Shown: positions 1 through 64,000 of the stretch, piece by piece
How positions within the stretch are numbered: the first letter of the stretch is position 1
Layout of the letters: each line of letters begins with the position of its first letter
Source: Phallusia mammillata
Lineage: Eukaryota
Assembly (NCBI GenBank): GCA_965637545.1
Contig: OZ281497.1
Span: 16,988,001 to 17,052,000 of the forward strand
Length of the DNA: 64,000 nucleotides
Direction of reading: 5' to 3'
Made by a program: the position numbers and the translations under genes
The notes under the pieces: generated by a model
What the model saw: only the letters and a program-made list of their open reading frames with translations
The model's database searches: none
Told to the model about the DNA's origin: nothing

Positions 1-1670
1 AAGTGGGTGGCGATGGAACGGAACGGAACCTGCAATTAACTATAGTTAAAGTATACTACTCGCATGTAAACTTATAAATGCCGGTGTTTGGTACCATTGT
101 CTTGTTACTCGTATTGCTGTGTAAAATGCAGATCTCTGTCTTCTGCGTCAATACTTGTACATGCACTGCTAAGCATAAGAGCAGTTGATTGGCTAAAAAT
201 TTTGCAGAAAACAGTAGCAAACTCTGAGCAAACTAGTCATTGTCAATGTGGATAGACCAACGTCGATGATGGATAAAAATAGACACGAGAATCACGACCC
301 CACAGCAAAAGCGAAGAGTTAACATCGTTACTTTTAGAAATAGCTGACAGAAGAAGTAGGTTTGAATAACCAGCAGATGAGTGAAAATTTTACACATGGA
401 GTGATTGTAAGTAGCGATGGACAGTTAGAAATACAAGGGTTACACACTGACCAGACCTGCTGTAGTTGCAGTTGTTGCAGAAGTAAGAAAACGTCTCCAA
501 TTTGTCGATGCAGCTGCCCTATTTCAAAACATTGTCCTTACAATGTGGTCTGTGCGGGAACCGGTGTGTAATTCACAATTGAAAGTTGTAAGTTTTAATC
601 TATGAAAAACTGTATCAGCATACCAGTTACCTGAGTGGAAAGGAATACCTGCTATATAATATAGTGTAGCTGCATCGCGTTACCATCCACTCTTTTGCGT
701 TCCATGACGTATTAACGGTGTGCAGTTATTTCCAGCTTGGTGATTGTTCAGTGCAATTGTGTCGCCATGTTTTCTTTCACCAAGCGTAGTCGACTCAACT
801 CAACTCAATTCCCCACCCCTGTACTTGTGGTCCCCACAAAAAAGAACTATTACGCCATAATTCGGTCACGCATGGCCAAACGAGACAAGGTAAATTTGGT
901 TACGCATGATCAGGCAAGGCACCGAGAAGGGAAAGAGATAAAACGCGAGAAGAAAAACAACAGAATGCAACCGGGGTGACCATGGGCGAAAAGCAGGCTT
1001 TGATGACGGGCCAGATTGTTTCCGTTCATGAAAATGCGGTTCCGGATTGGTTCGTGTTACAAGGGACCCGAACTGCGCTCAGTGCATTGTAGTTGTACTT
1101 GAATTTGGGCATAGTTCGAGTTGCTCCACTATGAACAGGTCGTTTCATAATTTGCAGGATTGTTCGTTGAAGGAGTTTTATCGATCTTCGACCGAAAGTT
1201 GGCCTTTTAGAAGTTACTGTGTTGTATAAGCACCTCTACATATTTACTACAAAACTTTAAAATTGGTTACCTTCAGCATAAAAATAAAAGTATTCATTGA
1301 TAGTTTTCATTTGTTCGCAGCAAATCGTGTTGGTGGTTTGAACATGTTGGACTTTTAATACAAATCGAGCATATACTAAGCGTTACTAGCGTCATATCCT
1401 TTGTCTGTTTTACAGCAAAACAGTATTTTTCAGCTCGTTTATAGAAACTGAAGGTTTGTTTGCAGAAGTAAAATTATCTTTTGTACGTAAATAGTAAAAC
1501 AAATACCGACAGTACAGCGAATTGTGATTAAACGATGTGCGCAATAGCGAGATTGCACATAGATAGTCACAGAGTATGTAATATGTCAAAACGAGATTTG
1601 ACGAGTGTCAATTATTGTGTTTACATTTCAGGCCGAGTAGGCTTTGTAACATTTTTTCATCTGTGCTGCG

Positions 1671-2429
1671 ATGGGAAACGGACAAAGAAAAATGCACAAA
1701 AACTTAGGAACAGAAGCTAATTCCGCATCGAATCACAACCATGCAAATAAAGACAACGATCAATCCAAAGAACTGAAAGAAAATTCCACCAAAGCCGAAG
1801 GACCTCCAAAACATCCCAACCTTCTTACCGAGGAAGCCCTAGGCGGAAAACACCCGCTCGAAATCTTCAAGGCATGGATGATGGAGGCCTTCCAAACAGG
1901 CGAGCCTGATCCCTTTTTTATGAATCTAGCCACAGCGACATCATGCGGCAAACCCAGCGTGCGGTTAGTGGCTCTAGGTGACTCTGACGAACGCGGACTG
2001 TACTTCGCCACGGTGGATGGAACTCAAAAAGTGAAAGAAATCAAGGAGAACCCACGTGCAGCGGTTTGTTTTTATTGGTCCAAGTTGCAGCGCACCATTA
2101 GGATCGAGGGCATCGTGGAAGAGTGTGAAAACAATGAGGAACCTTTCAAGAGATGGCCTAAACCCTTCCAGGTCGGGATGCGACTTGCGGGCGCGCAGGG
2201 GAAGCCGGTGGAAGACTGGGAGAGTGCGGAAAAGAAACTTCAGGAGGAAATGGCAAAGTTTGGCGACCAGGAGGTCCCACAACCCGAGCATGTCACCACC
2301 TATGTCATTATCCCAACGTCAGTGCAATTCATGCAACTGAAGCAGACGAGTCTTTCGGATCGATTTATCTTTACAAAAAAGGACCCAGCCGATGAGGGTA
2401 GCTGGTCGTTCGATAGGGTTTATCCATGA
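1671..2429 (+). CDS. Pyridoxine/pyridoxamine 5'-phosphate oxidase-like protein (PNPO/PdxH fold), divergent, intronless CDS, 252 aa
   Basis: Single ORF with PNPO family motifs: MNLATATSCGKPSVR, CFYW..LQRTIRIEG, DQEVP, SDR, W.FDRVYP. A splice acceptor (ttacatttcag, AG at 1630-1631) lies about 40 nt upstream of the ATG. Substrate-binding residues are replaced (see findings). Confidence 0.9.
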   Translation: MGNGQRKMHKNLGTEANSASNHNHANKDNDQSKELKENSTKAEGPPKHPNLLTEEALGGKHPLEIFKAWMMEAFQTGEPDPFFMNLATATSCGKPSVRLVALGDSDERGLYFATVDGTQKVKEIKENPRAAVCFYWSKLQRTIRIEGIVEECENNEEPFKRWPKPFQVGMRLAGAQGKPVEDWESAEKKLQEEMAKFGDQEVPQPEHVTTYVIIPTSVQFMQLKQTSLSDRFIFTKKDPADEGSWSFDRVYP

Positions 2430-3418
2430 CGAAGTTTGCTTGCTTATCGTGTGCTGGCTGTCTAAGAGCTCCGTGGCAAACGATTGTTGAGCAAGATCAC
2501 CCACCATTTCTTCACAAGACACACATGACCAGAAACGCACATGAAAATCATCGGTCTTAGCTTCAGATTTACGAGATATACGTAGGCCCATGGGTTGATA
2601 TGATTGTTTGTGCATATTTTACTGGAATTTTCACTTGTCTTTTTCGTTCACTAACTGATAAATGGGTTGCGCGCGTCATTTATCAGTATTCGTCATTTAT
2701 AATGCACTAGCGAATTTGATGATACGGCTTTTAAGGTTTTGTTTTCGTTTTAGACCAATCATTTGCGGTGTTAATGCAATTAAAACATTTGTAGGAGTAA
2801 AAAGCTAGCGAAGTTGACATACAGACTACAATAGAAACTTACTATTCTCGTTTCGTATTTAATGCCTGAAGTAACTTCGTTTATGTATACAAAAGTGCAC
2901 TATACGTTTCTTCAAACGCATCTCGTTCATACACGTCACGTTACAGTTAAGAATGGATGACGCAATCAGTGTTTGTTTATTCGATCTCGCGCCTTGATTG
3001 ATCCGCGTCTATCCAAAAAGTGTTCAGTTTTTCTACTGCTGTTTTCACCGTGTTTTAATGTTTTTCGCTTCGTCCATTAAATAGCTGGTTAATATAACTT
3101 CTGGAAAGTCTGCCCAAACATCAAACAATCTAGTCGGTGATTTTACATGAAGAAAAACACATTGATGATCAATATATTTTTGCCACCGTTTTCATCCTCT
3201 GCAGAAATGTTACACAATTGGCAAATAAAAAATCGTGCTGATCAAGAAAACGAAAGGGTCCTATAGTTCAACACACGATCTAATAAAATACAAAATGATG
3301 TCACAATCTGAAATGTGCACTGTACAAGATATAAATGCGAAATTGCCTCCATTTTTTAAAGTTACAAGGACTGTTTTCTTAAGTCACACAATTGAATAGT
3401 ACAGTAAACGCGGAAAAC

Positions 3419-3627
3419 ATGCAATCTAAAATACTTGCGGTTGCTGTACTATGTATGGGATTGTGGAGAAATACCTGTGGTGTTGGAGAACTCAAGTTAA
3501 AATCACTTCGTAGATATGATGCCTTTGAAGCAGGCTATACGCATGCATGAAGATACTACTTCCTATCAACGGTGGTCTCAATCCGGGTTCAAATACTCTC
3601 CCCGATGTATACATGGGACGAGTCCAG
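3419..3627 (+). pseudogene. Candidate frameshifted first exon of a small secreted protein
   Basis: aaaacATG, then a signal-peptide-like MQSKILAVAVLCMGLWRNTCG and a stop at 3548-3550 just after a GCAT-GCAT duplication. Removing 4 bp opens the frame to a strong donor CAG|GTGAGT at 3627/3628. No homology recognised. Confidence 0.25.
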
Positions 3628-5652
3628 GTGAGTTATCAATGCACAAATCTGAAGCGAATTTCTAGAGAGTATTAAGTTAAAGTTTTACCCAGATGTTCGT
3701 TCCTAGAATGTATGAATGTGTGCATTGCTGCAAACAAATTGGGAACCACAGCGTTATGATAGAAAAAGTTTTGTAACCATGAAGTAAATCTGATGAAAAG
3801 GGTTTCACTTGTTTCAAAGGAAAGAATCCTAAAAAAACGTTTCGCGATTCTAAAAAAATGTCAGTGAAATATAACACTTTTTTGTGAAACAATTCAAATG
3901 GTTTATTTAAATGTAAACGGATGCAAATAAAGTAACAACAACAATTAAGACAGCTAAATGCCAGTTTGTTCAAATTTCAACGAGTATTCGTATTGTACAA
4001 GAAGTGTGCATTTTGCGGTGCTTTCTAATGAGGAAATTATAAATTTGCTTGGATGGCAACGCACCTCAATTGGTACCTTTCGAATAATTGTAGTTAATGT
4101 TTTAAAGTGAGACAAAACTCGTAGACACCGCGTATTTACGGTGACGGTTTTTGCTATTGGGTCAAGAAAATTGTTTTTATTATACTTTACCTGGAAATAC
4201 TTGTAGTTCGTTTGCTTTTGGGTGTGTCCTGTCACTACAAAACACCAAAATGTCCACTTATGAATAATTAATAACTGTTTTGAGTTGTCTGTATTCAGTT
4301 ATTTTAGCACATATTGTTGTCCGTAAGAGCAGAAGGCAACACTGCGTGAACGTGTTCCTTTTATCGTGTCGACTTCCATACAGGAAACGAAGCCGTTTGA
4401 TGGCGGATGCATTATGGGTATAATTTGCAATCGAAACCAGTTCCTGTCTGTCTTAACGTTCGCTGCTACAGACACTCTTAATAACGTATGCGCTGTATTT
4501 AATTTTGTTTGCGACGTTTACTGGTTTCGGGTTTAAAATTGTTTGTATGTTCGTGATGAAAAACGCTGAAACACACTTTAAACAAAAGCACATAAACAAG
4601 AAGAAACTTACATTGTCTTTTATCACTATTATCGAAACCAATAAAAGGTTGAAACCGCTCTTAACGAATGATTTAGGGAAAAACGTGGTACGCCATTCTA
4701 CTATACGAAACTGGAGCTGCTGGATTTTCCGAAAGGTCGGAAAAGAGACTGGAGGCGCTCATCCGTTGTTTTCGCATTCCTTACTTGCGTAGAGTTCACC
4801 GCCCGGCGTTACGAGTTATTTTGGGGCATGAAACCAATTTTGTGAAACGCACTTGCGGGCTTCAAAGCTAAACGAGATTTGATTCCAGCGCCCAGCTGTC
4901 GTATCACGCATTTACGTCGACGTCGAACACTTTAGTTTCAACCGCAAGATGCAAACGTAAACCGACGCAGGGCGCTTTTTTCTTACGCTGCCTAATGGTC
5001 CGAACTTTTGTGTCGGCGACAGAACGCGAAAAAAATTTACAGCAAAGCGTTTGTGAACAACAAGGCCAAAAAAATTGACCGAAGCCGTTGTAGCTTGAGA
5101 AAGACAAATGTAAGGCATAATAAGGAGAAGACGGGAGGATACATGTTCATAATCGTTGCTCCTGAGCCTTGTCGACTGGTGCCTGAGCTTTGTCGTGTTT
5201 AGGTTGGTGTTGCAGCAGGCTCAGCGTGAAAGTGCTTCCTGACCAAGCAAAAAAATCTGCCGGATGTTGAACGCATGAATGAAACACTATCTGGAAGCGC
5301 GTCATTTAGCGCCGACACTAGCCGGTAGGTTACTCCAGATCACACAATAAAGACAGCGTACTTGGCTTGGTGGCGTGTCAGACGGTTACCAAAGGTCACG
5401 CTGACGCAAATACGTTAGTAACAAACGAAAACGCCAGCTCGTGCTAACTTTTTTGAACTATTGAAAAACGCGACCGTTTTGAGTCATTACAGCCTGAGAA
5501 ACAGGATATGCGTTTCCGAACTGCATTAAATGACCACGGCAAAATATTGTAAAACTATATAGGTTATACATAGAGAGGGAGTGGACATATGTCCTCCAGT
5601 GCGATGTATACCGATAGTTCGTTTTAGTTGAATCTGGAGTAACAGAATGAAT

Positions 5653-5891
5653 AGCCAAAACCGTACATTGTTTTGTGAAATATTTGCAAACTTCTACCTC
5701 AAAACAACTATGTGCTGCTACCATACCAGAAAAAATAGTTATACCAGACTAATCATATGTCCTTTGCTCATGTTTTTCGATGATTTAGTTTGTTTAAATT
5801 TGCAGTTATAGAATAAACAGCCAAAACTTTATCTTGTATTGTAAAGCATTTGCCAACTTCTACCTTAAGATATCTATATGATTTTACCATA
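5653..5891. repeat. Imperfect direct repeat, about 73 bp unit, 166 bp period
   Basis: agccaaaac...tttgcaaacttctacctcaa...taccata (5653-5725) vs agccaaaac...tttgccaacttctaccttaa...taccata (5819-5891); roughly 70% identical by eye. Confidence 0.55.
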
Positions 5892-6087
5892 GGAGCCGGA
5901 ATGGTTCCACTACAGTGAATAAGATAATGCTAAAAAGTGACAAGGAAAACCTGTAAACGCCTTTAATGAGAGCTATAGCGCGCTCAGTCGCGAAGGTAAA
6001 AATCTAAATTACACCAATTTTAAAGGTGCGCGTTGCCAATGTTGGTACAGTTATAGGTGATCTAATAGCGAGTGAAATTGTACAAAC

Positions 6088-9000
6088 ATGACATGCCAAT
6101 CCCTGAAGAAGGAATGCCGATTAAAATGTTTTGGTTTCATAGACTTCCAAGTGGAGGACTTTGCACGGTCTCAGGTAAGAATTTTAGTCGCTATAATCAA
6201 GTTGTGATGTTTTGGAACTTTCAGTTTTCCCATGCATAGTTTATTCCGCACCTTAACAATGTCATTAAGCACAACTTCGCGCGCCTGAAGGCATTGTTAC
6301 ATTGTCAGTGGGTGGATTTGCGACAGATTCTTAATCACAGTGTCATTTCAAATGGAGTTGCTGTCATGTGGTCATAAGTACACGCATAGTCGCAAATGGT
6401 TTATTGACCAGCAGATATTGTACTGTAACTAACAATAGACGAAACCAGCTTCTATTGACTCGGTTTGTTTCGTTTTTTTTTCAGTGGAACATCGGGCAGA
6501 GGAAGTTTCTCGCATATCGGGCGCTTGTGTTCTCATATTGGACCGTTTTCCTTATTGTCGATTTCGCCACGAACCAAAATAAAGGCTCCTTCTGCCTTTA
6601 TCTGTCGCACTGGAATGAGGCCCAACTTTCTCTATTTTTTGGCTTCGCGTTTTTCTGTGCGGGACGCTATGTGTGGAAGATGCGGCAAGCTAACAGCAGT
6701 TGTGTGAGCAGCAACAACGCCTCCAGTTCGTCCTTATCGACTGAAAGCGCATCAAAGTTAACGGGTGACTGCAAGGAACAGGAAGGTAAACGTTTTGTAA
6801 TTTCTTCCACCTTTCAGCTGCTGCAAACAGTTTTCCTTTTATTTCAAATTGAAACGACCCGGGTTAAGTGTTGGATTATCTTTGCCAAATTACCATATAA
6901 TGTGTGACGGGTAATATAAATTAGCACTAAGCAATGGCTTGTAGGTTTAATAAAATTTCCGCATCATCAGCAAAGGCCCACAATTTCCGGAAAGCAGAAA
7001 CGCTTCTCATCCGTCACTCTTACTTTGTTGACATTTAGGGAGCCCACAATGGTACAAGATGAATATGTTGTAGTTGGAAAATGCGCGATATTACACAAAT
7101 GCAAATTGTTTGCTGAACACACGTCCAGTAAAAGTGATCGTTAGTAGGACAACACAAGGGACATGTCCCAGTACATAGGTGCACAAAACCTACACGGTCA
7201 TAAGGCAGGGATGAACTTGACACGCTTGTTTACCTGCACGTTGTTGACGTCAAGTTTTTTTTTACATTTAGTCACATTTAGGCTATAACCTTGCAGACTT
7301 TGTAGCATTGCCGAACGAAAGATGTTGTTAAATAACTTTATATTGACATCGGCACGTTTCAAGGCATTTTGGTCAAGCATGTTCTGTCCTTATACGTGTC
7401 GGTTTCCACCGGATAAAACGTTTCATGACGCATCCCACTATCTTGCACACTTGCAATATGTTTGGTGTATACACTGATCGCCTGAAAAGAATGTCAACTA
7501 CTGTTTTAGATAAAATGACCGTACGTATATAAGTATCATCGCTATGAAAATATTGAATTGCATACTTTGGTAACCTTGAAGCAGTGTTATAAATGCAACC
7601 GATAAGTTAAAGTCACAAAGCTGTTGGCCACACCAAAAACTGCGCTAATGCATGAACCGAAATTGCAAACCATTAGTGTAATATAGTAGGCTAACCATAA
7701 TGTCATAAGCATGTCGGACAATCATCTTACGCTATTGGTGGCGGTGGCGTCTTGTTTTTTAAGGGTATATATTTACTTATAACGCTTAGCACATAACCTA
7801 TTTGCTAAGCTGGTAAACGAAACTTTTACATCCTCAAACAACATTTAGTAAATTTGGCTGCACCCAAGCAGTTTAAAGCAACAAACAGGCTGCGTGCAAC
7901 GTTTGGACGGGATGCAAATCGCTTTGTTGGGAGCTTAGTAAGGAAGGAACTAATATTTTTATAAGTAGTGGTTATTCAATACGAACGAATGTCCAGGAAG
8001 TTACATAAATGTTCGCTTGTCCATCCTTTCGGTAACTTTTGGGGGAACCATGTTGACAATGGCGGCTCGTAGTTTAAATTAGTATAGCCTATAGGCAGGG
8101 TTACGATCGACATGGACCCCAAAATACGACGAACGAATAATTAAATTTTCATACGAAATGAAACAGAGTTTTTTAAACAAATCTTACTATTCACAAATCT
8201 ATTGGTTTTGGTGGTTTTAACTAGCCTACTAACTCTCATATTTTCACACTGTCGGAGCAATATTACTCTTTCTCTATATAGCCTACCCACATTGCCAAAG
8301 CGCCAGTGTTTTTCTTTTTTTACCATCCCAAAGCAGCGTAAATAGCTGCAAATTTAAGGATAATACAATATAAAAAATTAAACAAAGAAAATAAAACAGA
8401 TTTTCAGCACTAGTCACAACACTCTGGTCTCATATCTTGGAAGGCTACAGAAACATCTGGCTTATTCGACAGCAAGAGTTCGTTTTAACAAATCAAAACC
8501 CTGTAATGACACTTAAAAGCTAAAAAACGAACATTAGTTACATGACAATTTGCCCGTCAGGCCAATTTTAGATGACTAGAGTTCCAAAGGCAACAGAGTG
8601 TTTGTGTTAACAGCCTTTTCTGTTTGTCATAAAGATCGGTTTACGGGTAGGCTAGTGAAGTCTCGTATCAAAATTTTTGTTAGCCTCTCATTAGCCTATA
8701 TGCGTTTCGAAATCGTGCATAATCAAGGGATCATTATTACGTTACGCACATCCACACAGATCCGGCCAGCAGTTTGCCAATAGTACCATTATAGCAGCAT
8801 GCAAAGACACTCATCACGTTTCCTGCATGGCCCGGATCCTATTTCACGTAACAAGGATGTTTCAAGCCCAAACGTGTAATAAGTTATATTGTAGTTAAAC
8901 GCAGGAGCAGGGAAAGGTAGGATATCCTATGTTGACACGTAAAATCAGGAAGTGACAACATGGCGGCCGTTAGATGACCGGTAGAAAATGCATATTAAAA

Positions 9001-10606
9001 TCGTGTCACAAAAAACTGACTCCAACTCCATTAATTCGCTAGATCAGTTAGCCATGGCAATCCTACGTCGTTGGCTTATATTGCTATGAGAACATGGGTG
9101 GCAAACTGTCAAATTATAGGTAGGCTATACACAAGACAGGGTCTTAGCCTAAATAGTAGCTCAAATAAAAACCAAACTGCCAGAGATGTTTCGACAAAAA
9201 CAATTGGCAAAACATTATATTTTCACTGATGATGACAATTCTTTTTGTCGAAACGTCTGTTTAATAAAATGGGGTTTAATACGCTTATTTTACATCGCTA
9301 GCAATTTGGTTTTTAACTAGAAGGGTGGCTTAGCACATATTGCCCTTGCATATACACTGTGGGTCCCCACACATGCAAAGTTGAAAATAATGCAATTCAA
9401 GAGATAACCATGAGAAAGTCGGGTGTTGTAAGGTAAAACACAGTGATCGGCACTGGGCTTAAATAATAATACTATGTAGAATACAAACTATAAAATTAGA
9501 TTCACCCCAGATATTGTTTGAAGTATGTCCTATTAAACGTTTTAAAAAACTGACCCATTTTAGGGGGCTAGTAGGGCAACTAATTGGGTTCGACACACAA
9601 ACTAAAAAATATATAAAAACCGCAATGACTCAATCAATAGTACTGCAAAATTTCAACCCAATCCGCCAAACTTCCGGGTAAAAATACCCATTTTAGGGGG
9701 CTAGCGGGGTAAATACTGGGGTTATCAACAAAAACAAAGTGGGATGCACATCTACATAACTATATCTACCATCTGTGTAAATTTCAGCCAAATCCATCAA
9801 ACATTTGATGGAAAAACGAGTCGGACAAACTTTGGGAAGAAAAAAAAAGAAAAACAATTCGAGTAAAATCAATATGTGTCCCCTTCAGGGAAGGGGACCC
9901 ATAATAATGTCCAATTATAAATTTGCAAAAAGACTGTTAACCTACTTTCCGTAAGACTGTTAACCTACTTTCCGTCAGCTTTGCCCAAAGTTACATTTCG
10001 ACTGCAACACTACACAACATCTTTGACAAAACGATTATATCACCTTTTTCAGTGACAGCCATTACCATGTCGGACGGGACATTGCCTGGCTCCATGCAAG
10101 TGCGGCTGCGGTGGTATCACGGCCTAACGACAATGCTTTACGTCACCTCGCTCAGTATTTCCGTGGCAGTGACGTTACTCTACTCCTTTTTCGAGATGGA
10201 CAACAGCTCGGGTGACAAGCAGATGTCAGCTGGCAACTTTCACTTGCACTTCGTTAACTCATTGCTCATTCTCATCGATTTCGTTCTCAACTGTATCCCC
10301 ATACGACTACTGCACTTTATTTATGTCTCGGTATTTACAGTGGCCTACTGTACTTTTCTCTTTGTGCTCCATGTAACAGGCGTGGACTCAGCATTGTACG
10401 AACTTGTGGATTGGAAAAGAAACACCAAGTGGGCTATTGCGTTCAGCATAGGCATGATATTTCTCATTGCACCAGCCACTCACACTGGCATGTACTTCCT
10501 ACAACGAATAGTCCGCTTTTTTAGTTCCCGGACGAAGCGAGAGACGAGAAACGCGTCGGTTGTGGATGAAGAGAAAGAAGATTCTCCGCAGTTATTGGTT
10601 TACTGA
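6088..10606 (+). CDS. Protein rolling stone-like multi-pass membrane protein, 3 exons, about 313 aa
   Basis: Exons 6088-6174 (MTCQ...DFARSQ), 6485-6785 (WNIGQRKFLAYRALV...YLSHW) and 10053-10606 (...FHLHFVNSLLILIDFVLNCIPIRLLHF...LYELVDW). All junctions are GT-AG and phases are consistent (0, 1). Motifs are typical of rolling-stone-like proteins. Confidence 0.85.
9315..9908. mobile_element. Helentron/DINE-1-type non-autonomous element (HINE-like) in intron 2 of the rolling-stone-like gene
   Basis: Subterminal inverted repeats cacatattg (9334-9342) and caatatgtg (9870-9878). The second is followed by a 9-bp hairpin gtccccttc-agg-gaaggggac (9878-9898) and an A/T tail. Internal 19-bp direct repeat acccattttagggggctag at 9553 and 9686. 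Ends are approximate. Confidence 0.6.
9930..9975. repeat. Perfect 23-bp tandem duplication
   Basis: aagactgttaacctactttccgt x2 (9930-9952, 9953-9975). Confidence 0.9.
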
Positions 10607-11777
10607 TAAAACATTATGAAGGCTCATTGGATTTCATACTACGAAATTTTGCCCCACGTAACCGCGTTTGCTTCCTACGTTTTTTGTAAGGACGCAGTTT
10701 TGGGGGCATTTAAAATTTCCAAGCCGGCTCCCAACTGTGTCGTTTTGCAAAATCTGAGTTACGTTTTCTTGATTTTGTTGCCCAAAACGAATTCCGCAAT
10801 TTTACCAACCAAGAATTGTTGTTTGATTACAATTTGGTTAACAGTTGTTGATAATTGAGCGCCTTAAAATGGTTTGTTGCAGCCTTTTCTCATTTACCTG
10901 TCCTAATTGACTTGTGGGTCTGTTATTCGTTGAAAATTATTTAATTTGCCGATTGTATTTTTTTATTTTATTTGTGCCCTTAAAAACTCGGCGTCATTGT
11001 TAATTTATGTTGCAATACATTATTATACCGGATCACATTTGGAGGGCGTTTTTGTTACTGCATTTTTCGGTCCCCGCCTTGCTTGGCCTAGCACAGAAGA
11101 TTTCGCACTAGAATTTGGCGCTGTTTTAGGCATATTTGGGACATTATAACGTGATGATAAGTTAGTTGCCTCTTTTTTCAATTTATGCAGTTCGCACCTT
11201 CGAAAAGAAAAGATCGTTTGCGTGATAACGCTAGGCACTTTTAGAAGTTTTACTGAGTGAATTACAGTTCGATCAACAATGAGCATATAGTACTGCGCAA
11301 CAGACCTACAGATACTTGATACCGATAAAGTACTCAACTTGTTCTATTCCTGTAGATATATTGGTAACAAACTTACCCCCAAAAGGCTGGTCCATTAGTT
11401 GTTAATTCTCTCAAATACTCACTATCAGCGATACACAAAACACAACTGATCAATGGGTTCAATTCTTTCAGAAGATAGAGATGCAGCTGTACAAACAAAG
11501 TTTATTTCAAAATTGAATTTCACGATTTCCGTGATAGTGTCTTTCCGGCCAGATATATCACAGCAGAAAAGTAATCAATGTAGCAACATTGGCAGCCTAT
11601 CAAAAAAGGAACATTGCCAATTTAACCATTTCTCTACCCAGCAAGTAGTAGATGGTTTTTGTAAGGGTACTGAAAAAGCCCTTGAAATTTAAACTTTGGC
11701 ATAGAAGCCAAAGTGCAGTTGCTACAATGAAATAATTGCCATTGATACATTGGCCCAAAAGCCTTTCTGGTTGCAAA

Positions 11778-12989
11778 TTAGTAGCCAAATCCACGGCCAT
11801 AGCCGCCACGACCCATTCCTGGAGGTGGGGGATGCATTCCTGGTGGAGGACCAAACCCTCCTCTTTGTGGGGCCATACTTCCAGGGGCTGGACCTCCAAC
11901 ACCATGCATGGGTCCCTGTAAACCTGGTGTTGGACCACCTGGACCACCCATACCACGTCCAGCTGCCCTGCCTTGCCCCGGACCTCGACTGGGAATGCCA
12001 GGAACCCCCATGCCTTTCTGCATGTATAAACAAAACGGATTGTTATTGTCATTCAACGAAACGTAAATAAACTTTCAATACAGTTACACTACTGCTATTA
12101 ACAACATAATTGGGCCTATTAAAAACAAACATTTTTTAAGCAAAAAAACATCTAAAAAAGTCAAAATATCATGTTATTTAATGCACTGTGCACAAATTAA
12201 AATTTAAAAAATAATAAAACAATTTGCTTACTCCTGAAGGTGGTGGGCCTTCTACTGACATTGAAACCAGATGCTCTCCTCTGAGTAAAACAAGACCTAA
12301 TGTTCGCTTTTCTTCACGGTCTGCAGTTCCCTTTTTTGGGCGAATACGACGAAATTCATCACAATCGACAAGAATCAAATTCATGTGCTTGTCAAATGCT
12401 TTAAATGTTCCAATAAAAGTTCTTCCATCCTGATAACACGAAAAATGTTTTCTAAGACCAAAATACAACCTTGTCTTTTAAAAAGGATGTTTGCAACTAT
12501 ACTTAGAACTGTATATTTAAAAACATTACTTTAGCTAATTAGAGAGAAAAACCATCTACTTATTTTATACATCATTGGCAGTATTACACAGGTATGATAG
12601 CTTAACATAAATCATTTTAATATCATGTACATTTATTGGCAAAAAAGCAAATGGGATGTTGATCGAAACAAATCCTTACAGCAGAACAAGGGGCATGTTA
12701 AGCTCTTTAACATATTTGTATCTCAAGTCTTAACCATTATTGTGTGCAATTTTTGTGAGAATCACCTGCAAGATACATCGCATGCGAAAGTTGATGTGGT
12801 TGTTTAACTTTGAACCTCCACGTGGAGCCTAAAAAACAATAAATGTGGCTCGAGCTCGATACAGTAACACAGTCAAATTTATGTCAACAATTTACAGTTT
12901 AAGATTTTTTTACAACATGTCCAAACCAAAATACAGCAGTAAACCTGCCCAAACGTTATCTCAAAATAACATATATTTGATCTTACCAT
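11778..12989 (-). CDS. SNRPB: Small nuclear ribonucleoprotein-associated protein B (SmB), 4 coding exons, 167 aa
   Basis: Exons 12989-12987 (ATG only), 12828-12766 ([21 protein letters not shown]), 12429-12232 ([27 protein letters not shown]...LGLVLLRGE, Sm motifs) and 12017-11778 (Gly/Pro/RG-rich tail). All introns are phase 0 GT-AG. Confidence 0.96.
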
Positions 12990-13375
12990 TTTGTTGAAAT
13001 ATTGGGAAAAACTGGTAACAAAAGCAAACCAGTAAAAAACATGAACTGCTTGGAGCTGATCTGCAACAAAATTTTTGTGAAAACAAGCGTGATATTTTGA
13101 CATAACCGACGGAGCATGTGTAAGTCCGTAGGTATAAAAACACGGTAAAATAAATACTATACATGTAGATAGTAAAACATTTTTTGCAACATTTTGGTTT
13201 GCATAAACATTTAAAGTTTTTACTGGATTAAAATTGCTTCATAATGATTAAACTAGTGTTAAAATTTATACTGTACTACTTAGGTTACGTGAAAGTAAGA
13301 AATCTAAACCGGCGCGCATTGTTACATACGTTCACACCGATTGGGCGGCAGTTGTACAAAAACTGATAATTAGTC

Positions 13376-13901
13376 CAGGGAGTCGAACCGGAACTGAACC
13401 CGAACCCGCGAACCGGTTTGAGCGGTTAATTTCATTAAACCCGAACCGAACCCGAACCGCTAATTACGATTTTCTGAAAACCCGAACCGGAGTTGAACCG
13501 CATATTTTGTTGGGCGTTGGACCCGAACCGGAACCGAACCAGTAAAAAATGCAGTTTGTTTTAAATTTTGTGATTTTGTTCAAAACAGCGCACTGAAGAA
13601 TACGCGATAGGCTATAACACTTATAGGGCGTGTCAAAAATAACAGTGTACGGGCAAAATTATTTTGGAGTTTGTTAAGGTCAGGTAGATGATGGGTAGAA
13701 TTAAATTAAAATGAATAAAAATTTAAACCGGTTTAAAAACCGCAAACCGGTTCGGACCTGATAATTTGCCCAAACCGGAACAAAACCCGAACCCGAAAAT
13801 ATATATTTTTAAAAACCCGAACCGAACCCGAACCCCTAAAAACAAAACCAAGTGAACCCGAACCGAACCTGAACCCATATGACAAGCGGTTCGACTCCCT
13901 G
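13376..13901. mobile_element. hAT-type MITE (526 bp) upstream of SNRPB
   Basis: Perfect 15-bp terminal inverted repeats (TIRs) cagggagtcgaaccg / cggttcgactccctg. Perfect 8-bp TSD aattagtc (13368-13375, 13902-13909). Many internal (c)ccgaacc motifs. Confidence 0.92.
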
Positions 13902-15588
13902 AATTAGTCAATGTCAAATAAAAAAAATCTGGACAAAATTTCTGGACTGCGACTAAGAAATTCAACTCAATAAATAAAATCCGTTGGCAAATAAGTTATT
14001 TTGTTCGTCCCTGACATAGGATGCTGCGTGGCATTTACCAAAATAAAAACGGTATGACAAGAATGGTGGGCTACTCCAACCTATTAAGAAGTCAACTTTA
14101 AACAAGATCTTTTAAAGCAGATACAACACAGGGCAATGATAGTTGTTTAGCTAAGTCAATCATTATTCAACCAATTAAACTGATTGATTAAATAAGGGAT
14201 TTCCCGCCACCATATTAAAGTGCACTGTTGTAGGTCTACTTATCTACACATAATTCGAGACTAAAGCATGACTACTAATATTTAAGTAAATAAAAACTGA
14301 GAATATGCACACCTCATTCATATCTACAATCAAGAAAAAAATGTACTGAAACGTTAAACGCAACCATCCCATATATTTGTTTTTATTACCAACAATGCAA
14401 AGAAAGAGAACCTATTCTGATTACAACAACATTAATAAATTGCCCTACTGCTGTCCCCTACTATCATACTGAGCGCTTCTTGCGCTATATAAAGGCATCA
14501 GCCTTTAGCCTAATATAAAAATCTCATCATAAACTCTATTAAACACCAGCCTAAAATTTCTCTCGTATCAGCCCAAAAAAACTTGTTTTTCCGTTCAAGT
14601 TAACAGAATAAAAATCTTTGTTTATCAGCACCAGTGCCTGAAACATGACATTATCCCTCGCCCTAATGCTTTCAGCAATTACTCAACAATCAATAGGCTT
14701 TCCAGCTTATTTTCAAAAAGAAAAACAAACTTGACAATTTTCTAAAACTGTATTTCGAGTAACGAAAGCAATTGCCATGAACAAATCTCGCCGGCGCGAG
14801 ATGAAAAAAGGCACAAAACGGTCACTTGAAATACAGCGATAACCGCATAATCAGACAAAACGAGCCCAAAATCAAAAACAGCCTATAACGTGTATCGTAT
14901 TTTCAGGAAGTTCGTCGTATAAATATTGACAAATAATACCAAACAGTTGTTAATTTTCACCTAAATTTAGATTTGCCCCATAAATATTGGATCAAGTAAG
15001 TAAAAATGCGCCAAAACAGTAGAACTCATACAAAAAAACTTTGAGCAAACACATAAGTGGAAACTGCCTCAAAATTTTTCTAGCATTATGTAATAAATCA
15101 TAGCCACAAAATCGTCAAAACGACACAGGTTGATGCAATAAAAACAAGGTGTTGTGAAAAGAGAAAGAAAGCGTAAAAATCTACAGTAACGCGCATTTAT
15201 GGCGACATGTGTTTTTTGTCACGAAGTTTTTAGGGTTCTAACAATAAAAATCACACTGACTTTCAAAAAATACAAATTTAACACTTTATAATACTCCTAT
15301 TCGTTTCGTCTACTTTGTCAGGCATTGTTTTAAAAAACAAAAAACGCGATTAGATGTATGAGAGCAGATCAATCAAATGTGGAAAATTATTCAATCCGTT
15401 TCAAAGCAATGTAATTAAAATTCAAACGCACAAATACTATAAACATATTTTTATTCCCCTTTGTTAAGGCATTTAGTGTGCATAATTGTGTTTGCCACAT
15501 GCCTACATGATTAACGGCGGAACATAGTTTGACAGACTTTCGCAGGCAAAGTTTTTTCGCTGAACATGATCGAGGTACAGAAGAACAA

Positions 15589-15762
15589 TTTGGCCACGTG
15601 GTGGCAATCACACCACAGCTCTGTCGCATTTAAATGAGTGCTAAAATCCAATGGGGGATATGTCATAAGCAACACGATGGCAATTACGTTAGGGTAATGG
15701 TGGCGAGGAAGGACTGGTTTTTGACACCAACCCGGACGCACGCGGTTGACAGATCGGCATAA
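15589..15762 (+). mobile_element. Possible decayed 3' remnant of an RTE-like LINE ORF
   Basis: Fragmented motifs in the expected order across frames: FGHVV (15589), LG*WWRGR (about 15690-15712), AVDRSA* (15742-15762). They resemble the WFGHV...GxRxRGR...AxDRxxW end of RTE reverse transcriptases. Heavily degraded. Confidence 0.25.
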
Positions 15763-16443
15763 GGAATACGACTGGCGACCACAAAGCAAACAGGCGAGAG
15801 AAAAACGAAAAAGGAAGTTAAGCGGGGCGTGACGGCCCGTTGAGACGTTGGGCGATGCAGGCTGAAAGGGATCGAGTCCGGATTTTGCTAAATGGATCGC
15901 AATTATAAGGACCTACACAATATATGAAACGGGATGTTAGGACTGCTGAGGCCACAAAATTTTGCCAAAACTTGAACACAGATATGAGGCGAGGCTGCTG
16001 GAATAAAACGGCATTAAAATGGGGAACGGCCTGCTGATTGTCAATAGGACAAAACGTAAAAAACATAATAGCCTAACCATAGTGAGAACACCCTAAACCT
16101 CCTCAGAAAGGATGTAACATTTGTTCATTCAGGGCAAAGGATTGCCGTCTTTAAAACAGCACAAGTTGTTAATAAGTCGGCAAAGTCGCAAATCATGAAG
16201 CAAAACCGCGAAGGCGAAATAAGCTCTTAATGTTAAACAGCTTCGTGCGAGTAAAGAATTTGTGTTTTCGACATATTTCGTCGCGATTATGTAAAGATAT
16301 CAAATCGACAAATGTCACTCGAACAAACACAAACGGTAAAAAGAACGAACTATTACTCTTGGGCAGAAACGACTGGCTTTTCAGGGACCATAGCAAAATG
16401 CATTGTTTTAACTGTTTGTCCCGTAATTAGGGCTTAAGTCTCC

Positions 16444-19400
16444 TCATTCGAGAATAAGACTTATAAAGGATGCAATGTTGAGTCTGTTCTCGCGCAAGTG
16501 CGACTGTATGAAGGGGTGCTCCTCAAGATCGCGGTAATTGGGACGTTGCGCTGGATCCTTGTTAAGGCAACAGCGACAGAAGTTGTGTAGTTCGGGCGAA
16601 AATGCGTTGTCCGGGAGCGACGGTGAAGGATCTTCAACCACCTAAAAACAGGATGCTTCATTACGAAAATCGCTGTTTCAAACCGAAGGCTTTTAACCGG
16701 AAGTAACTTAGAGGTAAATCTGACATGATTTTAGAGCAAACTTTACCATTGTCCAACTTTTTTGGCATGCTGAATTTGTGCAGTGAAGAACGGGGAATTT
16801 TATCACAATGCAATGGGGTCAAAGGAGAGAAATATCGATATATGGTTGTAGACTAATAGTTTTAAATGTATACTAATAAAGTTGTATGTATTAAGTATAA
16901 AATTATTCAAGCCAATGAATATACGAGTAAAGAGGCCAAGCTGTGATCAAAATGAGCAACGAAAACAAGTAATTAAAATAAGTAAACTCGGGACCATCAT
17001 AAATTGGGCCGATCTATTCAGCTACGTATTGTTTAAAACAACAAAGGAACTAAAAGCAAAATCGCTATGGGCGTTACTTATATCGCGCGTATGAGTCGAC
17101 GGGAATTTAAATCCTGCAAGAACACAGAAGTTTGGTATCCTACATCATGCCGAATTACCGGTTGTGGACGGATATCGGTTAGTTTCATGTCCGTTGTGGT
17201 ATCTTATGCGTCGCCCAAATTACATGGATATAGACCCTTTAAAGTGCATAAGATACAAGTACCAAAATACTTGCTAAACACACAATTTTCAAAAGCTTTC
17301 ACCAAAACCCATTTAAATGTTACCACACAGGGCTTTGTAACTTTCCAAGGTGTCGTTATAGCAAAGGTAAAGGCAACGCAAGGTTACACCCACTTTCACT
17401 AACCGGGTCTTGGTGTATTACGTTGAAAGTTTGAAACTATTATGTTTGTAGCTTTATCGATAAATATTGTAAACGATTATGAAACTTTACCTTTTCACGA
17501 ATTAGCCAACACTGTCGTTAGCTTAACACCCGATCTCGTACCTCCTGTTTTCTACTTTGTATACCTCTAGCCAGGGTTTTTTTAAGGTTTGGTTTGGGTG
17601 ACCGCTAAGTAGTTTTAAGAGACCGCAAGTGTTTCATTTAAATACCAAAAATAGCCATATTTGCTTAAACGAATTATTTATTAGGCTACTGGCAAATTTT
17701 GGGAAACCGCTGGAGAAATTTGGGGGACCGTTTCGGTCCCCCAAAACACCTTAAAAAAACACTGCCCCTAGCCTAGGGGCTACATTCGCCCCTGTTAAGA
17801 GCCACTGGCCTAAAACCCTTCTAACGACCACTGCACTAATCTCAAGATCACTAACCTGTTTTAACTGCTGAAAGGGATTCTTCCAGGTATCGTAGGGGAA
17901 GTCCCCGGTTGCAACTTCGATCATGGTGATGCCGAGGCTCCAGACGTCACTCTTCACATCGTAACCCTGCTTGTTCTTGGCAGGGTCGATACGCTCAGGG
18001 GCCATATATGGTTTGCAGCCGGCGTCGATCGTTTTGGCCAGGGAGTCGACAAGCTGTCCGCTAATGCCGAAGTCGCACAGTTTCACTTGCCCTGCGTCAA
18101 TAAAAAGATAGATTTTAAAACAACGTGTACAGTTTAAAAACAACCCATCGTTTACAGGGTAAATATAAGTAAGCAAAGTTTTGCGAGAAGTAGAGCATTA
18201 AGGCGTCAAAGAAATTGGGAGTTAAACAGAATCTTTAAAATCAAACGGAGAGAAACTCTTTAAAAATCATGGTCGAAAACTTGTGTCCTAAAGGTTTAAC
18301 CAATGCCTTGCTCGCTTGTTTTTGATTTATTCTTGCCTGTTTGATTAGTGAAAAAAATATTTTCGCTTGTAAATCAACTCTATTACCAGCTGTGTTATCA
18401 AATATGGTCGGTTGTTATCATAATCTGCAAGAAAGGGGTTTGCGCAAAAAAGTCTGCAATTGCAATCATTTATTCCAGTGACTTTTCCTGCAACAAACAC
18501 TGATGACTCAGCACACGGAGGCACATGTGTGACGTCGGAGCATGCTAAGTCACAGAGAGACTTGCAAATATGGAAGTTGAAGAGGTCGACTTAGCAATGC
18601 CGCCTCCAACAATGCAACCGCAGGCAAAGAAATAACAGAACAGGAGCTTGGCTGACACAAGGATAAATAACCTTAGATGTGTTAACCTGGTAACGTAGTT
18701 TTTCCTTCCAAATCAAAAGCTTATCGCAACAAAATGGCCTATGGTTGCTGTCAGTGCCAAAATTGCAGTTGTTTCAAATTTAATGCTTGAACCCGAAAGT
18801 GCTAGGGTAAATCCGATCCACACCTAACGGAAGCCCGAAAACTGTTTACCAAATAAACCAAAAACGCAATGACATGTACGTGCGAAACAATCTAATCCAC
18901 ATCTGGCTTGTTCGTGCAAAAAACGTAAAAATATAATATATACGAAGCAATGTTGACATTCAGGCCCATATTAGGCCCATTCTTTTCTAAAATCAAAGCC
19001 CGAGACAAGCCCATAGTTAAGCCGAAAAGCCCTGACTTATAATTCTGGTTTATATATGGATTAAGTTCAAACGTGTGATAAAGGCTACAGTTCATTTTAT
19101 TCGAAGGATGAAGCACAAAAGTAAACTCCTTAAAAAATTTAAACTTTAAATGTGTGTAGGGAATTTCCCCGGGCTCGTTGCAGAAAATTTAACCGAACAG
19201 GTCATATGCATCAAAACCACCCAACGGTTCTCCTTTTGTTGTGAGTTTTGTTGCAAACAATAAAGGCAGCTGAGTCGGAGGAAAGTCCCGAAAGCTGACC
19301 GTTGGTACAACGAGATCAAATCTCCCCCAACGAAGGACAATAGTGGCGTAACCAAACACATCCAGTGACAGTAATTGTCCATTTGATGACAGACTACAGA

Positions 19401-22400
19401 GCGAGGTATCACATGGGTTTTATACTATAGGCTGGCTGTATCTTTTTTGGAAACAACCATATTTGGTTTGGGGCTGAATAATTAAACAATAAAAACACTG
19501 CAGCTGGGACTTTACATTGTACTTTCCTTTTCTGCCTCGCAAAGCTAAATGAATACAAGCACTGTTGGACTTCATCAGAGCTAATCTAAATGCCACAGCA
19601 AGAATTTCGAATATTCGATAGACGACACCCTTGTCCGTATCCGTCGCGGAATGCGGCTAACTACAAAAACAGTATCGAACAATTTGCGTCAGAAGTCTTC
19701 GGAAGAGTCACAAGGGCATGAAAGCACGAACAGACAGACAGAGGAGCTCAATTCAAACAAAAGCGCATCGGGGGAGCCCGGCGGCGGTGAGCAGTTTTCG
19801 TCGTCAATGCCGGTTTGTTTGTCGTCGAAAGGTCGAACCGACAGGCAAAGCACTGTCCGGGCGCGGGGCGTGACATTTTCATGCATCCGCACATTCTCTT
19901 TGCGCCTCTGTTCGCCACGGAACCGAAAATAGATGCGTCGCCCACAACTGCTCAGCAACAAAGCGCGTGTATGTGAGCCACAAGCACCCCATTCATACGT
20001 CACACACCGCAACATTGTGACGCGCGTCGCGGTTGCACGCGGGCAACATCATTGCGTTTTGCCAACCATCCTGTGGACGAAGCATCTCGCCTCCGGTTGT
20101 CACGTGACTTCCGGGACACCAAAACGAGGTCAATTTGTAACAGGATCGCGGTTTAATCTCCGAAGTCGAGAGAACTAAAACCGCGCGTTCGTTGAATCAA
20201 AGCCGGCTTTGGCTGCTGTGGGTTTTGGTGTAGGGCACAGGACAATAGGCGATTTACTGAGGCGCTTAATTATCAGCGCGATTGTTGGCCAACGGCAGGA
20301 TTAGCGTAGACGCGTCGTCTGGCGAAATATTAAGCCTACTGTTCCCTTCATTCGATCACGCATGACTGAGACAAACAACGATTCATCGCGCGTTTTGGGT
20401 TTAACTTTGTGTGTTGCCAACAGCGATGAAAAACAATCGCACGTTCGGTTTTGTTTGCTGCGACTAAGGAATATCAAAAATACACCAGCGTTACAAAATC
20501 TACATGGTACTATATATTTTGGTTTTTCTCCGTTCAGTCAAACTACCAAAACAAAGCGGCGCGAGTCCCGGCACAAAATCCTAAACATAAATAGACAGTT
20601 TTGTTTAACGGAAAGAACCCACAAAGTACAAAGGGAAACCTAAAAACAAGAACACAGAAAAGTTAAGCACCCTATTTCACCACAATACAAACTGTTATAA
20701 CTCTGACTCACCTAATTGTTTGCCTAGAAACACAGGGACGAGGGGATAAACGTATCTCGTCGTGGCAGGCGTCTGTGTAAACTGATAGCTTGTTTTGGTA
20801 ATGATAGACCAAGCATTTTGAGCTAGAAGCTGTTTACGTTGGCAGCGAAGCGAGAAAGGCGAAATAAAACCCCGTTCTTTGTCGTTAAGGTAAAGGTGCG
20901 GTTTTGCAAAGGCACGGTGCTAAGCCTTGCTGTCGGAGAAACCTAATAACAGAACAAGCTCGGGGTCGGAACTAATCGGCGCCAGTCTGTAGGAGGTGGT
21001 CGACAAAAACTTTAACTACTCTGTTTACAGTGATACCCCGACGTTCGGTATTGCAAGGCGCGATTGTAATAAACATACACTGTCACGGGTGCTTGCATGG
21101 GAAAAAGTTGAACCCATCCACATGTAATCATCAAATACCAAGCACAACCGAACGCCAAAATAATTGCAATTATAGATCAATCCCGAAACATACCGTACGT
21201 CAAAACGCCCGACAGGATGCTTTTCCAATTCGAAATTAAAATTCTAAATAAATCAAAACATTGCATCAAGTGTTTGAAGATGCCTGATTGCCTTGCACAT
21301 AGGGTTTAAATGTGACATTTCTGCTGGGTGCAATACAGTCGCCGGGACATAGGCCTATGTCTGCCTTTTAGATTCAAGGAATAGTGCTAAGGAAGCAGAA
21401 CAGCATGCTTAGGTGTGGGTTTGATGAATGCAGAACGTAACAAAACAGCATGACCATGCTTTCAGGGAAATCGAAACCCACCGCCAGTGGTGTTGAATCG
21501 CATTCCACTTTCTTGGTGCAATATAACCTCAAGGGCCTCAGAAACGAAGCAAGAGATATTTAAAGTCGAATTTCTTTGCAGCAACGTATTGGGAATTTCC
21601 ATATCATTATCATTGAAACTTATCAAGGTCACAAAACTTTTGTTTGACACTTTTACTCAAAACAATAAGGGTCATTCGGGTTCATTGCGAGTATGTACCA
21701 AAATGATGATTTTAATGACAAAGGGTGGTTAGAATACATTTTTCACTTTAAACAAAGGGTATCCTTTTCATCGCAGACTGTACATAACAAAGGTACCCAA
21801 ACAAGTGATCACTATAGACTTTAATACAAACGACACAAGGATGTGGGAGCACGTGCTTCCGAGTGACACGTGATAGACTCGCCACATTCCTTGCATTCCA
21901 ATCCACGCCACTGGGCGTCACTGGCATAGCGACGACGTGTATTTAAGCCCATATTTTGATTTTGATATTTCAGCGAGGAATGGACCATGAAATGCTGTGT
22001 GGGCTCAATGGACTTCATAATTATAAAAGCCGTCCGTTTAAATGCAATTCGGAATATAAGGTGCTTGCAAAGAAGAGTTAAATGCCCAGCTTTTGAAACA
22101 AATGTTAGATTAGTCCTGCATTGAAAAGGGTCCGGTACTCAATGTGACCTTTGGATTCTGGGAACAGGATTCAAGCGAAATTGCAACAAAAAACAGACAT
22201 CACAAAAAAATTATCTTACAGGCAAATACTGAAAAAAACAAAACAATTACCACTAAATAATATATGCATAAGACAGTGCTAGCTATACAATTGCAGCAAT
22301 TGTTGTTGTCCAATGTGCAGTGCTTGGGGAATATGTGATTGTCTTGTGCGTTTATATACTCTGACCAAAGCACCACACATTCTTCTGAACGATTTGCATG

Positions 22401-24619
22401 TATACCAAAACAACAGGAACACTCACAATTGATGTTATGAAACATAAATTATACAAGTATATGCAAGCAAATAAGTCCAAGTTGTTTACTATAAGCTGGA
22501 AGTTTGCTTAACAAATCATTACCACCCCCTCACTTAGGCTTTAAGAAGTTTCAAATAATAAACATACAACATCAACTAAATGGTGCCTGGGAGGGCTGCA
22601 CCTGTTGACAAATTTTCCTATCACCTTGATAGGAGAAAGGGTGTTTACAACATAAGATTTATCAGTCTTGTGCCTATCATTTCAACCTAGGCCTTCTATG
22701 GCTTTGTTTGCTTAAAAACACAAAGGTAACCTGATGCTTATGGTTTCCTCAAGTCGGCTCCCCTATTCTGAACTGTCACATACTTGTGTAAATAATCATA
22801 TTCAGATGGACCAACATTCTGTACATGACTGGGCTGTTATGTAATTCTAAAATAACAGTGTCTGGTTTATTCAATCAATTGATTTTGAGACAAAAATGTG
22901 GCGAAAACCCAAAATAATTTGTTGCCAATAGAGTTTTTGTCCGTATTGGTTTCGAAAGTTACATAATTTAAAAAAATTAAAAAGTTGACTCACCTTCTTT
23001 GTTGAGTAAAACATTTGATGGTTTCACATCCCGATGAATCACATGCAAGGTTTCTTGCAGATACCGAAGTGCCTTGACAATAGATACAGCAATAAGGCCC
23101 AGTACATCTTCACCAATAGTAAGACCGCGATCTTTGACCTTAAAAGTGAAAGGGTTAGTTTCCTGTTCTATAATATTTAAGCCAAAGAAATAACATTTAC
23201 AATGTGACACATAAACACACATGGTGTTACAATTTTCCACATACAATTTATAACAGTTTTATTAAAAGCAGGTAAATTTTTCAAATTCTATGTGTCTAAA
23301 TTCTATGGCCCATTCGATACCTTTTTATAGAACTGATCAAGAGATGTATCCATGACCTCCATACATATCCATACATCTCCTTGACGAAACAATGCCCCAT
23401 AGAATGTTACCTAAAATGTTGTAGCATTTATGGCATGTGAATAACCAAAATTAGGCAAAAAATTGATCGTTGCGTGAAATATTATTTACCATAATTGGGT
23501 AAAAGCATTTGAGGCACATTTTAAGACATGTGAATAATACAACTGAACAGGTTTATCACTACAGTGACACTTACAGTATATTCACAATCAACTGAACGCA
23601 TAGCGACATCCAAATCCATAAGCAGGCGCTTTTGTTCTTGGGAATTTAATGTAGCCCTTATTCTTTTCACTGCCATTATGTTGTCAGAAGTCTTGTGCTT
23701 CATCTGTAATCATAAATTTGTTTTCCATTTGCATTGGCAATTCCATAAATTACCCTATACGACACAAAGTCCACAAAATGGAAAGATTCCTCCTCACAAA
23801 ACAAACATTCTGCTAACAAAATCAATTTTCTTTCTAGCAAACATTCATGAAGTAGCTCAACTGACCTTTTCTACAACACCATATGCACCTCTTCCCAGCT
23901 CTTCAATAACAGTAAGATCATCAGCTCTAATGTCAACATCGTTACCACCTATATGCATTCGTGAGTGAGGCTTTTGTGGAACCTTGGAAGAAGGCTGCGG
24001 CTGCTGTAATGCAAATAAATAATATTCACAATAAGGTTGTTGATTCACTGAGAAAGATACACAATGCACAAAAGGACTTGAACAACCTCCTGATATACTC
24101 TGTTAGTTAAAGCATAAGTAAGTATTTCAGGTAAATTACAATTAAAACCAGTGGTGGGTTTGAAATTTTTTGTTAGTCGGTTCTATCACAAAAGTCATAT
24201 TTTCCAGCTGGTTCTGTCACAAAAAGTTCATTGACAGTAACCAGTAATGTTAAACGGTTTGCTGATCTCATAAAATTTTGTGAGACGGTTCTATAGAACC
24301 GGTGCAAACCGGCTGAATCCCACCACTGATTAAAACATGTTTTACAGCACAATTTTTAGCTATTTTTGCAGATAAACGAATTAAATTATTTGCTACATTC
24401 TAAATTGTACCTGAACTGGGTCTGGCATTTTTATTGGAAATTTCACTCCTCTTAGTCTTCTTCGCCCTAATTATAAAGTCAGTGTTACAACAGCAAAAAA
24501 TACAAATCATGCTAAAATTTATCTCATAAAAAAATTTGCATCTAGTTATATACAACAGACACATACAACTTACCCCCAGAACTTGGTCTGCTTGCTCCAT
24601 TACTGGAGCCTTCCATCAT
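16444..24619 (-). CDS. MAP2K6: Dual-specificity MAP kinase kinase 3/6 (p38 activator), 8 coding exons, about 345 aa
   Basis: Exons 24619-24574, 24466-24411 (docking motif [11 protein letters not shown]), 24003-23866 ([11 protein letters not shown]), 23703-23575 (MAVKRIR), 23410-23321, 23138-22994 (HRDVKPSN), 18091-17856 ([27 protein letters not shown]) and 16641-16444. Phases are consistent. The activation loop is of the MKK3/6 type. Confidence 0.95.
17572..17764. mobile_element. hAT-type MITE (193 bp) in the last MAP2K intron
   Basis: 17-bp TIRs with one mismatch (cagggtttttttaaggt / accttaaaaaaacactg). TSD cctctagc / cccctagc (7/8). Internal perfect 12-bp hairpin at 17719-17745. Confidence 0.85.
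18503..18596. promoter_or_regulatory. Cluster of ARE/NF-E2 (CNC-sMaf) type sites in a MAP2K intron
   Basis: aTGACTCAGCA (core 18504-18513), TGCTAAGTCAc (18543-18553, reverse complement gTGACTTAGCA) and cGACTTAGCA (18587-18596, one mismatch). Confidence 0.5.
19600..20330. promoter_or_regulatory. GC/CpG-rich island in the long MAP2K intron; putative enhancer or internal promoter
   Basis: Visibly CpG-rich against AT-rich flanks. Palindromic GTCACGTGAC (20099-20108) abuts an ETS-type CTTCCGG. The overlapping short ORFs show no recognisable homology. Confidence 0.35.
24149..24328. mobile_element. hAT-type MITE, family CAGTGGTGGG, copy 1
   Basis: TIRs cagtggtggg / cccaccactg. Perfect 8-bp TSD attaaaac. 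Highly similar to the copies at 25394 and 35393. Confidence 0.92.
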
Positions 24620-25393
24620 TTCGAAATCAAACCAAATGTGCGGTGAAGCTTTATTATAGTTAAGATTATGTTACTTTCATCTAAGTTATGTAAGCCAAAT
24701 GCAACTGTCACTAAAAATAAAATATTTAATTTGCAACAAAATAAAGTATCTTATTTTAGGTATTAATTCAAAATTTATCATTGTGTCTTGTTCATTGCTA
24801 GTTGCTACAAACTTCTGCCAGCGGAACAAACACAATTTAACAAATGTGATTTAAAATAATGCAAATGCAAAGGAATTTTATCTATATCATAAGTTTAAAT
24901 AACAAAATTTTCTTAATGGTGATTAAAAAAGCAGACAAGGGCTCACCCTTTTAGGCAGACAATTAAACAAGTATTTAAACTGCTCTGCCAATTACAGTCA
25001 GATATTGACTGGTACCTCACATTTAGGCACCAGTACAACAATACAACAAGCAGACAGGTGCCCTTGCCCAAGCTTTTAAATAAGTAAGATGTCAAAAGAG
25101 CAGTACAACACAACACAGACTTAAAAATTGAGAACAACTAACTTGACCTGTAATGAATCAATGTGGCCAGGCACACTTTAAATGGCACAGAAACATGCAC
25201 CTGACATTTTTCTTAGTTGCACAGGAGTCATTTCAGAAAAAAAAAACACTGGGTGGTTCCAGAATAAATATTCGCCAAGCATCAAAGAGAATTTTGAAGT
25301 TAAAAAAATCAGATAATTGTAAAGTACATTAAATACATAGGTAGATATGTCTCTATTAAGCCAAAATATCATGTAGCTATTGTCATATGTAGG

Positions 25394-25573
25394 CAGTGGT
25401 GGGATTCAATTTTTTTGTCAGCCGGTTCTATCACCAAAGTCATATTTTTTATCCAGTTCTGTTGCAAAAAGTCCATTGACAGTAAACAGTAATGCTAACC
25501 GGTTCGCTGATCTCATAAAATTTCGTGAGACGGTTTTATAGAACCGGTGCGAACCGGCTGAATCCCACCACTG
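25394..25573. mobile_element. hAT-type MITE, family CAGTGGTGGG, copy 2 (same orientation as copy 1)
   Basis: TIRs cagtggtgggattca / tgaatcccaccactg. Perfect 8-bp TSD tatgtagg. Confidence 0.93.
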
Positions 25574-27065
25574 TATGTAGGCTATGCAACATCAAGAAAC
25601 GCTGTATTAAATGTATAAACTTTTATGCCTAAAAAACAGTATGCCTGAGCAGTTACACAATCCACTGTATACCACTGTATTTACCACTGTATATATACTT
25701 TTCTTGAAAATAAAATCGATTTTTTTATTGCAACGTAAAGCGCCCCGTTAACTGTTTCTTGAATCAAATTTTCTTTATGCGTGTACGCTAGTACAGATTA
25801 TGCCTTATATAGCACGATTATGAAATTTCAACTACAAATCACAATAAATATCAACAAACGCCTCTTTTTCTTCCTTACAACGCTGTTTAACCGCAACCTT
25901 TTATTGAAAAGCAAATAAAAAGTCGAACCTATGAATGTTATGAACCTAAAAAAAGTTCAATCCGGACTGCCACAGCGCGCTGCGTTTTTTCTTTATTTAA
26001 TGTAGATTCGGTAGTCGCCTAGTCGGTACATAAGGTAAGTTTGTGAATACCAGGAAAAGCAATAAATAATACGACTGATTGTAGATTACATGCGTTAAAA
26101 ACGTACATTTAGGATGCAATATTTTTTTAAATCGTTAGTAGCAATTTTTGCAACTGAAATTGACAACAGATACAACGTTTAAGTTTCGTTCATTGTTATT
26201 GTGACATTACTAGCACTTAACAGATGCGATAATATTGAAATCTCATAGTGCGCAATACGACCAAAGAAAAAGTCATACACAACATATGGCTAGACACGCG
26301 GTGTAGTTTCAGCGTTTCGTCTTGAAAATTTGTCTTGTGTACAATTTTTGATCTAGCTTTTTTTGTTAACTGTAATCACTTTAACTGTAAGCAGTACGTT
26401 AATATTTTGAAAATTTTTGATTCTATCCGTTACATTTATGAAGCTTTGTGTGTGTAACAATGCTCTTCTATCCGTTACATACATGTCTAGCTTTGTCAGT
26501 CCGACAACTTATATTCGGACTTTTTATGAAAACAGAAAGCCCACAAAAGCGTGTTAAAACTTTTACTGCAGGTAAAACGCGCATCACCAACAACATAAAC
26601 ATGTGACGAAGGCAGAGAAATGTGAAAAACTGTATGTACAAAAAGAAAACACCTAACCAAAGGTAAAATAGAGGTCATGACACAAGCTTTAATGCAACAG
26701 CTTATAGGCTACAAATTCCCGGGAAAACAAACTGGTTTCTGTTGTTCAGATTGTAGACATTGGCATAAAATTACTTGTGCTGTGGCATTTGTGTCGTTAC
26801 ACTGTATGATAATTGTTGACGAAACTTAGTTTTGCTGCAAAAATATTATAAAAAGATTACCACAGCAAACTAACGTTTTAAAATATAGCAAAGTACACAG
26901 CATCGCCTTTAAAAGGACACCGACGTGCACAATCGTTTACTGTTCCGTATGCGGTAAGGAAGCATGGTTGAGCAGTCACCAGCGAAAAAATACCAGCATT
27001 TTTACACAACACCGTCACGGAACAATATCGTCTTAAACTCCTCTTTCTTAAATGGTGCCAATCTC

Positions 27066-30000
27066 TTATGACGCCATTATGTAGTACTGGCATATGTAAC
27101 CGGTTCGATCTGAACACAACTTTTCCTCCCAGCGCCATTGTGATGTAGCTCTGTCGTAGGCCAGTTGAGCACAGTCCTTGGATTGAGCGCCACTGACGTC
27201 GTCGGCGCTGGTTACTGGGCGCCACATTTGCCAAACGTTTCGTTGCACCCTGGTACCGTCGTTGTATTCGAACTGCCCTGCCCGAACAGCAGATGGCGCT
27301 AGAGAGGCCAAAGTAGACGAAGGATAATTAGAAAAACTTGCTGGGGCGGTGGACTGACGCTCAATTCCTATCCAGTATGTTCTCAAACGATCCGCCAATT
27401 TGCTTGAAATAAAATCCTGAAATTTGTATAAACAGCAATGTGACTTTACAATTGTTTTTCAATGCCCCATAGTAACACATTTTCTTCACAGCTTTACGAG
27501 AAATAACGATTGCGTTTTCCGCCTTTTTAAATTTAATTCAAATGAGGCATCCAAAACAATAGGCTGCAAAACAATGCGACTCTTGCCATATAAAAGGAAA
27601 ACTTGTTGAAGGCTATGCAAAACCATGAAATTTGAACATTTTTAACGTTTTTACCTGGGTAAGACGGTCTTTGATGATAGCAAGACTTGCTTGATTTCCA
27701 AAATCTTGTTCACACCAATTCTTTGCAGCTTCTTGATTTAATCTGGCGTCAGCAATTGCGTAGCAATGTACACCGAACCGGTAATGGCCACTTTTGCACG
27801 GTTCGGGATATTTTGCTTGACCGGAATCAGCTGCGCATTTAAATAGTGTGTTAGTTTAGGAGACTGTAAGGCTGTTGCTTATAAAGATGTGTTCTACTAG
27901 AATTTTAAAATTTGCTAATAAGACTTACCGTCTTGGTCTCCGTTAATGTGTCTTGTAAGTTTTGCATCAAGATCTGTAGCACAAAATCAACGCATGTTAT
28001 ATTTTTATAATATGTATTTCTAACATGTGGCCGTGAATAATGTGGCAAAAATCATCTTTACATATAGAGTCTTCAACAAAAGTGCTTTATTTAGTAGCTA
28101 GATTGGCTCCATGTTTGTTGTTTGTTAATTACAGTTGTGAGACATTGGAATTGATTTTTATGTCAAAATATATAGACTTCTAAATTTAAGTTATGCCTCA
28201 TTGATTCAATGTAGAAGAGAATTTAATTGAGAAAAATGTTTATCAAACAATCTTAAATGTTTATGACGTCATCATCTAGATTATTACGCTTTGTGTCAAC
28301 AAGCATTGTTTGCGCTCAATGAGCGGATGAAAGTCAGCAGGGCCTATATGAAAATATAGTATTCTCTAGTTCGAAGTGAAATCAACGCTACAGTAGCAGT
28401 CTAGTTGAATAAGGAACTGAGGATGCCATAAACATTTGGTAAAATATATATTCTGTGAAAATACTGTAGTCAACGGTTGATTCTGTTTGCCCTAGGTTTA
28501 TTCACTTGGTTTTGGATTATACAGGACCTATATGTTTACTTATTCTGCAATAAACCTTTCATAGAATACATGTGCAGAGCTGTGGTGCACCTCTAGGCTA
28601 AGGATGATTTAATTTAAGTACATAAACTTGGACAATTTCAGTAAGAATAATATATGCTGCGTTGCAATATGAACTAGCACGTCAAAACCGGATGCAAACT
28701 CACTTCGAGCGAATGATTCGAGCTGGGGAATCTTGCGCAGAGAGGCGAGCTCTGATGGTGAGAGAGACATGCGGGATGATCCACCACTTGATGCTTCGAT
28801 GCGTTGTTGAATGCTTGTGATACTACAAAGATAAAGAGTAAAATTGTGGCATTAAGTTTAACGTTAACGTAAGAGTAAGATTGTGGTACTATAAGTTAAA
28901 CCTACAAGTACTAAGTTTAACGTTGTGGCCTACAAAGTAAATTTCAGTATTATCGTTAGCAATGTGGCCACACATAATGTTGTTCACATAGGTGTGTGTT
29001 TTTCACAGACACAGGAAAATGGTTATTTAGTGAACGGTTTGGTTTGGTATTTGATGGCTGAGCGGCTAACGCAGCGGTTGTGGGTTCTAATTCGTTCTCG
29101 ATCATTTGTGTTTTCCTAAGCGAGAAGCTTTATACGCATTCAAGCGTTGCCAACCACCGAAGAATAATTAAACATACAAACAATCGCTTGTATTGCAAAA
29201 ATCTTAGCCTGTGTCACAATATTTTAATATACTTGTTAGGAAAAGATTGCTGTGTCATGTTGGTGCATTGTGGCACAATATCTGTACAGCAAGGCCGTGT
29301 TTTGTATTCCGTTGGGCAAAGTACATTCCCCATAAACTTTGCACAAACAGCGAAAAAAAATCGACAAATCGATTTTATGCCTGTCGCTGTAGATAAGCAA
29401 GGGAGTAATTTACGTCGCCTCTGTCGGTTGTCAATCTTGTATCGATCGCACATCGCATAGTAATCAACTTACACAATTCCCGAATCGACCTGCACTTGAT
29501 GTTTATCTGGGATCGTGCCAAATAGCGCAGTAATAGTACTCTAGCGACACCATGTGATCAAACAGAAATGTGTTTTTTAATTAAACTAAAGCTTTTGTAT
29601 TTTAACAGGGTATTGTTCCGAAACTGGTAAGAACAGCAAATATAGTTTGCAATTTTAACAAAGCTTTATTTACTTCGTATTTGTTGTAATTGTTTCGTTA
29701 ATAGTTAAGCATTTAGTCTTCTGCGTTTGTAATATGCATTTCCATTTTGCATCAAGTAAAAACGTGTAAAAATTTGGCCATCTTGTATAATTTGTCGGGT
29801 GGTTCTAAATTATAATTCGCGGGTAACCAATAATTAGTTTCGTGTGGTGAATTAATTATGCATGGTATTGTATAAACCTTCCATCTCAGCGCATCGATCG
29901 CACCTGAATTACGAGATTCTAACGTTTCGATAAACAAAGAAAAACGGATTACTCGAGTGTCACGTGATAATGTATGCGCAATCCCAAGAGTGTTTCAGAA

Positions 30001-33000
30001 TCTTATATACCTTAAACTGTAATTTAAGTTAGCAAACTCAATGCAGTTTTTTTGTGTGTGTGTCAAACAAAGTCGGTCGCATTGGAAGCCTGCAGACACT
30101 TCTATTTTCCAAGCATTCAAAGTTTTGTTAAAAACCTCATAGCTTATAAATTTATGTGATGATTTTCCTGACAACCTGAACATAATTGTGAACTGAACCA
30201 CAGTCAAAATAGGCAAAATAATTTACAGTTCTCACCTGGAAACACGGGACTTCAGATCCAGGACTGTGGCTGTCAGATCACCAACACGCTCAACGAGACC
30301 TTTGATCCCTTCGTTTTGCTTCGTAGACTGTTGTTTTGATCCTTGGTCAGCCATCGCCACTTCTCTTCGACTTCCATCGCGAAATGGTTGGGTCTTTTCT
30401 CCATTGACTGGTGGCGCTTCACATATTTGTGTGCACTGGGGAACCATCACTGCCGAAAAGATAGTTGTATTGATGCAATGATTTGCAAATATGTGCAATT
30501 GTCAAATTGCCCAACGTAATATTAAATGCGCGAAAATGTTCAGCGGTTACACAATCGACCTGAAGCCTTGTTTTGTCTAACTGTGAAACAGGCTGATAAC
30601 ATGTACCCGTAGATTCGGGGGCCGGAATATTACGGTCAGCATGGGGCTGAAGACTGCGATCTCTTTTTTTATCTGATGTACGAATAAGCGAGTTTATACG
30701 AATTTTCGACAGGAGATTTAGTCATTTTTGCAACAGAAATTTTTTTGGGGGGAAAGTATGTCGCTCTTTGCGGCCACTGGTCCATTATATTCAACAAGCA
30801 AGCGAAATTCGTTGTCAACATTTTCGTACTTTTTGCTAAATTTTTTTTTTTTTAATGTTTATACAATATGTACGATAAACAGTTTATTTGACCAAATGAA
30901 AATCTCTACACCTACGAAAGAACATCGCCGCCCGCAGTAAATTCAGATGTCAAAATACTGTATCGATTTCTGACAGCAACGTGTTCGGGAGGAACGGGCA
31001 AGGCACAGATGTTTCCTCCCCAAGTCGACCAGCGGCGCCAGACGGCGTTCGCGACATAAAGTGAATAAAACAATGCACTTTGCTGTCTTCCAAAGTACAG
31101 TCACAACTCTCAATTATTTATGCCCACCGCATTAATATTTGAAGAGACGTCCTATAGATGCGAGTTTTACGGGTCTTGCAAGTAGACTTTTGATGAAGTA
31201 GCAAAACTACTATTACTGTTGTGAATTTACTTTGGCGTCAAAACAAACAATTTGAGCTTCTAATCATTTAAAATATTATATAATTTGCGTAAAACACCTA
31301 GCTGGGCGCGTTTCCTTCATCTGGGATTGCTGTTCATTGTTCAATTATTTTGTATATTCTTGCCATTGACAGAAGATAATCGATTAATTGTCGATAATAA
31401 TGCATGTTGGTTAGTGGTGAGAAAACATAGCGATGACAAATTGAGAAGTCATGGCGATAAAGCTTTCAAACCGATTGGAATAAAACAACAATGTAATGCC
31501 CGCCTTCATCTGGTTATTTAGCAAATTGTATGTTGCGCTCAACTTGGCAATATTTAAACTTAAGTCACAATATATAGTTTACTATCACCAAATCGTGTTT
31601 TTTAGGCTAAGATTGCATGTTCGTCGAACTTAATTATTTGTTGACTAAATTTATTATGAGGCACGTATAACGCCTGTTGAAAACAAAATACGCCCCAGAC
31701 ATGCCTAAAAAACGTCAAATAATCTTAACCACTACCACACAGGAGTGTAAAGCGTGGGTCGCACAACATGAAATCGGCAATCGATTTTGTTTTGATGTTG
31801 GCTAAAAGCAATGTCGCGGAGGGTGGACCTTGAAATTGCGTTTTCCGAATCCGCTGAGGTCAAGCCCGATCAATGAGTTCTTTGTTGACGTAATAGTGCC
31901 CGAGATTTCCTCAACGCAATTAGACGGTGACACGCGTTGTTTGTTTTAGATTTTACGACACATTCGAGACCATTGTTTATTCGTCTTCGCAGTGACGTCG
32001 TTATCACCTTACACAAGTGCCCAAGTTTTTCCAAAAGGTTCTTACCTCACTGTATAAACTAAAGCTATTATGACATCATTAGGTATCATTTGTAAATTCG
32101 TGCACATGGGCACCGGCAAAATTTTTTCTAGGGGGGTCAAATTTTGACAAATACACACTTGCAGGGATAGATTACTATATCAAGTAATTATGTACACATG
32201 GCATAAAATATATGCAGTAGATTTGCGTCAACGATGAAAAATCCCCGCACAGCCACGCAACTATGACCCGTGCATTTTGTCCGTTAAAACGAAAGAGGCT
32301 ATTGAAAAAGCATAAAAACGAAAGAGGCTATTGAAACAACACCAGATACGTAAACAATGCACATATCGTTAAAGTCACTTGTTTAGACATTTGCTTTGAC
32401 TATTCTAACTTCCTTTCTTAGAGCGTTATCGTTTTTCAGTCATCACGTTTTTCGAGAAAATATTGTAATTTGCGGTACTTTGAAATTCCAAGGAGGGGGT
32501 GTCCCCTCTTGCCCCTACGTGCCGGCGCCCATGTTCGTGCAATAACATTGTTGTTAATAAACCAATTGGGAATGTTTACAGACGACCGCGCGGTCGTACA
32601 AGATTCTTTTTTATATAACTTGCTATCTGCAAGAGGTTTTAATTATTATTCTATACGCATCAGCATTATTATGAAGTCTATATGTGTTTTTTTAACTTAG
32701 ACCCGAACCTAAACAAAATGACAGATTTGATTCAACAGAAATCTTATATCTGTCACCTTTAGGTATAGAATTTAAAATCCCCAGCAATTTTGATCGCGAC
32801 CCAAAACTGTTAAGCTATATCCAATTTGGCATCTAAACATTTGGCAAGAATATTGAATTGAATTATAATGGATTAAAAAATGGCGGGCGCCATAGGCTTA
32901 CTTAAAAAGATGACAGCTCCCATAAGTGCCAAAACGCAGACCAGTAGACAACTGATGCAGACTTTTATCCACATCGGGGTGGGTTGAGGAGGAACACGAT

Positions 33001-33034
33001 ACGGATTTGACGCTGTGTCTCGGTTCTTCAACAT
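27066..33034 (-). CDS. Type II transmembrane C-type lectin domain receptor, 6 exons, 345 aa
   Basis: Exons 33034-32902 (short tail plus TM MWIKVCISCLLVCVLALMGAVIFL), 30449-30236, 28822-28704, 27973-27929, 27830-27655 (PCKSGHYRFGVHCY...AAKNWC) and 27416-27066 (YWIGI...DCAQL...W.WEEKLC...YICQ). Phases 1,2,1,1,0 join without a stop; total 1038 nt. Confidence 0.88.
29055..29150 (+). mobile_element. Degenerate tRNA-derived SINE head
   Basis: A-box-like tggctgagcgg (29055-29065) and B-box-like ggttctaattc (29083-29093). The spacing is too short for a tRNA and no cloverleaf can be formed. Confidence 0.3.
32105..32533. mobile_element. hAT-type MITE (429 bp) in intron 1 of the C-type lectin gene
   Basis: 14-bp TIRs catgggcaccggca / tgccggcgcccatg (one mismatch). 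Perfect 8-bp TSD ttcgtgca. Internal 22-bp duplication at 32286 and 32315. Confidence 0.9.
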
Positions 33035-35392
33035 GTTTCAAATAAACAGTAGTCGACAGTAACAACCTAAATATTCGTACTTAACCTGAAGAATAAATGT
33101 AACTTATAGTGCAAAAACGAACACTGAAAGCGTAACTCTTTTCACTGAAAAAGCCTAACTTGACCCGCCGGGAATATGCTTGGAAGCATATTATTCTCCA
33201 TTGGGAACATAACGTGCAGCATAATCTGCCGTTAACCTTATTTTCCATCTGGTTATGAAATTTGTAACGCAATTCTTGCGTCATGACCTTGCATAGACCT
33301 CAAATTAATTACTAAAAATATCGATCTTTAGCGAAGACTTCCTTGCTCATCTGACACCTGCAAGCATCGTTGATCACCCTTTTGCAACACCTAGGTGGCC
33401 CGTAAGTAGCAATTGACCAATACCAACTGTCACTGCGGGAGAATCCCAAGCCACACAAGCTCGTCAAGTCATAAACTGCGAAGCATGCTACGCTACAAAC
33501 CTAAGTCTATGTCATTAAATATTCAAGAGGGCAACTGCTGCTTCTGCTGTCTCCTTTAAAGAAGAACCGCATAATCCAAACGTATCCGATCGTACATACA
33601 TCATGTAGGACGGTGCATCGTCGAAAATCGTTTAAGTTCGGTTTTGCTCAAAACCTATATAGGGCTATTTGCACCTGCACCCTTTCAGCACCCGTTTTAA
33701 GTTTTAAAGCGTCATAAAAATTAACAAAAGTACACTTTCACAAAAATATTATCAAATCGTTAATCAACGGTTAAAACATTACAGAATATTAATTGCCAGA
33801 GTATTTTTAATACATACAGTACTTATTAAATCCATAACCTTCAAATTGCAAACGTGTCCAGAATTTATTTAACACCTTAAATTTAAATCCATCTCTGTTT
33901 TACGCTTAAAACGCACAATACTCATCACATACACGACGTCCAAATTGAAAGCGTGGCCCTTAAAAGTGTATCACTACCTCTTAAACTACGTGATTCTATC
34001 CCCTTGCACAGCTGAACTAGAACATTCCACAAATAATAACGGCCGTAGAGGAAACACTAATATCGGTGAATATCGTCTAATGGACGTCCTTTCGATGCGA
34101 CATATTGGCGGAAACACATGACCAGCAGCTCCGATTGGCACTAAGGATTATCTCATATCGCTGCAGAAATTAGGGCAACGTTTATTTTAAATCTCCATTT
34201 CGTTTTCGATTTAAAGTGCTTTTTATGATGACGCTGGTTTAACACAGAACATAGGTAAATTCAAAAGAGTTAAATAACACTTACAAAGGCCTCCTCTTCT
34301 CACAACGGTTCGCGGCAATGCTTGATTAGGTAAATGTACTTTTAAACAACAAACAATATCTTTAAACTAGCCTACACTAAATATCTGACCTGCGCTTAAA
34401 AGCATTACTGTAGCCTACTATCAAATCCTGAAAAGATAAATTCCTTTTCGAAAGTTTAAATTTTATACACATTTTCCCTTTAGTCAAGTTTCTCAGACAT
34501 AACGCTTTTTCCTAGCAGTGTAACTGCAGCCACATTATCGCTACCCACAAACTTGGTTGTCGCTTGTGTGCTTTACTGTTCTGCAGCCTATTACCGACTT
34601 TATAATCGTTTTAGAAAAAATGGTGTCGCAACAAATCTGTTTTCAAGAAAAATGTACTTAACTCAACCAAACAGGTCCTAAATAGTCGTTCACATAGCCT
34701 ATATTAGACCTAACAAATCATCCATGGTTTTCACTCTTTAAGCAAGCTAAACAAGCCGTTGCCAACATGCATTTTAATACGACCGCTTCTGGGCTAGAAG
34801 TGTGCCAACTGCTGCATTATGCCTTTGTATTGATCGACCGACGTACCTATACGCCCCGCATTGATTTGGCTGGGTGCAAGAAAGAAGATTGATTTACTTC
34901 GAACAGGCAAGACGCGCAACGTCGCTACACTTTTCGGTGATCAAACCGATCGTGTAAGTACAAAATTGTCCATAGCTGTCGTCGGAAAAAGATTGATAGC
35001 GTCGAAGAAAATCAATTGTTTGTGCCGACTCATTTTTAATTGCATCAAATCTGTTTTCTTTTTTCAAACAACATTGCGCTTTCTGTTCGAACAAACAAAG
35101 ACAATAGAAATTAAAAATATATATATTTCACATTAATTTGATTAAAAGGAAAGTTTATGCTTGTGGTTTGGCTTTCTACTTTGTTGATCGTTTTGCATCC
35201 TTTTGTTTTAAATGGCAAGTGGCAAGAAACCCGATTTGTGTGCAGTAGGCCTAACCTAACCGAGTGTAGGCTAGCCTACTGGATTTTAAACATTGATTAA
35301 ATATCATTACGTTTGCGCACAAAAAGACATGTTTGAAAAAGGGAAAGATAACAAACATTACAACTACAACATTTAAATTTTTGTGTTGAATA

Positions 35393-35571
35393 CAGTGGTG
35401 GGATTCAGCCGGTTCGCACCAGTTCTGTAGAAACGTCTCACGAAATGTTATGAGATCAGCGAACCGGTTAGCATTACTGGTTACTGTCAATGGAATTTTT
35501 GTAGCAGAACCGGCTGAAAAATATGACTTTGGTGATAGAACCGGCTGACAAAAATTTGAATCGTACCACTT
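35393..35571. mobile_element. hAT-type MITE, family CAGTGGTGGG, copy 3 (inverted relative to copies 1-2)
   Basis: Reverse complement of copies 1 and 2. TSD gttgaata / attgaata (7/8). Right TIR slightly decayed. Confidence 0.88.
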
Positions 35572-36755
35572 ATTGAATACTATAAATATAAACTGCTCGT
35601 AGGCTTTTGCCGATTATTTAGAAATATTTTCCAAAAATGTAAATTGAATTATTCTTCCACTTGTTTTAGGTGTTAATATTTTTCAGCAAAAAACATGTTT
35701 ATCAAAGTGGCAATGTATGTTGACACAAATGTATGCCAGCAAGCAACCCAGCAAAATAAAACTTTTGCAAACGAAAAATATTATTGTTGAATCGTCACAG
35801 TTGGGTGCTTGATCAGTTTCCCTGGAAATTCAAGACGCAGCTTTGTGCAGCAGAATGTGCTCGAATATTAAATTGTGAAACACAAGGCAGTATGTAGCTT
35901 GTGTGGAATAAGTTGTCAATTTTGCCTACAAAACGTACAAACCTGTGTGTAGTACGTAAATTACCACTGTATTTTGCAGAAAGTTGTTGCCAATTTTATG
36001 CTATCTTGTTCGATTTTTCCCAAACAATTCAAGTCTCCTGTTTGTATCTAAATTGGATTTGAGTTAAGTTGAGTTTATTTCGCCGGGAAAAATCGTAGCA
36101 GCACAATTGCGCTAAAATATTCACCAGGCCGGGAATAGCTGCGCAACGTTCGGACGTTAAAAAGCGCGACAAATATGAGGGTACAATTGGTGGAGGGATG
36201 GAAGACGCGCTGCAACTACACCATCATTATAAGCGTTATTTGACGGGGACTCACATCGGAGGGTGAGGTTGGCGCATTTTGGACATCGAGACTGGGGGGG
36301 CAACGTTGGTGGAACTAGTCAAGTTGGGACCTAAAAGCTAACCACCCGTGTTAGGGAAAGAGGGTGGGGTTCAACAGGAAAAGAAACCACCCAAAGAAAC
36401 CCTGTTGGATAGTTTCAGGCGCCGGAAGAAAGGGTGCAGCACGAAACTCAGTGACAAAACTAATAGTTACTTCTAAAAGCCTTTCTCTAATTTAATCCAG
36501 TTTATTGCTCTCTGTAGAAACTGAAGATACTTTTTAGCGAAATTAATTTGTTCTTCATAACATTGTCAACTGATTTTAACCTGGAAATAAATATTTCTCA
36601 ACTTGTGATATATCTAAATAGCGTTCATAATGTTTTTAGTCATGCATTTCAAAATCAAAACTATAGTACACCAACGACAATATTTTTGATTATCTAAACT
36701 AATGCACAGAATATATATTTCACCCTACTGCATTATTACTTTAGATATTAAGACA

Positions 36756-39700
36756 ATGTCTGCCCCAGTGGTGCTGCAACTGCCTACAGTGAGCTTTTCC
36801 AAACACAAGAAAAAGCACAGTGCTTGTACAACATCATCAGTTGGCACTAAGCAGACAGAAAACACGGATGTAAATCCTCAATCAGATGATTCTTCAGTTA
36901 CTATTATTCCTGTTGTGATAGATTTTGAAAGGTTGTTAAAAAAAGAAAACAAAGTTCAAGAACAAGTAAGATTTTTTATTCAATATAATGTAAATACGAA
37001 ATCATGCAGTTCTCAGTTACTGTTGCAAATTGTGTGACATTGCTATAATGAACCTAATCAAACAAGGTGTCAAGGCCCTTTTGTGTGTTTTCAAATATAT
37101 TATGTATGTATACATATTTATTTATATGTATCATATACGAACAAAACTACCATTTTTGTTTGTCACACACTGTTTTTGTTTTTGGTTTGTTCAACATTTT
37201 GATTCAAATATTTGGTTGACATAATTATCTTACATATGGTTATTTTTAGGTGGTTGAAGGGGTAGAAAACAAGGACTTATTGTATGGTGTTGCCAACCTT
37301 TATGGAATTTCACTTCCTGAACTGACAGATGACATTATATATCCTACTTTGTGTGAAAAGTGGTCAAAAACTTTGTTGCTGATAAGACAAGAAGATGAAG
37401 TAATTAAAGATTTAAGCCAACAAACAAGAAAAATAAAGGATCTTGGAAAGTTGGAAACTGACATTAAAGACAGGGGTAAGTTAGACTGATGTATAACGTT
37501 ACAAACAGGTTTTGTTATTTGTGGTTGACTTCAAGCAGTTTGACTTTACCAGTAAATAGATATATACTTTGATTTGACTATTAATAAGTCATTTTAACAG
37601 TTTTTAATTAATTTTCTGTGAAAAATATATTTTTGTTATTTTTACATCCTGCCAAAAGCATTGAAAGTTTGTCATTTTTTACATCCTGCCAAAAGCATTA
37701 AACTATACACTGGTTTTGATATTAACACAAAAATGACCATTGGTAGAAAAAGCTGCAGCTATTTCGGAGCAAGCTGTAAACATCTTCAGTGATGATGAAT
37801 CAGCAGATGAAGACGAAGACGGTAGTGATGACAACTGGATGTTGCAAGTCACAGAATTTCTTCAGCAAGTTAAAGATAGATACAAAAAACGTCAGGAGTA
37901 AGTTAACTATGTTTGTAGTTTGGTGTTTATCAAGATAGTCTACCGAGGTCACAAATTTTTGGCAGATTTTATGAATCTCAAAAATCCAAAATGGCTGTCG
38001 GAGATGATGCCAAAACTTCTGTTTCTAAAGACTTAATTGGTAAGCATAATATTTATTATAGTGTGAGCAAATGTTGTTTTTTAAAGGCAACAAATATTTG
38101 TGCAATAAGTAAATTTTGTGCAAAAATCTTTATTTATGAATTCTGATCGTCCAGGTGTTGAAAATCGCATTGTGGCTAGTGCCACGTTTGAACGTTCCTA
38201 TGAAAAGCCTGGACAGAGGGTTATACAGCTGACATTAATTGCTGTAAGGAAGAAGTACCGATATCTTGGCATTGGTCACTATATGATGAAGCAGATTCAT
38301 GACTCCACTATAACTGGTGGCAGTGATGTAATAGTAGTGAATGCTGATCAAAACGCAGTGGACTTTTTTGAAAAAGAAGGTTAGACAATTGGTCCTTAAA
38401 GTATTTCTACTTGTTGCATTCAAGCGTATATATAATATACAAAATTGTACAAAAACATAAATTTGAAAAATTAAAAATCAACATATAAACAACTAACTTT
38501 GACGAAATTTAAATAAACTTCTAGGTTTTACTGATGATGTACTGCTCAATAGTCCTTATGCACATATTGGGGACATTTGGTTCAACAGCAAGAGGATGTG
38601 CTTTCTTCCCTCATATGTGTCATCAAGTGTTGACAGAAGTGCACTAAACTCGTTGCCTCCAGAGTTTGATCCTAGCTTGACAGAACTAGATTTAAGGGAA
38701 ATGGAATTGGAAACAGCGTTGTGGAGGGAGAAAAGCTTGCAAGTACATCAATAGTTTAAATTAAAGTAAAAAATTTGACAAAAGTTGTATCTGCTTTTTA
38801 TCTGTTTAAATAAGTACTGTACCTCATTATCATTGTGAGATTTGCTTGGTACATTTATACTACATATGTTGCATCCAAAGTAGGAAATTGCCTGTAATGA
38901 ACTTTGTGCTCACAAACTATGATGATGTACTACACATTTTAGTTTTCTATTAGTCTTCCTACAATGACAATTTTTTTATCTGCAATGCAATAAAGTTTTT
39001 TTTATTGGAAAATCAAACCTTCTGTACAGCTAAAAAATGTACAGAAGGCCAGCAATTTGTGTCAAGAACAAACTCATTGAATCCATTCTCCACATTGTTC
39101 CTTAAAAAGATTTGTTGGTAATGTTTTATAATTACAGGCATACCAATCTCAAGTCCTTATTGTGCGTCGAATGCGACAAGAAGTTCTCACTCTCAGAGCA
39201 AAACTGGCACTGCAGGATGAAATGATAGCAAATCTTCAGCGGGAGCTTGAAATAGCAAAAGAATCAAAACTTGCATCTCAAGAGAGTCACCTTAGAAAAC
39301 GTCTAAGCAAACTTCGTGAAGCAATGTTAGACCTAGAAGAAGAGGTCAACTTAGGAAATGAAGGTGTTTATACTATTACTATTTAAATTATGTTGTTGTT
39401 TTTAAATTCAGAATCTCCTAAAACACATGCTGTCATTTCTAAAAAAAATCTGTTCCTTTCATATTTTTTATAGGTTCAACTGAAGCTGTAGGTGCAACTG
39501 AATCACTTTGCTCTTCTTCAGCACAAGATAATTCATCATATAAGTCAGAAACCAGTCAAAGTCAGGTCAAAATTATATCAACTGATTTTCCTTGCACTAG
39601 TGAGACTGATCCAAAACTTTCTGAAGATGATCAAACCAGTGGCAAAGCATCACAAGATTCTGTTCAAGACACTGTAGTTGGCTTGCCAGTCCCAAAATAC

Positions 39701-40318
39701 CAAAAACAGGATGAAATAAAAGAGCTTGCTCTAATGGAAATAAATCATTGCTTTACAGCCAGCATGGACAGTGGTGAATACAACTTTAGTGGCACAGCAT
39801 ATCATGTTACAAATATTGTCAATACATTGTCTGCAATGCCATCTCCCACTGTGGTCCAGCTATATGAGCAAACCAGACTTAAAAGTTGTCACCCAGACAT
39901 AGTTGCCAACCTGTACTTTTGCGGCACTCAAGGATCACTGACCAATGATAGAATGCTGGATATTCTTACAAAGGGTTTTAGCACCGAGGACTTTGCACAG
40001 AGCGAGTATGGAATTGGGTTACATTTTTCAAGACATGCTCGTGCAGCAGCAAGGTTTTCACCAACAGGGAAGATTCTTGTTGCTAAGGTCTGCCTTGGAA
40101 GTACCCAGACTGTTACAGCAAAAGATCCATGTCGTAGTAGTCCACCAGATGGACATGATTCAATACTTACTCAAGGAAGATTGTCATCCATGTCAGAGGG
40201 TATGTCAAGGGGACATTTCTACTCAAGATCATCCAACACTGGATCTAGTGAATACATTGTGTTCGATGTACACCAAGCGCTTCCTCTTGCATTTATTGAG
40301 TACAACCTAATTTTTTAA
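36756..40318 (+). CDS. Uncharacterised protein: GCN5-like GNAT acetyltransferase domain + coiled coil + C-terminal PARP/ADP-ribosyltransferase-like domain, 8 exons, about 724 aa
   Basis: Exons 36756-36965, 37250-37475, 37747-37897, 37966-38039, 38155-38379, 38525-38742, 39138-39363 and 39474-40318 join in one frame (2175 nt). GNAT motif A is [13 protein letters not shown] and motif B is NADQNAVDFFEKEGF. PARP-like motifs: LYFCGT, KGF, YGIGLHFS, VAKVCLG, PPDGHDS, EYIVFDVHQALP. Confidence 0.85.
37639..37699. repeat. 24-bp direct duplication in an intron
   Basis: tttttacatcctgccaaaagcatt at 37639-37662 and 37676-37699. Confidence 0.85.
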
Positions 40319-40542
40319 AATTGTTAATTTTTTTGCAAATCCGGTGTGCGAGTGAGTGCCAAAATGTTAGACTCAGTTGTGACGAAAAGATACTACAGCA
40401 CACCTGACAAAACTATCCTCTTTATTGCATGCTTACTACTTGTTTCTTCCATAAACTTCTTGTTTTGCATGTCATTTTTAAGTCCACTATTCCTTACACT
40501 GTGAAAAGTTTTGTTTAGTTTTGATGCTTGTTAGTGCCAACT

Positions 40543-40561
40543 ATTAAATATTTATTTGCAG
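40543..40561 (+). promoter_or_regulatory. Poly(A) signal abutting a splice acceptor; candidate operon / trans-splice junction
   Basis: ATTAAA (40543-40548) then tatttatttgcAG (AG at 40560-40561), 32 nt before the DNAAF1 ATG. The gap between the two CDSs is only 275 bp. Confidence 0.4.
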
Positions 40562-40593
40562 ATATATTTGGTAAGTATTTTTGTGCTATAAAA

Positions 40594-43500
40594 ATGCCAT
40601 TGATTGTGGAACTGCCTGATGAAATTCCGTCAGAAAACACAAGCAATTCAACAATACCCTTCAATACAAACACAGTAAGTTGCACATTTTTTGTGATTTG
40701 AAAATAAATGTTTTCAAACTAAATCTCAAAAACTTTGGAAACTAAAACTTTTTGTTTTAAAGACCATATATGGCAACCAACATTGCTTTCTTTGAACTTG
40801 GACTTTTTTCATTAGGTGATAAAATTTAAAAGAGAAGTCAAGTTTTAATTCCTTTAAGTCATTGCAGGAAGGTGAAAGTGAACCAATTGCTGTCTCTGAA
40901 CCATCACCACCAATAGAAACTGTCACGGAAAATGCTCCAAATATTGAAGATAAAGAAGAAGTTTTAGATGCTTCTGAGTCGTCTCCAAACTATGAAGCCA
41001 CCCAGGAAGACTTTACGGAGTGGATTGCCAACACTGATGATGAATCAATGTCAGATGTCACATCTACAGCTGGATCAGTATCAACTGTTGATGTGTGTTG
41101 CTTTGCATTACTCTTTACTTTTAATATGTAACACAGTTTTTTTTACTGTGTGCTAGTGGTACAATGTACTGACCATAACTTGGTAAAGAAACAAAACAGA
41201 GATTTTTGTTTCTCATAATGCTCAAGAAAATAGAGAACAAGAATCAGTGAGGTGGAAGGCCGAAGAGAAAAGAAAATTTGTTTTGGTCTAATGAGACAAT
41301 AGTGATAAGTAGTGAGTGGTAGTATTATGCAACATGGGTTAATAGAAGTGTATAGGTATAGTGTATTTTGTATTTTTCCTTTTTGAATTTTGTTTGTCTA
41401 TTTAGGAAAAACAAGACATGGAAGACACAAGAGAAGGTAATTTATTTAAAAATATATGAATTTATTTCAAGTTTTTGTTTTGTGAACTTATTTCTCTTAG
41501 GTTCAAGATGTGGGATTGACATGGAGAAGCTGGAAACCCTGTATCCAGGATGGAGACTTTCATCTGATGTCAAAAGTGTTCAGAGAAGAAGATATGGCAA
41601 GTTAAACTCTCATAATATTGTAGTGGTTTTGCTACTTATAGAAAGCTAAAGCTTAACCTTATGTTGTTAAACCCTCCCCCTTTATTTAACTTTTACAGAG
41701 GATGTAAAAAAGCGCCAAACCACTGGAAGAACAGTGGAAGATTTTGTACAGGACATGAAGCAGCGTTCGCTTGTTCATGGTGTTACTGAGTGTGTGGAAA
41801 AACCTGCACCTGGAGATGCAAAGCCGAAGCCAAACAAGTCAAAAAGTGTTTCATTCACACAAGATTTGAAACCAAACAATAGCAATGCTAATAAGGCACC
41901 AGAATCTAAAGAGCCAAGTATGTTTAACTTGTCAACTATACTTTATATTGTTACAACACACCTAATATCATTTATTGTGTTTGACAGAAGATACTACAAC
42001 TTCCACTTATTATGAGGTAGGAAGTGCTGAAGCCGAAGCCAAAAACCAGGAGAATTTCGAGAAAAAGGATGAAGCATGGTAGTAACTCAAAAAATTACAT
42101 GAAAGTTTATGAAACATTGTCTCATGGTAACCTTGTAATTTTTGTACATTAGTGATGTGCTTCAAAAAGTGGAAACTGCAGAAGAAAGAAGAAAGCGCGA
42201 AAAAGAAGAGGAAGAAATGTCGAGATATCCAAGGTAATGGGAGTTTTTGTCACAGGCCAAATCTTCTGATGTCAATTCATGCGCAACTTTGTTTTCTAGG
42301 ATGACAAAGGATGCTTTAAAAAAGATTTGCAAACAACACAAGCTTTATTCCACTCCATACCTCAATGATAACTTATATCTTCATTACAAAGGTGCTTGTT
42401 GATTTTATTGAGTTCTATATATTGGTTATGTTGTGCTCTTGTGCCATTTTACTTTATATTCAATCACTTTTCAATTCATTCAGGATGGTGGAGGATTGAA
42501 AATCTTGATGAATACACTGGATTGAAATGCATATGGCTGGAAGTTAATGGTTTAAGGAAGATTGAAAACCTTGAAAAACTTACTCAGTTGAGGTAAAGAT
42601 GGTTTGAAAAATTCCAGCGTTTATATGTATGTGTATGTCAAATTTGACTCCAACAAGCTATATTGCAGAAATTAATTGTATATCCGGTCTATCATAACAC
42701 ACCGTTTTTTTTTCCGGTAGATGCCTCTACTTGCAGCAGAACCTAATAGACAAAATAGAAAATTTGGAAACACTTCAGGATCTACGAGTGCTTAACCTAT
42801 CCAACAACCAACTCCTGAAAGTCGAAAACCTGTGTAAGTAAAATAATAACTTTCTCATTATTTTGTTACATTACGATTCCTATGTCGATACATTATAAGC
42901 CCGAACAGGTAGTAACAGAAATAAAATATTAGGGACGTACACCTCTGAAGGTATGGGGTTTAGGGTTCGAAAGAACAGATATCTCAGTGGTGCAATACCA
43001 TTAAACCCATCGCCAACCCCAACGACTCCCAGGGATTTGTCTGTATCGACTACTAACCAGTTATTGCACCAGTTTCTGTTGTTCGAACCTACTCCGAGTT
43101 AAGTAGAAAAACTAAAAGTGAATGGGTGAGAGACTTTCACTGTGAGGGTTTCTATTAAAACAAGTATAATTCCCAGAATTAACTTTTGCAAAATTTTACA
43201 GCTTGCCTTCCCAGGCTGGAAAGCCTCCAGATGGCTCACAATCATTGCTGCACCGTTGAAGCGCTCGAGCATCTAAAAGAGTGCAAAGAAATAAGTGTGT
43301 TAGACCTATCGCACAACAGGATTGACGATCCAGCCGTTGTTGACGTGTTTGAAGCTATGCCTAGTCTTGTACGTATATTTGTACACATTGTGTTAAAATT
43401 ACCAAACATTTTATAGGCTATGGCTAAAATTTAAACTGCAATTATAAGGAAGCTGTGTGCTTTTAATATTGTTCTTTTGCTGTCACTAACTTTCAAATAG

Positions 43501-45604
43501 TTTTATTTTCGTTTGTTTACGGTTGTTGTTGTTGTTGTAAGTTGAGAGTTAATAGCACCATTTTACCAAAACATTACGTTTCTTACAGAGAGTACTAAAC
43601 CTAATGGGAAATCCTGTTATCAAGAAAATCAGGTTCTATCGAAAAAACTTGATCGTGCGGCTTAAGGATCTTACCTACTTAGATGACAGGTATAAAAACG
43701 ATTAATTGATTACCCCTAGACAAACGCAATGTGTTTGACCAAGGAAACGTTATTTTTTTGTCCAATTAGGCCTGTTTTCCCACGTGACCGCGCATGCGCA
43801 GAAGCATGGCATCGTGGTGGTCACGAAGCAGAGAAAGCAGAAAGGCAGCACTGGGTCAACAAAGAACGACAAAAGATACAGGTACGTGGAATTTTCATTC
43901 TATGGTTGTTTTACGTATGTGCGATTAAATTATACGTCTTATGTTTTATGTTACTTTTTGCCCTGACAAAATTCCGTAAATTATGCTGTCTTTTTTCCAG
44001 GACAGTATCGATTATCTGCACAATGTAAGGATAGAGGCACAAGCTAAGAGAGAGGATTCTGGAGTTACCTGTAAGTTGCATGTAAGAGATAACTTGTGGT
44101 TGCAGGAATGAACGTTTGCCAAGGAAGTGCCCAAACTCAGCAAGTCATACAAGTATGTTACGTTATTCTTTTTCTATTTTAAGTGGAATCGAAGGTCACC
44201 CCTGTCGAAATGTTTGAGCCAAAGATACCCGGTGAAGAGACGACACCACCAGAGGGCGCCGACGAGGCGAAAGAAAGTACAACAGACGGAGATTCCAAAC
44301 CTGAAGCTGAGATGATCAACAATGAGGAGTCAGAAGTTAAGTCAGACAACAAATTGTTACAAGAGGAAGGAAAATTTGTCACTGAAATTCCAGGTATCAG
44401 AATAAATCTGTGGGTTTATGGTTGGTAAATTTTAGAAGCAAATAGATTGTCGTAATTCTGTTGCTATAGGCATGACAAAAGCTGCTCACAAATGTGTTGT
44501 TATCCAAACGCTAATAAATCGGTTTGTTTCATATATATAACTGTATTTGTGTTTCGTAGATGAGGAATCCATCGAAACTATTGAGTTAAAAACGGATGAC
44601 AACAGCAAGTTCGACCTTGACGATTTGCCCGACCTTGAAGATGTGGAAATTGACGAGCTGGGCGGCGTATCCAGCATCAACTTGCTGGTAAGTTATTATA
44701 CAATGCTATAGTTGTAGATAAAATAAGGTCATTGTTAAGGTGAATCCAAAGCAAAAATATTAACATCAAGTCAATACAAACATCCTAATTAAATCTTCAT
44801 ATTTTTTGACAAAACAAAACTTCTAATCTAGAGCAGACAGATTCCAGAAGCGACTAAACTTTACTGTTTTCATCATTGTTTATCATTTGATTGCAATGTA
44901 TTTAGTCGGAAAATCGACCTAAGATAGAAGTTTTGGAAAACAACTACGTTGCCGAAGCGGGAAGCAAAACTAAAATATCAGACAAAACGTACAGCAGTGA
45001 AGGTCAATTTCAGAGGTTGCTCATTGAAGATGTTACTGAAAAGGTGGGTTGAATTTGGTAAAGCTCCCGATATAAACTTTTGGGCAAGGCGTTGTCGGTT
45101 TTGGCTCTGTGTTTGCTCGCCTTGAAAGTGATACACGGTATGCGTTTTAAAATCGGTAAATATCTTTTGATATGCAGATGTTTTACAGTAAAGTTTTTAA
45201 AACTACACAGGCAAGTTTCTCGCGATTTGTCGTGACAAACTTTTCTTGCCATGATCTAATGAGATTTGAAACATTTTTTTCAATTTTTTGTGGGTATCGT
45301 ATATGCAAGTTTCACTACACCCTACCCTATAGATAAGCATCGACAAGGTGGACATAAAGACATTTCTAAACGTTTCTGCGTGTTACAGAATGAAGAAAGC
45401 AAATCAGAAAATTTAGCAGACGGCGGATCCGGTGATACTGCTGATGATGCAAAAGGTGAGAACAGGTGCCCTACTCTTAGCCACGTGGAGTAGGATTTTG
45501 GTTCTTGGTGTTAGTCATTACGGAGGATAATATTTTTGTTTACATTAGACATACAGACACATTCGAAAGACAATGAAGACGAACTGGAATTTGGACTTGA
45601 TTGA
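40594..45604 (+). CDS. DNAAF1: Dynein axonemal assembly factor 1 (LRRC50/ODA7), 19 exons, about 717 aa
   Basis: Signature [34 protein letters not shown], followed by LRRs ([35 protein letters not shown]), [18 protein letters not shown] and DDLPDLEDV. The exons from 40594-40674 to 45549-45604 sum to 2154 nt in frame, with one GC-AG intron. Confidence 0.93.
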
Positions 45605-45885
45605 ACTTCGTTCGGTGCAAAACATTTTCCATGATACTGTGGCGAAGTTGTTTGAAGGCAATATCCAAGGCTTGTCCCTTCAGAATACACCTCGCTACAG
45701 GACAGCAGTTTAAACTTTCTGTGCTTTTGCTGTGCTGCTATTGTTTAGTTTGGGATTTTACTTATTTTCGTTTCTTTTTTATACTTTAACTCTTAGTATG
45801 TATTTTAGTGTGTGGTGCTTCATTTACTTATTAAAAAGATTTGTGTTAAAACTGTGACCTTTTAAAGTCGTGTATAAATTTTGCG

Positions 45886-46041
45886 AATAAAAAGTTTTAA
45901 ACCTTCATTTGATTGTAATGTCTTTGAATTTTTGGTTAGTTGATTAATTGGAACGAGCCGCTAATTCATTGTCGTGTACGCAGTGCTTTAGTCGTAAATA
46001 TGTGTGTCACTCATCCACTATTATCTACTTTTATGACGTCA
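45886..46041 (+). promoter_or_regulatory. DNAAF1 poly(A) signal and a CRE site in the putative HOOK promoter
   Basis: AATAAA at 45886-45891. Perfect TGACGTCA at 46034-46041, about 420 bp upstream of the HOOK ATG. Confidence 0.4.
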
Positions 46042-46458
46042 TGATACAAATGACCTAAAGAAGAAAGTCCATTCTATTTCTAACTTCGGTTTTGGTCAGT
46101 TTTTTGTGTGACGTTAACAGGCAGTTTTAGATGAAATTTCAGATAGTGAGTTAGGTTTGGTACAATAGACCAAATTGTCAGTGAAAAAAAGCTGTTTAAA
46201 CAAGGTACAGCGTACAGGTGTAACGGTGTTATATTAAGTTTTAGATGTTGAGAGCAGTTTAAATATTACATGCAATGCAAGTTGGTTATTTGTAAGACAA
46301 CATTGGGTATTAAGAATAACCAACAGACAGTATAGTAACTGGCTGTAACTTAATACTCAAAATACAATATCTGATTATTTATAGAATCATCTTTTTTAAT
46401 TAAACTGCTTACAAAATACAAATTGCCAAAAGTCCTTGGGTTGCCTCGGAACAGCTCT

Positions 46459-49400
46459 ATGAAAATGGAATCCTCACAGCTATGTGACTCATTGATTATC
46501 TGGGTATGTATTTTTTGTAGTAAATCTAAATTCATTTATGTTGCTGTTACGGTTAACTATAGTTTTAAATGTTAACTGCAATCAGAATTACTGCTTTTTA
46601 TATTTCATATGGAAATGACTAAACCTTATTATTCATGTTGTCTTAGATATCGGGGTTTAAAATATCGTCACCAAACCGACATATCCATGACTTGACTGAT
46701 GGTGTTGCCATGGCAAAGATATTAAATCAAATGTAAGTAAAATAGGTGGTTAAAAGTAGTCCTGCAGTGACATGTTTATAAATTTAAGTAGTTAAATCAC
46801 AATTCAGGATGTTTACTACAAAGTCGTAGGTGAACATCTTTCAAACCAAAAACTGTTTTTATTTTGTGCACAGGGATTCTGCATACTTCAACGAAGCATG
46901 GATTGGAAGAATAAAATCTGATGTTGGTGATAACTTTAGATTAAAGGTAACATAGCTTGTCATGCTATTGTCCAGCATTTGATTTAGCTGATAAATTTGA
47001 TTCTTAAACTTGTGTATAGTCCAGAAACAAATTGTTACATTTAGTTTTTTGATGTAATTGTTTTTGGCCTAAATTTAAGCCCACCAGGCTAAATTTTCAA
47101 TTTGTTGCATTTTGTTTGCAGACAAATAACCTCAGAAAAGTTCTCAACCACATTGTGGACTATTTTAAAGAGGTATTTTATGGTGTGATAAGCTTAACAT
47201 TAAACTCAATCAACCAGTATATAGAACCAGGTCATGAACCTAATGTCTAAATCTTCAACATAAAACAGCTAATAAAAAATTATGTACTTCTAATTTCTAA
47301 GTTGTTAATTTGTATTTGGTTTATTGCATTTATTATGGCAATCTTTTCCAGTTAATTTAAGCTTTTCATCATGACTACTTTAAAAAATATTAAAAAACTT
47401 TATTAGGAAGTACAATTTGTCTTTTAAATGTTCATTTGTAAGCCTGATTGAATTTGTTAAATAATATTCTTGTGTATGAAGGCAGCTTTATCAACGTGAT
47501 TCATGCTTTGCTGTACTGTTATTTGTTTAATAGGTCAGTGGCAATCAAATTGTAGGCTATGACATGCCAGATGTGTCACTTGTCAGCGAAGTGGCAGATA
47601 AACATCATTTGGGAAGGCTCCTACAGCTTATGCTTGGGGTTGCAGTAAACTGCCCAGGAAAACAACGTAAGATTTTACTTTTTTGTATGTAGGGATGAAA
47701 TTAGCCATGACGTTCATGTTTTATTCAATGAAATGCCATATAATAACCAAATGCAGTGTCATACCGTTTTTCTCTCAAACACCACTGTACATGGTTAATG
47801 TTGACTTCCAATTAAGTGACACATTTAGGACTTGTAGCCTTATGGCCTAAGTTAAGGAAAACTTCAATGCACAACACAACATAATACAGATTTTACTAAA
47901 CAACAAGTTTTAACTTTCATCTACTTTGTATACATAGACTACATTGAAGAGATTATGAAATTGGATGAAGATGTACAACATGTAGTTATGACAGCTATTC
48001 AGGTAGGCAAACTATATGCAAAATATGGGTACATGTATAACAAGGCTGTCATATTTTTTCTGTTTTTGAAATATTTTACTAACACATATATGCTTGATAT
48101 TCAACAGGAGCTGATGCAGCATTACCGACCATGCTCTGATACAGTAGATGGTGAAGCACCTGCCACAGTGGACAGCGATATGTCACAGCAGCTTAAAGTG
48201 CTAGAGGAAAGACTTGCTGATGCTGTGGCTGAAAGGGAAGAAATGGCTCAGCGATGTCATGACCTTGATATGCAGGTTGGTATTTGATATTAAATTGTGT
48301 TCACATGACTTGTACATGTTTTTACACGTCAACAGATATTATGAGACAGCTACCTTACACAATTTATTCTGCAGCATTTTTTGAAGCATCATAGGATTTT
48401 GCAAACTGCAGTGCATGGTTGGCTAGCCTTGTGTATGGTCCCTGTTCACTAGTTTGGTGGTCTTGTATCTTGGTTTAAATTAACTGTCCTTACAAATAAC
48501 AAATGTAATATTTAAATGTATTCAAAACTAGGACAGCTCCAGTAAACATCATAATAGGACGCAATGATTTGTTGTATTTGCAATTGGGTCAAAATGTGTG
48601 CATTTGGAGCAAAGAACAGTTGTGCAATTTTATAATTGTAATCTTTGATGTATTATACCAATAATATGGGGTATCAGTGCAGATAGGTAATATTTAACCA
48701 TTTATGTTGAAATGCTGTATAATTTTGGATTGCAGTATACTTAACCACAAATATTCTTGCAAATTTACCCTTAGGGAAGCACACAATACTCTCTTCCAAA
48801 CTATAATCAGTATTTAGTGTTCATACACTATTCTCTTACAAAGTACAATTTGGGTTTAGTGTTGTTTGTTCATGGAAGATGTCTAGTTTAATTTTGGTAT
48901 AAGTTCTATGTTTGTAACTGTGCAGCTAATGTCTACAACAACCCATTTGCAAAGCCTACGTTGTGATTATGCTGTACTCCATGACAAGGTGACATCAACA
49001 TCCCACATGTGCACACAGATTTTGACATACCACATGTTAATGGCATGTAAAATCAGGGTCCGGTCATCATGGCAATGCTTGCATTGGTATAAAACACTTG
49101 CTTCAAGGGTCAATGATCACATAAATCCTGTTACATGATAACTTGATCATGTTGTCAACTTTTTATATTCAATGCACAGAAACATAGTGGCCATGCATGT
49201 TCTGAAACCAATTTGTTTGTCAAGTTGTCACACCTGTGTATAGGTGTTATGCTATTTCATGTGTTAAACATTTAAAGACTTGTTGCCATTCTACATTGTT
49301 ATGATTACCTTTGTAGGTTGCAATGGTACATGAGGAAAAGGCCAATTACCTTCAAGAGAACACAGATCTCCGACAGCGACTCAACCAACTGGAGAACTTG

Positions 49401-52400
49401 GATGACCCCTCATCACCTGCATCCCTTCGACACTCCCAGATGATGAATCAAATAGCAGAGCTGCAGGAGGAAACATACAAGTAAGAAAAAATATTCTGTG
49501 TTGTCCTGACTTAGTTGAAATAATGCAGTGATAGAAAAAAGTTATTGTTTGGTTGCTTGTGTAGGTTGGAGGCTTCGAGGGATGATTACAAGTTGAAATG
49601 TGAAGTTGTTGAACAAGAGTTGATTGACACACAGAACAAAGTGGATGAACTTGCCACGCTGGCTGAAGAATCAAGGTAGCACTTATACAACATATATATT
49701 GACCTTGTGATTTAAACATAATGTTAAGTTTTAAAAGGCTTACTGGTATATATGTGTTGAAAACAATGGCAGGTTGTTGAAAGATGAGATCGACTACCTT
49801 CGTCCAGCATCAGAAAAAGCATCAAAACTTGAATTGACTATTGAAACCTACAAGACTAAGTTAAAAGAACTCACAGACCTTCGTGGTCAGGTTTGTCTAT
49901 TAGTTATTATAGTCACTCTTTTAAAAGTTGTGTTTTTTTACAATTTCCTTGCATTTGTGTTTTCCACAACACAAAATTGGTGCATACAGTGTTAGTTAAA
50001 CAATGACAAGCTTATACAATTTCATGCCAGGTCAAGCTGTTGGAAGACAAAAACACTTCCTACATGGAACGAACCATAGACCTGGAAGAGGAACTCAAAA
50101 AGGCCAATGTAGCAAGATCACAGCTTGACACTTATAAGAGACAGGTATTTTTCATGTTTTTGGCCAAGAAACGCTTCATCTTCCCAATAGAAAACTCAAT
50201 GTACAAATTGCATTATTAGGTTCTGGATCTCCATAACAAACTTTCAGAGGAAACTCGGCGAGCTGACAAAGCTGAATTTGAAATTAAGACAAGAACAGAT
50301 AAAATTAAAAGTCTTGAAGGCGAAAAGGAGGTAATGTTATATACTTTAACAAGCTTTTTATGTTACACCTGTACATAATGTATAACAATATCTTGATGTA
50401 CAACTATTGCCTTGCCCTTGATATGAGATGATACAATTTCTTAGCTCTGTATTTAACCCGCTTTGTCATGTTTCAGAGGTTACAAACTGAACGAGACTCA
50501 CTACGTGACACAAATGAGGAATTACAATTTACCTCACAACAAGGAAACTTTATGAGTGAGCATCTTCTCGGCTCAGGAGAACCTGGAAGCCCAGGACATG
50601 AAAACTTCAACCTATCACCCCTGGAAATGAAGTGAGTCCACAAATCTACTAAAACTGTTTGAAATTGGGGCAACTTATTTATTCAAAGCAATCTTTTACT
50701 GATTATAAATGATTTATAAACAGGGAAAAATTAATTCGCCTTCAACATGAGAACAAGATGCTGAAAGTACAGCAGGGTGAGTTGGGTGATGAGAGAGTTG
50801 TTTCGTTAAGCAGCGATCTGGAGCTTGCCAATTCCAGGATCAACGAGCTGGAGACAGAAACCAGGTGTGTAAATTATTGATTCAATGTCAACATACCGGC
50901 AAAATGGCAGCTAAGCCAATATTTACATATGTGTATCACACTCAACCCTTGATTTTGTAGTGTACTATTGTTACAAATAAACATTGTATTATATATGAGG
51001 CAGTTGACTGTTTTTTGGGAAACATTTTTAGACACAGTAAAAAAGAAACACACATTTGTAGGAAATTGTGACATTTTGTCTCCCTTCACAAATATGCAAA
51101 GAATGTTTATACCACTCAACAACCCAGTCATAAACCACAGTGGTGACTGACTGTAACTAACTCAGTTAATAATAGCCAGCCATAAACATTAGACCTAAAG
51201 AGTTTTAGTGGACAGTACCAGTATTGGACTTGCCTCTGCTGTTTTTTTACTCTTTCTCACCACTATATTGATATTTAAAGTCTCATGCTAGGGACTGATT
51301 ATAATGATTATGGCTCCTTGAGCAATAAAAACAAAATTTGTATGATGATATCTTCTTTGTGCAAAGTTTATATTTCATATTTTTTCTCGTCCACAGGTTA
51401 GGTGGAAGAAGAGTGATTGAACTTGAATCTCAGGTAAAAGATTTGCAAGACGAACTGCAAGTAAAAGGAGCAAGCTCTGAAGATGTAAGTTGCATGAAAT
51501 ATGTTTATTGGGCTGTAATGGTGTTTCAACTGACATGCATCACATCATATGTGTGTTTCACATTGTTAAGTTACACAAAAAACGTTTTCTGCCCAAAATG
51601 TAAAATAACCTTGCATTTTTACCTCATTGACATTTCGAAAAATATGTCCATAAAATTTAAGTAAGACATAATCACTGTCATAAGTTTTGTTGTGTAGTTA
51701 TGGCCATGTTGTAAACTTGTTTTCACATAATACTGCAGTACGATTTATCCACAAAGGAGTGGAGTTAACATATGTATTTTTTCCTGTCTTGGATGTGCAT
51801 AACTAATGCCTGCACAACTTATAACATTCTTGCCTGCATTTCTTGTTTGTGTGATACAAGACAATGCATGACGGCTTGTTCTTATTTTGCATGTTCCCAA
51901 CTACAGCCTCATGTGAGTATACAATGCATGTTGTCATGTGCTTTTAGCTGTATGTTGGCAATAAACTATAATGCTGCTTTGAATTGATTAACTATAATAA
52001 AGAAAAGCTTCATTAATACATTGATAGTGAAATCATGGGATCCTTGAGTTTTTGTACTTGTGGTATATATATATACAGGATTTGTTTATATTTAAAAGTA
52101 GCCAATCACTTGTACTTGAAATTCTATATTTTCATCATTTTGTGGTTGCCGTGTTTTGTTTTTTTCATTGCATGCACTGCAGTTTTTTTGTGAGTCACTA
52201 TTTGTGAATATTGGGTGCGGGTATAATTTATTTAAATGCATTTTTGGTTTGAAATAGCTATTGTTAAGTTTAATGATTCATTTTTGTTTTAACTATGTTT
52301 GCTACCTTCTGACCCCCTACACATGTGAAATTAGTGTTGGTAGTGTATATTAAACCTGTGACTACTTTTTCCAATTCGCGAAACATGTTGTGATATTTGT

Positions 52401-54340
52401 AGAATCAAGCACTGCGGCAGAAACTCCAAGAACACAAGTAAGTTCTTTGATAATGTATTTGTCAGACAGTAAAATGTTTTTGTTTACATTCCACTTTAAC
52501 ATTGACTTCACATATAACATCACCAGACCATGTGAAGGCAAACATGTATCTCATTATAGGAAGAAGTTGTTTGATACAAATGACGAACTTCAGAAGAGAA
52601 AAGCCTACATTGAATCAGTGGAGCCACAAATTGCTCAAGGAGGTGCGATAAAACTTTGCAGATCAATGCTACCTCATTGTACATTTTGAGTCTTTCTGTC
52701 CTTTTTTTGTCTACCTGTAATTTTATTGAATTTGCGTATCTTCATCAGTAGCATTCTGTAACAAAAACTAATATATATTTTTTAAATTGTAGACAAACAA
52801 ATCACTGAGATGAAGGATTTGTTAAAGAAAAAGGAGGAAGACATGAAGGCTATGGAAGACCGTTATAAAAAGTAAAACTTTGACTTGTTTTATGTTTTTG
52901 AGGAATCAATCAGTATGTTACCTTAAAAATGTAAATTTTACAGATATCTGGAAAAGGCAAAGAGTGTGATCCGCACTCTGGACCCAAACAAAAACCAGCA
53001 GAACATGACTCCACAGATCAACAAACTTAAAACTGACCTTAACGAGAAAACTAAGCTCATTAAAGAGATGGAGGTATGCAAATTCAACATTGTTTTATTT
53101 GGGATTTACTTAGTCTTGCCCTTCGAAGGTAGTGTTGTGAAGCCTTTTTTACTGATAGGCCTTAAAATACAAATGCTCGTGGGGTGTACAATTCAATAGG
53201 CCGCGGGTTGCACACCCCCGTCTAAGACATAATAATAAAGTCTTATAGTAGCTAATAATTACCTTACCTAACCGACCTATGTAACACTTGTAGAAAGACA
53301 ACGAGCGAGTAAAATCAGTACGAGATCAAGAAGAGAAACTGATCGTCAACGCTTGGTACAACATGGTAAGTTCAAGTCTGTGCAGTCTCAAGTACAGCAT
53401 TTTGCATATATTGCATAACGAGCTAATTATGGACTAAAATAAACAACATAGAATGTGGTATTTGATCCATCAAGGCGATTATTATAGTACAGTTGTAAAC
53501 AGTCCGACCCGTTATAAAAACATGGCAAACCCGGAAATCAACTAAAATGTCAACATACACCGTATAACGTGTACAAAAAGGTTTCAAATTTTATTGCTTT
53601 ATATCGTTTGGACTTGTTTGTGTTATGGGTCGGCACTAAAACCAAAAATTTATAACCACAAAAACCTGAAGGAAATTGCACATCGATCAACGTTAAACCC
53701 AAACCTGTCAATATACTGTAAACGTCTGTACCTTCTTACAAAACAATTATTTATTCTTGCCGATCAGGGCATGCAAATGCATCGTAAGGCAGTGGACGAA
53801 CGTTTGTCACACACAAGTCCCGGCCAATCCTTTCTCGCCCGACAAAGGCAAGTTTCTTCGGCTCGACGTTCCCATCCAGGCACGGTGCAGAGGTAAGCGA
53901 ATGTTAGATGGACGTTTGCATGGAACGGTTTTGTTTTTTGTGGGGATTATCTTTTTTTATTTAGGTTTGGAATGTAAATGCATGTGTTTTACGTTGTTGG
54001 GAAAGGTATGCTTAGAACAAACAAACAGCTCAAAGTAAAGATTAGGCCCCAAACTCATACCAAACCATAACAGTGGTTCTTACCTTTTAAATTAACTGTC
54101 AACGGTTAACTCAAGGCCGGATCTGGCCCAAAAACCGTAGTTTGGTGACTCCCGATTTACAAACATTTTCCTCTGTATGCAATTTCTTACTGGTTAAGAA
54201 CCACTAGCTTATAACATTCGGGACCGGGGTAGAAAGTGGTGTTTGTTAAGATGTTGTCACCTCACTTTTACTAACCCTTGTTTTGTTTTATTTTCTTACT
54301 CGTGCATGACGTCAGCTATCTGACGACGGCCAGCAACTAG
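46459..54340 (+). CDS. HOOK3: Protein Hook homolog (dynein activating adaptor), 22 constitutive coding exons
   Basis: N-terminal Hook domain (LCDSLIIW, DLTDGVAMA, NLRKVL, LLQLMLGVAVNC, MKLDEDVQHVVMTAIQEL), long coiled coil, and C-terminal RYKKYLEKAKSVIRTLDP, AWYNMG, SFLARQRQ. The last exon 54316-54340 is less certain. Likely a single pro-ortholog of HOOK1/2/3. Confidence 0.95.
51907..51912 (+). other. Candidate 6-nt in-frame cassette microexon (Pro-His) of HOOK
   Basis: ttcccaactacAG|CCTCAT|GTGAGT inside a phase-0 intron (51485-52402). TGCATG motifs at 51491, 51865, 51888, 51925 and 52169. Confidence 0.7.
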
Positions 54341-55761
54341 TGGGCGCTGTTTGTTGCTGTGGCGGTCCTCCCTCCCACTTCATCTCACTGTTTGATGACG
54401 TGTTGTGTTGGGAAGTCTACGTTAGACTCTCGCAGTCATTTTACTAACCCGCGGACAGTGGTATTGTCATTCTATACTGGTTAACATGTTACATCGACTG
54501 TTAAAAAAAAACTGTTAAAATAACATTTTTGCCGTTACGAAAAATTGACTCCATTTTGAAAACACAAAGCAATACCACTGCCCGTTATTGCATGCAACAA
54601 ACCATTGGAGTTGTTTAGCTTTCATTAGTTGCAATTTATTGTGTTATTTTCACATTGGCAAAAAAATATTTACACCACCCAAACGTTTAAATTAATATGC
54701 TTGCAATTTTTCTTTTATGCTTGATTTTGTTTTTTTGTTGGCTTGAGCACGTTTTACGAATCAACATGTTTATTTCGTCGTCAATGTTTGTGTTTTTGTT
54801 CGTTTTGTTTCCATGTTTTCGGTTGCCATGACGACTCACACGTGCAGAAAGGAGCCAGACGCACAGCGCCACCGCATGTCCGAAACACTCGCGTCGTGGA
54901 CTTACATGTGACGTCATCGTCTGATCACAAGCCATTCCCAGTATTTTTACCTTTCATAATACGACACGACGCTTGATACGTGCAATTTCCTAACACATCA
55001 AATTTAAATCTCAGTGCGCAGTAACCGTATTCGCTGCTTTTGCTATATAGGCTGCTACAACGCATAGGCGATACTTAGAACCCTTGTAAACCCGAAGAAG
55101 AACTGGACAGTGCAATTTTCATAGCACGTGGAGTATAACACCGTCTCACCCCAGCTGCACTATCTGTTGAAACTTTGTCCAATATGTTTCTTATCTTATG
55201 TTTGCACGTTACAGCGTGACAAATTTCGGTTTGAACTTTCTTTTTCCTTTCTTTATATCACGTTATGTGGTCTTGACATGGCTTTTGCGCAGAGACCAGG
55301 ACGTCGACACACTTCTCTCCCACGTGTCATTCGTTGTGTGACATCATCACCAGGTGACGTCATCACCTTGCTAAGTGTTAACGTCAAATCATAAACCCCG
55401 CCACCTCCCTATGCATCGTGCTGCTGCTGTTTTGTGTGACGTACGCTTGTTCGTTGTGCGCATGCGCCGCTCTGTTGTCATGGAAGTGGTCGTTCGGACT
55501 TGCAGCTCGGATGGTTTCATTTCGTGCTCAAAACAGATTTTCACCGTTTTGTGAAGAAAATCTGGCGTGGTTTGTTTTATCGTACTTACTGTCTATAAAT
55601 TTTATCGTTAGCAAATTTGTAATAATCCTGTACCAAATAATATTGTAACATTGTCTGAACGTATATAATGTAACGTTCATAGTACTCAAACTTGCTGCTT
55701 GATATAGGCAAGTCCACTTTCCGGACGCAGGAAAACGGGATCCAGCCTCCTTTGTCACGTG
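54307..55761. promoter_or_regulatory. CRE/E-box motif cluster between the convergent HOOK and SDR genes
   Basis: TGACGTCA at 54307, 54909 and 55355. CACGTG at 54839, 55125, 55321 and 55756. CpG-rich. Confidence 0.45.
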
Positions 55762-56566
55762 GTGGGCATAACCACAGCTATAAACTTACCTTTGCCAAAA
55801 TCGCCTCCAATACTGTATAATGTGTTAAAATTGTCGCCCCTTTGCTGCGCTATATTGAAGCCTCTGCGCAGGTACTCTTAAGCTTTCTCAAATTTGTGCA
55901 AAATGTCAAATGTAATGCTACTTTGATGTGCACATTCTATATGTACGATACACCGAGGTGTGCTTCTATTTACAAATGTTTATCCGACGTTTATTATTGC
56001 TGCCGCTATTGTGTGTCCCCCGCTGTTTTTTCTAACCCTGAAGTCGGCCGCATTAGTGTAATTTCCATATTTATTTTACGCGCCAAACCTTATTGCCACG
56101 TCATAACTAACACACACTGCGTTCTAATTGCAAACCCTAACCAAAGATATCGATGGTTTATAGCCAATCTCCACGACGGCTTGCAGATTAACCCCATTCG
56201 AAGTGCCTTTCATATACGGTTGATTGTCATCTAATGTCGGCATATTGTCGTCGATTTTACAGATTTTTATCCCAGTATGGTTTTGTGTACACTTACGATT
56301 GCACGCCGAAGCAAAGGCACCGTTTTTGCTGCAATTTTGTGCGTTTTATTGCTGTTCGAAACTACCACTAGGTCAGGGTGCAAACTCACTCGAAATCTCT
56401 GTGTTTGCGAATTGGTGAATACATTTATTTCGTCATGTACGACGCATACGGTTACCAACATAGAACTAAAAAGTAAAATCAGGTTTTAGAACACTTGTCC
56501 GCAGACACGACTGTTTGAGACAAAGATTGTTTAAACTGAGAAAACAGGACAAAATTTCTGTTTTAG

Positions 56567-59500
56567 TCATCGTTTAGCTGCCAGTGGCTTCGCTTTTGTA
56601 GCTCTTAGGAAGTTCAAAATTGTTTTCTGCAAAGAAATACAGATTTTGTTCAGACATTTGTAACTGGCGTACATAGCTGACTTGTCATTGCGTCCCGAAT
56701 CTGATTTTTACACAAAAAGACCGAAATGCAAGTAGGTGATATTGCGAAGTCAGGCCCGAATCAAGCACCTTTCATTTAAATTTTAAAACCAATCGAAAGA
56801 GTCCGGATGTATTTATCAATAACCCCAAACCGTTATAAAGCTTTGGTACTCTTTGTTTTGTGCCAATGAAACGATTGTTCAACTGGTATAGTGCGCATAA
56901 TGACAGATTGTGGTGTTTTTATTGTTACTTGATGTTGGACAACTGTAAAATCATTGCAAGAACCCATAGACAGAATGAAAACGACAGCAAGATTTGTTAG
57001 TTAAAAAAAAAACTAAATGAAAAGCAATTAGCTTACAACTCACCGCTATTGGAAATGGAAGAAGAGAAACAGGTCGCAAAAAGAACACGGCTATCCGACC
57101 AACCACGTAACGATTTTGGGGGTGCTTTCCTAAAATTGCGTGCGTCATCGCTTTTACAACGGGTTTCGAATCATCGACTGCGAAACCGTCGTATAATTTT
57201 TTGGCCGACTCGCAATCTGCAAATAAGAAACGTGTCACAGCAAACACCGATACAGGAGATTGTGGGTTGAGTTGAGTTAAAAGATATCCAAGACGTGTTG
57301 CTGTTATGCAAATGAAAATCTGAGAAAATAATGATGTACAACATAAAAAGACAAGATGTTGGAACCATTTAATTTTTGCGAAACCACTCATGGCCCGGTG
57401 CTTGACGACCGCTGGTTTACAATACTCCTATGATTGTGTTTCCAATTGTGTCCTCAAAGACTAGCAAAACTGCTTTTGATGTGCAAATCGTTCTTGATCA
57501 ACATTTTTGATTTTTTTAAACTACTTTTGTTAGCCTTTGAAGATAGTTTGTGACAGCTTTACACAATATGATTGTTTTTGACATGCATGTAGATTTATAA
57601 ATTTAGAATATTTTTGGTTTGATCCTTCTCACATTGCTCTATAAACCCTCTTCCGTACACGACTTTGATTCTCTCATCCAACGAATCCCATCGTTCCCAT
57701 ATTTCCTTGACTATTTTGTCACCATTCGTCATCTCGGTCTTGTAATATCCGGGTTGGATCGTGTGTATGGTGATGTTAAAAGGCGACAGGGAAAAGCTGT
57801 TAATGTGGAGCGTTAAGAAGTGATACACATTTTTCACACAAAAAATGGACATTCAGAAAGGTAGAATTTGAACAAATTCTTCATTTACCTAAGCCCATCA
57901 GAGAAAGACTCGACTCCATATTTAGAACAGGAGTACGGACTTGCCTCAACTGAGAATCTTCCATTCATACTCGATACATTTACTATCCGACCTGTGAAAA
58001 TTGTAAGAGAAATACATTTGGTGTAATAGAAAGTACGTTTTTATTTGTATGTGCAGAAATGCTTGTTAGACAGGAGATCCAAATAGGGAATCGAACCGGA
58101 ACCGAACCCGCTAACCGGTTTAAATCAATAAGCCCCAACCCGAAATTATTAGCTACTTAAATGTATTAAAAAAAATATTGACACAGAATGTAAAGTCAGG
58201 TCGGAAACAAGGCCGTTTTTTAAGAAACCCAAGCCCAAAACCGGCCCAACTTTCAACTCTGGTTGAACCCGAACCAGTAAAAATACAGCATGGATAGTTA
58301 ACCCGAACCTAATATGAACCCATATACCAAGCGGTTCGACTCCTTGGGTACGAATGTATTTTCTTGTCAACAAACTATAAATAAGTTCTCGAACCTTCTT
58401 TTCCACGACGCAACAGTGGTATAAAAGCTCTCGTGACGTCAATCATTCCAAAGAGATTGACATTCATGACCTTTCGGAAATCTTCTTTTGTTGCCATTTC
58501 GAACACAACTTGAGGCGATAGACATCCCGCATTGTTTACAAGACACCACAAGCCTGCAGCAAATGCAAACCACCTTGTTTTTATTTAGCTTCAGCCGAGA
58601 GCCGCAGTGAACTCCAACCAAGTTTACCGAGCAAATTTGCAAGGTTTACATTATCGGCTTTGGTGTCTGCACGGACAAGTTTTCTGAGCACTGCTAGAAA
58701 CCGCAGTCTGGTTGTCACAGAGGCATTAGTTATTCGGCTTCTTCATATATCCGTATATTAGACAGAACAAACTCATTTAACCAAAACAAATTAAAATATA
58801 GGCTAGTTACTTTTTTCCTTTAGATGTTCTTCGACAAAGGCAATAGCCTTAATAATGTGGTCTTCATTCGTCACGTCCATGACCAACGCTTTCATTTTTG
58901 AGCTGCATTGCTCAGATAATTCCTTGACCGATGAAGAATGTAGACAGGTCGCAAATACATGAACACCCTGGTAAACATATAATTCTGTATTGTTGACCCG
59001 TTCTGTATTTCTACAAAAGATAAAATTACACATTAATTTTGTTTATTCAGGGAACCTAAACTATTTGTGTCGGCTAACCTAAAATTTCGAAAGATAAGAT
59101 TAAGAGTTGCACATCGCCACAAATCCGATGGAAAACTTTTGAACCTTCCCGCAATGACGCTACCAAAACATACACTCAACTTGCTAGAGGCGAAATGTTC
59201 GGGTACCAGACAGTGTTGTCTTGGATGGGTAACGTTCTTAATTGTTTGTTTACATATTTTTGTTTGAGTTTTATTTGCGCAACGTGGAGATATAGCATTT
59301 ATCAATGCATTTTGCCTGAAGTGCAAAATGTTTTGCAGCAAATATTGTGCCAAATTCTACTGATGCCGGAGACCTGGATCGAACATCAAATTTGTTTCGT
59401 CAATACATTAAAAGCAGGGTTGCCATCGATTTCAAATCAAAAATAAGGACAACCAAAAAATTAAATTTTCATGCGAAACAAAACAAACGGTTTTGAACAA

Positions 59501-60988
59501 ATCTTTGCTATTTTACGAGCCATGACATATAACATGCCATATTTGTGGCCAGAAACAATCTGTTCCAGCAATTCCTTGTTCGTAAAAGTCATTCGTACAT
59601 CTCACGACAGCTCAGGTCTAGATTTACTTCTACTTGTAGCAGGGATTTAATTTATAATTGTTAAAAATAAGACAAAAGAAGGACTCAAGTCAAAAATAAG
59701 GACATTTCTTAGAAATAAGGACAATGAGATTTTCTAAGACATAATCCTTCAAAATAAGGACAAATCTTAGAAATAAGGACGGTATGGCAACCCTGATTAT
59801 AAGGAATAAACCTATTATTTGTGTGTATTGCGAATTAGGCGGTTTTCTTTAATTGCGTGTATGTCAGGAACAGGAAGCCCAGAGAGTTTCACATCCCATA
59901 TATTTTTAGTTTTAACTTACAGAGGCTAGACACAGATCACTGATTTTAAGGTTATACTTTAGAACCAGTGATAAAAACGAATACATGCAGATAAAGCAAT
60001 TATTTAAATTCTAATTCGAAATGTGCCTTATAAACTGGAAAAAAACTATCTACGAATTATACAAAAGAAAGCAGAAGTTTTTTTTCAAGGTTACCACGTC
60101 AACACGAAAGCGTTAAAAACTGGAAAATGATCGTGTGTCCCTTCAGAAAAAGCGTAGGCCTATCTTCTCAACCCATAGCCACAGAGTGCACAAAAAACCA
60201 AATAGTTTAGAATCCATTCACTGACTTTGTTTACCTTAGCTGTTCTGTCACAATGTAAATTTACCCATTTATTGCAAAACTGCAACTTTTACAAAAGATT
60301 TTCCTAAAAGGTTAACAAGGGCTTGCGACCTTGAATCCGAGTTCATAACAATGTTGTTGTTTTTTAAAAAAAATGTGTTACAATTATATTTTTAGACACT
60401 GACAAAAAACCTAAAGTTCACGAGACATACGAAAACTTTGGCATACAAATCCGTCTTCACAAAAATCGTCTACCTTTCTTTCGCTATCCCGCACATTCTT
60501 TTATTGCTAATTTTGGTTAAAGTTTTTCAACGGATTTGTTTGTGCAACATAATCTTACTGTTTTACACAAAAGGTAATTTAGACGCAAATTTATTTAAAA
60601 TATATTTTAAAATTTTAAAAAAAATCCTAAAGTTCGCAAGACGTGTAGCCTACAAAGCTTTGTCATGCAAATATCTCTTCACAATAGCTCTCACTTAATT
60701 TCCACCACCTTTCTACACGAAAGTTTTATTATGACGTAGATGGGTACATGGCAACGTACTTACCAGATTATCGAGCTTCTCGGCAAGCTTCCGCCCAAAA
60801 CCATGGTCACATCCTGAAAACGAAAAATAATTGACATATTTTATAACATTTTAAGAGTATGAGCAAAAAAATCACGTACCTGTTATTAGAACGTAGCGGT
60901 TTTGACAGTCCTTGATTTTTAACGTTCCTCGGTAAAGATTTCGAAGCAGCAAAGCCGCAAGGACGGCGGTACAAACGTAAATCCACAT
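56567..60988 (-). CDS. Short-chain dehydrogenase/reductase, SDR9C (RDH16/HSD17B6/DHRS9-like), 8 exons, 324 aa
   Basis: Exons 60988-60880, 60813-60764, 58967-58811, 58553-58395, 57991-57889, 57796-57633, 57216-57044 and 56626-56567 (975 nt in frame). N-terminal membrane anchor, TGCDHGFG, LVNNAG, GRIVNVSS, catalytic YSCSK, IQPG, RYVVG. Confidence 0.92.
58084..58346. mobile_element. Shorter, decayed relative of the 13376-13901 hAT MITE, in an SDR intron
   Basis: Ends tagggaatcgaaccg / cggttcgactccttg and the same internal ccgaacc motifs. No recognisable TSD. Confidence 0.75.
59415..59795. mobile_element. hAT-type MITE (381 bp) in an SDR intron
   Basis: Perfect 12-bp TIRs cagggttgccat / atggcaaccctg. 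TSD attaaaag / attataag (7/8). Five subterminal aaataaggac repeats. Confidence 0.88.
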
Positions 60989-62006
60989 ACTGTCCGCCGA
61001 TCGGTGTTGAACAGCACTATTGTTGAGACCTATCCGCCCCTACTTCTCCGATTACACGGGGAAACGGAATGGACATTAATATGAGTTTTGTCCGGGCGCG
61101 AGTCGGTCACCACAAAGGTTTACCGTCCGGATCGAATTACTCCTATCTACTCGCATGTTTACATACGCAACTAGTGGTACATATATGCTGAACCTTGATT
61201 ATACCCTGCCAAACGAGCCGCCTCCAGCGAATATTGTCTCAACTAATAACTGTGGTCCCGATTTCACGACTTGTTTACACGACTAAGACGCACCGAATTG
61301 CACGGACTGCGCTATGTGCGTCGACCGCATTGTCAACGTGCCTACAAAGAGAACGGCTTTATACAGGCCTAGGTGCAGTTTCGAGAACAGCAAGACCTCT
61401 GATCTCAGCTCCTCGAGGGTTACATTTGCATTTTGGTTCTAATAGTTGCAAAATGACCTTTGTGTGACAATTACATCTCTGTCATGTGTCGTGGAATGCC
61501 ATTCATCGTGTTTCGAAACCCCTCATAATAAACTTCCTAACTTGGGCTGGGCCACTATTTAAACACCTGTTGACGATGATGGACCTTTTATAAGCCGTAA
61601 TGGGATTTGCGGAAACATAAACAATATTCTAACACTGAGGGCGCGTCGAACAGACGCCGTTTTGACATTCCTCCAATCAAATTGTACCCATGCGTAGGCA
61701 CAGAGACCGACAAAAACGCCCTTAAACTACACTGTAATTGATTGAGACAAAGAGCCTATAGATTAACACAACACCTGCTAACAGCTCATAAGCGTTCAAA
61801 ACATGATCGAGAAAATCCAAATTTACAAACATCGTGTTCAGTTTAGCCCAACAAACCACAGACTGCAGTGGTAAAAGACAGATAAAAGTGACATAGGAAA
61901 AGAAGTTGAATGTCCACACAAGTTCGATCAGTGTCAGCCACATTTTTAAACCTTTGACCTTCGAATACTGACCTCTAGCATTGCAAACAAAACAAATGCT
62001 GTGCGT

Positions 62007-64000
62007 TCATCTTCGGTGACGTTCGCTCCTGTGCGACCTCTCGCGGCTGTCTTTGTGCCTGTGCAATAAACAGAAATCGTAAGAATTCCCAATTTAACGT
62101 TTTGATAATCATTTTTGAACAGAAACATATACTTTGCAGTGAAACATCCTTAAGATGACAAACAACGAACGTGCAATGTTTAAACCAACTTGGCCACAGA
62201 AGTTGGACCGTTTTCGGAGCATACAATTTCACGTAAGATATACGAAACCCTAAAAAACAAAGATTTCATTTACTTTTTAGACGATTTTTCTCTCCTGCGT
62301 TGGTTGAGAGGATTTCGGGGATCAGAGATGTCAAACCGATCTTCAGTTACTTCCCGATTCACGTCTTTGGCGTCGCGAAGCTCGGTGGTGTGTTTTAGGC
62401 GGTGAAGCAACCTGCCACAAAAAAGCTAATAAACTTCAAGAAATTTGCGCATGACAATACAAAAATCAAGGTAGTTTCGTTTTGCCGGTGTTGCGCCTTA
62501 TGTTACAGTTAAAACCTAATATTTAGACTTACGACGTACAGCTTGAAAGGTATGTGTAAAGGCCATTGCTGATAAAGGCGTCTGACGTCGAAACGTCGGG
62601 GATTTTACAATAACTATCTGCTGAAAGAGCAATACTTTTTAATACAGTATGCCTTACAGCAAACATTTTTTTGTGTAAAAGAAGGTTTTATTGAATTAAA
62701 GTATTTTGGATCGCTTCTCGCAACACATGTTGTCATTTAGCGCATTCACACACCATCCTGAATCGTCCTCTTCATCCTCCAGCTCCTGATCTTTGTCTTC
62801 CACTTCTTCATCTTTGCCATCATGATTCTCATCCTCCCATCCAGCCTCTTCCCGCATTGAAAACATCTTCGTCTTAAAGCTGTTTAACATTTCCAGCGTC
62901 TGCGAAATAATACAGAAAAATGTATTTTTTCAAGCAGATGACAGGTATTTGAATGTTGAACAACTACGCAGGTTAACATTCATACAGTTTATGCCAGTGG
63001 TTCCCAACCTTTTTTGTCCTGTGCACCCTTTTCGTCGATATTCAAATCTAATTACCCCCTAGAAATTTAGTTTGCTAAAATATCGTTTACATTAACATTT
63101 TAATGTAATTCTTAGAACAGAAGTCAAACTTTTGGCATTGCTGCCTTAAATCGATTATATGAGAAATTTCTTTTTCTCGGCTCATATATGACAAATGCAG
63201 CAATAACACACAGCATAGACAACCAGTAAGAGATTAATATTGTGACACAAATTCACCCCTGGTGGGGAACTACTGGTTTATGCGGTGATATTTTTAACGA
63301 AATATAGGAAAAGATTGAAATACAGTAATGCTTTCTAGACAGGCCAGAGGTTTTTGTTTAATGGATTACACAAGGGGTCTGCAGCAAGTCAAATCCTGGT
63401 TGCAAGTCAAATGTTTGTGGCGGTTTAATACGGCTCTGGACTTTCAAGTGAGAAAAAATAGCATCTTACTGCACTTTCTCTTGACGAGCCCTTTTCTGTG
63501 TTCTTTGACGTCTTTTCTCTATATTTCTTTTGCTGTTGCTTGTAGTCAGCATAAAGCGGGTTCGAGTTGTCTTCCTCTGAAAAGTGTAACAAAGTGCCAT
63601 TGACGTTACAGCAATGCTTATCGAACTGTGTTCCACGAGAGATTCGTAGTTTTTAAGTGCACGCTTTTCTTTGGTGTTTTAAGAATTACGAAATCCAGGC
63701 GGACTTTTAAAACAACGTTTAAAAGCGCATAGTTTTAGTATTCACGAAAGGAAACCTTAGTCATCACAATAAAGTTTGGAAATAAACTTTCTTTCAACAA
63801 CATTCGTTATGTTGAGCTGCAAACTGTGCCATGGACTGAAAATTTAGTTTGTTAATGTGCCGCCCTAAACATTTTGAGAACCACTGACCTACAAGATTCT
63901 AGCTTCAAAAGCAGTTTGGGCATATATAACATTGATATTTTAAACTAAGTGTTTTGAGTAAGTCCAACTCACCATCATCGCCGCTAGAATCACTTGCACG
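62007..64000 (-). CDS. CWC27: Spliceosome-associated protein CWC27 homolog, 3' part (gene continues beyond the window)
   Basis: Exons >64000-63973, 63576-63470 (YADYKQQQKKY...KGSSRESA), 62899-62754 (TLEMLNSFKTKM...EDDSGW), 62411-62274 (LLHRL...FDISDPRNPLNQRRRE) and 62058-62007 (HKDSRERSHRSERHRR*). This matches the conserved CWC27 C-terminus TL.LL..FK.KL...GWM.H.L...DPRNP.NKRRRE. Confidence 0.9.
62995..63275. mobile_element. hAT (Charlie-like) MITE (281 bp) in a CWC27 intron
   Basis: TIRs cagtggttcccaacc / ggtggggaactactg. Perfect 8-bp TSD gtttatgc. Confidence 0.9.
63612..63886. mobile_element. Old degenerate hAT MITE in a CWC27 intron
   Basis: Right end tttgagaaccactg; left end caatgcttatcgaa has 4 mismatches to it. 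TSD not preserved. Confidence 0.35.

What the first reader, a model, noticed from the sequence alone, without database searches (positions are those of the whole stretch)
1671..2429. PNPO paralog that has lost all six aligned substrate-binding residues: probable pseudo-enzyme or repurposed flavoprotein
Seen in the sequence, aligned by eye to human PNPO (numbering from memory). The PNP/PMP-binding residues are all replaced: K100->G (RLVALG), Y157->P, R161->W, S165->F (PFKRWPKPFQVG), R225->S and H227->S (QTSLSDR). The N-terminal RxxY motif is replaced by a low-complexity N/K/E stretch. FMN contacts are partly kept (R95, K117, Q174, R229) and partly changed (R116->Q, Q139->T, S175->G, W219->M). 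The ORF is intact and intronless and more GC-rich than its flanks. Established: the split-barrel PNPO fold has been reused for other chemistry (e.g. PhzG in phenazine synthesis). Inference: a retro-duplicated or intron-free paralog with a new substrate or a ligand-binding or structural role. It cannot be the housekeeping vitamin B6 oxidase.
Basis: partly seen in the sequence, partly recalled or inferred. Interest (0 to 1): 0.7.

Follow-up and report, generated by a model that had tools for sequence, protein, structure and literature searches.

The report
Ascidian PNPO paralogue with rebuilt pocket
This sea-squirt gene is an expressed extra copy of the vitamin-B6 enzyme PNPO, kept intact in at least four sea-squirt species, that retains the enzyme's fold and part of its flavin site but has lost every residue that holds the vitamin-B6 substrate, so it must do something else, and nobody has studied what.

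Summary
ORF 1671-2429(+) encodes a 252-aa PNPO/PdxH-fold protein. Computed alignments confirm K100G, Y157P, R161W, S165F, R225S and H227S (human numbering), plus loss of W206 and of the N-terminal RKxY lid.

It is not a decaying copy. It belongs to a small, unstudied ascidian family with three other members: Ciona XP_004227011 ("uncharacterized"), Clavelina CAK8688636 and one metagenome-assembled relative. All four keep an open frame, share an invariant Trp in place of R161, lack K100, W219 and R225 (H227 survives only in Clavelina), and keep FMN contacts R95, K117, R141 and R229. Contigs from probable RNA runs cover only 1631-2676 and 2861-3148, colinear with the genome.

Ciona and Clavelina also carry a canonical PNPO, so this is an extra paralogue there. 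The canonical gene was not shown for Phallusia.

- Ascidian canonical PNPO genes are also intronless, so the lack of introns is no evidence for retroposition.
- R116Q and Q139T lie within canonical tunicate or animal variation.

The trees cannot separate duplication within ascidians from bacterial transfer; discrete characters weakly favour duplication.

Most likely function (inferred, not shown): an FMN-dependent oxidoreductase or flavin binder for a non-phosphorylated, hydrophobic ligand. I rate it a new variant of a known kind, of moderate interest.

The parts
1621..1631 (+). Pyrimidine-rich ...ttacatttcag acceptor-like site. The longest RNA-run contig begins at 1631, on the G of the AG. 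Possibly a spliced-leader trans-splice acceptor or the mRNA 5' end.
   Evidence: Sequence. Contig X1 record 1 spans 1631-2676, with no coverage at 1-1630 in X1, X2 or X4. Trans-splicing itself is inferred, not shown.
1631..1670 (+). 5' UTR, with an in-frame TAG at 1638-1640 and no upstream ATG.
1671..2429 (+). Complete intronless CDS of 252 aa plus stop: a divergent PNPO-family paralogue.
1671..1835 (+). N-terminal polar N/K/E-rich extension (aa 1-55), predicted to be largely disordered. It starts MGNGQRK: Gly2 is present, but the full N-myristoylation consensus is not met here.
   Evidence: pLDDT is 54-78 over residues 1-50. The motif test is: Ciona and Clavelina match the consensus, Phallusia and ERZ82 do not.
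1836..2426 (+). PNPO/PdxH split-barrel domain (aa 56-252). It includes PNPOx_N (aa 72-162, nt 1884-2156) and the C-terminal dimerisation region PNP_phzG_C (aa 211-252, nt 2301-2426), and ends in the family's ...RVYP tail.
   Evidence: Pfam. AlphaFold2 with a 106-sequence alignment gives mean pLDDT 88.4, and above 88 from residue 51 on. Top Foldseek hits are human, yeast and E. coli PNPO, E about 1e-20.
1977..1979 (+). Codon GGT = Gly103, in place of the substrate-phosphate Lys100 of human PNPO. The family has G/G/C/G here.
2154..2156 (+). Codon TGG = Trp162, in place of Arg161. It is invariant in all four family members within a conserved F-x-x-W-P motif and is the family's clearest signature.
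2349..2357 (+). Codons for S227-L228-S229, in place of the R225-L-H227 substrate-orienting pair. A G>T variant at 2357 in one RNA run is synonymous (TCG->TCT).
1962..1964 (+). Codon CGG = Arg98 (human R95). This FMN contact is kept in all four members. K120 (nt 2028-2030), R144 (2100-2102) and R231 (2361-2363) are kept likewise.
   Evidence: Contact residues are taken from PMC10969823; R95 and K117 as FMN contacts are from my memory of UniProt annotation.
2430..2676 (+). 3' UTR covered by RNA-run contigs.
   Evidence: X1 record 1 reaches 2676 and X2 record 4 reaches 2634.
2861..3148 (+). A further RNA-run contig, seen in X1 only. It is either a continuation of the 3' UTR or a separate short transcript; this is unresolved.
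   Evidence: record 2.

Best explanation
Shown:
- The gene is an expressed, intronless third PNPO-family paralogue. By the named members it is confined to ascidians (Phallusia, Ciona, Clavelina, plus one unnamed relative).
- It predates the split of the Phallusia+Ciona line from the Clavelina line.
- In Ciona and Clavelina it sits alongside a canonical PNPO.
- It keeps the split-barrel fold, the C-terminal dimerisation element and the basic residues that hold the FMN phosphate and ring edge (R95, K117, R141, R229 in human numbering).
- Every residue that grips the phosphate and pyridine ring of PNP/PMP/PLP is replaced: K100, Y157, R161, S165, W206, R225, H227 and the N-terminal RKxY lid. An invariant Trp stands where R161 was, and hydrophobic residues occupy 165, 206 and 219.

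Inferred:
- The protein is still a dimeric flavin (FMN) protein, but its former substrate pocket has lost four or five positive charges and become hydrophobic.
- It therefore no longer makes PLP. It acts instead on, or binds, a non-phosphorylated and probably aromatic or hydrophobic small molecule, much as PhzG reuses this fold for phenazine precursors.
- It most likely arose by duplication of an ascidian PNPO gene that was already intronless, followed by fast divergence.
For: Fold and family:
- Pfam PNPOx_N and PNP_phzG_C both score above their cut-offs.
- The AlphaFold2 model has pLDDT 88.4, and the best structural matches are human, yeast and E. coli PNPO, then PhzG.

Substrate site lost, selectively:
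- Alignments.
- 0 of 5 conserved PLP-contact columns are kept, against 31 of 47 other conserved columns.
- The pdxH equivalog scores 103-140 for the four family members (cut-off 180) and 225-245 for canonical tunicate PNPOs.

FMN site partly kept:
- R95, K117, R141 and R229 in 4 of 4 members.
- T111 and E217 in 3 of 4.
- S or T at 115 in 4 of 4.

Precedent: the E. coli K72I/Y129F/R133L/H199A quadruple mutant, which changes the same positions, keeps its fold and one FMN per subunit (PMC8215295; PDB 6YLZ, hit).

The family is real and constrained:
- An exhaustive HMMER search of 1.84 billion representatives gave only three close relatives, named.
- The family is monophyletic at 100/99, with (Phallusia, Ciona) and (Clavelina, ERZ82) as sub-clades.
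- There are 41 invariant positions, including F-x-x-W-P.
- The two haplotigs of the unnamed species differ by one synonymous site in 708 bp of CDS, against about 0.9% in the flanks.

Expression: contigs of three probable RNA runs from two studies lie only on 1631-2676 and 2861-3148, while a DNA run covers all 6 kb evenly.

Paralogy: canonical PNPO genes P0383 (Ciona) and P0382 (Clavelina) exist.

Origin:
- AU tests do not reject a clade of this family with tunicate PNPOs (p 0.68 and 0.42).
- Five signature columns are shared with tunicate canonical PNPO and rare in bacteria; none show the reverse.
- Ascidian PNPO genes duplicate repeatedly and are all intronless.
Against: - No cofactor or activity was measured.
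- Three FMN contacts from the partner subunit are eroded: S175 and W219 in 0 of 4 members, Q174 in 2 of 4. FMN binding could therefore be weak or lost.
- I had no model coordinates, so I could not inspect the pocket geometry or the position of Trp162 relative to the flavin.
- The unconstrained trees place the family outside the animal clade, once beside four bacterial sequences at 95/86. Its best pairwise identities are to bacterial PdxH (about 38-41%).
- The RNA runs are labelled RNA only by the tool's guess.
- A canonical PNPO in Phallusia itself was not demonstrated. Only this 64-kb window was searchable, and it holds none.
Confidence: 0.55

Rival explanations
1. Non-catalytic pseudo-enzyme. 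The protein keeps the split-barrel dimer but no longer binds flavin productively, and serves as a binding, scaffolding or regulatory protein, as CREG does among animal split-barrel proteins. In species with an MGxxxS start it might be tethered to membranes by N-myristoylation.
For: - S175 and W219 are lost in all four members and Q174 in two.
- All substrate contacts are lost.
- CREG (1XHN) appears among the distant structural matches.
- Ciona and Clavelina start with a consensus myristoylation motif.
- The family evolves faster than the canonical enzyme: Ciona-Clavelina identity is 39.7% here against 55.6% for canonical PNPO.
Against: - The four basic residues that hold the FMN phosphate and ring edge are invariant across the family. 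So are Q220, E/D77 and the core around the flavin. That is hard to explain if nothing phosphate-bearing binds there.
- Human R229W and R229Q mutants show that R229 matters for FMN affinity (PMC10969823).
- The engineered E. coli quadruple mutant keeps its FMN.
Confidence: 0.27
2. Domesticated horizontal transfer. The family descends from a bacterial pdxH-like gene acquired by an ascidian ancestor rather than from the animal PNPO.
For: - The unconstrained ML trees put the family outside the starred animal+tunicate clade, once as sister to four bacterial sequences at 95/86.
- The highest pairwise identities are to bacterial PdxH.
- The gene is intronless.
- In three of four members the spacer before the last strand is short, as in bacteria.
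Against: - The stem branch is very long (0.6-0.8 on either side), so long-branch attraction is expected.
- AU tests do not reject a clade with tunicates (p 0.68, where the constrained tree was 6.9 lnL units better than the free search; p 0.42) or with animals (p 0.63).
- Five signature residues are shared with tunicate canonical PNPO, none exclusively with bacteria.
- Canonical ascidian PNPOs are intronless too.
- With the family profile as query, animal PNPOs rank first outside the family.
Confidence: 0.13
3. Decaying retrocopy or a chance ORF with no function.
For: The gene is intronless and dispersed: no synteny was found with the Clavelina or ERZ82 loci within 10 kb, and its catalytic residues are lost.
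Against: - Open frames of 235-252 codons are kept in four species whose proteins are only 37-44% identical.
- Substitution is targeted rather than random.
- Only synonymous polymorphism was seen.
- Transcript-like contigs cover the gene.
Confidence: 0.02
4. Still a working PNP/PMP oxidase that binds its substrate with different residues.
For: It scores just above the cut-off of the broad NCBIfam subfamily model PRK05679 (136.6 bits against 129). UniRef names the Clavelina member 'pyridoxal 5'-phosphate synthase' automatically.
Against: - All phosphate-binding side chains and the orienting R225/H227 pair are gone.
- In E. coli, R197E alone raises Km 8000-fold (PMC8215295).
- It scores below the pdxH equivalog cut-off.
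- Canonical copies coexist in Ciona and Clavelina.
Confidence: 0.03

Closest known systems
Canonical pyridoxine/pyridoxamine 5'-phosphate oxidase (PNPO/PdxH, EC 1.4.3.5; human 1NRG, E. coli 1G76)
   Same: - Same two Pfam domains and the same predicted split-barrel fold (TM about 0.76-0.79 by target).
- Same C-terminal ...W-x-x-x-R-[LV]-x-P tail.
- FMN contacts R95, K117, R141 and R229 are kept.
   Different: - All PNP/PLP contacts are replaced: K100, Y157, R161, S165, W206, R225, H227 and the N-terminal RKxY lid.
- S175 and W219 are lost.
- It scores below the pdxH equivalog cut-off.
- It has a new N-terminal polar extension.
PhzG, the FMN-dependent oxidase of phenazine biosynthesis (1TY9, 4HMS)
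   Same: A PNPO-fold paralogue that keeps FMN and uses the pocket for a non-phosphorylated aromatic substrate, which is the working model proposed here. It is a strong structural match (Foldseek E about 1e-17).
   Different: It is not a member: 98.6 bits against a cut-off of 270. PhzG is bacterial and sits in phz operons. There is no evidence of a shared substrate.
Engineered E. coli PNPO quadruple mutant K72I/Y129F/R133L/H199A (6YLZ/6YMH; PMC8215295)
   Same: It changes four of the same positions (K100, Y157, R161, H227 in human numbering). It remains folded and dimeric and carries one FMN per subunit, so these losses need not cost the flavin.
   Different: It is a laboratory construct that keeps R197 (R225), W191 (W219) and S147 (S175). 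Its allosteric 'Arg cage' (R23, R24, R215) is not conserved in the ascidian family: there is no RR in the N-terminal segment, and the C-terminal Arg is present in only two of four members.
Ascidian tandem PNPO paralogue beside the canonical gene (Ciona L008:5195-5923; P0138; L004:473-1204)
   Same: It is intronless and ascidian. It also lacks K100 (S/Q/Q) and H227 (A/N/S). Y157, R161 and R225 are also replaced, except R161 in the L004 copy.
   Different: - It is a separate, younger clade nested inside tunicate canonical PNPOs (97/96).
- It keeps S175 and Q174, usually keeps W219 and WGGY, and has no F-x-x-W-P motif.
- It scores 180-203 on the pdxH model.
- It is physically linked to the canonical gene and a PAP2 gene.
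CREG (cellular repressor of E1A-stimulated genes, 1XHN)
   Same: An animal split-barrel protein that has given up catalysis, so it is a precedent for the pseudo-enzyme rival.
   Different: Only a distant structural match (TM 0.33-0.46, 14% identity). It belongs to a different branch of the superfamily and is secreted. That CREG has lost FMN binding is from my memory, not tested here.

Membership tests
PNPO-like split-barrel superfamily (Pfam PF01243 PNPOx_N + PF10590 PNP_phzG_C) | Scores above Pfam gathering thresholds for both domains | tested here: met
   54.8 bits against 28.1, and 28.1 bits against 27.
PNPO-like split-barrel superfamily | Split-barrel fold matching solved PNPO structures | tested here: met
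   AlphaFold2 pLDDT 88.4, pTM 0.79. Foldseek top hits are 3HY8, 1CI0, 8QYW and 1NRG at E about 1e-20, TM by target 0.75-0.79.
PdxH/PNPO enzyme proper (EC 1.4.3.5; NCBIfam TIGR00558 equivalog) | Score at or above the curated equivalog cut-off (180 bits) | tested here: not met
   132.1 bits. The other family members score 103-140, while canonical Ciona, Clavelina and Styela PNPOs score 225-245.
PdxH/PNPO enzyme proper | Substrate phosphate and ring contacts K100, Y157, R161, S165, R225, H227 (PMC10969823) | tested here: not met
   G, P, W, F, S, S in the window. Across the family, 0 of 5 conserved PLP-contact columns are kept.
PdxH/PNPO enzyme proper | N-terminal R-K-x-Y lid segment | tested here: not met
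   Absent in all four family members and present in the canonical animal and tunicate sequences aligned. Its role as a lid is from my memory of the E. coli structures.
PdxH/PNPO enzyme proper | Full set of FMN contacts (T111, Q139, R141, Q174, S175, E217, W219, R229, plus R95 and K117) | tested here: inconclusive
   R95, K117, R141 and R229 are kept in 4 of 4 members; T111 and E217 in 3 of 4; Q174 in 2 of 4; S175 and W219 in 0 of 4. Position 139 is T/T/V/S, against S in canonical tunicates.
PdxH/PNPO enzyme proper | FMN bound, and PNP/PMP oxidised to PLP | not testable with these tools
   Needs purified protein.
PhzG (NCBIfam NF038138 equivalog) | Score at or above 270 bits | tested here: not met
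   98.6 bits.
Ascidian divergent PNPO-like family (defined here: window, Ciona XP_004227011.1, Clavelina CAK8688636.1, P0123) | Monophyly, the F-x-x-W-P motif replacing Y-F-x-x-R-P, G or C at K100, loss of W219/R225, and a single-exon ORF of 235-252 aa | tested here: met
   Clade support is 100/99. The single-exon structure is shown for the window, Clavelina and P0123; it was not checked for Ciona, where no contig was on record.

The most novel reading that the evidence does not exclude
The family is a new flavoenzyme (or flavin carrier) found so far only in phlebobranch and aplousobranch ascidians. Its hydrophobic, Trp-lined pocket would serve chemistry peculiar to these animals, for example redox handling of blood-cell polyphenols (tunichromes) or of accumulated vanadium. 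In some species it might be membrane-tethered by N-myristoylation. The exhaustive search turned up no Styela clava member, although Styela's canonical PNPO is in the word-search collection. That would fit such a link, but it rests on one annotated stolidobranch proteome and on my memory of which ascidians accumulate vanadium.
Probability: 0.1. Interest if true: 0.7.

Novelty: new variant of a known kind. Interest (0 to 1): 0.42.

Why it matters
PNPO is normally a single-copy, strongly conserved salvage enzyme. Here a chordate lineage carries three intronless PNPO-family genes, and two of them have independently dismantled the vitamin-B6 site while keeping the fold. The dispersed paralogue studied here is the more radical of the two. 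It has been kept since before the Phallusia/Ciona line split from the Clavelina line, and it carries a diagnostic Trp in place of the phosphate-binding Arg.

It therefore offers a natural experiment in how a flavin split-barrel is retargeted, an animal counterpart to bacterial PhzG. It is also a concrete uncharacterised target in Ciona, a tractable model organism (LOC101242346). In practical terms, automatic names such as 'pyridoxal 5'-phosphate synthase' for these proteins are very probably wrong.

Tried and rejected
1. The word-index homologue search with the window protein alone found nothing above 38% identity and missed the family. The exhaustive representative search was needed to find it.
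2. Structure prediction from the single sequence was useless (pLDDT 34.6). It was repeated with an alignment.
3. Synteny: tblastx of the Clavelina and ERZ82 loci against the window matched only the gene itself.
4. Phylogenetic origin: two careful ML trees and three AU tests left the position of the family unresolved. I do not claim either duplication or transfer as shown.
5. dN/dS: not computed. The family members are 37-44% identical, so synonymous sites are saturated, and no close species pair was available. Haplotype and RNA-run polymorphism served as a weak substitute.
6. Canonical PNPO in Phallusia itself: it could not be searched for, since only this window is accessible. The window holds no second copy. 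Earlier-findings look-ups by words and by sequence were blank.
7. N-myristoylation as a family-wide feature: rejected, since only 2 of 4 members fit the consensus.
8. Conservation of the E. coli allosteric PLP 'Arg cage': rejected from the alignment.
9. Literature: no paper mentions LOC101242346 or PNPO in ascidians.
11. Inspecting the pocket in the model was not possible, because coordinates are not exposed to scripts.
Full report
**What is there**

The window holds one long ORF at 1671-2429 on the + strand, 252 aa. It stands out in G+C: 0.47-0.53, against 0.33-0.40 in the flanks. Family and structure hits:
- Pfam PNPOx_N and the PNPO/PhzG C-terminal dimerisation region both score above their gathering thresholds.
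- The broad NCBIfam subfamily model PRK05679 scores just above its cut-off.
- The pdxH equivalog model scores well below its cut-off (132 bits against 180), and so does the PhzG equivalog (99 against 270).
- The best solved relative by sequence is human PNPO (E 1e-25).

I did not verify the species, but every result below fits an ascidian.

**The observation**

- Substrate contacts replaced: K100->G103, Y157->P158, R161->W162, S165->F166, R225->S227, H227->S229.
- FMN contacts R95, K117, Q174 and R229 kept.
- R116->Q, Q139->T, S175->G and W219->M changed.

W206, another ring contact listed in PMC10969823, is also lost. So is the N-terminal RKxY segment.

**It is a family, not a one-off**

A word-index search found nothing closer than 38% identity. 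An exhaustive HMMER pass over 1.84 billion cluster representatives found only four proteins below E 1e-30. One is a beetle protein made of two fused canonical PNPO domains. The other three are:
- Ciona intestinalis XP_004227011.1, named 'uncharacterized protein LOC101242346';
- Clavelina lepadiformis CAK8688636.1;
- an unnamed protein on two haplotigs of an ENA long-read metagenome assembly.

A profile of the four members found nothing more: scores drop from 340 to 172 bits.

All four share G or C at K100, an invariant Trp at R161 inside a conserved F-x-x-W-P motif, hydrophobic residues at 165, 206 and 219, and loss of R225. H227 is lost in three of the four and survives in Clavelina. R95, K117, R141, R229, Q220 and much of the core are invariant.

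Across 52 columns that are at least 85% conserved in 100 canonical sequences, the family keeps 31 of 47 non-substrate columns in at least three members, but none of the five PLP-contact columns. The loss is therefore aimed at the substrate site rather than being general decay.

**Constraint and expression**

- The four proteins are 37-44% identical, against 56% for the canonical Ciona-Clavelina pair. All keep open frames of 235-252 codons.
- The family is monophyletic (100/99). Its internal split, (Phallusia, Ciona) versus (Clavelina, unnamed), fits vertical descent between phlebobranchs and aplousobranchs.
- The two haplotigs of the unnamed species differ by about 0.9% in their flanks but by a single synonymous site in the CDS.
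- The only variant seen in the Phallusia ORF is synonymous (2357 G>T, TCG->TCT).
- Contigs of three small runs from two studies, which the tool guesses to be RNA, lie only on 1631-2676 and 2861-3148. A DNA run covers the whole 6 kb at even depth.
- The longest of these contigs is colinear with the genome, so there is no intron. It begins at 1631, on the AG of a pyrimidine-rich acceptor-like site. That would suit spliced-leader trans-splicing, which is an inference.
- An in-frame TAG at 1638-1640 makes the ATG at 1671 the start codon.

**Canonical copies and gene structure**

I used an unnamed canonical-looking hit as query. Its nearest named relatives turned out to be the annotated PNPOs of Clavelina, Ciona and Styela, which score 225-245 bits on the pdxH equivalog. 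Ciona and Clavelina therefore each have a canonical PNPO as well as a member of the divergent family.

These canonical genes are single uninterrupted ORFs too. Each is followed by a further tandem PNPO paralogue and a PAP2 gene. This has two consequences:
- Being intronless says nothing about retroposition of the window gene.
- Ascidians carry three kinds of PNPO gene.

Most copies of the tandem paralogue have separately lost K100 and H227, and usually Y157, R161 and R225. The Clavelina copy has lost only K100. The tandem paralogues nest inside the tunicate canonical clade and lack the Trp signature.

The alignment also shows that R116->Q and Q139->T are unremarkable. Canonical tunicate enzymes have A/S/G/N at 116 and S at 139.

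**Origin**

Unconstrained ML trees (LG+C20 PMSF) place the family on a very long stem outside the animal clade, once beside four bacterial sequences. AU tests do not reject a clade with tunicate PNPOs: p 0.68, where the constrained tree was actually 6.9 log-likelihood units better than the free search, and p 0.42. Nor do they reject a clade with all animals, p 0.63.

A count of signature columns gives five residues shared with tunicate canonical PNPO and rare in bacteria (for example His at human position 170), and none of the opposite kind. I read this as weak support for duplication within ascidians. Bacterial transfer remains possible, at roughly one chance in eight.

**Structure and mechanism**

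With the alignment, AlphaFold2 gives pLDDT 88.4, and above 88 from residue 51 on. The first roughly 55 residues are polar and low-confidence. Foldseek returns human, yeast and E. coli PNPO, then PhzG.

One of the hits is the engineered E. coli K72I/Y129F/R133L/H199A mutant. Its authors report that it keeps the wild-type fold and one FMN per subunit (PMC8215295). That mutant changes four of the positions changed here, so these losses are compatible with a folded flavoprotein.

The pocket has lost four or five positive charges and gained Trp and aliphatic side chains, while the basic FMN-holding residues are invariant. The best-supported reading is therefore a dimeric FMN protein retargeted to a non-phosphorylated, hydrophobic or aromatic ligand. 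This step is an inference.

Loss of S175 and W219 and partial loss of Q174 leave real room for the alternative that flavin binding is weakened or gone, which would make it a pseudo-enzyme.

N-myristoylation is possible for the Ciona and Clavelina proteins (MGxxxS start) but is not a family-wide feature.

**Novelty**

I found no paper on this family. Databases call its members 'uncharacterized', or name them automatically as PLP synthase.

It is a new, divergent subfamily of a well-known enzyme family. That makes it a new variant of a known kind, not a new kind of system. Lineage-specific paralogues with rebuilt pockets are common, so interest is moderate. Interest would rise if the protein were tied to ascidian-specific redox chemistry.

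**Limits**

- No biochemical data.
- The RNA label on the runs is a guess.
- The Phallusia canonical gene was not located.
- The Ciona gene structure was not checked.

Noticed in passing
L008:3001-3759 and 5195-5923 (Ciona); L006:3001-3756 and 4535-5233 (Clavelina); L004:473-1204 and 3001-3777; L005:3001-3750 and 5697-6494: Ascidian canonical PNPO genes are intronless. Each has a tandem intronless PNPO paralogue as a neighbour, downstream in Ciona and Clavelina (where a PAP2 gene follows) and upstream in L004 and L005. The Ciona, L004 and P0138 tandem copies have independently lost K100 and H227, and mostly Y157/R161/R225. The Clavelina copy has lost only K100 (Met).
   Followed up: partly
P0383 (Ciona canonical PNPO) and P0382 (Clavelina canonical PNPO): The otherwise complete canonical enzymes carry Ser (Ciona) or Cys (Clavelina) at the His227 position. 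All but Styela lack Arg116. The human R116Q variant is disease-associated (title cited in PMC8215295).
   Followed up: no
window 680-790: A short element that is highly repeated in the genome. The DNA run's summed contig depth is about 9190 in the 601-800 bin, against about 95 elsewhere, with many short contigs ending at 741-786 and one joint that skips 71 bases (681->753).
   Followed up: no
window 10052-10603 (+), 17751-18173 (-), 39683-40315 (+): ORF fragments with Pfam hits to 'rolling stone' (Rost), a protein kinase domain and a PARP catalytic domain. These are probably exons of neighbouring genes. The PARP hit lies inside the GNAT-PARP finding noted separately by this scan on the same window.
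   Followed up: no
P0121 (Ceutorhynchus assimilis CAG9761058.1, 438 aa): This beetle protein consists of two complete canonical PNPO domains fused head to tail. The two halves are each other's closest relatives in the tree (100/99).
   Followed up: no
window 2861-3148: A separate 288-base contig from one probable RNA run lies 185 bases beyond the end of the main transcript contig. It is either a continuation of the 3' UTR or an independent short transcript.
   Followed up: no

What the first reader, a model, noticed from the sequence alone, without database searches (positions are those of the whole stretch)
36756..40318. GNAT acetyltransferase fused to a PARP-like domain, with catalytic residues altered in both
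Seen in the sequence: eight exons splice in frame into one protein of about 724 aa. The N-terminal half aligns by eye to the GCN5/PCAF HAT fold. NLYGISLPELTDDIIYPTLCEKWSKTLLLIR resembles GCN5 [45 protein letters not shown] resembles TEIVFCAVxxxEQVKGYG; NADQNAVDFFEKEGF resembles YADxYAIGYFKKQGF. A charged, acidic insertion of about 100+ aa (about 37390-38160, including DDESADEDEDGSDD) splits the first strands of the fold. The position of the GCN5 general-base Glu holds Gln (codon 38226-38228), while the acetyl-CoA motif is intact. After a coiled coil and a Ser-rich linker comes an ART/PARP-like domain. Its H-Y-E triad reads C-H-E (Cys 39920, His 40022, Glu 40250). Established: the His and Tyr bind NAD+ in PARPs, and pseudo-PARP domains such as that of TASOR act non-catalytically in silencing. 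Inference: this may be an acyl-CoA/NAD-metabolite sensing scaffold, a chromatin or RNA reader, or an enzyme with changed chemistry. I do not recognise this architecture as a named gene.
Basis: partly seen in the sequence, partly recalled or inferred. Interest (0 to 1): 0.78.

Follow-up and report, generated by a model that had tools for sequence, protein, structure and literature searches.

The report
GCN5-like acetyltransferase fused to PARP-like domain
This sea-squirt gene really does encode one protein that joins a GCN5-type acetyltransferase domain to a tankyrase-like ADP-ribosyltransferase domain. It belongs to an old, widespread and unstudied protein family, and its odd active-site residues are shared across that family, so they are not damage in this gene.

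Summary
Eight exons (36756-40318, + strand) splice in frame to 724 aa. All seven introns appear as GT..AG joints in spliced contigs of public runs, and one 1582-nt contig runs from the acetyltransferase exon into the PARP-like domain.

Pfam, profile-versus-PDB searches and AlphaFold models agree on the domains. The N-terminal half is a GCN5/PCAF-type HAT fold (PCAF Z 19.9), interrupted by a conserved helical-hairpin and acidic loop. The C-terminal end is a tankyrase-like ART fold (Z 18.5).

The gene is not an oddity of this genome. Full-length collinear homologues, all named "uncharacterized", occur in cnidarians, Trichoplax, molluscs, brachiopods, nemerteans, flatworms, echinoderms, hemichordates, amphioxus, Ciona, lamprey, sharks, coelacanth and amphibians. 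They also occur in the glaucophyte Cyanophora and as an intronless ORF on marine metagenome contigs. The zebrafish gene name si:dkeyp-50b9.1 is applied to the coelacanth and elephant-shark members.

The altered residues are ancient family traits:
- The GCN5 general-base position is Q or H.
- The PARP triad is C-Y-E, never His at the first position.
- The nicotinamide Ser is Ala.
- Only Tyr-to-His is special to tunicates and nemerteans.

No paper describing the family was found. Function is untested. I infer an acetyl-CoA-binding HAT module coupled to a non-canonical, probably non-PARylating, ART module. The scan's earlier notes hold nothing on this family.

The parts
36756..36965 (+). Exon 1 (aa 1-70): start codon, basic N-tail, first strand of the HAT fold (from about aa 48, 36897)
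   Evidence: contig starts at 36751; joint 36965/37250
37250..37475 (+). Exon 2 (aa 71-145): HAT helices alpha1-alpha2 and strand beta2 (GCN5-like 'LP...KT.L.I' block), then the start of the insertion at 37400
   Evidence: (profile domain 1 aligned to Tetrahymena GCN5)
37747..37897 (+). Exon 3 (aa 146-195): acidic Ser/Asp/Glu-rich loop and the following conserved helix of the insertion
   Evidence: The motif is conserved across phyla. The Ciona model shows two long helices around a disordered acidic loop.
37966..38039 (+). Exon 4 (aa 196-220): end of the insertion
   Evidence: joints 37897/37966 and 38039/38155
38155..38379 (+). Exon 5 (aa 221-295): HAT core beta3-beta4-alpha3-beta5-alpha4. 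Holds Gln245 (38226-38228) at the GCN5 general-base position, motif A R-Y-L-G-I-G (38259-38276) and motif B (A-D..A..F-F).
   Evidence: Pfam GNAT models; motifs A and B nearly invariant in 81 sequences
38525..38742 (+). Exon 6 (aa 296-368): last HAT strands (G-F-T-D-D ... M-C-F), then the start of the coiled coil
39138..39363 (+). Exon 7 (aa 369-443): conserved coiled coil
   Evidence: only weak coiled-coil Pfam hits; mean identity 0.32 across phyla, against 0.15 for the linker
39474..40318 (+). Exon 8 (aa 444-724 plus stop): Ser-rich linker (to 39703) and the ART/PARP-like domain (39704-40315). Key codons: Cys593 39920-39922, Gly594, His627 40022-40024, Ala635 40046-40048 (PARP nicotinamide Ser position), Phe638 40055-40057, Glu703 40250-40252.
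40319..40432 (+). 3' untranslated region, at least as far as the transcript contigs reach
   Evidence: contigs end at 40343 and 40432

Best explanation
Shown. This is the Phallusia orthologue (Ciona LOC100181199 is 47-49% identical) of an ancient, uncharacterised eukaryotic protein family. Its fixed architecture is a GCN5/PCAF-type HAT domain split by a helical-hairpin and acidic loop, then a coiled coil, a variable linker and a tankyrase-like ART domain. It is transcribed and spliced as one mRNA. Both domains and the coiled coil are under purifying selection.

Inferred mechanism.
- The HAT module still binds acetyl-CoA, because motifs A and B are nearly invariant. It lacks the GCN5 general-base Glu (Gln here, His in lophotrochozoans). 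It would therefore acetylate slowly, by a base-independent route, or only with a partner.
- The conserved acidic, Ser-rich loop is a plausible docking site for basic substrates such as histones or sperm nuclear basic proteins.
- The ART module keeps the pocket Gly, the aromatic residues and the catalytic-position Glu. It has replaced the NAD+-contacting His with a small residue and the nicotinamide Ser with Ala. Most likely it is not a canonical poly(ADP-ribose) polymerase. It would act as a non-canonical ligand- or substrate-binding module, or at most an atypical mono-ART, that targets or regulates the HAT.
- The coiled coil probably dimerises the protein.
- A male-germline role is suggested only by the testis-enriched zebrafish gene of the name that the coelacanth and elephant-shark members carry.

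The confidence given (0.55) is for the whole statement. The shown part alone I put above 0.95, and the inferred mechanism at about 0.4.
For: One gene and one mRNA.

The fusion is independent of any gene model. P0037 is a single intronless 575-aa ORF with both Pfam domains on two metagenome contigs.

Full-length collinear homologues exist in more than 60 proteins from many phyla.

HAT type: the family profile hits GCN5 at 6.5e-14 and KAT2A/PCAF at about 1e-9, against 1e-5 for other GNATs. By fold, PCAF scores Z 19.9 (rmsd 2.2, 154 of 157 residues) and the next families score 15.4 or less.

ART type: tankyrase scores 2.5e-13 by profile and Z 18.5 by fold on the window's own domain, whose model has pLDDT 90.4.

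Residue statistics: position 1 is C in 63, A in 5, G in 3 and S in 2, with no His. Position 2 is Y in 69 and H in 6. Position 3 is E in 70 of 72. The GCN5 Glu position is H in 40 and Q in 32.

Motifs A and B are nearly invariant, and identity by region is HAT 0.39-0.46, ART 0.36, coiled coil 0.32 and linker 0.15.

Precedent for Cys in place of His: plant PARP3 (C-V-E) is inactive and does not bind NAD+, and changing H-Y to C-V in AtPARP1 abolishes PAR synthesis (PMC6701155; PMC2964712).

Testis enrichment of zebrafish si:dkeyp-50b9.1: bioRxiv 10.1101/650218.
Against: - No biochemical data exist for any member. Acetyl-CoA and NAD+ binding are inferred from motifs only.
- The strict retention of Glu at the catalytic position and of many polar ART residues (R664, D672, S673, R679) over a very long time fits an active enzyme at least as well as a binding module.
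- The plant precedent also lacks the Tyr, which this family mostly keeps.
- The HAT half was modelled on the Ciona orthologue, not on the window's own protein.
- Single tunicate sequences hit a generic bacterial GNAT first, with GCN5 only at E 0.1. The GCN5 affinity therefore rests on the family profile and the fold.
- The zebrafish link rests on a name given by automatic annotation of the coelacanth and elephant-shark proteins. I did not examine the zebrafish sequence itself.
Confidence: 0.55

Rival explanations
1. Dual writer. Both domains are catalytically active, so one polypeptide both acetylates and mono-ADP-ribosylates the same substrates (for example chromatin proteins). It would use a non-canonical NAD+ binding mode in which a small residue replaces His.
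For: The catalytic-position Glu is kept in 70 of 72 sequences, including Cyanophora. The pocket Gly, the Tyr and the second aromatic residue are kept. Motifs A and B are nearly invariant. Both domains are equally conserved.
Against: The His is absent throughout the family, the nicotinamide Ser is Ala, and tunicates also replace the Tyr. In AtPARP1, changing H-Y to C-V abolishes activity (PMC6701155). The GCN5 base Glu is missing. By established knowledge, not tested here, the Glu-to-Gln mutant of yeast Gcn5 loses two to three orders of magnitude in rate.
Confidence: 0.2
2. Double pseudo-enzyme. Neither domain catalyses anything, and the protein is a coiled-coil scaffold or reader that uses two ex-enzyme pockets to bind metabolites or modified partners.
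For: Canonical catalytic residues are missing in both domains across the whole family. Pseudo-PARP precedents exist: ZAP/PARP13 is among the close PDB matches, and TASOR is listed in PMC7955679.
Against: The acetyl-CoA pyrophosphate-binding motif, motif B and the ART Glu are nearly invariant. Typical pseudo-PARPs have lost the Glu. Many GNATs work without a dedicated general base (established knowledge).
Confidence: 0.2
3. Artefact. Two neighbouring genes (a GNAT gene and a PARP-like gene) have been wrongly joined, or the locus is a decaying pseudogene.
For: None found. One contig (X1 record 1) retains intron 3, but only that intron.
Against: Spliced contigs bridge exons 5 to 8. The same exon order occurs in two other tunicate-like loci. 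An intronless single ORF with both domains exists in a protist-like metagenome contig. The 724-codon frame is intact. More than 60 full-length homologues are known.
Confidence: 0.01

Closest known systems
GCN5/PCAF (KAT2A/KAT2B) histone acetyltransferase domain
   Same: The fold is the same over the whole 160-residue HAT domain: PCAF Z 19.9 at rmsd 2.2, GCN5 Z 19.7. It is the best profile match in the PDB (6.5e-14). It shares the alpha1-alpha2 'LP....(Y/I)....V......KT' block, motif A R/Q-x-x-G-x-G, motif B and the C-terminal 'GF(S/T)xD ... TLM' strands.
   Different: The general-base Glu is replaced by Gln here (Q or H across the family). An insertion of about 100 residues (two helices plus an acidic Ser-rich loop) lies between beta2 and beta3. 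No bromodomain or PCAF-homology region is present. A coiled coil and an ART domain are fused on. Sequence identity is only about 17%.
Tankyrase-1/2 and other PARP catalytic (ARTD) domains
   Same: The ART fold matches over residues 3-205 of the domain: Z 18.5, rmsd about 3, 163-176 residues. Pfam PF00644 scores above its cut-off. Retained features are the Gly after triad position 1, the G-x-G-(L/I)-(Y)-F-S strand, an aromatic residue at the second stacking position and the catalytic-position Glu in 'E-Y-(I/V)-(V/I)-F'.
   Different: The triad is C-H-E here and C-Y-E in the family, instead of H-Y-E. The nicotinamide-binding Ser is Ala. There is no SAM domain, ankyrin repeats, WGR or helical regulatory domain. 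phmmer with this domain finds only 65 clusters among 1.84 billion representatives. That is far fewer than the canonical PARP families should give, and none of the clusters I looked up proved to be one.
Land-plant PARP3 (Clade 1D) with a C-V-E triad
   Same: It is the only described PARP group I found with Cys in place of the triad His and the Glu retained. The moss member is C-Y-E, like this family (PMC2964712).
   Different: It has a PARP1-type architecture (BRCT, WGR, helical domain). [quoted passage not shown] It is an unrelated clade, so the Cys is convergent.
Pseudo-PARP domains of TASOR/TEX15 (DUF3715) and ZAP/PARP13
   Same: These are ART folds with non-canonical triads that act without catalysis. 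ZAP is among the closer PDB matches (1e-10).
   Different: No DUF3715 hit was found. TASOR, TEX15 and ZAP have lost the Glu (triads are listed in PMC7955679), while this family keeps it. None of them is fused to a GNAT domain.

Membership tests
Uncharacterised HAT-coiled coil-ART family (Ciona LOC100181199; 'si:dkeyp-50b9.1' of fishes) | Collinear full-length similarity across the HAT half, insertion, coiled coil and ART domain | tested here: met
   blastp of the spliced model gives Ciona P0112 at q1-439 47.5% and q528-721 49%, Haliotis P0019 at q46-720 and Latimeria P0020 at q5-720.
Uncharacterised HAT-coiled coil-ART family (Ciona LOC100181199; 'si:dkeyp-50b9.1' of fishes) | Family signature residues: small residue (mostly Cys) for the triad His, Glu kept, Ala at the nicotinamide Ser position, Q/H at the GCN5 Glu position, and the acidic 'F-S-D-(S/T/D)-E' loop | tested here: met
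   The one departure is His627 in place of the family Tyr, which is shared with the other tunicates.
GCN5/PCAF (KAT2) histone acetyltransferases | GCN5-type HAT fold | tested here: met
   Model of the Ciona orthologue's HAT half: PCAF Z 19.9, GCN5 Z 19.7, other GNATs 15.4 or less. The window's own half could not be folded because it is split over six exons.
GCN5/PCAF (KAT2) histone acetyltransferases | Acetyl-CoA motif A (R/Q-x-x-G-x-G/A) | tested here: met
   R-Y-L-G-I-G at 38259-38276. In the family the R is present in 72 of 81 and the final G in 80 of 81.
GCN5/PCAF (KAT2) histone acetyltransferases | General-base Glu on strand beta4 (yeast Gcn5 E173, Tetrahymena E122) | tested here: not met
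   Gln245, codon 38226-38228. The family has H in 40 and Q in 32, with E only once.
GCN5/PCAF (KAT2) histone acetyltransferases | C-terminal bromodomain and SAGA/ATAC-type architecture | tested here: not met
   No bromodomain or other Pfam hit in any exon or in 18 full-length homologues.
GCN5/PCAF (KAT2) histone acetyltransferases | Lysine acetyltransferase activity | not testable with these tools
   Needs an enzyme assay.
PARP / ARTD family | PARP-type ART fold and PARP signature (Pfam PF00644) | tested here: met
   31.2 bits against a cut-off of 26.7. Foldseek E 3e-10. Z 18.5 to tankyrase-2.
PARP / ARTD family | H-Y-E (or H-Y-hydrophobic) NAD+-binding triad | tested here: not met
   C593-H627-E703. 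His is absent in all 75 aligned family members.
PARP / ARTD family | Nicotinamide-anchoring Gly and Ser (PARP1 G863/S904, TNKS1 G1185/S1221) | tested here: not met
   Gly594 is kept. The Ser position is Ala635, nearly invariant in the family.
PARP / ARTD family | NAD+ binding and ADP-ribosyl transfer | not testable with these tools
   Needs binding and activity assays.
DUF3715 pseudo-PARP (TASOR/TEX15) | Match to PF12509, or TASOR among the nearest structures | tested here: not met
   Only PF00644 was reported at E up to 1. The top 50 structural matches are tankyrase, PARP1/3/4/10 and ZAP.

The most novel reading that the evidence does not exclude
The family would be an unrecognised, ancient eukaryotic enzyme class: a GCN5-type acyltransferase physically coupled to an ART domain whose pocket was remodelled at the family's origin (small residue for His, Ala for Ser, Glu kept). 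The pocket would use or sense a different dinucleotide. The replaced His normally contacts the adenosine-ribose 2'-OH, so candidates are NADP+, O-acetyl-ADP-ribose or the 3'-phospho-ADP moiety of CoA itself. That would couple acetyl-CoA and NAD-type metabolism in one protein, perhaps in male germ cells of aquatic animals. The family was not seen in amniotes or ecdysozoans.
Probability: 0.15. Interest if true: 0.85.

Novelty: new variant of a known kind. Interest (0 to 1): 0.62.

Why it matters
PARPs and GCN5-type acetyltransferases are among the most studied protein-modifying enzymes. Published surveys of PARP evolution that I checked (PMC2964712, PMC4245714) do not mention a GNAT-fused clade, and a catalogue of human ART-like proteins (PMC7955679) holds nothing like it. 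I also found no paper on any member.

A family conserved from a glaucophyte alga through cnidarians to amphibians, with both pockets under constraint yet both lacking textbook catalytic residues, is a clean test case. It asks what these folds can do without the canonical base and the canonical NAD+ contacts. It may also point to a link between acetylation and ADP-ribose or NAD biology.

The family was not seen in amniotes, which would explain why it was overlooked. It is testable in tractable models: zebrafish, Ciona or Phallusia, Nematostella and sea urchin.

Tried and rejected
1. The word-index search with exon 8 alone gave only two fragments, because of the length window. This was solved with the exhaustive search and a full-length family alignment.

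2. Single-sequence PDB searches with exon 5 or the Ciona HAT half put a generic bacterial GNAT (1q2y) first and GCN5 only at E 0.1. The GCN5 assignment therefore rests on the family profile and the fold, not on the single sequence.

3. Single-sequence PDB search with exon 8 gave only a marginal PARP3 hit.

4. I rejected the idea of a catalytic cysteine. The position is C, A, G or S across the family, so only small size is conserved.

5. I rejected the reading that the loss of Glu is a recent decay. Q or H occurs throughout the family, including the protist members.

6. I rejected the TASOR/DUF3715 kinship.

7. Literature searches for gene identifiers, 'GNAT-PARP' and related terms were blank. 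Only one paper mentions the zebrafish gene name, in an expression list.

8. The scan's own notes hold nothing on this family.

9. The spliced 724-aa protein has no single reference, so I never sent it to the remote tools. I used it only in local scripts. For the same reason the HAT half was folded from the Ciona orthologue, and no full-length or dimer model was made.

10. The DNAAF1 adjacency was checked only as far as LRR hits downstream.

Full report
**1. The observation**

Every intron has GT..AG ends. My only correction was to my own reading: I had first placed the end of exon 1 at 36966, and it is 36965.

The stated codons are exact: CAG for Gln245 at 38226-38228, TGC for Cys593 at 39920-39922, CAT for His627 at 40022-40024 and GAA for Glu703 at 40250-40252.

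Pfam scans of single exons score the PARP catalytic domain at 31.2 bits in exon 8 (cut-off 26.7). Acetyltransf_10 scores 32.1 bits in exon 5 (cut-off 23.6), with Acetyltransf_1 also above its cut-off.

**2. One transcript**

Twenty public runs of the same organism hold parts of the stretch. Several hold just under half of its words, roughly what exons alone would give.

Laying four runs from three studies shows all seven introns removed at the predicted GT..AG sites:
- The critical 39363/39474 joint is present in all four runs.
- One contig of 1582 nt covers exons 5, 6, 7 and 8 without a break as far as 40082, past the Cys and His codons.
- Another contig joins exons 1, 2 and 3.

The runs are labelled RNA only by guess. 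However, contigs that lack the introns of this genome can only come from processed transcripts.

**3. It is a family, not a one-off**

An exhaustive HMMER search with the ART domain alone found only 65 clusters among 1.84 billion representatives. Many are proteins of 600-730 aa with the match at their C-terminus.

Local BLAST of the spliced model shows that these proteins align collinearly over nearly the whole length. Examples are Haliotis at q46-720, Latimeria at q5-720, and Ciona intestinalis LOC100181199 at 47.5% over q1-439 and 49% over q528-721.

A word search with a full-length family alignment gave 61 proteins. Together with three cluster look-ups, the named sources are:
- Cnidaria: Nematostella, Actinia, Stylophora, Orbicella, Oculina, Desmophyllum
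- Placozoa: Trichoplax
- many molluscs, a brachiopod, nemerteans, a flatworm
- sea urchins, sea cucumbers, a sea star, a hemichordate
- four amphioxus species, Ciona
- lamprey, elephant shark, sawshark, bowfin, coelacanth
- frogs and salamanders
- outside animals, the glaucophyte Cyanophora paradoxa

Every name is 'uncharacterized', 'hypothetical' or a bare domain label. The coelacanth and elephant-shark proteins carry the zebrafish gene name si:dkeyp-50b9.1.

Both Pfam domains are found in these proteins, including the Cyanophora one. One member, P0037, is a single intronless 575-aa ORF with both domains on two marine metagenome contigs. This proves the fusion independently of any splicing model.

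Two other tunicate-like loci carry the same exon order.

No amniote, arthropod, nematode, fungal or land-plant protein appeared among the named hits. That is a non-observation, not a proof of absence.

**4. What the two domains are**

*The HAT half.* A profile of the family's N-terminal half, searched against all PDB sequences, hits Tetrahymena GCN5 at 6.5e-14, human KAT2A and PCAF near 1e-9, and yeast Gcn5 at 5e-8. The next GNAT families (GNA1, NAA50) reach only 1e-5.

An AlphaFold model of the Ciona orthologue's HAT half (pLDDT 85.9) gives GCN5/PCAF as the top 30 Foldseek matches. By VIA-align, PCAF scores Z 19.9 (rmsd 2.2 Å, 154 of 157 residues) and GCN5 scores 19.7. The next families are KKT23 at 15.4 and NatD at 14.8.

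One caveat applies: single tunicate sequences hit a generic bacterial GNAT first.

The insertion (aa 121-217 here) lies between beta2 and beta3. In the model it forms two long helices around a disordered acidic loop. It carries a motif conserved across phyla: an acidic, Ser-rich 'F-S-D-(S/T/D)-E...' stretch, then a helix ending in basic residues.

*The ART half.* The window's own ART domain models at pLDDT 90.4. It matches tankyrase-2 and tankyrase-1 at Z 18.5 (rmsd about 3 Å, 163-176 residues), followed by PARP3, PARP1, PARP4, PARP10 and ZAP. The family profile agrees, with tankyrase at 2.5e-13.

**5. The altered residues are family traits**

In the profile alignments the family column opposite the GCN5 general-base Glu is Q or H. 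The columns opposite tankyrase-1 His, Tyr and Glu are C, Y and E. The nicotinamide-anchoring Ser is Ala, and the second stacking Tyr is Phe.

Counts over 81 aligned sequences:

| Position | Residues found |
|---|---|
| GCN5 Glu position | H 40 (mostly lophotrochozoans), Q 32 (deuterostomes, cnidarians, protists), E once |
| Triad position 1 | C 63, A 5, G 3, S 2, never H |
| Triad position 2 | Y 69, H 6 (tunicates and two nemerteans) |
| Triad position 3 | E 70 of 72 |

Ciona reads S-H-E and Phallusia reads C-H-E. Three conclusions follow:
- The 'altered' residues date from the origin of the family.
- The first triad position conserves a small side chain, not a thiol.
- Only Tyr to His is lineage-specific.

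Motif A (R-x-x-G-x-G), motif B and several polar ART residues are nearly invariant.

Mean pairwise identity across 16 distant members is 0.39-0.46 in the HAT core, 0.36 in the ART domain and 0.32 in the coiled coil. It is 0.15 in the tails and the linker. Both domains and the coiled coil are under purifying selection.

**6. How it most likely works (inference)**

The intact acetyl-CoA motifs argue that the HAT module still binds acetyl-CoA. Without the Glu base it would be slow by the GCN5 mechanism. By established knowledge, not tested here, the Glu-to-Gln mutant of yeast Gcn5 loses two to three orders of magnitude in rate. Many GNATs do without such a base, and His in lophotrochozoans could serve as one.

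For the ART module the nearest precedent is land-plant PARP3. It also has Cys for His and keeps the Glu (PMC2964712). It is inactive and does not bind NAD+, and changing H-Y to C-V in AtPARP1 abolishes PAR synthesis (PMC6701155). Together with the Ser-to-Ala change, this makes canonical PARylation unlikely.

The near-invariant Glu and pocket residues speak against a dead domain. I therefore favour a non-canonical ligand- or substrate-binding module, or an atypical mono-ART, that targets or regulates an acetyl-CoA-binding HAT. The coiled coil would dimerise the protein, and the acidic loop would dock basic substrates. I give this mechanistic picture about 0.4. The identity and architecture I give above 0.95.

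The rivals are a true dual writer (0.2) and a double pseudo-enzyme scaffold (0.2).

The only functional hint in the literature is this: zebrafish si:dkeyp-50b9.1 is among the 25 genes most up-regulated in male-like juvenile gonads. Nearly all of the genes in that list are strongly testis-enriched, and it includes meiotic and flagellar genes (bioRxiv 10.1101/650218). I did not examine the zebrafish sequence itself.

**7. Comparison with the known, and novelty**

It works like, and folds like, a GCN5 HAT domain and a tankyrase ART domain. It fails defining features of both families: the base Glu and bromodomain for KAT2, and the His, the Tyr (in this gene) and the nicotinamide Ser for PARPs. It does not match DUF3715.

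Two surveys of PARP evolution and a catalogue of human ART-like proteins contain no GNAT-fused clade and no C-Y-E member apart from moss PARP3. Searches for gene identifiers and architecture terms were blank.

The proteins themselves sit in public databases with automatic domain labels, so the sequences are not new. What appears undescribed is the family as such, its age, and its conserved non-canonical sites. I rate it a new variant of known kinds.

**8. Limits**

- The spliced protein could not be handed to the remote tools by reference, so the HAT half was studied through the family alignment and the Ciona orthologue.
- No full-length or dimer model was made.
- Tissue of expression in Phallusia is unknown, because the run names are coded.
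- Absence from particular lineages is not demonstrated.
It is consistent with Ciona being the closest named homologue.

Noticed in passing
window 37898-37965: One transcript contig (run X1, record 1) runs straight through the 68-nt intron 3, while run X2 shows it spliced out. If retained, the third intron codon is TAA, so the product would stop after aa 196, before the HAT core.
   Followed up: partly
window 37283: Transcript contigs of runs X1 and X2 read C where the assembly has T, changing Tyr82 to His. His is the family consensus at this position ('L-L-H-A-V'). Other differences: 38616 and 38652 are silent, and 39716 gives Ile525Leu.
   Followed up: partly
window about 40860-46000 (+), e.g. 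42247-42402, 42396-42596, 43186-43416: The next gene downstream on the same strand has leucine-rich-repeat exons (Pfam LRR_4, 30.9 bits). It starts only a few hundred bases after this gene's 3' end.
   Followed up: partly
window about 47955-51700 (+), e.g. 49323-49484: A HOOK-family coiled-coil gene (Pfam HOOK, 40.2 bits) follows.
   Followed up: no
L001 about 9899-10600: In the ENA contig that carries a 41%-identical relative, the predicted protein P0002 begins with three tandem copies of a degenerate fragment of the ART domain itself ('...S-P-T-N-D-R-L-D-N-I-V-P-D-G-F-T-S...'), upstream of the intact ART exon. This looks like a local partial duplication.
   Followed up: no
P0011 (Branchiostoma lanceolatum, 1199 aa): A protein that its source names 'TNKS2' combines a reverse-transcriptase Pfam hit with this family's coiled coil and ART domain. 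It is probably a gene-model chimera and a misleading name.
   Followed up: no
L004 636-2363 and L005 546-2273: An intronless 575-aa family member lies on marine metagenome contigs. It has Ala at triad position 1 and 'G-W-Y-F-S'. It is probably from a picoeukaryote, but the organism was not identified.
   Followed up: partly
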